Shown here: one piece after another, positions 1 through 29,211 of the stretch
Layout of the letters: each line of letters begins with the position of its first letter
Numbering within the stretch: the stretch's first letter is position 1
Assembly (NCBI GenBank): GCA_041946805.1
Contig: JBHGBC010000065.1
Span: forward strand, 1 to 29,211
DNA: 29,211 nt
Direction of reading: 5' to 3'
Origin: a bacterium
GTDB lineage: Bacteria > Hinthialibacterota > Hinthialibacteria > Hinthialibacterales > Hinthialibacteraceae
The notes under the pieces: model-generated
Told to the model about the DNA's origin: nothing
Database searches by the model: none
What the model saw: only the letters and a program-made list of their open reading frames with translations
Made by a program: the position numbers and the translations under genes

Positions 1-134
1 TCATTATTAATCAAGGTGTTGTATGAATTTATGCACAATTTCGGTTCACGGAAACAGGAAATAATCAGGAAGAGGAAAAGAATCTTTTTCATAAGTGCGT
101 CCTGTGATCGATATTCTTGATTACCATATTTTAT

Positions 135-342
135 GCGCCAACGGCGCGCGTGATGATAGCCCCAGGCAACGCCCGGGGTAAGTCACCGGAACAGCGGTCA
201 GAAAAAGCCGCCGATCCCCTCTCCCTCTGGGAGAGGGCCAGGGTGAGGGAATTTTTTAGGGAACGGATGTGGGTGTCCTCCCTCATCCCGGGGGGAATAG
301 AATCAATGTTGCTTCATCAGGTACGCGCTTCCCGGATGAACC
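135..342. repeat. Partial MITE-like family 1 copy: REP-like hairpins, BoxC-like core and right terminal inverted repeat
   Basis: GCGCCAACGGCGCG...AGCCCCAGGCAACGCCCGGGG (135-178), CCCTCTCCCTCTGGGAGAGGGCCAGGGTGAGGG (~216-249) and ...GTACGCGCTTCCCGGATGAACC (to 342). Same order of parts as 20084-20280. Confidence 0.8.
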
Positions 343-471
343 TTATAGGTTGTGGACTCCATTCCGGCGCGCAGGGCCTGGAGCGGAAGCATGGTTGACA
401 GAAAAATCTTCCTTATTATTCTGGGCATGATCGTGTCCCTACTATCATGTCAAGAGAGACAGGAGATATCC

Positions 472-981
472 ATGGAACGCACTGGAGTGATTACCTTCAA
501 GGGAAATCCCATGACCCTGCTTGGCCCGGACATCGCCGTGGGCAGCGCTGCTCCCGATTTCACCGCCGCCAACACCGCGTTGCAGCCGGTCCAATTGTCC
601 GGTTTCAAAGGCCAAGTCGTGATCCTGTCCGCCGTGCCGTCCCTCGACACGCCGGTGTGCGAAATGCAGACCAAGCGGTTCAACGAAGAAGCGTCGAAGC
701 TCAACGCCAAGGTCCTGACCATCAGCCTCGATCTGCCCTTCGCGCAAAAACGCTTTTGTGGATCGTTCAACATCGACAACGTGATCACCTTGTCCGATTA
801 CAAGGACCGGTCGTTCGCCCAGGCCTACGGCTTGCTTATCAAGGAACTGGGCCTCATCACCCGCGCGGTGTTCGTCGTGGACAAGAACGGCCGGATCGTT
901 CACAAAGAGATCGTCAAGGAAGTCACCGAACATCCGGACTATGACAAGGCGCTCGCGGCCGCCAAAACCGCCGGCGCGTGA
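472..981 (+). CDS. tpx: Thiol peroxidase (Tpx-subfamily peroxiredoxin)
   Basis: Motifs ITFKGNP, VPSLDTPVC, DLPFAQKRFC, RAVFVVD and HPDYD. AGGAGA Shine-Dalgarno before ATG 472. An in-frame upstream ATG at 391 is also possible (see findings). Confidence 0.95.
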   Translation: MERTGVITFKGNPMTLLGPDIAVGSAAPDFTAANTALQPVQLSGFKGQVVILSAVPSLDTPVCEMQTKRFNEEASKLNAKVLTISLDLPFAQKRFCGSFNIDNVITLSDYKDRSFAQAYGLLIKELGLITRAVFVVDKNGRIVHKEIVKEVTEHPDYDKALAAAKTAGA

Positions 982-1027
982 ATAAGCCGTAAACCGGAGT
1001 ATTGGGCTTTTCCGGGATTGAAAAAAC

Positions 1028-1066
1028 GGACCATCCAGGAGCCCGCGCTTCTGGATGGTCCCTTTT
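1028..1066 (+). terminator. Rho-independent terminator after tpx, possibly bidirectional
   Basis: Stem GGACCATCCAGGAGC / GCTTCTGGATGGTCC followed by CTTTT, with an A-run upstream. Confidence 0.8.
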
Positions 1067-1101
1067 ATTGATTTATTGAGATGCAAATATCAATAAAGGA
1101 A

Positions 1102-1311
1102 GGTTCATCCGGAAAGTGCGTACTTTTAATCAAGCATGTCCGGCCGCTCTTCAATCGGGCTGGACGTGAGATCAATCCCCTAATCCCCTCTCCCTCTGGG
1201 AGAGGGCTGGGGTGAGGGGATTTTTGCAGTGGCGGACCTTGATGTCCGCCCGGGTCATCGAGTGGATGGAATGCCTTTTTCACCAGCCGGCGCGCACTGG
1301 CCGGATGAACC
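1102..1311. mobile_element. MITE-like element family 1 (210 bp) with BoxC-like core
   Basis: Terminal inverted repeats GGTTCATCCGGAAAGTGCG / CGCACTGGCCGGATGAACC. Internal CCCCTCTCCCTCTGGGAGAGGG...GGTGAGGG and GGCGGAC...GTCCGCC hairpins are shared with other copies. Confidence 0.75.
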
Positions 1312-1384
1312 TGAAGGAAGGTCTTTCTTCCCAGGGGCATGTGGCAACAAACCCTTTCAAGGCGCTGGGATTAAATCCGGATTG

Positions 1385-3367
1385 TCATGAAGCGGTTTCA
1401 GTAGGCCAATCCGTAGGGTTCTGTACCTCCTTCAGGTCCAGTTCGTCTTTTGGAACTATTTCCATCCCCTCCTGGACAGCCTGTTCGATCCGGCTTTGGG
1501 CATCCTCGAGGCAGGGGAGGAAATCCTGCAGGCAGCGGATCACCGACTGGAAGTATTGGGCGTATTGGTTCACCCGGTCGAGTTCGGTGGCGTCTTTCTC
1601 ATGGCGCAAGAACAGAAAAAGGCTCGCGAACAAGGCTTGCTCCAAGGCGGTCTTCACCGCGTCGTTCCGGTACAAGCTCCAGAAGGACGCCTCCATTTTT
1701 TCCCATTCCGGCGCGCGTGGCAAATCGGCGGGATCCGCCGCGCCGGCGAGTTTTTGGAGATAATGAGCGGCGGCCAGACCGTCCTCGGCTTCTGGTTTCG
1801 CGGACCGCAGGGCTTTGATCAGATCCTTTATCGCTTCCCCCCAGGGGGCGTCCTGGGATTCACGGAGTTCCTCCAGGGACGGAGCGATGGCGGGTTTGGG
1901 CGTGGGGGAGGCGAACTGGGGGAGGATGTCCGCCAGCCGGCGGACAATCGTGCCTTCGATCAACGCCCCGCCTTCGGTCGCGTCGTACACCAGGGAGGGC
2001 GATTGTTTGATCCGTTCGGAGAGTTTGTGCAGAAAGACGGCCATGGCCTTGGAAGTGGGAACCGGCTGGCCGTCGCTGCCCATGACCCAAAGGATCTCTT
2101 CCCGCGTCACGGCGTCGTGGTGTGGACCGGGCAGGATGGTGGCTTGCGCGGCTCCCGCCGGGACCGGGGCCACTTCCCGGTTCAGAGCGGTACCCGAGGC
2201 ATGAGTGGTTCCTCCTTCCCGGGGATAAGCCAGATCGAAGCCGGCGAGGAAGATGGGATCGCATCCCAGCCACTCCGCCGCGTTATAAAGAGTATGGGCC
2301 ACCGAGAGGCCCTGGTCGAACAAGCCGAAGGGCCCGGCGGTTTCCTCGATCCAGCGGTTGATTTGCGCCTTGGCGGAGTTCAGGAACAGCCGGAGACCGT
2401 TCCAGCGGCGGGGAATTTCGGGATTCACGTCCGACTCGAAGATGAGTACCGGCGGCGTTGGATTTTCGATTCCCTCGAAATGTTTGAGGTTGAGACCGGT
2501 GGGATCGGTGGCGGCCACGAAATCGGGCCGGATGCCATGCGCCAGAGCCACCCGGTAAGCCGTATCCACACAGAAAATGAACAATCCATCCTGATAGGCC
2601 GCGATCTGGCCGATGTTCTTCTCCAGCGAGGGGCCGGCCGCGATCAGTACCGCGGGCTGGTTTCGATAATAATTGCGCAAGGGCCCCAGACCTAGGCTGG
2701 CGCCGATGGCGGGGAGGTTTAAAATCGCGTTTCGTTGGATGAGGGCGCCCTGATGGATCAGGAATTCGCTCTCCGCCGCCGCTCGTTGCAGGAATTGTTT
2801 CAGCTGTTCGATCGCCGCCGTATAAAAATCGCCGTACATTTCAAACGACGGGGGATGGTCCACCAACCGCACTCCGCTGCCCATGATGTGGGGCAGAAAT
2901 GACTGGGCCGCCGCAGTCAATTCGCCCTGGGTTTCGGGAATCACCACCCGGGTGCGGGAATTGGCCAGCAGCCGGCTCCAATCCCGGCGGTGCAGAAAGT
3001 AATAAAATACGCCGGGATCGTGTTCCACCAGCAACAGGGCGGAGATGAACTGGGGGTAGTTTTCCCAAAGGTGCTCGATCGTGTATCCCAACCCGATTCC
3101 CAGGAAGACAAAGACTGAGGGGGAATCCAGTTGCAACGCCTCGATCTGCCGCTGGGCTTCGCGGCGGGGATCGTGCCGGCTGTGATAGAGCACGATTTTT
3201 TCAGGGCGCGTGAGTTCCAACGTGGGAGCTAATGTGTCAGAATGGAACCAATGGATGATAGGCGAGGGGGGCGTGGACGCGATTTTCTCGGCCAAACAGG
3301 GATCCGATTCCCGTAAAACGGCAAGATTCTTTTGAAAAAGCTTATCACCTGGTTGTTGCGCGATCAT
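1385..3367 (-). CDS. Motility-associated factor (Maf)/DUF115 family protein, putative flagellin glycosyltransferase
   Basis: N-terminal LFQKNLAVL, YHSRHDPRREA and GIGLGY; central PAVLIAAGPSLEKNI, GIRPDFV, GLSVAH, LAGFDLAY and DATEGGALIEG motifs of the Maf_flag10/MptE-like family. Confidence 0.85.
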   Translation of the reverse strand: MIAQQPGDKLFQKNLAVLRESDPCLAEKIASTPPSPIIHWFHSDTLAPTLELTRPEKIVLYHSRHDPRREAQRQIEALQLDSPSVFVFLGIGLGYTIEHLWENYPQFISALLLVEHDPGVFYYFLHRRDWSRLLANSRTRVVIPETQGELTAAAQSFLPHIMGSGVRLVDHPPSFEMYGDFYTAAIEQLKQFLQRAAAESEFLIHQGALIQRNAILNLPAIGASLGLGPLRNYYRNQPAVLIAAGPSLEKNIGQIAAYQDGLFIFCVDTAYRVALAHGIRPDFVAATDPTGLNLKHFEGIENPTPPVLIFESDVNPEIPRRWNGLRLFLNSAKAQINRWIEETAGPFGLFDQGLSVAHTLYNAAEWLGCDPIFLAGFDLAYPREGGTTHASGTALNREVAPVPAGAAQATILPGPHHDAVTREEILWVMGSDGQPVPTSKAMAVFLHKLSERIKQSPSLVYDATEGGALIEGTIVRRLADILPQFASPTPKPAIAPSLEELRESQDAPWGEAIKDLIKALRSAKPEAEDGLAAAHYLQKLAGAADPADLPRAPEWEKMEASFWSLYRNDAVKTALEQALFASLFLFLRHEKDATELDRVNQYAQYFQSVIRCLQDFLPCLEDAQSRIEQAVQEGMEIVPKDELDLKEVQNPTDWPTETAS

Positions 3368-3540
3368 GAAGGCACCCGGAAACCAGTAGTGAAATAAAAG
3401 CCGATTGTAGCATACGAGACCTTGAAAATAACGGTGGATTAAGGAAGTTTGGATAACCGGGCCGCCTGGGCGGACGCCGCGGCGGATTTGGGGATCCCGG
3501 GGACAAGGATCGCTGAATATCCACCAGAAAGGAATACAGG

Positions 3541-4026
3541 ATGCTGGAGAGGTTGCTGCGACGTTACCAGGATTTCGGCTTGATGATACTCCGTTTGACG
3601 GTGGGGATCATATTCGCCATCCATGGCTTCACCAAAATCTTCCATGGGGGCGGGATGACCGCCACCATACTCACCTTTACGGAACTCGGCGTTTATTTCC
3701 CCGCCATCACGGCCTGGCTGGTGGCCTTGGGAGAATTGTTCGGCGGAGGGTGCATGATCCTCGGCCTGTTCACGCGGGAAGCCGCCCTGTACCTGACCGT
3801 CATCATGGCGGGCGCCATTCTGACCATCCATGGGCAGCACGGCTTTTTCAATATCAACCAAGGTTACGAATACAACCTGATGCTTATCGGCGCGTGCCTT
3901 TGCCTGTTGTTTTCCGGGGGAGGCAGCGGCGCGATGGACAAGGTTTTATTCCCGCAGGAACGCTGGACGTTCATTTCCGACCGGTCCAAGATCAAGTTGG
4001 AACCGCCCCAGAATATACTCGACTGA
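3541..4026 (+). CDS. DoxX family membrane protein
   Basis: LILRLTVGIIFAIHGFTK, ELFGG, GLFTR and GYEYNL motifs; about four TM helices; AAAGGA Shine-Dalgarno. Confidence 0.9.
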   Translation: MLERLLRRYQDFGLMILRLTVGIIFAIHGFTKIFHGGGMTATILTFTELGVYFPAITAWLVALGELFGGGCMILGLFTREAALYLTVIMAGAILTIHGQHGFFNINQGYEYNLMLIGACLCLLFSGGGSGAMDKVLFPQERWTFISDRSKIKLEPPQNILD

Positions 4027-4057
4027 TTGAGGATGGGGCCGCCGTGAAGGAAGAGGA

Positions 4058-4489
4058 TTATTCAAGCAACCGGATGATTTCCTGTAAGTCGCGCTTGAGG
4101 GCGGCGAGGTCATATTTTTCAGGGACGGGCGGCGTGGCGGTTTCGGCGGGAGAAGCAGAGGCGGGGGAGAATGTTTCGTCCCTTTCAGTGTTGCGCTCGG
4201 CCCGCAAGGCTTGCAGACCGCCCCGCAGTTTCCGTTCCGCTCCATCCAGTGTATACCCTTCATTGTAAAGCAAGTTGACGATTTCGAGCAGCAGTTCCAG
4301 ATCGCCGCGTGTGTATTTGCGCTGGTTTCCTCCTACCCGCTTGGGATTCAGTTTGCTGAATTTGGTCTCCCAATAGCGCAGTACGTGGGGTTCCACTCCC
4401 GTGTAATCACTGGCTTCACTGATGGAGTAATAGATCTTCTTCGGGATCGCATCCAATCCTAAGGTTCGGGGACGGGTTCTATTCGCCAT
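4058..4489 (-). CDS. MerR-family HTH transcriptional regulator
   Basis: KIYYSISEASDYTGVEPHVLRYWETKF...GNQRKY...EGYTLDGA is a MerR-type HTH. Confidence 0.9.
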   Translation of the reverse strand: MANRTRPRTLGLDAIPKKIYYSISEASDYTGVEPHVLRYWETKFSKLNPKRVGGNQRKYTRGDLELLLEIVNLLYNEGYTLDGAERKLRGGLQALRAERNTERDETFSPASASPAETATPPVPEKYDLAALKRDLQEIIRLLE

Positions 4490-4984
4490 GGCATTAACGC
4501 ACTGATTCGTACGAGGATAGACCGTTTCGGGTCAAAACGATTTGGAACCGCCTGACAACATCTTTCCCTCAACGGCGTAGGTTTTCTGGAAACCCACAAG
4601 CAAACGGTTCAGTGACACTTGGCCCAGCGAATGCCTATCACATCATCAACCCAAGAAGAACATCCCTCATCTCATTATAAATCGATCGCTGGAACAATTC
4701 CATAGTTTAATCTGATTTTTTATTTCATCTACTCTAAGCTGTTCGATCTTAATCCTTTAAACCAGGGTTTTAAAGAGACCTTGCCAGAAACGCACGGTGG
4801 AAATATCCAATACCCTATCCGCTTGATTCCATTTGGATTCAAGAGACAGGATTCAAATACCGGTATAATCCGTAACCGCTGGCGGCTGATGGCTATGACG
4901 TCCGGCCCGAGGAAACGATGGTGAGAACTCCAAGATCGCGGCCGGGCCGCTCCTGTTTGCTTTCGGATATTTCAGTTAGGCCGC

Positions 4985-5230
4985 TCATTTTTCGGTTGAA
5001 GGCGAATCGGAGGAGACCGAATTATTCGAAGGAGGTGGATCCTTGGGGTAACCGGCTTTCAACAGATCCGAACGTTTGGCGTATTTATCGAAGTAGGTTT
5101 GGGGAGGAGCGGATTTCTGGAGTTTTTTGATTCGCAACTTTGGTCTTTTCAGCCGGCGGATTCCGAAACAGCCAGCGATCCCCAATAGAAACACGGCCGT
5201 GACAGTGGAGAGCGCGGTGATCGTCGCCAT
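4985..5230 (-). CDS. Possible small single-pass membrane protein (81 aa)
   Basis: MATITALSTVTAVFLLGIAGCFG hydrophobic stretch followed by basic RRLKRPKLRIKK; purine-rich AAGAGA upstream of the ATG. No family recognised. Confidence 0.4.
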   Translation of the reverse strand: MATITALSTVTAVFLLGIAGCFGIRRLKRPKLRIKKLQKSAPPQTYFDKYAKRSDLLKAGYPKDPPPSNNSVSSDSPSTEK

Positions 5231-5440
5231 TACTATTTCTCTTGACTGGAGGGGATGGTTTCGTTCCCGGACGTCGCACAAGGGAACTCAAGCAAGAGTA
5301 GTCATTAAAATGGATTTCCGCACTGGTTCAAGAGGAGTCCCAGGCTGGCGGTTTGTCCAGCGAACATGTGACCGTGTCTTGGACAAAAGGGGATCTTCCA
5401 GAATTGCGCCTGAGATTAATCCGGAATATTCCGTTTTTTA

Positions 5441-5698
5441 GGTTCATCCGGCCAGTGCGTACTTTTTTCAGATCGCCGGATCGCGTCTCTTCGAAAGGAT
5501 CATTGAAAACCACTCCCACTACTCCCTTTCCCTCTGGGAGAAGGCCACCCCCACTACCCTCCCTCTGGGACCCTCTCCCTCTGGGAGAGGGCCGGGGTGA
5601 GGGTATTTTTCATTGAGTCTGGACCTTGGCGTCCGCCCTCATCCCGGCATGAAGGGAATCGATTTTTCTTCATGATGTACGCACTTCCCGGATGAACC
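5441..5698. mobile_element. MITE-like element family 1 (258 bp) with internally reiterated BoxC arm
   Basis: TIRs GGTTCATCCGGCCAGTGCGTAC / GTACGCACTTCCCGGATGAACC. TCCCTCTGGGA occurs three times at ~5529-5586. Confidence 0.8.
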
Positions 5699-5833
5699 GC
5701 TTTTTATCCATTGGAAAATAGGCATGGCCCTTATGAATAAGGGATACATCGGATTTACTATAGTGGATGGCGTCGAGGTTTTATTTTCTGGATACCACGC
5801 ACATTCGCGTTTATGAGGAAAGGATCAGGGACC

Positions 5834-6502
5834 ATGCATGACGATCATTTTTGTTCCATGGAGGATGGACCTATCTGTATAACGCCGCAGATCAACGCGC
5901 CCGCCCCCGATTTTGAAGCCAAGACCACGCAGGGGATCAAAAAGCTGAGCGATTATCAGGGACGGTGGTTGATATTGTTCTCGCATCCCGCTGATTTCAC
6001 GCCGGTTTGCACGACCGAGTTTATCGCGTTTGCCAAGGCGTATCCGCAGTTTCAAAACCTGAATTGCGACCTGTTGGGCCTTTCGATCGACAGCAACTTC
6101 GCGCATCTCGCCTGGATCCGCAACATCCAACAGAATTTCGGCGTGGAGGTTCCGTTTCCTGTCATCGAAGACCTCTCCATGGAGGTGGCCTGCAAGTACG
6201 GCATGATTCAGCCCGGCGCCAGCGAGACCTCAGCGGTGCGGGCGGTTTTCTTCATCGATCCGCATTCGGTCTTGCGCGCCATGGTGTATTACCCGATGAC
6301 CAACGGCCGCTCGGTAAGTGAATTCCTGCGCCTGCTCCAGGCCTTGCAGACCAGCGACAAGTACAAGGTCGCCACTCCGGAAGGCTGGCAGCCGGGAGAT
6401 CAGGTGATTGTGCCGCCTCCCGCCACCGCCGCCGACGCGGAAAAGCGCAAGGATGAAGGATACGAGTATGTTGATTGGTATTTCTGCAAGAAATCCCTCT
6501 GA
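5834..6502 (+). CDS. Peroxiredoxin, Prx6 subfamily
   Basis: LFSHPADFTPVCTTEF, YYPMTNGRS, ATPEGWQPGD and C-terminal DWYFC. Start chosen after the GAGGAAAGGA purine run; alternatives are 5813 and 5858. Confidence 0.93.
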   Translation: MHDDHFCSMEDGPICITPQINAPAPDFEAKTTQGIKKLSDYQGRWLILFSHPADFTPVCTTEFIAFAKAYPQFQNLNCDLLGLSIDSNFAHLAWIRNIQQNFGVEVPFPVIEDLSMEVACKYGMIQPGASETSAVRAVFFIDPHSVLRAMVYYPMTNGRSVSEFLRLLQALQTSDKYKVATPEGWQPGDQVIVPPPATAADAEKRKDEGYEYVDWYFCKKSL

Positions 6503-6548
6503 TTTTCAATTAGATATCGATTGGATTCTGAGATGATTTCGATAGACC

Positions 6549-6583
6549 CGGGGCGGTGGCTTTTTGCCGCCCCGCCGTATTTT
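6549..6583 (+). terminator. Probable terminator after the Prx6 gene
   Basis: CGGGGCGGTG...TGCCGCCCCG hairpin followed shortly by TATTTT. Confidence 0.55.
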
Positions 6584-6682
6584 GTGGATACTTCGCTTGA
6601 CACGGGTGATCCCTTTCTCCGATGATCAAAACCGTTTCGGAGATCGATCGGTATCAACAATCCGGTTATTGGAGAAAAAACC

Positions 6683-7846
6683 ATGGACCATACCAACGAG
6701 AAGCGCCGGACCGTTACCCGCCGCGGATTTCTGCAAACCACCGCCACCGCGTCCGCCCTGGCGTTTGGAGCCGTTCCTTCGGTTGTAGGAGCCAACGAGG
6801 AAGTGGTGTTGGGCATGATCGGCACCGGGGGACGCGGACAACGCCTGCTGAAGGCCATCACTAACATCAAGGGCTACCGCGTCGCCGCCGTGTGCGATCT
6901 GGTGCCGGAACGCGCCGCCGCCGCCGCGGAAATCTGCGCCCAGTACAAGCCCAAGGTTCGGGAATACACGGATTTCAAGCAGATGCTGGCTGAGGAGAAA
7001 CTGGACGCCTGTTTCGTTGTCACCGAGGAAGCCAACCACGCCAAGTGCGTGATTCCCGTGCTCGAGGCGGGACTGCACTGCTTCAGCGAGAAGCCCATCG
7101 ATGTCACCGTGGAGAAGGTCGACCGGGTGGTGCAGGCCGCCCGGAAAGCCAAGGGCATCCTGCAGATCGGTTACCAGCGGCGTTACCTCCCCGTGTTTCA
7201 AAAGGCGATGTCGGAAATCCATTCCGGCAACATGGGTAACGTGACGTACCTTCAGGCGCAATGGCATTGGCCGTATGGTGTGGGCGGGCGGTATCTGGAC
7301 ATGGATTTCGCCGGCTGCTGGTTCCTGGCGCAGGCCTGTCATCACGCCGACGCCATGGCCTGGGTGATGAAGGATCAGCCCCCGATTTGTTGCGCCGCCA
7401 TGGGCGAGATCACGCAGAAAAACGAGAATCCCCCTCTGCACTGCGCCGAGGACCACTCCGGAGTGCTTTTTAAATTCCCCGGCCATGTCGTTTTCTCCTA
7501 CACCCATGTCATGAATTGCTGCGACGCCTTCTGCGGGGAAAAACTGTGGGTTTACCTGGAGAAGGGAGGAATCGACCTGCCGGGCGGGATGAAATATCCC
7601 CTTGCCGGCCAGGGCGATCCCGTGCGTTTGGCCGAAGCCAGCAGCGATTGGGACAACGGGACGTACGAGGAATTGGAAGCCTTCGGCCGCCATATCCGCA
7701 ACGGCGAAACTCCCTTGAGCAACGCCGAGACCGCGCGGATCGGCACGCTGATGGGCATCCTGGGCGGCAAGGCGATGTACAAGCGGCAGGAGCGGACTTT
7801 CACGCCGTCCATCGAGTACTGGAAGGACCTGGGTACGACCACCTGA
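6683..7846 (+). CDS. Tat-exported Gfo/Idh/MocA family oxidoreductase
   Basis: TRRGFL twin-arginine signal, GMIGTGGRG Rossmann motif, EKP, QIGYQRRY and QACHHAD; GGAGA Shine-Dalgarno. Confidence 0.92.
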   Translation: MDHTNEKRRTVTRRGFLQTTATASALAFGAVPSVVGANEEVVLGMIGTGGRGQRLLKAITNIKGYRVAAVCDLVPERAAAAAEICAQYKPKVREYTDFKQMLAEEKLDACFVVTEEANHAKCVIPVLEAGLHCFSEKPIDVTVEKVDRVVQAARKAKGILQIGYQRRYLPVFQKAMSEIHSGNMGNVTYLQAQWHWPYGVGGRYLDMDFAGCWFLAQACHHADAMAWVMKDQPPICCAAMGEITQKNENPPLHCAEDHSGVLFKFPGHVVFSYTHVMNCCDAFCGEKLWVYLEKGGIDLPGGMKYPLAGQGDPVRLAEASSDWDNGTYEELEAFGRHIRNGETPLSNAETARIGTLMGILGGKAMYKRQERTFTPSIEYWKDLGTTT

Positions 7847-7982
7847 TCCCCCCTGGCCGGCCGGTCAATGGCTTGACTTGGGAATCCAGGGACCGGATGA
7901 TCGAAAGGGTGCTCAGAGAGGAATGTAGTGGGGGGCATGTATGAAAGGAGGGGCACGAGGCCACGCGCCCCGGATGAAGAAT

Positions 7983-8154
7983 GGCTCATCCGGCCAGTGC
8001 GCATTTTTTCAGTTGGCCGGTTTGCGTCTCTTTGATGTGATCGACGAAAATCACCCCAAAAATCCCACTCCCGCTGGGAGAGGGTTAGGGTGAGGGAATT
8101 TTTGCCGGGGCGGACCTAGGTGGCCGCCTGAATAGCAGGTCTCCCGGATGATGC
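7983..8154. mobile_element. Degenerate, internally deleted MITE-like family 1 copy
   Basis: Left TIR GGCTCATCCGGCCAGTGCGCA, BoxC-like core, GGGCGGACCT..GGCCGCC and decayed right end CCCGGATGATGC. Confidence 0.7.
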
Positions 8155-8209
8155 TGGAATACCAATCAATTCATTTCTTAATCATGGCAAGGCGAACCAG
8201 GAGGAAACA

Positions 8210-9352
8210 ATGTCTGAGAAAAAAGAGGTTTCACGCAGATCATTTATTCAGGCCACGGCGGCCGGCGCTTCCACGCTGGCCCTGGGAGTATCCAACCGGG
8301 TGTTGGGTGCGAACGATGAGGTCGTCCTAGGAATGATCGGCACCGGGGGGCGGGGCCAAAGCTTGCTGAAGCGGCTGACCTGCGTTCCCAATGTCCGGAT
8401 CGCGGCCCTTTGCGACCTGCGGGAAGAGCGGGTCAACCAGGCCGGCCAGATCTTCGAAAACGCCAAGAAGTACATCAAATTCGAAGAACTGTTGGAGAAG
8501 GAGAAGCTGGACGGCTGCATCGTGGCCACCGAAGTGGGCAATCATGCCAAGTGCGTCATCCCGGTGCTCGAGGCCGGCCTGCACTGCTTCAGCGAAAAAC
8601 CCATGGACTGCACGGTGGAGAAAGTGGACGCCATCGTCAAGGCGGCCCGCCAGGCCAAGGGGATCTACCAGGTCGGATTCCAGCGCCGCTACGCCCCCGC
8701 GTTCGTGGACGGCGTCGGGAAGATCCACGAAGGCATTATCGGCGACGTGATCTTCATGCAGGGCCATTGGCATTGGCCGTGGCAGGTCGGCGGCTGGGTC
8801 GCGGATGTGGACATGTCCGGCGGTGAGATCGTCGAACAGGCGTGCCATCACATGGACGTCATGAGCTGGGTCAAGAAAGGCAAGACGCCGGTGAAATGCG
8901 TGGCCGTGGGCCATATCACCCGCCCCAATCCCGGATCGAACCAACACAACTCCGAGGATCAGTCCGCCGTGACCTTCCTGTGGGATGACGGGGCCATCCT
9001 CTCGTACACGCACATGTTCTATCTGGCCGATCATTTCCAAAGCGAGCAGCTGGTTGTCCATGGCAAGAACGGTGGCGTCGATCTGCGCGAAGGCATGGTC
9101 TATCCCCGCCAGGGCCAGGGCGAAGCCAAGCGTATCGCCGAGCAGGTTCCCGATTGGGAGTATGGGACCCTGGAAGAACTGATCGCCTTTGCCGATCACA
9201 TCCGCAAGGGAGAGAAATCCCGGAGCAACCAGGAAACCGGCCGCGTTTCCACCCTGATGTCGCTGATGGCCCGCAAGGCCATGTACGAGCGCAATACCAA
9301 AACCTTCGATCCGAAGGTGGTCACCTGGCAGGACCTGGGCTCGGCCACGTGA
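8210..9352 (+). CDS. Tat-exported Gfo/Idh/MocA family oxidoreductase (paralog of 6683..7846)
   Basis: SRRSFI signal, GMIGTGGRG, and NHAKCVIPVLEAGLHCFSEKP identical to the upstream paralog; EQACHHMD; AGGAGG Shine-Dalgarno. Confidence 0.92.
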   Translation: MSEKKEVSRRSFIQATAAGASTLALGVSNRVLGANDEVVLGMIGTGGRGQSLLKRLTCVPNVRIAALCDLREERVNQAGQIFENAKKYIKFEELLEKEKLDGCIVATEVGNHAKCVIPVLEAGLHCFSEKPMDCTVEKVDAIVKAARQAKGIYQVGFQRRYAPAFVDGVGKIHEGIIGDVIFMQGHWHWPWQVGGWVADVDMSGGEIVEQACHHMDVMSWVKKGKTPVKCVAVGHITRPNPGSNQHNSEDQSAVTFLWDDGAILSYTHMFYLADHFQSEQLVVHGKNGGVDLREGMVYPRQGQGEAKRIAEQVPDWEYGTLEELIAFADHIRKGEKSRSNQETGRVSTLMSLMARKAMYERNTKTFDPKVVTWQDLGSAT

Positions 9353-9416
9353 GGGATGGGACCGTTTCAGTATTTTAGTAATGAATCAGTATCTTTGTAA
9401 AAAGATTTCCGATTGG

Positions 9417-9444
9417 GGGGCACATGATTTTGTGCCCCTTTTTC
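9417..9444 (+). terminator. Rho-independent terminator
   Basis: GGGGCACA / TGTGCCCC stem followed by TTTTTT. Confidence 0.8.
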
Positions 9445-9712
9445 ATCTGTCTTTCATTTCCTTTGAATTTCACCCTCGGACTCCCACCCGGAGTGAGTGA
9501 GTTTTGATCTCTCCCGCCGGCCTGAAGGGAGGCCGCTCGCTCCAATCCCAAAAGATTCATTTGGTGTGCTCACCCGATGATCCTGTCTATTCCCCTCAAA
9601 AAATCTTGAATCTTGGCGGAGGGCGATTCGGACGGGATTGTCAATGCCAAGTGGATTGAGCACCTCGTAATTCACGAATACCACTTCCTTGGCAAAAAAA
9701 TGCAACAGGGGC

Positions 9713-9757
9713 TTGACTGTCAATCAAAAAACAATAATAATAATGATTATCGTTATG
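9713..9757 (+). promoter_or_regulatory. Sigma70-type promoter with overlapping Fur-like box
   Basis: TTGACT (9713-9718), 17 nt, AATAAT (9736-9741). AATAATGATTATCGTTATG (9739-9757) matches 16/19 of GATAATGATWATCATTATC. Confidence 0.7.
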
Positions 9758-10159
9758 AATATGAAACCATCAATACCTCGCAAACATAGCATCCGCCGGG
9801 AGCGGATTTTGGAACTGCTCAGCGGGACCAAGCAGCACCCCACGGCCGAGTGGGTGTACGAACAGCTCAAGCGCGAGTATCCCGGCCTGAGCCTGGGGAC
9901 TGTGTACCGCAACTTGCGCATCCTGGTCGAGGAAGGTCTGGCGCAGTCGATCCCCGGCGGGAAATCGACCGATCATTTCGACGCGGACATCGCTCCGCAT
10001 CACCATGTCACGTGTGACCGGTGCGGCAGAGTGTCGGACGCGCCGGTGAAAGTGGCGGAGGAATTATTCCGGAAAATGGAACAGGTGACCGGTTACCGGA
10101 TCGATTATCCCCAGATCTCGGTCTCCGGACTCTGTCCCGACTGCCAGATTGAGAAATGA
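9755..10159 (+). CDS. Fur-family transcriptional repressor, probably PerR-like
   Basis: HPTAEWVY, SLGTVYRNL, HHHVTCDRCG and terminal CPDC motifs; directly upstream of ahpC. Start is ATG 9755 or 9761. Confidence 0.92.
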   Translation: MNMKPSIPRKHSIRRERILELLSGTKQHPTAEWVYEQLKREYPGLSLGTVYRNLRILVEEGLAQSIPGGKSTDHFDADIAPHHHVTCDRCGRVSDAPVKVAEELFRKMEQVTGYRIDYPQISVSGLCPDCQIEK

Positions 10160-10266
10160 TAAAAAAATAAGCGGAAACAAGGGATACTCTTTTTCGCTCC
10201 TGCACTGGCGAAAAAGAAAAACCGTAGCCATACCCAACCATTTTCTAAAAAAGGAGAGAAAGCACA

Positions 10267-10794
10267 ATGTCGATTCGCATTGGATTGCCGGCGCCGGATT
10301 TCACCGTGGAAGCGCTGGAGAAGAAGGATTTCAAAAAGATTTCGCTGAGTGGATTGAAAGGCAAGTGGATTTGCCTCTTCTTCTATCCCCTCGATTTCAC
10401 GTTCGTCTGCCCGACGGAAATCGTCGAGTTTAGTCATCGCAGCAAGGAATTCGCGGACCGCGGCTGCGTGGTGATCGGCGGGAGTACGGACAGCAAGTTC
10501 TCGCACCTCGGCTGGTGCAATTCCCATCCCGAGTTGAAAAATCTCCAGATCCCCTTGATCGCCGATTACACCAAGAGCGTCGCCCGTGATTACGGGATTT
10601 TGAAAGACGATGAAGGCATGGCCTACCGCGGGACGTTCCTGATCGATCCCGAGGGCATCCTGCGTTTCATTTACATCACCGATCTGCCCGTCGGGCGCAA
10701 TGTGGATGAAGTCCTGCGCGTGCTGGACGCCCTGCAAACCGGCGGCTTGACACCCTGCCAGTGGAAAAAAGGCGAGGCCACATTGAAAGTGTAA
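10267..10794 (+). CDS. ahpC: Alkyl hydroperoxide reductase C (AhpC/Prx1 peroxiredoxin)
   Basis: FYPLDFTFVCPTEI, VGRNVDEVLRVLDALQ and TPCQWKKG; AAGGAG upstream. Confidence 0.93.
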   Translation: MSIRIGLPAPDFTVEALEKKDFKKISLSGLKGKWICLFFYPLDFTFVCPTEIVEFSHRSKEFADRGCVVIGGSTDSKFSHLGWCNSHPELKNLQIPLIADYTKSVARDYGILKDDEGMAYRGTFLIDPEGILRFIYITDLPVGRNVDEVLRVLDALQTGGLTPCQWKKGEATLKV

Positions 10795-10857
10795 GGTGGA
10801 AGGAAAAGGAAACAACCGGACTGATTTGCCATGAGCGTCCCCTGCGTGAATGGCCAG

Positions 10858-10891
10858 AAAGGGTGGGAGTGATCTCACCCTTTTCTGTTTT
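10858..10891 (+). terminator. Probable terminator after ahpC
   Basis: AAAGGGTGGGA / TCTCACCCTTT stem followed by a T-rich run. Confidence 0.7.
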
Positions 10892-10893
10892 CC

Positions 10894-11102
10894 GGCTCAT
10901 CCGGCCAGTGCGTACGGTTTCAGATCGACGGATCGCATTTCTTTGAAATGATCAATGAAAACCACCCCCGTAATCCCCTCTCCCTCGGGGAGAGGGCCAG
11001 GGTGAGGGTATTGTTATAGGGGCGGACCTTGATGTCCGGCCTCATCCCGGAATGAAGGGCATCGATTTTTACCTCATGATGTACGCACTTCCCAGATGAA
11101 CC
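10894..11102. mobile_element. MITE-like element family 1 (209 bp)
   Basis: TIRs GGCTCATCCGGCCAGTGCGTAC / GTACGCACTTCCCAGATGAACC; colinear with 5441-5698. Confidence 0.8.
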
Positions 11103-11145
11103 TGTTTTCAAGAAGGATGCGGCTGATCTCCACCCTCGGCCATAA

Positions 11146-11226
11146 TCCCCCTCTCCCCTATGGGAGAGGAGCCGGGTAAAAAAAGCCCTGCAGGGGCGCT
11201 TTCAGCCAGGGGTACAACCCCTGGCG
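11146..11226. repeat. BoxC-like and REP-like hairpin cluster
   Basis: CCTCTCCC..GGGAGAGG, CCCTGCAGGG and GCCAGGGGTACAACCCCTGGC. Confidence 0.65.
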
Positions 11227-11248
11227 TGATCTTCAGGCGTGGTCTCCT

Positions 11249-12466
11249 TTACTCCCCCCTCCGCCCCGGATCGTACAGGCTCCATTCGCGGTGGCGCGGA
11301 TCGAAGGCCACGCCCCAGCGGTGTTCGGCCGGCATCCGGGGTGTGTGGGATTGCCGTTGCGCCAGAAAGGCGTCGAGAATGAGCAAGGCGGGTACGGGCG
11401 GCCGGTTCTTGTCCAGCAAAAACGCGTAGAGGCCGAATTGTTCCTCGAAACGCGCGCGGGGGATGGCGTAGCCATTGAGCAAGGTCCATACGCGGTCGAA
11501 CTGGCGCATGATTTCGTCATCGATGGGAATCACCGGCGAATTGTTGTCCTGCCATGCGTGCGGATCGAGGCGCAAACGTTTCTCGAAAGCGCCGGTGAGC
11601 CGCTGAACCAACTCGACTACAAAACGGTTTTCGGCGAACGGGTGTCCCCGGAGACGTTCGTAGGCCATGCGGTTCAGCAGGCCGCCGGGCTTCTCGCGGT
11701 ATGCGAAAGCGGGGCCGTATTGTTCCAGGGAAAAACCGGGCATGGTTTCCGGCGGCGCGTAGTCCCAGGTTCCGTTTTTGAAACGAGGCCAGCGCCAATG
11801 GACGATGCCGCTGTGTTGGGTAGGGATTTCAGGGCCGTAGATTTGCACGTTGGTCATGGGGGAGAGCGTGATGAAATTCTGCCCCGGGCGGAACGCCTCA
11901 TAGTAGGTGATGGGCAGCAGGGTCTGATCGCCGATCCGGCCGAGCACCACGGCGTGAGAGGCGATCCGGTCTTCGTAAATGATCAAGCCTGGGCGGACGT
12001 TTTCGGGATTCAAGGCCACGGGGTACGTGTCGTGATGCAAGGTTCGTGTGCTCACCCAGCCAAACAAATCGTGCAGAAAGGTCACGAAACGCGGATCCTG
12101 GCGCCATTCGGGCCGGGTGGGATGACTGTCCCATTCCCGGCTGAAGTGGCCGGTCCGCCGTCCCGTGGCATCGGTGGCGAGAAAGGGCAACTGATGTTCG
12201 CGGGCGAACACGGCCCGGAGGGTATAGACCAGGTCGGCACAATCAGGACGCAATCCGGTGGGCTTGAGGAAATTCTCATCGACCGCATGCGCGATCCAGA
12301 CGGAGAACGTCTGTTCCCACGTGGCGTTCCAGACCTGGCCGGCGGCCCAGACCTCCGCCCCGGCGGCCCGGGGGAACAGCGCCCCCCCGCATAACAAGAG
12401 GACGCAACCGAGAAGTCCGAGGAGGCGCTCAGTCCGGTTGCGGGTATTGGGCGCGCATGGCGGCAT
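11249..12466 (-). CDS. Secreted hypothetical protein with DCAD motif (405 aa); paralog of 12429..13769
   Basis: AAAGGAG Shine-Dalgarno before ATG 12466; signal peptide ending AAGA; motifs VWAA..WN.TWE, DCADL, DTYPV.LN, PGL..YE..IASHA and HSGIV.W.WP shared with its neighbour. The ORF-track start at 12736 lies inside the upstream gene. Confidence 0.8.
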   Translation of the reverse strand: MPPCAPNTRNRTERLLGLLGCVLLLCGGALFPRAAGAEVWAAGQVWNATWEQTFSVWIAHAVDENFLKPTGLRPDCADLVYTLRAVFAREHQLPFLATDATGRRTGHFSREWDSHPTRPEWRQDPRFVTFLHDLFGWVSTRTLHHDTYPVALNPENVRPGLIIYEDRIASHAVVLGRIGDQTLLPITYYEAFRPGQNFITLSPMTNVQIYGPEIPTQHSGIVHWRWPRFKNGTWDYAPPETMPGFSLEQYGPAFAYREKPGGLLNRMAYERLRGHPFAENRFVVELVQRLTGAFEKRLRLDPHAWQDNNSPVIPIDDEIMRQFDRVWTLLNGYAIPRARFEEQFGLYAFLLDKNRPPVPALLILDAFLAQRQSHTPRMPAEHRWGVAFDPRHREWSLYDPGRRGE

Positions 12467-13769
12467 CGAACACGTCTCCTTTGTCCTGGGCGGAACGGTA
12501 CCACTCGAGGACTTCCGCGGAAGGAAAACGGCCGTTGAAGATCCAATCCTGCCGCATGGCGTCCCACCGCAGCCCCCAGCGTTTTTCGGCGGACACGTAC
12601 GCGTCGGGGGAGATCCAGCGCTGGTCCACGGCGATGAAGACGTAGAACAGATTGACCGGCGGCCAATGGGGCGAGAGGACGAGGGGAATCCGCTCCAGCG
12701 CCGCGAAAAACCGGTTCCGGGGAATATCGTAATCATACAATCCAGCCCATATCTGCTGCATCAGATTAAACAAACGGTTGTCACGCGAGTCGGTATTGTA
12801 GGTGTAATCGAAGGTGGCCGAGCGGAAGCCGGGGCCTTTTTGCCGCAAAAGCGCCGCGGCCTTCTGGACCACCTGCGCCCGGAATTGAATCTCTTGCTGG
12901 AAGAAAGTGACCAGCTTAGGAATGATTTCATCGTGGTTCACTTCGGTGGTATGGGCGGAACCCTTGACCACACGGTTGAGGGCCTTGGCCAATTGGGTGC
13001 GGAACGCGAAGGAGGGATCGTAAATCTCATCGGAATACAAGGGCATCTGCTCATCCGGAATCAACCGCCAGCGGCCGTTCTTTTCGACCGGCCAGTTCCA
13101 TCGCACGATCCCGCTGTGATGGCGGGGGACCTCGGGCGTGTAGATATAGACGTCCAGGGTGGTGGAGCGTTTGAAACGGACGCTGGGGGGGACCGATGCT
13201 TCGAAGAAGACCACGGGAATGATCTGGGCGGGATCGCTCCGGCCGATATAACTGGCATGGCTGGCGATCAGATTTTCATAAACCACCAGGCCGGGCTTCA
13301 CGGTCCGCTGGTTGAGGCCCACGGGATAGGTGTCGTGGGGGAAGGACCGCGTGGTGACGTGGCGGACCAATTCGCTCAGAAACGAGCGAAAGCGGCGGTC
13401 GTTTTGCCACTCGCGGGCGGCGCCTTCGCTGTCCCAGTTGTTCAGATAGTGGCCGATCTTAATCCCGTTGAGGTCGCTGGCCAGGAAGGGAAGTCCGGAA
13501 TTCCGGCAAAAGATGGCGCGCACGACGTAGCAGAGATCGGCGCAGTCCACCGCCAGATGGACGGGCTGCAGAAGATCCACATCCACGGACGTGTTGATCC
13601 ATTGGGCGTAGCGCTCTTCCCACGTTTCATTCCAATCATGGATGGCGGCCCAAACCGCCGCGGGGGAGGGAAGCGGCGCGAGCCAGGACATCATGAGAAA
13701 TAAGCCCAGAAGGAGACCAATCATCCAACCACGCAAAGACCCGTTCTTAGCCTGACCATTCCTGACCAT
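12429..13769 (-). CDS. Secreted hypothetical protein with DCAD motif, possible papain-like/NlpC-P60-type Cys-His enzyme
   Basis: Signal peptide, then AVWAAIHDWNETWEERYAQW, DCADLCYVVRAIF and PGLVVYENLIASHASYIG. Mutual homology with the downstream ORF supports this frame. Confidence 0.8.
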   Translation of the reverse strand: MVRNGQAKNGSLRGWMIGLLLGLFLMMSWLAPLPSPAAVWAAIHDWNETWEERYAQWINTSVDVDLLQPVHLAVDCADLCYVVRAIFCRNSGLPFLASDLNGIKIGHYLNNWDSEGAAREWQNDRRFRSFLSELVRHVTTRSFPHDTYPVGLNQRTVKPGLVVYENLIASHASYIGRSDPAQIIPVVFFEASVPPSVRFKRSTTLDVYIYTPEVPRHHSGIVRWNWPVEKNGRWRLIPDEQMPLYSDEIYDPSFAFRTQLAKALNRVVKGSAHTTEVNHDEIIPKLVTFFQQEIQFRAQVVQKAAALLRQKGPGFRSATFDYTYNTDSRDNRLFNLMQQIWAGLYDYDIPRNRFFAALERIPLVLSPHWPPVNLFYVFIAVDQRWISPDAYVSAEKRWGLRWDAMRQDWIFNGRFPSAEVLEWYRSAQDKGDVFDAAMRAQYPQPD

Positions 13770-13948
13770 GAGGCATCAACCATCATAGCATATTTCTTGG
13801 AGGTTCTTCCGGTAAGTGCGTCCAGTCTCCCTAGCCCCCCGTAATCCCCGCCGGATGGATTAGCGCGCCGCGCGTCGCTCATCAAAACCATCTTCCTCTT
13901 CTGTCCCCCCTATCCCCATATGCGAGAGGACCAGGCTGACGGAAAACA

Positions 13949-14073
13949 GCCCGGGAGGAGCGCTTTCAACTTCAGCCAGGTGTAAAATCCCTGGCATACA
14001 TCCCCTGGCATACACCCCCTGGCGTTCACCCCGAAGGGGCATCCCGAGCTCAGCCAGGGGACAACGCCCCTGG
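13949..14073. repeat. REP-like hairpin cluster with tandem reiteration of one arm
   Basis: CAGCCAGG...CCCTGGC with CCCTGGC(ATACA) repeated three times, then CCCCGAAGGGG and CCAGGGG...CCCCTGG. A lone family-1 TIR (GGTTCTTCCGGTAAGTGCG) lies at 13802. Confidence 0.65.
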
Positions 14074-14294
14074 ATTCTTTCCCCCTCCCAATCTTCTATT
14101 TAACCGCATGACTTGGTTGACCTCTCGTGTCCCGGTGGTTTATGATGAGCCAAGCCTGTGAACCAGACGTCAGGCAGACGCCTCGCGCCGCGAAATGGCT
14201 TCGGCAAGAGATGGGGGGAGTCTCGATCCGAAAAACGCAGAACCGGTTGCACCACTTTTGCACCATATATTTCATCGAGAAAGGATTCAAAAAA

Positions 14295-15149
14295 ATGAGA
14301 CGGCACGGACTGGCGGTGGTTTTCGTATGTATCGGCCTCTGGCTGATACCGGGTTTCCTGACAGCGGCTTTTTCACAAGAATTCGGCCCGGAGGCGCGAA
14401 ATTCGTACGTAGTGAAATTTTTGGATCCAACCGGACCTTTGCCCACGATCGGGGGTGTCTTTGATTCCGGCTGGAAAGCCACGTTCAATGAAAGCACGAA
14501 ATGGTTGATTTATACCGATCCGGAAACCGATCAAGATCCGGTGAATGGCCCCCGGTCCGACGATTTTCATTTTTACGCGGGGATTCTCGATGGCACGCCT
14601 CCCCGCTTGTTCGTGGGAATCAACGGAGTGGGATTCACGCCCAATGTCGGGGCGGACGCGCCCACGGAGAACGACGCGGCGACCTGGTGGGGCAGTTCGT
14701 TGTATGAAATGCAGATCGTGCAAAATTTTGATACAGATCCCCGGAACAAAATCTCCATCGGCTATGACGGCCATTGGTCCGATTTCCAACGGAGTCCGGA
14801 AGTCGGCCCGGCGGACTTCACTCTGACCAACCTGGAAGTGGCCGTGATCGATACGGGGGACGGATTCGCGGCTGAACTCGCCTTCGATCTGGACGAGAAC
14901 GCGTTTCTGACCCTGGATAGTCCGGATCCGGCGACCGGCATAACCTGGCTGCGGGTGATCATCAGCCATCAAGGAAGCGGCGTGCCCTTGGTGGTGTGGC
15001 CCGACGGGGATTTCAACGGCAATGTCGGATATGCCACGCACGGTTCCACGGGGTGGGATCATTTCGGATGGTGGGATGTCACCAGCGCCCGGAGCCAAAA
15101 GGTGAAATACCAGGCGGGAGTGGACGTCTCCCAGTGGGAAATTCATTGA
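14295..15149 (+). CDS. Secreted hypothetical protein (possibly DOMON/CBM9-like) ending in VSQWEIH
   Basis: AAGGA upstream of the ATG; signal peptide MRRHGLAVVFVCIGLWLIPGFLTAAFS; Trp/Asp/Gly-rich mature region. The fold guess is weak. Confidence 0.75.
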   Translation: MRRHGLAVVFVCIGLWLIPGFLTAAFSQEFGPEARNSYVVKFLDPTGPLPTIGGVFDSGWKATFNESTKWLIYTDPETDQDPVNGPRSDDFHFYAGILDGTPPRLFVGINGVGFTPNVGADAPTENDAATWWGSSLYEMQIVQNFDTDPRNKISIGYDGHWSDFQRSPEVGPADFTLTNLEVAVIDTGDGFAAELAFDLDENAFLTLDSPDPATGITWLRVIISHQGSGVPLVVWPDGDFNGNVGYATHGSTGWDHFGWWDVTSARSQKVKYQAGVDVSQWEIH

Positions 15150-15306
15150 ATTTGGAGATCGGTTTGGAATCGAATCCCGTACACCAACCTGCCACTCCCC
15201 TGCTTTTAGCGATCCTTTCTCCCCTCAATTATTTCCTTACCCGGTTCTCATTCTTCTGATACACTACCTATCCAATTCATGAAATCAATCGAGAGGTGAA
15301 CAAGGC

Positions 15307-17046
15307 ATGGTCCGGAAATCGGGATGGTTCGTGGGGCTGATGATGGGATGTGCCATAGCGCTCCATCTGTCCGCGGGGGCGGCCGAAGAAGCCGCCGGGG
15401 CAATGGATCCCAAGGTGGATGAGGTGGTGAAGCAGTTATCGAGTTTCCTCGCTGGATTGAAAAATTATAGCGTGAATGTGGACATCACCGTCCTGGTGGA
15501 GGCCCAAGGCATGAAGCAGGAGATGGTCACCAAGCAGTCGCTGGCGTTGCAGCGGCCGGACAAGATGGCCATGGTTCTGAAGGACGGCATGATGGGCGGC
15601 ACGGTGGTGTCGGATGGGAAGAACCTGTACCGCTACATTCCCATGCTGCAAGCCTACACCGTGGAGGACGCGCCGGAGTCGATCGACGCGCTGTCCTCGG
15701 TGGAGCCCGGCGGGGGGATGGGGATGGCGATGGGGGCGTTCAACACGGCCTTCATCGAGTTCTTGGTCAAGAACGATCCCTACGAATCGTTTTTCAAGGA
15801 AATGAAGGGCGGGCAATACGTGGGAGAGGAAGATCTCGAGGGAACCGCCACTCACCGCGTGCGCCTGAACCAGGAGGAAATGAGCGTCGATTTGTGGATC
15901 GACAAGGGAGACAAACCCCTGGTGCGGAAACTGGTTCCGGACATGTCCAAGATTTTTGAGCGCCTGGGCGGAGCGGCCGCGGGCATGATGAAGGACATGA
16001 AGATGAGCATGGGCATCACCTTGGCGGATTGGAAAACGAACACGGAATTGCCCGCGGACACGTTTGTGTTCACACCTCCCGAGGGCGCGAAGAAAGTTGA
16101 TTCGTTTGAGGCGGCTATGGGGGGGGAAGCCATGAGGGGCGATGCATCCCCCAAATCGGAAACGGATCTCTTGGGCCAGCCCGCGCCCGGGTTTCAATTG
16201 GAATTGCTCAATGGTGAAAATTTTTCCCTGGCGGGCCAGAAAGGCCAGGTAGTGATTTTGGATTTCTGGGCCACGTGGTGCGGCCCCTGCCGCCAAGCCA
16301 TGCCCGTCATGGAAAAAGTCACGTCTTCGTTCAAGGACCAGGGTGTGAAACTGATCGCTGTGAACTTGCAGGAAGATGCGGCCATAATTCAAAAGTTCTT
16401 GAAACAGATGAATCTGCATCCCACCGTGGCCCTGGACCGGGAGGGGAAAGTGGCGGAGCAGTACGGCGTGCAGGTCATCCCCACAACGGTGTTGATCGGC
16501 AAGGACGGCACGGTGCAAGCGGTGCACTTGGGCAATCTGCCCAACCTGAAGGATACCTTGGAATCGGAACTGAAGGCACTGATCAATGGAAAGGCGCTGG
16601 TGGCTGAAAAACAGAGCGTGAAAGCCATACCCCGCAAGGGCATGAGTCAGGTGGCGAGAGCCAAGGCCGACATGCGCGCCTTGCGGAACGCGCTGGAGAT
16701 GTTTTTCATCGATAACGATAAATACCCGGTCCCACTCGAAGGAAGAACGCTGGACCAGGCGGGCCTGAAAGTGGGAGAAGAATCCCAAGCCCGGATCCTC
16801 CGCTTGACCGGGCCGGTGCAATACGTGGACAGCCTTCCGGCCGATCCCTTCGATCCCGAGGACAAACCGTACCGGTATTTCAGTGACGGCAAGTTCTATA
16901 TCCTGGTGTCCAACGGTCCGGATGGGGACGTTGACTTCGACGAGCGGACCTTCAAGGGCGGGAAAATCGACACCCTGCGGGAATTCATCTTCGATCCCGA
17001 GGATGGAGAAACCAGCTCGGGCGATATTATCGTCGTAGGGCCTTGA
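15307..17046 (+). CDS. Secreted DUF2092/LolA-like domain + TlpA-type thioredoxin + C-terminal pseudopilin-head-like domain
   Basis: GAGGTG Shine-Dalgarno; signal peptide; QRPDK...VSDGK...LWID..DKP...FVFTPPEGAKKV; VVILDFWATWCGPC; C-terminal VARAKADMRALRNALEMFFIDNDKYP...LTGPVQY...DPF...SNGPDG...SSGDII. Confidence 0.85.
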   Translation: MVRKSGWFVGLMMGCAIALHLSAGAAEEAAGAMDPKVDEVVKQLSSFLAGLKNYSVNVDITVLVEAQGMKQEMVTKQSLALQRPDKMAMVLKDGMMGGTVVSDGKNLYRYIPMLQAYTVEDAPESIDALSSVEPGGGMGMAMGAFNTAFIEFLVKNDPYESFFKEMKGGQYVGEEDLEGTATHRVRLNQEEMSVDLWIDKGDKPLVRKLVPDMSKIFERLGGAAAGMMKDMKMSMGITLADWKTNTELPADTFVFTPPEGAKKVDSFEAAMGGEAMRGDASPKSETDLLGQPAPGFQLELLNGENFSLAGQKGQVVILDFWATWCGPCRQAMPVMEKVTSSFKDQGVKLIAVNLQEDAAIIQKFLKQMNLHPTVALDREGKVAEQYGVQVIPTTVLIGKDGTVQAVHLGNLPNLKDTLESELKALINGKALVAEKQSVKAIPRKGMSQVARAKADMRALRNALEMFFIDNDKYPVPLEGRTLDQAGLKVGEESQARILRLTGPVQYVDSLPADPFDPEDKPYRYFSDGKFYILVSNGPDGDVDFDERTFKGGKIDTLREFIFDPEDGETSSGDIIVVGP

Positions 17047-17109
17047 GCGTCGTTTGCCGGTTCACTGCCCAAATCGCCAAAGACAAATCTCTCCAATACA
17101 AATCGCTCA

Positions 17110-17271
17110 GTAACTGTTTAGCCGGATGCAGAACTTTTCAGCGCTGTATTCGGGGTATGAGCATGGACGGGAATGCGAAACGATTCCCTCTCCCTCTGGG
17201 AGAGGGTTAGGGTGAGGGAAGACCTGAAAGGGCGGAATTCAACCTTTCTCTGCAATCGAGTAAACAGGTAC
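17110..17271. mobile_element. MITE-like element family 2 (162 bp) with BoxC-like core
   Basis: Imperfect TIRs GTAACTGTTTAGCCGGATGCAG / CTGCAATCGAGTAAACAGGTAC. The left ~75 bp is similar to sequence starting at 22651. Confidence 0.65.
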
Positions 17272-17284
17272 ATCTCTCAAAATG

Positions 17285-17316
17285 AACACCCCCTGGAGCG
17301 GTCTCCAGGGGGTGTT
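17285..17316 (-). terminator. Perfect hairpin downstream of flgM, probable terminator between convergent genes
   Basis: AACACCCCCTGGAG-cggt-CTCCAGGGGGTGTT, a 14-bp stem. Confidence 0.7.
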
Positions 17317-17347
17317 TGGTTGCTTTGGCTGCCTGATCTCCTGATGC

Positions 17348-17653
17348 TTATACGCCCAGGATTTTCTGGGCGGCCTGGCGGGAGGCTTCAATCCCTTCAT
17401 ATTCCCCTTGCTCCAGTTTTTCCTTGGCTTGAGCGACCACGGCCGGCCGCATATCGGATTCGGCTTGAGCGAGTTGGACCAGGTTGCTGATGGTTTGCGC
17501 TTCCTTGGCCCCGGCGGAAATCTCGATGCGGTCCGTGGGGGATGGCGTGGCGGCCGGCTCATTCGCTTTCGCGCCGGTCCCTTTGGAGACCGCGCGCTCC
17601 GTAACGCGATTGGCCTGATTGGCTTGCGTGTTGATTCCGGTTAAGTCGACCAT
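17348..17653 (-). CDS. flgM: Anti-sigma-28 factor FlgM
   Basis: About 100 aa with low-complexity N-terminus and DRIEISAGAK...DMRPAVVAQAKEKLEQGEYE...AAQKIL FlgM pattern; GGGAG Shine-Dalgarno before ATG 17653. Confidence 0.8.
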   Translation of the reverse strand: MVDLTGINTQANQANRVTERAVSKGTGAKANEPAATPSPTDRIEISAGAKEAQTISNLVQLAQAESDMRPAVVAQAKEKLEQGEYEGIEASRQAAQKILGV

Positions 17654-17765
17654 CGTTCTATGCTCCCGAAATGCCTCGCATTCTTTTTCATCGGCCCTCA
17701 GTCCCATTAAATCCATTGTATCACCATCGACGATAGGGGTCGATGGCCGATTTCGTCGTATTGAA

Positions 17766-17793
17766 TTATCGTCGCGATGAGACGCATACTTGA
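17766..17793 (-). promoter_or_regulatory. Candidate sigma-28 (FliA) promoter for flgM
   Basis: Minus strand TCAAG-N15-GACGATAA, resembling the TAAAG...GCCGATAA consensus, upstream of flgM. Confidence 0.5.
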
Positions 17794-18036
17794 GCCTCCC
17801 CTGACGCGCGCAGGCGTATATCCGCAGTCTGAATGCGGTTTGTTCGAGGCGGTAAGTTAATTTATATCAACATATTGTTGCAATTCTGTCCCTTGAATGT
17901 TTTAAAGTGTTCCTGTTTTTGGCATTGGAGGCCGATGAAAAAAAGTTGGTCCAGAGAGTGCTCTCGGAGTAGTTTTAGCGAGATTCAATCCACTTTGGGT
18001 TTTGACGTTTTTTCTCCGGATTTATGCCATCATCAA

Positions 18037-19500
18037 TCACGAACCCAATACCAGCCGCAGTCCCACGTAGGAATAATACCCTTCGGGATTTCCCGGTTCC
18101 CGGTTTGCGGATCGGCAATCCGTCGGTTCCAGTCCCCAGCAACCGCCCCGCCCGACACGATTGGTAGCGGTTTGGGGGCCGGAGGGATCAACTACCGCGT
18201 TAGATGGATACGGCCCGTATGAGTCCTGGCACCACTCGAATACGTTCCCGGCGATGTCATACAATCCCCAGGGATTCGGCAGTTTCAAACCAACTCTATG
18301 GGTTATGGATTGGGAGTTCGTTAAGCACCAGGCGTATCCGTTAAATTCATTGTTATTTGGATCATCTCCCCAAAAATAGCGGGTCGTGGTGCCCGCCCGG
18401 CAGGCATATTCCCATTCCGCCTCCGTGGGCAAGCGGAATGTCCCTAGGCCGAGGATATTCAAATTTTGGATGAATGCGTCACAATTTTTCCAGGAGACGC
18501 TGTCCATCGGATGATTGCCGTACTTGAAGGTGGATGGATTGATGCCCATGACCGCTACCCATTGCTCCTGGGTCACCTCGTATTTTCCCATGTAAAACGG
18601 TTGGCTGATGGTCACTTGATGCTGCGGAATCTCGTCATCGACACGATCCGGATCGCTTTCAGGAGATCCCATCATGAATGTCCCGGCTGGGATCAGCACC
18701 ATTTCCAAAGGCACGGCGTCCGGGGGCAGGTTGGGGAGCGGGATGGTGATGGTCTGGGGCAATTCAGGGGTCGGCGTGGGCGTAATAGTGGGAGTCAATG
18801 TCGGCGTGGGGGTTGCGGCCGGGAGGGGCGAGGGGGTTGGCGTGGGATTCGGTGATGAGGACACCGCCGCGCCGAATTCCCCGGCGTCCAATTTCAAGAC
18901 TTCCAACTTGTCCACGAACACCACCACGCTGCCCGTTTGCCCCGCCGCGGCCACCTGGATCAAAGGCGTAATCAGATCACCGCTGTCCGGTTCATAAACC
19001 AGGACGATCCGCCGTTCCTGGCCCACGAAACTGGCGGCGCTGGCCGGGATATGGGTGGCGATGGAGCCGTCAACCCCGTTGCCGTCATTCAGGTTGCCCC
19101 GCAGCGCCGCCAGGGCGATGGAGGCCCCCGGCGCGTTGGCCCGGACCGTCATGCGCAGCAGAAGGGGGCTGCCTTCGGTTTGGAGCGGGAAAAATGTTTG
19201 CAGAAAAGCCACTTCGCCTGGTTTGACGGTGATCGCCAAGCCCCGCTGATCTTGGGAGGATTTGAAAGTCCCGGGAGGAAAGGCGATGGGCGCCGCGGAT
19301 CCCGGGGCCTGGCCGGAAAAACCGCTGGTCGCTTCCGTCCAGCCGTTTTCCAGCATGGTGGTTTTGTCGAATTCATATACCAGCAGGGGAGTGGCAGCCT
19401 GGGAAAAAGCCGAAAGAGCCAGGCTGAATGACAGGAACGGCAGAAGAACGAGACAGCGCGCATACAACGCTTTCATGGGGACTGCATTCATACTTTTCAT
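18037..19500 (-). CDS. Secreted protein with C-terminal formylglycine-generating enzyme (FGE-sulfatase/SUMF1) domain
   Basis: Signal peptide, PT-repeat linker, then LIPAGTFMMGS, KYEVTQEQW, RLPTEAEWEYACRAG, PNPWGLYDIAGNVFEWCQD, RGGCW and GLRLV. Confidence 0.92.
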   Translation of the reverse strand: MKSMNAVPMKALYARCLVLLPFLSFSLALSAFSQAATPLLVYEFDKTTMLENGWTEATSGFSGQAPGSAAPIAFPPGTFKSSQDQRGLAITVKPGEVAFLQTFFPLQTEGSPLLLRMTVRANAPGASIALAALRGNLNDGNGVDGSIATHIPASAASFVGQERRIVLVYEPDSGDLITPLIQVAAAGQTGSVVVFVDKLEVLKLDAGEFGAAVSSSPNPTPTPSPLPAATPTPTLTPTITPTPTPELPQTITIPLPNLPPDAVPLEMVLIPAGTFMMGSPESDPDRVDDEIPQHQVTISQPFYMGKYEVTQEQWVAVMGINPSTFKYGNHPMDSVSWKNCDAFIQNLNILGLGTFRLPTEAEWEYACRAGTTTRYFWGDDPNNNEFNGYAWCLTNSQSITHRVGLKLPNPWGLYDIAGNVFEWCQDSYGPYPSNAVVDPSGPQTATNRVGRGGCWGLEPTDCRSANREPGNPEGYYSYVGLRLVLGS

Positions 19501-19530
19501 CCTCGATGAATTGGGGTGTGAAATGATTAT

Positions 19531-19789
19531 GGTTCATCCGACAAGTGAGTACCTACGACGCTCTTGGCCCAGGGTTGAAACCCTGGGCGGCTGCAAAGCC
19601 GTCCCCAGAAGGGGACTCCGTAAGGGCAAGACATCAACCAATTCCAGAGAGACACAGTGGGACGAAAGGGCTTTCATCATAATCCAATCCACTCACCCAG
19701 AGAGAGACTTGGGGGTAGTTCTCTCCAGACGGTTTGATGGGATGGCATAGCAAACTACTGAGAAAAAGTATGCACTTACCGGATGAGCC
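19531..19789. mobile_element. Element with family-1 TIRs but different internal sequence (259 bp)
   Basis: GGTTCATCCGACAAGTGAGTAC / GTATGCACTTACCGGATGAGCC ends; internal GCCCAGGGTTGAAACCCTGGGC and GTCCCC..GGGGAC REP-like hairpins; no BoxC core. Confidence 0.7.
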
Positions 19790-20083
19790 ATAATTATGAG
19801 AGACAAGGGAGGAAAATAGGTTCGAACAGGAGGCGCTAAATGGTTATCCATACAATCGAACCAATGTAATTTTCCCTCGAAACCAAGAAATTACAAGTAA
19901 TTCCGGTTCCTCGAGGAAGAGTTTTTTTTAGAAAGCGCCGCTGATCCTCCGTCGTCAACAAGGGGTGGGTTCAAAGCGATGCCGGGTGACCTGAAAGCGC
20001 GGCGTAGCCCGCCAATATAACTGCCTTGGTTCTGTTGAGTTTTCGTAATGAATGATTCACCGAAATGCGGAACCGCCTTCTCA

Positions 20084-20280
20084 GCGCCAACGGCGCGGCA
20101 TGAGTATGGCCCTGGGCGCAAGCCCCGGGACGATAGGGATCAAAACCATGCATTCCCTCTCCCTCCGGGAGAGGATCCGGGTGAAGGAATTTTTGTAAGG
20201 CCGGACCTTGATGTCCGTCCTCATCCAGGGGTGAACGGAATTAATTTTGATCAATCAGGTACGCAATTCCCGCAGGAACC
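20084..20280. repeat. Partial MITE-like family 1 copy with REP-like hairpins (same layout as 135-342)
   Basis: GCGCCAACGGCGCG, CCTGGGC..GCCCCGGG, CCCTCTCCCTCCGGGAGAGG, CGGACCTTGATGTCCG and decayed right TIR GTACGCAATTCCCGCAGGAACC. Confidence 0.7.
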
Positions 20281-20318
20281 GTATTTGACTATGTTTGAAA
20301 AACTCAACCCAACTTGAT

Positions 20319-20430
20319 CCCCGTAGGGGATTTATATTTGAGTAGCCGTAGGTTTTAACCTACGGCATTGGAGTTTGGCTATTCGGAAGCAAGCCGCAGG
20401 TTTTAACCTGCGGCATTTTAACCTACGGCA
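20319..20430. repeat. REP-like palindromes
   Basis: CCCCGTAGGGG, GCCGTAGGTTTTAACCTACGGC and GCCGCAGGTTTTAACCTGCGGC, plus an extra TTTTAACCTACGGCA arm. Confidence 0.75.
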
Positions 20431-21727
20431 AAAATTCTCTGTCCGGTTCCCTGCATAGGAAAAACGCGGATCCAAATAAGCAGAGCAATCCAAAAAAATC
20501 CTTGTCGATGAACAGTTGGGTGATACCGGGTGGGATATGGTTCGGGGGCCAGTTCAATTGGATGAGCACTAATCCGATCAGCGCCAGAAGCAGGGAACCG
20601 GTCCGGGATTCCCGGTACGCGGCCCAGAGGATCTGGACAAGAGGGAAGAAGGTCCAGGCCAGGGTGTATCCGGCCAGGCGCGGGGGAATGAGCAAAGTTC
20701 CCAGCAGGAGGAGGGCGAGGATCCGGCCGTCGCAGGGATCGAATTCTGCGCGCTTTTGCCGGTTGTGGATGGCGTAGGCCATGGCGGCGAACACCCACAG
20801 GGGAAAGAGCGGGACTAAGATGTTAGTCAAAAGAGGAGAGCGCAAGAGAGGTTCGGCGAAATACGTATCGGAAAAGGTGCGCAGGATCACGGTGGTGGAG
20901 GAACAATTGTAAAAGCTTTGGACCTGCTCATCCCACAGCGCTTGCCACTGAGGGCCGCGATAAAAATGTATCATTTCCCCAGTGGCCTTGTAATCCAAGA
21001 GGAAAACCAGGCTCAGTCCAAGAAAAGCGGCGGCCAGGGCGCGGAGAAAGGTTTTGTCGCGCAGATGGAGGGGGTACAAGGCCAGCAGCAGGGATGAGCC
21101 TTTGAGGGTCCCCCCCAGCGCGAACAGCAGGGAGGCGGTTCCTGTCCGCGCGCGGCGCCAGGCGGCCAGCGCGCCGAGGATCAACGCCGATTCGAGGATG
21201 GCGATGTTCCCAGCGTTGAAATCAAGGGCGATGGGACGGTAATAAATGGCGGCGAAATGGCACACGGCCAGGGATACGGGATGGATCCGGATCCGGGCCA
21301 GGAAGAGGGCCAGGAAGATTGTGGCCTCCAACGCGGCGCACTTGATGGCCAGCCAGGCAAACGCGGCGGGGAAGAAGGGCAGCAACGCCAGAGGAGTCAA
21401 GATCCGAGCCAAATAGGGGGGGTAGAGATATGGTAGACCTCCGTATCCCGCGCCTTCCACGGTTTGGGCGAGGGCCGAAAGGCGCGCGGGTTCGTACGGA
21501 TTGTCTCCGTTCCACAAGGCGCGGGTGGCGAGGTAGTAGACAGGGAAATCCCATTGGCGCTTGATGCAATCGCCGAACGCCAGGAACAAGACGCCGAAAC
21601 CGATCCCAAAGGCCAGCAAACGGCCATAGGCATCGAGGGGCTTGAGCGCGAAGGCTGCGAAGGCCGGTCGGACCATGATCCGAATTCCCCGGGATGAATT
21701 GGAAAACGGATCCATAATCCACTCCAC
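20423..21727 (-). CDS. Glycosyltransferase family 87 / DUF2029 (GT-C) membrane protein
   Basis: DFPVYYLATRALWNGDNPY, YLYPP and DFNAGNI motifs; many TM helices. Start uncertain (21727, 21715 or ~21677). Confidence 0.85.
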   Translation of the reverse strand: MEWIMDPFSNSSRGIRIMVRPAFAAFALKPLDAYGRLLAFGIGFGVLFLAFGDCIKRQWDFPVYYLATRALWNGDNPYEPARLSALAQTVEGAGYGGLPYLYPPYLARILTPLALLPFFPAAFAWLAIKCAALEATIFLALFLARIRIHPVSLAVCHFAAIYYRPIALDFNAGNIAILESALILGALAAWRRARTGTASLLFALGGTLKGSSLLLALYPLHLRDKTFLRALAAAFLGLSLVFLLDYKATGEMIHFYRGPQWQALWDEQVQSFYNCSSTTVILRTFSDTYFAEPLLRSPLLTNILVPLFPLWVFAAMAYAIHNRQKRAEFDPCDGRILALLLLGTLLIPPRLAGYTLAWTFFPLVQILWAAYRESRTGSLLLALIGLVLIQLNWPPNHIPPGITQLFIDKDFFGLLCLFGSAFFLCREPDREFLP

Positions 21728-21898
21728 GGGGGGGAATTCAAGGCAGGAAGGTTGTAGATTGGGGAGGTTTTTTTCCCCTCGCGATTATCGTTGGAATCCA
21801 GCGTCAGGAGCTTCCATCCGCTTTCCAGACCCCAGGGGATTTGATAGGATGGATTGATTTCTCATCCATCACGACGAGTTTGCAAAGGAAGATCGATC

Positions 21899-22609
21899 AT
21901 GAAATCCCTCCTCATTCCTGGACTGGCGTTCTCGTTCCTTTTATGGGTGAATTGTCCTGTTCGGCCGGGAGAGAATCCAACCGCGGCTGGAGAAAACGCG
22001 GCCGCCGTGAAAATCGGGGATAAAGTCACCTTGAGTCCACCCCCGGCGAAAGGCCATCTTTCGTTGGAAGAAAGCCTATGGCTGCGGCGGTCCATCCGCT
22101 CCTTCACGGATCAGCCCCTGACCTGGGACCAGATCGGCCGGCTGCTGTGGGCCGCGCAGGGCGTGAACCGTCCCGGAACGGGCGGCCGCACCAGTCCCTC
22201 GGCGGGCGCCACCTATCCGCTGGAAACCTACGTGGTCCTTCCCGATGGCGTCTACAAATACCTTCCCCCCGAACACGCCGCCCAGAAAGTGGTGTCGGGG
22301 GAGATGCGTCAAATATTAAGAGAAGCCGGGCTTGGGTCGGACTCGGCGCAGCCATCCCCCTGCGTTTTGATCTTCACCGCGGTCTTCGAACGCACCGTGG
22401 CGAAATTCGGGAAAGACGCGTATCCCTATGTCTATTTGGAGGCCGGGCACGCCGCCCAGAACGTGCTGCTCGAGGCGGCCGCCCTGGGACTGGGCGCGGT
22501 CCCCAACGGCTCGATACTGGGATACGGGAGCAAAAAGCCGTTGGGCCTGCCCCGCGGCGAGGATGTGGTTTACATCCTGATCATCGGATATCCCAAGGCC
22601 GAAAACTAA
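21899..22609 (+). CDS. SagB/ThcOx-type nitroreductase-family protein with N-terminal signal-like peptide
   Basis: RRSIRSF, LLWAAQG, RTSPSAGATYPLE and EAGHAAQNVLL; AAAGGA before ATG 21899. Confidence 0.9.
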   Translation: MKSLLIPGLAFSFLLWVNCPVRPGENPTAAGENAAAVKIGDKVTLSPPPAKGHLSLEESLWLRRSIRSFTDQPLTWDQIGRLLWAAQGVNRPGTGGRTSPSAGATYPLETYVVLPDGVYKYLPPEHAAQKVVSGEMRQILREAGLGSDSAQPSPCVLIFTAVFERTVAKFGKDAYPYVYLEAGHAAQNVLLEAAALGLGAVPNGSILGYGSKKPLGLPRGEDVVYILIIGYPKAEN

Positions 22610-22650
22610 GGTTTTGGGGGTAAGCGTTCTCTAAAGGCAAAAGTTTTTTT

Positions 22651-22760
22651 GTAACTATTTACCCGAATGCAGAACTTTCGCTGTGCTTGATTCGCAGTAT
22701 GAGCAGGGATGGTAGCGTTAACTCATTCCCTCTCCCCGAGGGATAGGGAATGGGGGGTGG
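22651..22760. repeat. Partial MITE-like family 2 copy
   Basis: GTAACTATTTACCCGAATGCAGAACTTT...ATTCGCAGTATGAGCAGGGATGG...ATTCCCTCTCCC aligns with sequence from 17110; right TIR not recognisable. Confidence 0.6.
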
Positions 22761-22863
22761 ATCTCTCCGCCCGGCGTGATTGGATACGGCATGTGCTTAT
22801 GGGAAAAAGGTGAATCGTGTGCGAATGAATGATCAATGGACTTAACGAAATAAGGAGAATTCA

Positions 22864-24405
22864 ATGGACAAGCAAACGTCCCTCTTACATCAATCCCCAT
22901 CGGTGGTTTCACGACGAAGGTTTCTCGGTGGCACGTTGGCCGCCTCGGCGTTGGGCGGATTCATGTTCGTGCCCCGGCGGGTGCTGGGTGGCGGGGGATC
23001 GATTCCACCCAGTGATAAACTCAACACCGCCTTCATCGGAACCGGATCCCAGGGGCTGCGGGTCATGCTGGAGTTTCTGAAACAGCCGGAAATCCAGGCG
23101 GTGGCGGTCTGCGATCCCAACCTGCGCAGCGCCGATTATCCGCAGTGGGGGAAGACAGAGTTCCGCGACGCGGTGCGTGAACTGCTCGAGACCAATTCCG
23201 GCTGGGATTGGCTGAGTACTGATCAGGAGATCCGGCTGACCCATTCCATGACCTGCACCGCCGGCGTGTCCGGACGCGATCCCTGTAAACAGATCGTGGA
23301 GGCTTACTATGGCAAGTTGAAACCCTCCGGCGAATACCGGGGCTGCGCGGCTTACAGCGATTTCCGCGATCTGTTGGAGCAGGAAGCGAAGGTGGACGCG
23401 GTGGTGGTGGGGACGCCCGATCATCTGCACGCCGCGGTATCCGTGGCCGCGATGAAAAAGGGGAAGCATGTATTCTGCCAGAAGCCGATGACCCGCAGTG
23501 TGGCGGAAGCGCGCCGCATGGCCGAGGTCGCCAAGGAAGCCGGAGTGGCCACCCAGGTGGCGGTGGGCAACCAGGCGTCGGAAGACACGCGCCGGCTGCG
23601 CGAATGGATCGCGGCGGGGACGATCGGGCCGGTGCGGGAAGTGATCAACTGGTCCAGCCGTCCCTTCTGGCCCCAGGCCGTCGAGCGCCCCGCCGAAGCG
23701 CAACAGATTCCCGAGGGTCTGGATTGGGATTTGTGGCTTGGCCCCGCCCCCGAGCGGCCCTTTCATTTCATCTATTTGCCGTTCGTCTGGCGCGGCTGGC
23801 ATGATTTCGGCTGCGGCGCGCTGGGGGACATGGGCTGCTACAGTTTCGACACGATATTCCGCGTGTTGAATCTGGACGCGCCGGTCAGCGTGGAAGCCAG
23901 TTCCACGGAGATGTACGCCGAAACGTATCCCCAGGCTTCCATCATTCATTTTCAATTCCCGGCCCGGGGAGACCAACCTCCCGTGAAAGTGACCTGGTAC
24001 GACGGCGGATTGAAACCGCCCCGTCCCGCGGAATTGGAGGAAGACCGCCTGCTGGACAAGGAAGGCCTGATGTTCATCGGCGACGGCGGCGTGATTCTCT
24101 GCGAATTCAGCGGCGGCGAACCGAAATTGATTCCCGAGGCGAAGATGAAAGCGTTCCAACAGCCGCCGAAAACGCTCCCCCGCTCTCCCGGCAATGACCG
24201 GGAATGGATCGAAGCCTGCCGGGGAGGGAAGAACAAGCCCGGCGCGGACTTCGAGTTCTCCAGCCGGGTGACCGAAACCATCCTGTTGGGCAACGTCGCG
24301 CTCCGGGCCGGCCAACGCTTGGCCTGGAACCCGGACACGATGTCGGCGGGCGAGGCCGCCCGGCCGTTCATCGCTCCCGAACGCCGGCAAGGATGGCCGT
24401 TGTGA
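22864..24405 (+). CDS. Tat-exported Gfo/Idh/MocA family oxidoreductase (long type)
   Basis: SRRRFL signal, FIGTGSQG, GTPDHLHA, KHVFCQKP, DWDLWLGPAP and GALGDMGCY; AAGGAG Shine-Dalgarno. Confidence 0.93.
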   Translation: MDKQTSLLHQSPSVVSRRRFLGGTLAASALGGFMFVPRRVLGGGGSIPPSDKLNTAFIGTGSQGLRVMLEFLKQPEIQAVAVCDPNLRSADYPQWGKTEFRDAVRELLETNSGWDWLSTDQEIRLTHSMTCTAGVSGRDPCKQIVEAYYGKLKPSGEYRGCAAYSDFRDLLEQEAKVDAVVVGTPDHLHAAVSVAAMKKGKHVFCQKPMTRSVAEARRMAEVAKEAGVATQVAVGNQASEDTRRLREWIAAGTIGPVREVINWSSRPFWPQAVERPAEAQQIPEGLDWDLWLGPAPERPFHFIYLPFVWRGWHDFGCGALGDMGCYSFDTIFRVLNLDAPVSVEASSTEMYAETYPQASIIHFQFPARGDQPPVKVTWYDGGLKPPRPAELEEDRLLDKEGLMFIGDGGVILCEFSGGEPKLIPEAKMKAFQQPPKTLPRSPGNDREWIEACRGGKNKPGADFEFSSRVTETILLGNVALRAGQRLAWNPDTMSAGEAARPFIAPERRQGWPL

Positions 24406-24434
24406 ACTACCAGGACAATGTAAAAGATCAACCT

Positions 24435-25061
24435 ATGAAATCCACATCCCCGCCCCGCGCGTTTACCTTGATTGAACTCCTGATCGTGGTCGCGATCATC
24501 GGCATTTTGGCGGCCATCGCCGTTCCCAATTTCCTGAACGCCCAGGTCCGGGCCAAAATCGGCCGCGTCCGGTCGGATCTCTACGCCTTCGCGGCCGCCA
24601 TGGAAGCCTATCACATCGACTGCAATGAATACCCGTGGGGCAGCTACCCCAACAACCAGGGAGGCTACACCACGGGCAGTTTGTTTGGCCTGACCACCCC
24701 CATCGCGTACATGTCGTCGGTGGGACAATTGGACCCCTTCGGAGAAGGGGAATGGGTGGCCCACGGCGTGACCAACGAGCAGTATTACGTGTACGTGAAT
24801 TACAACGGCTTCTGGGCGCGCAATGACAGTTCGGCCCAGGGCTATTTCAACAGCCATTCCTTGTTCAAGGGCTACGGCATGACCAGCTTCGGCCCCGACC
24901 GGCTCGACACCGGCGGGGTGTGGACTCCCTTGCGGTATAAAATCGGCAGTATCGCGGTGGGAAATCTGTCTTTATACGCGTCGTCCAATGGCCTCATCAG
25001 TTACGGGGACATCTGCCGCTATGGCGGGGAAGCGCAGGCCAACACCGCCGGGGGGGAATAA
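24435..25061 (+). CDS. Prepilin-type N-terminal cleavage/methylation domain protein (GspG/type IV pilin-like)
   Basis: RA|FTLIELLIVVAIIGILAAIAVPNF class III signal; head domain LTTPIAY...DPF...SFGPD...SNGLISYGDI. Confidence 0.92.
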   Translation: MKSTSPPRAFTLIELLIVVAIIGILAAIAVPNFLNAQVRAKIGRVRSDLYAFAAAMEAYHIDCNEYPWGSYPNNQGGYTTGSLFGLTTPIAYMSSVGQLDPFGEGEWVAHGVTNEQYYVYVNYNGFWARNDSSAQGYFNSHSLFKGYGMTSFGPDRLDTGGVWTPLRYKIGSIAVGNLSLYASSNGLISYGDICRYGGEAQANTAGGE

Positions 25062-25120
25062 CATCATGCGGACAGGATTTGCGTATCCCGAAATCCTCTA
25101 CAACCAAAAAAGGCATCTCC

Positions 25121-25816
25121 ATGAACTACACCTACGATGATATCGCCAAGATGATCGATCATTCCCTGCTCAATCCCGCGTTGACGGAACGGGATCTGGA
25201 GGAGGGCTGCCGGCTGGCCCTGCGGTACAACACCGCCAGTGTCTGCATCCTGCCCTACTACCTGAAGCGCTGCGCCGGAATCCTGGCGGGCAGCACGGTC
25301 AAGGCCAGCACTACCATTGGTTTCCCTCACGGGGGACACACCACCGCGGTCAAACGTGCTGAAGCGGAACAGGCGCTCGATGACGGAGGCGAGGAACTGG
25401 ATATGGTCATCAACATCAGCAAGGCCCTCAGCGGCGATTGGAATTATGTCGGCAACGAAATCGAGGAACTAACCAGCCTGATCCATGCCCGGGGACAGAA
25501 AATCAAGGTCATCTTCGAAAACTGCTATCTGAATGACAGCCAGAAGATCAAACTGTGTGAAATTTGCGGCGCGATCGGCGTGGATTGGGTGAAGACCAGC
25601 ACCGGCTACGGCGGCGGCGGGGCCACGTTCGAGGATTTGAAACTCATGCGCTTGCATTCGCCGGACCCCGTGCAGGTGAAGGCCGCGGGCGGCGTGCGCG
25701 ATCTCGACAAACTGCTGGAAGTGCGCGCCCTGGGCGTATCCCGCGTCGGCGCGAGCCGCACCCAAGACATCCTGGACGAATGCCAACGAAGGTTGGGGAT
25801 GGGACTCGGAGGTTGA
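25121..25816 (+). CDS. deoC: Deoxyribose-phosphate aldolase
   Basis: IDHSLLNP, TIGFPHG, ELDMVINI, KVIFENCYL, VKTSTG, VKAAGGVR and RVGAS motifs. Confidence 0.95.
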   Translation: MNYTYDDIAKMIDHSLLNPALTERDLEEGCRLALRYNTASVCILPYYLKRCAGILAGSTVKASTTIGFPHGGHTTAVKRAEAEQALDDGGEELDMVINISKALSGDWNYVGNEIEELTSLIHARGQKIKVIFENCYLNDSQKIKLCEICGAIGVDWVKTSTGYGGGGATFEDLKLMRLHSPDPVQVKAAGGVRDLDKLLEVRALGVSRVGASRTQDILDECQRRLGMGLGG

Positions 25817-25864
25817 GTTATCGCGAAGCGCGTAATCAACCAATACGAGAACTTCTCCTTTCCC

Positions 25865-25927
25865 TTCCTCATGGATACACTTCCCACCCCGCCGCGCGGG
25901 AGGGCAGATGGCTGTCGAAGACGTAGA
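25865..25927. repeat. 63-bp direct repeat, copy 1 (3' end of gene B2)
   Basis: 62/63 identical to 27152-27214. Confidence 0.95.
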
Positions 25928-26858
25928 TTTTCCGGTCGATCCCCGCGATGTACAGTTTTTGATCATCGGGCGAAAAGCAGGCGGCCGTCATGATGTTCTT
26001 TGCGCCGATATCGTACCGCTGCAGATCGGCCCCCGTCTCGGCGTCCACCAGGGTGGGCATCCCGTCCCGCCCGGTCGCCAGCCAGCGCTCGTCCGAGGTG
26101 AAGGTGACATCGCCATGCGCCGGCCAGAGCTCGAGGGTAGTTGTGTTAAGAAGATAGCAGAGATGTTCGTAATGCCAATCAGGAATCCGGTCCGTGGCTT
26201 CATGATACTCCGCATAGCGCGCGATCAAGAAACGGTCGGATGGGGAAAAGCGGATTTCTATTTCTTCCGGGGCTTCTATAATATAATTGATTGGCAGATT
26301 TATTGATATTATTTTTCCCCCATTATTTGTTTCCCAAATTCCAAAGGATTTTTGTATAGCTACATTTCCAACATCCCATAGTGCACAGGCAATCATTTTT
26401 TCATTGAACGAAAGCACTGGCAATTTTAATTCCAATCCGGAGTTAGATACATTTTCTAATTGGATATTTTTCAAAGCGTTTCGAGCAAGATCAATTTGTC
26501 TTATATCACCGGAACTATAACTCGATAACTCGTATTTATCTTCCTGAATTAGAAGAAGAAATATTTTTGTTTTTGAATCGAATTTCCATAGACTATGACT
26601 TTCAAGTGTTGTGGTCCATGCGGTTGGTATAACACCTTGACTGCCGAGAGAGACTACATTATAACCTAGATATGATACAAATATCTTATATTCTTCCGCC
26701 GTTAGTTTAAAGATAGACGGATTGCCTGGTATCTGTATCGAAGGAGTCCATTGAGGCTTGGGAGCTTCGATAACACTGGTTTCATTATAAACATTGATAG
26801 GAAGTCCAGTTAGACAAATAAAATATAAAATGAATATCAGAATATTTACACTATTCAT
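25869..26858 (-). CDS. Secreted WD40/beta-propeller-like protein B2
   Basis: AAAGGA Shine-Dalgarno; hydrophobic N-terminus; IRFSPSDRFL, VTFTSDERWLAT and ACFSPDDQKLYIAG repeats; ends VFDSHLPSRAAGWEVYP. Confidence 0.85.
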   Translation of the reverse strand: MNSVNILIFILYFICLTGLPINVYNETSVIEAPKPQWTPSIQIPGNPSIFKLTAEEYKIFVSYLGYNVVSLGSQGVIPTAWTTTLESHSLWKFDSKTKIFLLLIQEDKYELSSYSSGDIRQIDLARNALKNIQLENVSNSGLELKLPVLSFNEKMIACALWDVGNVAIQKSFGIWETNNGGKIISINLPINYIIEAPEEIEIRFSPSDRFLIARYAEYHEATDRIPDWHYEHLCYLLNTTTLELWPAHGDVTFTSDERWLATGRDGMPTLVDAETGADLQRYDIGAKNIMTAACFSPDDQKLYIAGIDRKIYVFDSHLPSRAAGWEVYP

Positions 26859-26910
26859 TGTAGTGAATCCTTTCGTAGAGGCAATTATTTACGAATATCA
26901 CATATTCATA

Positions 26911-27159
26911 TTATGGGGAAACAACAAACCGCAATGATTGGCGATAAATATCATGATCAATTAGTTGGGCTGTTGTTGAACTTGTAGGATGCCATTTAAC
27001 ACGCTGATAATATAATTTATTGTATTCGCAAGTTTGACCACTGTATCCGCCATAATCAGGAGGAATCCCATCGGTGACCCATCCCACTTATGTAAGATTT
27101 TCATAGGTATAAGAATCATGGACTCCATCATTGATTGTGCCAGCTTCAATTTTCCTCAT
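26911..27159 (-). pseudogene. Orphan C-terminal fragment A' homologous to the 28237..29211 gene; contains one in-frame stop
   Basis: Manual translation MRKIEAGTINDGVHDSYTYENLT*VGWVTDGIPPDYGGYSGQTCEYNKLYYQRVKWHPTSSTTAQLIDHDIYRQSLRFVVSP* aligns with YTYEYPTIIG..GGYSGHTTENNVLYYQK..LLDADIFRVPIRF of gene A. Internal TAA at 27090-27088. Confidence 0.85.
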
Positions 27160-27214
27160 GGATACACCTCCCACCCCGCCGCGCGGGAGGGCAGATGGCT
27201 GTCGAAGACGTAGA
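27152..27214. repeat. 63-bp direct repeat, copy 2 (3' end of gene B1)
   Basis: 62/63 identical to 25865-25927. Confidence 0.95.
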
Positions 27215-28175
27215 GTTGGTTATCTTCACAACCGATATACAGTTTCTGATTATCGGGAGAAAACGCGGCGGATATCATCCTCTTTCCAGTATCGTACCGC
27301 CTCAGAATGATCCCTGTATGAGCTTCCACCAAAGCAGGGAAACCATCTAATTCGGTCACATAATATTGGCTATCCGATGTAAACGCTACGTCCTTGTCGG
27401 CATCCCTCACAAAATGAGTTACGGTATCAAGAAGAAAGACGCGTAAAAACAATCTATATTCTTGGGGGGGCACATCATACGAATCGTCATATTTACCGAT
27501 GTCTTGTGGCCAGATATAACGTTCACCCCGTACCCAAAAAAATTGTTCATCAGGGGAAAATCGAATATCAAACGCATATGAAAACCATCCCCATCTTATA
27601 TCCAACGGTGTATATTTGTCTTCCGGTAATCCCATGGAAGATGCAGTCAGAATCAATGTTCCATCCTTCACGTCCCATAAGGAAGGTATCTCCCAGAAGG
27701 AGGTGATATAATCCGGAGGCGCTGCATTTTCCAGATGGCGAATCCCTCCGATGAATCGGCCCGAAGGCGATAACAACACTTTGTTATGATTATTCCCTCC
27801 GTCCAAAGTAATATTCGAGTCACCGATTTGAATTATTTTTTGAACCGTTTGAATTTTGAGATAATCAGAAAAAAAAGTGCTGTCCTTATGTAGAAAGTTC
27901 GTCTCGGAGGTAAGTAGATTCAATTCGACGGAATCACAATGATCAATAAAATGACCATTTGAATCCCTGTAATAGTATGGAATATATATTTTGAGCAGGT
28001 CTTTCGTATAGAGTCTAAGAAAAAATATTTGACGTGAATATCCCGGATTCCCGGGCCAGTAATCGTCTTCATTGGGTATATCAAGATTAAGAGTGTATGA
28101 TGGCAATGAAACCGGGACCACAAGATGTAAAGAGATGTATATCAAATAAATAATGCCTGATTTCATGAAAAACAT
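27156..28175 (-). CDS. Secreted WD40/beta-propeller-like protein B1 (paralog of B2)
   Basis: AGGAG Shine-Dalgarno; hydrophobic N-terminus; LSPSGRFI, LWDV, IRFSPDEQF, VAFTSDSQY and AAFSPDNQKLYIG; identical tail VFDSHLPSRAAGWEVYP. Confidence 0.85.
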   Translation of the reverse strand: MFFMKSGIIYLIYISLHLVVPVSLPSYTLNLDIPNEDDYWPGNPGYSRQIFFLRLYTKDLLKIYIPYYYRDSNGHFIDHCDSVELNLLTSETNFLHKDSTFFSDYLKIQTVQKIIQIGDSNITLDGGNNHNKVLLSPSGRFIGGIRHLENAAPPDYITSFWEIPSLWDVKDGTLILTASSMGLPEDKYTPLDIRWGWFSYAFDIRFSPDEQFFWVRGERYIWPQDIGKYDDSYDVPPQEYRLFLRVFLLDTVTHFVRDADKDVAFTSDSQYYVTELDGFPALVEAHTGIILRRYDTGKRMISAAFSPDNQKLYIGCEDNQLYVFDSHLPSRAAGWEVYP

Positions 28176-28236
28176 GATAAATCGCTCCTACGGAATTGTC
28201 GTTTTAAAATACATATCCTTCATCGACCTGGTATGT

Positions 28237-29211
28237 TTATTGCGTTGCAAAACGAATGGGCACACGAAAAATGTCTGCATCCAATAAACTATTATTGATA
28301 TTCCGTTTGTCTTTTTGATAATACAACACGTTATTCTCAGTAGTATGTCCGCTATATCCTCCTTCAAGAGGATCCAAACCTATTATGGTTGGATATTCAT
28401 ACGTATAATGATATCCCCCACCCGCATCATCGCCATCCATTTTTACGACAATAAAATCACTCCACTCTAGTAGATTGGCACTGGTATGGATGACAATCGC
28501 TGCAGGCTTTTCAAAATTAGGATCAATCCCTCCTTTGCATACCAATACAACTTGATGAGGATAACTTTTATCTAAAAAAGAATTATAACTTATTTTTGGA
28601 AAAGCCCGCCATAATCGTGCGCGGTCGACTTCCGTCCCCATGAATCCATTATTATCACATTTGTAATTCCATAGTATCGACTCATCGCCTCCCAATCCCG
28701 GTTGACTCCAATTTTGAATATCTGTAGTGGCTGCAACAATTTGCCTGTATTTAACCCAGGGATTATTATTTGCCGAATAATATTGGCTGTCAACAATTGA
28801 ACGTGTAGCGCGAGCGATCGAAATGCCCGCCCTTGTGTGATAATATCCATCAGGAGCGGTATATGTTGCGCTATAGATTATTAAGGCTTGTGTATGATAT
28901 AGCATGTAATAATAATCATCTGTAGCAATGATAGATGGTCCACCAACCCCATATTGGCCAGTTGACATTAATATTTCATCCTCCGCAACTGAATAGGTGA
29001 TTATTGGATTTCCAGAGGTATGATTTAACTTTTGAAAGGAACGGCCAAAATCCGAAGTCCCGGATGTTGAACGTGCATATCCTATGCGTAGATATACACT
29101 ATCATAAATATTTGGTGTAATATCATTTTGTGATTTATCTTCAGTATGAACAAATGCATTCAAAATGGGTGTATTAGGCCATCCACTATACGCGCTTGTA
29201 TAAACCGAAGC
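28237..29211 (-). CDS. Gene A: hypothetical protein, probable beta-propeller (glycoside-hydrolase-like); 5' end lies outside the window
   Basis: Frame is open to the window edge (ASVYTSAYSGWPNTPILNAFVHTED...). Blade-like motifs RIGYARS..DFGRSF, YYYMLYH, GISIARA, TSANLLEWSD and YEYPTIIG. The fold is inferred. Confidence 0.75.
   Translation of the reverse strand, partial: ASVYTSAYSGWPNTPILNAFVHTEDKSQNDITPNIYDSVYLRIGYARSTSGTSDFGRSFQKLNHTSGNPIITYSVAEDEILMSTGQYGVGGPSIIATDDYYYMLYHTQALIIYSATYTAPDGYYHTRAGISIARATRSIVDSQYYSANNNPWVKYRQIVAATTDIQNWSQPGLGGDESILWNYKCDNNGFMGTEVDRARLWRAFPKISYNSFLDKSYPHQVVLVCKGGIDPNFEKPAAIVIHTSANLLEWSDFIVVKMDGDDAGGGYHYTYEYPTIIGLDPLEGGYSGHTTENNVLYYQKDKRNINNSLLDADIFRVPIRFATQ

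Follow-up and report, generated by a model that had tools for sequence, protein, structure and literature searches.

A cassette array of predicted propeller proteins, a likely weapon-and-antidote system, in an uncultured bacterium of the Hinthialibacterales

Introduction

EatA of mycobacteria, a five-bladed propeller of family GH183, has been proven to act as a toxin between bacteria, and nothing but EatI, the cognate protein encoded downstream, blocks it (10.64898/2026.03.26.714487). In the type VII immunity arrays esaG and tipC, strings of non-identical partner genes stand behind a polymorphic gene, are gained and lost through recombination between conserved gene-end blocks, and occur as orphans in strains that lack the toxin (PMC9484751). 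The polymorphic toxins MafB, CdiA and Rhs have a downstream partner, several islands per genome and, further downstream, units of a remnant plus a partner, with a leader, a lineage-restricted conserved N-domain and a variable C-part in MafB; their orphan modules are whole toxin domains and their immunity proteins are small (PMC4436062).

The locus described here resembles Eat in that a carrier N-domain precedes a predicted five-bladed propeller of GH183-like fold and a predicted exported partner is encoded directly downstream; the protection by the cognate partner alone that was demonstrated for Eat would be expected here. The features listed above for esaG/tipC and for MafB, CdiA and Rhs also recur, apart from whole-domain orphan modules and small immunity proteins. 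Unlike in esaG/tipC, one recombination handle is a retained piece of the enzyme gene, and modules occur at many chromosomal sites. EsaG is cytoplasmic, whereas the partner here is predicted to be exported. In contrast to MafB, CdiA and Rhs, the remnant covers a fraction of a single blade set, the C-parts of the fused type all belong to one fold family and the partners are large.

Results and Discussion

Organization of the locus

The window, the stretch of 29,211 nucleotides analysed, is a whole contig (G000:C278), and the enzyme gene A, its fragment A′ and the two partner genes, B1 and B2, all lie on the minus strand.

28237-29211, minus strand: A, 3′ part, 324 of ~694 codons, open to the contig end with the remainder past it
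27156-28175, minus strand: B1, cognate partner of A, 339 aa, with a hydrophobic leader, variable N-terminal two-thirds, a conserved WD40-like C-terminus and a W-x-x-Y tail
26911-27159, minus strand: A′, 82 codons, its ATG overlapping the B1 stop, with a single in-frame TAA at codon 24
27055-27159, minus strand: A′ head, matching the head of the third cassette of locus L066 and not the A gene of locus L068
27000-27054, minus strand: conserved block of the last blade of A, the likely crossover site, with near-identity to the L068 A gene from 27054 on
26911-26999, minus strand: A′ tail, specific to the allele and moving together with B2, with a single-base difference to the long L068 A gene at its 3′ end
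25869-26858, minus strand: B2, captured partner, cognate to L068-type A, 329 aa
27152-27217, no strand: 3′ handle copy 1, a 66-nt repeat across the B1 end and A′ start, 97% identical to copy 2
25865-25930, no strand: 3′ handle copy 2, a 66-nt repeat at the B2 3′ end and island edge
25808-25841, no strand: hairpin just behind B2

Coordinates and alignments confirm the order A - B1 - A′ - B2 recognized in the sequence-only reading, with 61 bp between A and B1, 52 bp between A′ and B2, the ATGA overlap and the in-frame stop. Contigs of run X1 tile positions 24500-29182 with one 1-base gap between pieces, at 28402, and the main pieces match without a differing letter, the A′ stop included, X1 being possibly the source of the assembly and so not independent. 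As a lead, X1 depth over A-B1 is about twice that over B2. Contigs of the RNA run X18 cover B1 and B2, by itself no sign of transcription. Against a genome GC content of 0.58, A, A′ and the 5′ portions of the B genes have 0.34-0.39 and the B 3′ ends 0.50-0.60, and DNA similar to handle copy 2 is present on seven further contigs of the same genome. The hairpin, which we take to be REP-like, follows a pattern, picked after the sites had been seen, that occurs at 4 of 9 terminal B genes and at 34 of 2367 other ORF ends. A promoter scan of the island returned 17 sites (10.8 +/- 3.5 expected), with no clear internal promoter within A′, leaving the proposal that A′ is kept as a promoter source for B without support. 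In the second species, G001, no island is present beside the deoC-like gene, and gene order differs between the two.

Origin of the A′ fragment

A′ and A are 41% identical over 76 columns (E 1e-12), and their alignment scores 115 where none of 1000 shuffles exceeded 59, a significant match. A′ corresponds to the last ~80 of ~440 propeller residues, the last blade only. All five genus-level A′ copies seen start at a B stop codon; the in-frame stop in the head is present in the window copy only. Because the head matches A′ heads of other arrays and the tail matches a different full A gene, A′ is a chimera assembled by recombination with a crossover near 27054. Among four runs compared, of 24 listed, X2 and X18, from other studies, also have a loose end or joint at 27054; the raw-read run X24 yielded two reads, and runs with a small share were left out of the evidence. 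In L068, from another metagenome, the A′ tail and B2 have their counterparts in a long open A gene, at its 3′ end, and in the B that goes with it, and the variable part of B2 has 97% amino acid identity to the B directly behind that A and 27% to B1. Nor is B2 sister to B1 in a quick tree of the variable part alone, which carries long-branch warnings. On the L068 match, this tree and the origin of the A′ tail, local tandem duplication is rejected as the source of B2.

The initial view of A′-B2 as a displaced earlier allele holds in so far as the A′ tail and B2 are a cognate pair; the unit was not simply displaced in place, its head matching those of other arrays. The comparison of A′ with an orphan toxin module of the Rhs, CdiA or MafB kind is not supported, as a fragment holding just the last propeller blade cannot supply an alternative catalytic domain. 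Remnants of A overall span 51-186 codons of the ~440-residue propeller, none of them a whole alternative domain, and units of a remnant plus a partner have four different breakpoints in four genera. The dN/dS values of A′, 0.54 against L068 and 0.14 against L066, mix head and tail and are not taken as evidence of decay. A′ probably acts as a handle by which partner genes are captured.

Linkage, allele exchange and loss in relatives

Relatives carry one to three cassettes and different alleles, so the locus is not an invariant old duplication, and 13 loci have two or three partners of one kind. A-B adjacency, put forward for testing, is conserved: an open partner gene is adjacent at every one of the 29 intact A loci whose neighbour is visible, 27 of these partners having a hydrophobic leader, and an intact A lacking a partner was never seen. 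The partner is downstream in 26 and divergent in three, all of them G021 loci, so linkage survives rearrangement. Nineteen of 22 partner folds tested are propellers, two have the FGE-sulfatase fold and one belongs to no family. At nine loci, A is broken or has an internal deletion and an open partner is retained (8/8 in one count, plus G018:C273). In two genomes, G007 and G011 (96% and 93% complete), intact B genes stand alone and an A-type propeller is absent, and in G008 (86% complete) two B genes flank a 51-codon A remnant. Some in-frame stops across the loci may be assembly errors.

Allele exchange is evident within A. By sliding identity, the N-part of the L066 A is 90-100% identical to the L068 and L069 A, followed by 25-78%, and GC content steps from 0.57 in the N-part to 0.39 in the variable C-part. 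A B1-type partner stands behind the same A allele in G001, L066 and L067. Values of dN/dS are 0.15-0.39 in A and B, with 0.19 for B1 and 0.21 for B2, indicating purifying selection. Distance-based co-variation of A and B gave a rho of 0.06 (p 0.33) from 12 pairs with poor pairwise alignments.

Predicted structures of A and B

The window A is 96% identical to the full-length P0001, a 694-aa, 75-kDa protein with a predicted N-terminal hydrophobic leader, from which Sec export is predicted, a predicted beta-sandwich and a predicted five-bladed propeller (pTM 0.83). A conserved non-coding block lies upstream of A. The best fold match, also ranked first in another search, is the GH183 (DUF4185) enzyme EndoMA1 (8hhv, 8ic1; PMC10509167), with Z 26.0, rmsd 4.0 and 11% identity over 306 aligned residues for 8hhv, and the nearest folds are all glycoside-active enzymes. 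The fold matches listed include no EatA or EatI chain. Acidic residues 278, 320, 394, 395 and 447 are retained in 17-19 of 19 A homologs, E394-D395 are invariant, and the invariant motif of A is H-x-E-D. The GH183 catalytic residues are reported as Asp33, Asp51 and Glu243 (PMC10509167); E278 of A is in register with Asp33, judged solely from where the fold alignment starts and stops (247 to 3). Unlike EndoMA1 and EatA, A is not a DUF4185 member by sequence: A matched no Pfam or NCBIfam family at cut-off, PF13810 (GH183 / DUF4185) matched neither A nor P0001-P0004, and PADLOC gave no family. Seven of 31 distant propeller relatives match PF13810 at E <= 0.01, those scored singly falling below the cut-off. 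Taken together, the models point to A as a likely exported glycoside-hydrolase-like enzyme, which would cut a glycan of the envelope.

Where EatA has a type VII helical bundle with upstream tap genes, the modelled N-domain of A is all-beta. PF05943, the one type VI component searched, had no match in G000 (96.8% complete). As a lead, the N-domain of A is of note: it resembles NPCBM-type carbohydrate-binding modules (score 0.88), in a whole-model search that barely probed this domain. In the fused type, among 35 genomes, the N-domain is seen with one propeller family only and with no unrelated toxin domains; in the split type, P0048 and G007:C8 share one CBM96-bearing N-region, which carries the propeller in the former and an unrelated C-part in the latter.

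B1 and B2 are 47% identical over the last ~139 residues, with no significant match further N-terminal, in agreement with the divergent N-terminal two-thirds and conserved C-termini first noticed. The B1 model (pTM 0.76) aligns over 223 residues with 5yzv (Z 14.7, rmsd 4.5), among 7-bladed propellers, the WD40 profile finds a single repeat below cut-off, and in the model B looks like a partial WD40 propeller. EatI, in comparison, is a 16-kDa beta-sandwich lipoprotein (10.64898/2026.03.26.714487), and B has 330-380 aa. The suggestion that a propeller-fold A and a secreted, WD40-like B make up a variable system is supported.

Function of the A-B pair

We consider it reasonably probable that A and B are a glycanase effector and its cognate surface inhibitor, working like EatA/EatI and the esaG arrays. 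This reading draws on the asymmetric loss, in which a broken A keeps its partner and no intact A lacks one; the GH183-like fold and conserved acidic residues; the host-like conserved N-part and variable low-GC C-part of A; the lone B genes in genomes without A and the stacked partners; the purifying selection on B1 and B2; the exchange of the A′ tail and B2 with L068; and the EatA precedent. Exported A would attack a cell-coat sugar common to close relatives, and B, an allele-matched inhibitor held at the producer's surface, presumably by its W-x-x-Y tail, would bind it. Strains exchange B genes and accumulate extra ones, likely through homologous recombination in which the last blade of A and the B 3′ end are the two conserved handles, and A′ would be a landing pad left with an old deletion joint, behind which a new unit of A tail plus B was copied in. 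Extra B genes would protect against the A alleles of neighbours. Such arrays with an A-tail handle are not described in the accessible part of the Eat report, and no literature description of this A-B system was found in a search of openly accessible main texts.

Several observations count against an effector and inhibitor. The best solved-sequence matches of the A profile are GH130-like phosphorylases, and the broad propeller family also occurs alone, as in G000:C307. Immunity proteins are typically smaller than B, the three A remnants G000:C294, G014:C121 and G014:C144 stand without a partner, and dN/dS above 1 was seen in no pair. Pairing is loose between G000 and G001, with A 96% identical and B1 just 77% (dS 0.13 vs 0.70).

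An unlikely alternative is that A, as a glycosidase, serves foraging or remodelling of the envelope and that B anchors it at the surface or is a subunit that activates it, the pair varying under pressure from phages or predators on an exposed complex. The W-x-x-Y/F tail occurs in all window-type B and in 0 of 19 A proteins, so that B would tether A; the tail is lineage-wide and enriched in leader-bearing ORFs (90/778, vs 17/1891 without a leader), the B model is an incomplete propeller, and members of the phylum are said to break down complex polysaccharides (PMC9324843). Where A is broken or absent, however, partners persist, multiply and are newly captured, although an anchor that has lost its enzyme would be of no use; unrelated scaffolds act as partner, and the module is not accompanied by a transporter or by other catabolic genes.

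A lock-and-key pair for kin recognition is known in IdsD/IdsE of Proteus. Cognate pairing, allele exchange and orphan partners would be equally expected if A and B were a non-lethal pair of this kind, A binding a sugar or B without cleavage and extra B genes widening "self", and the likeness of the N-domain to carbohydrate-binding modules fits; the five conserved, active-site-like acidic positions and the glycoside-active enzymes among the nearest folds make this quite improbable. That the array is neutral debris, its modules recombining by accident and B copies persisting without an A-linked function, is very improbable given the low dN/dS, the loss biased towards A and the remnant-plus-partner units with their varied breakpoints, even though conserved repeats ease such recombination, broken copies of both A and B exist and the window A′ carries a stop.

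Conclusions

Within one order of uncultured bacteria, the A-B array is likely an undescribed weapon-and-antidote system whose target would be the coats of closely related cells. Its fuller form is more tentative: an order-restricted conflict system might combine a new envelope glycanase family and a new carrier domain, fused or in trans at the operon end, with beta-propeller inhibitors displayed via the lineage's C-terminal tail, and use the last enzyme blade as a reusable landing pad for collecting rivals' antidotes without their weapons. Few antibacterial effectors cleave glycans of the envelope apart from peptidoglycan, and EatA is the one found in print; A-B would, if this holds, be the second, bringing in from an uncultured phylum a glycoside-hydrolase-like family outside the present classification, inhibitors of the WD40 type and a new carrier domain, and giving bacterial WD40 proteins a job. 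The mapped crossover shows a route by which partner genes are collected. The cognate and non-cognate pairs defined here can be tested in vitro without culture of the host, and A would provide a probe for a sugar on the surface of these bacteria of sludge and digesters.

Structure of the array and its exchange among relatives

Four minus-strand elements lie at the end of the window:

28237-29211, minus strand: A, the 3′ part of a propeller gene
27156-28175, minus strand: B1, the partner directly behind A
26911-27159, minus strand: A′, an A-like fragment
25869-26858, minus strand: B2, the partner behind A′

The sequence-only reading is confirmed for their order, the two gaps, the overlap of start and stop codons and the stop inside A′, and the stretch is reproduced without differences in contigs of X1, its possible source run. 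As the window is an entire contig, the 5′ half of A is absent. The homology claimed between A′ and A is well supported (41% over 76 columns, E 1e-12; alignment score 115 versus ≤59 in 1000 shuffles), and B1 and B2 do have divergent fronts and shared C-termini, being alignable only over the last ~139 residues (47%). The GC content of the island is 0.34-0.39, except at the B 3′ ends (0.50 and 0.60), with 0.58 for the genome; the 3′ ends of B1 and B2 carry a 66-nt repeat. Elsewhere in the window, 11249-13769 (minus strand) encodes two adjoining exported proteins (495 and 446 aa) that look like paralogs, and 15307-17046 an exported protein of 579 aa that we take to be a thioredoxin-like domain joined to a pseudopilin-like C-part.

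The locus is polymorphic, as had been proposed, with cassette number and alleles varying among relatives. G001, a genome of the same genus, and locus L067 have the order A-B1-A′-B with a different A′ allele and a different second B, L066 has a third cassette, and L069 and L023 represent one site, with a full A and one B versus an internally deleted A and another B (L073 repeats L021 and was left out of counts). The G001/L067 array adjoins a purD-like gene that, in the genome under study (G000), flanks a different single pair, and there is no island next to the deoC-like gene of G001; both gene names are assumed from the sequences.

Locus L068, treated as the key record, contains a long open A (575 codons, 5′ end cut). 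The 3′ end of this gene, the spacer and the next B match the window almost perfectly over the stretch that starts at 27054, inside A′, and runs through B2. Upstream of 27054, the window A′ resembles the head of the L066 third cassette, not L068. X2 and X18, sequencing runs of other studies, have their break at this same base, and in X2 the other A′ head comes after B1. A quick tree places B1 with the G001 B1 and B2 with the B genes of L068 and contig C217. The switch in match, the shared break and the tree groupings therefore rule out B2 as a copy of B1. All five genus-level A′ copies begin at a B stop codon and four are open, with a stop in the window copy only. Units of a remnant and a partner, broken at other points, are present in G009 (186 codons), G008 (51) and G020 (53, twice), and G017 and G014 have stacked B genes without remnants. 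In the window, an A-tail-plus-B unit was exchanged, probably through the 3′ end that B genes conserve and a conserved block in the last blade of A.

Distribution and the partner rule

In G000, A is present on C278 (the window), C217, C153 and C248; C281 has a tail, C130 a start and C294 a remnant. The genome has 10 B copies, mostly at contig ends. Among 35 genomes of the phylum, which we take to be Hinthialibacterota (4-8 Mb, one class), the A profile matched 19, all in a single order and in part through the N-domain alone (by family 15/19, 2/2, 1/4 and, in the other three, 0/9), and the B profile 14, all within this family. Nine sequences, from 6 distinct sites with differing flanks, have a conserved AT-rich block of ~190 bp ahead of A, in which a sigma-70-like pair can be read by eye. 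Promoter, A and B thus form a self-contained module present at many sites, and no transposase was found to accompany it. At the ends of C128 and C141, the B 3′ end adjoins the 3′ end of another gene, presumably FtsK-like, the C128 copy of which is a fragment.

An open partner gene adjoins A in each of the 29 intact loci where the neighbour is visible; four of these partners are truncated by contig ends. The count omits the loci whose neighbour lies past the end of the contig (G014:C72, G018:C540, G002:C512, G023:C155), the split type, a 1955-residue fusion and five further matches. A hydrophobic leader is present in 27 of these partners and the C-terminal tail in 15; the 22 tested comprise 9 B, 10 further propellers of WD40/PD40 type (one weak), 2 with the FGE-sulfatase fold and 1 without a family. 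The open partner is retained beside a broken A at 9 loci, 3 A remnants lack a partner, and no intact A with a visible neighbour does so. Among incomplete genomes, no A-type propeller accompanies the intact B genes of G007, G011 and G008 or the broken B of G005. As kin are not independent, these counts are patterns rather than tests.

Properties of A and B

In the model of P0001 (pLDDT 78, pTM 0.83), a 694-residue full-length protein 96% identical to A, a leader is followed by an all-beta domain that extends to ~residue 220, and a loose linker connects this to a propeller of five blades. The closest fold to the propeller, with agreement from a second search, is GH183 EndoMA1 (Z 26.0, rmsd 4.0, 306 aligned); the next matches, at Z 24.7 and below, are likewise five-bladed enzymes active on glycosides. 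A has no Pfam or NCBIfam family at cut-off and belongs to an unnamed wide propeller family (324 cluster representatives at E ≤ 0.001, the best 150 of 324 listed). Seven of 31 aligned members touch DUF4185, towards which a language-model search also points, but by profile A is not a member. Of 19 A homologs, 17-19 retain the acidic residue at each of positions 278, 320, 394, 395 and 447; EndoMA1 requires three acids (PMC10509167).

The A N-domain is similar to NPCBM-type modules (score 0.88, a lead only). In split-type loci L092 (G010), L093 (G006), L094 (G017) and L098 (G004) it is encoded by a separate gene (~250 residues) at the end of an operon, behind a partner and a propeller protein whose N-region is of another kind (CBM96-like in L098). 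This suggests that the N-domain acts in trans. At L096:2303-9150 (G007:C8) a split-type N-region is fused to an unrelated C-part, interrupted by a stop, with a motif presumably from barrel-type glycosidases; two exported proteins and a lone N-domain follow. At L040:7933-13800 (G010:C8) a 1955-aa protein has the A N-domain and propeller, then a peptidase C13-like stretch.

B has a leader, a variable two-thirds and a conserved last third, and its model (pTM 0.76) is an incomplete propeller of WD40 type (Z 14.7, rmsd 4.5, 223 aligned). Its C-terminus is a W-x-x-Y tail, likely a lineage sorting signal: by crude ORF and leader rules, T/S-x-V-x-x-W-x-L-Y ends 90/778 leader-bearing non-membrane ORFs of this genome versus 17/1891 without a leader, and 0/19 A proteins have the tail. 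In the window, this motif is found at 14127-15149 as well as on the B genes. A REP-like hairpin at 25808-25841 recurs behind B in C93, C281 and C52, thus behind 4/9 terminal B genes versus 1.4% of other ORF ends, a pattern picked after the fact. L106 (G000:C309:6800-14470), a low-GC island ending in a lone B, encodes what we take to be a sigma-54-type regulator, then a TPR protein, a 436-aa exported protein and two 315/316-aa paralogs, these three without family, and may be a second conflict locus.

Interpretation

A is probably a glycanase effector and B its cognate inhibitor. The system would be closest in working to EatA/EatI, in which a GH183 propeller toxin is neutralised solely by the cognate protein encoded downstream (10.64898/2026.03.26.714487). 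The arrays behave like those of esaG and tipC (PMC9484751), and A shares with MafB a leader-carrier-variable plan (PMC4436062). A′ does not show the orphan toxin domains that mark polymorphic toxin systems (PMC4436062), and its proposed role as an orphan toxin module is not supported.

Against an effector and inhibitor are the loose pairing of A and B1 (96% versus 77% between two species; dS 0.13 versus 0.70), the lack of any A/B pair with dN/dS > 1, the size of B, which exceeds what is usual for immunity proteins, and the occurrence of the fused N-domain with a single fold family. A-B co-variation over 12 pairs gave rho 0.06 (p 0.33) from poor pairwise alignments, and a search of G000 for a type VI sheath gene gave no match. 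That A is an enzyme and B its anchor is unlikely, and a kin-recognition pair slightly more so; a neutral array is very improbable. Searches of the literature outside subscription journals returned no description of A/B, a real, undescribed, recombining two-gene system.
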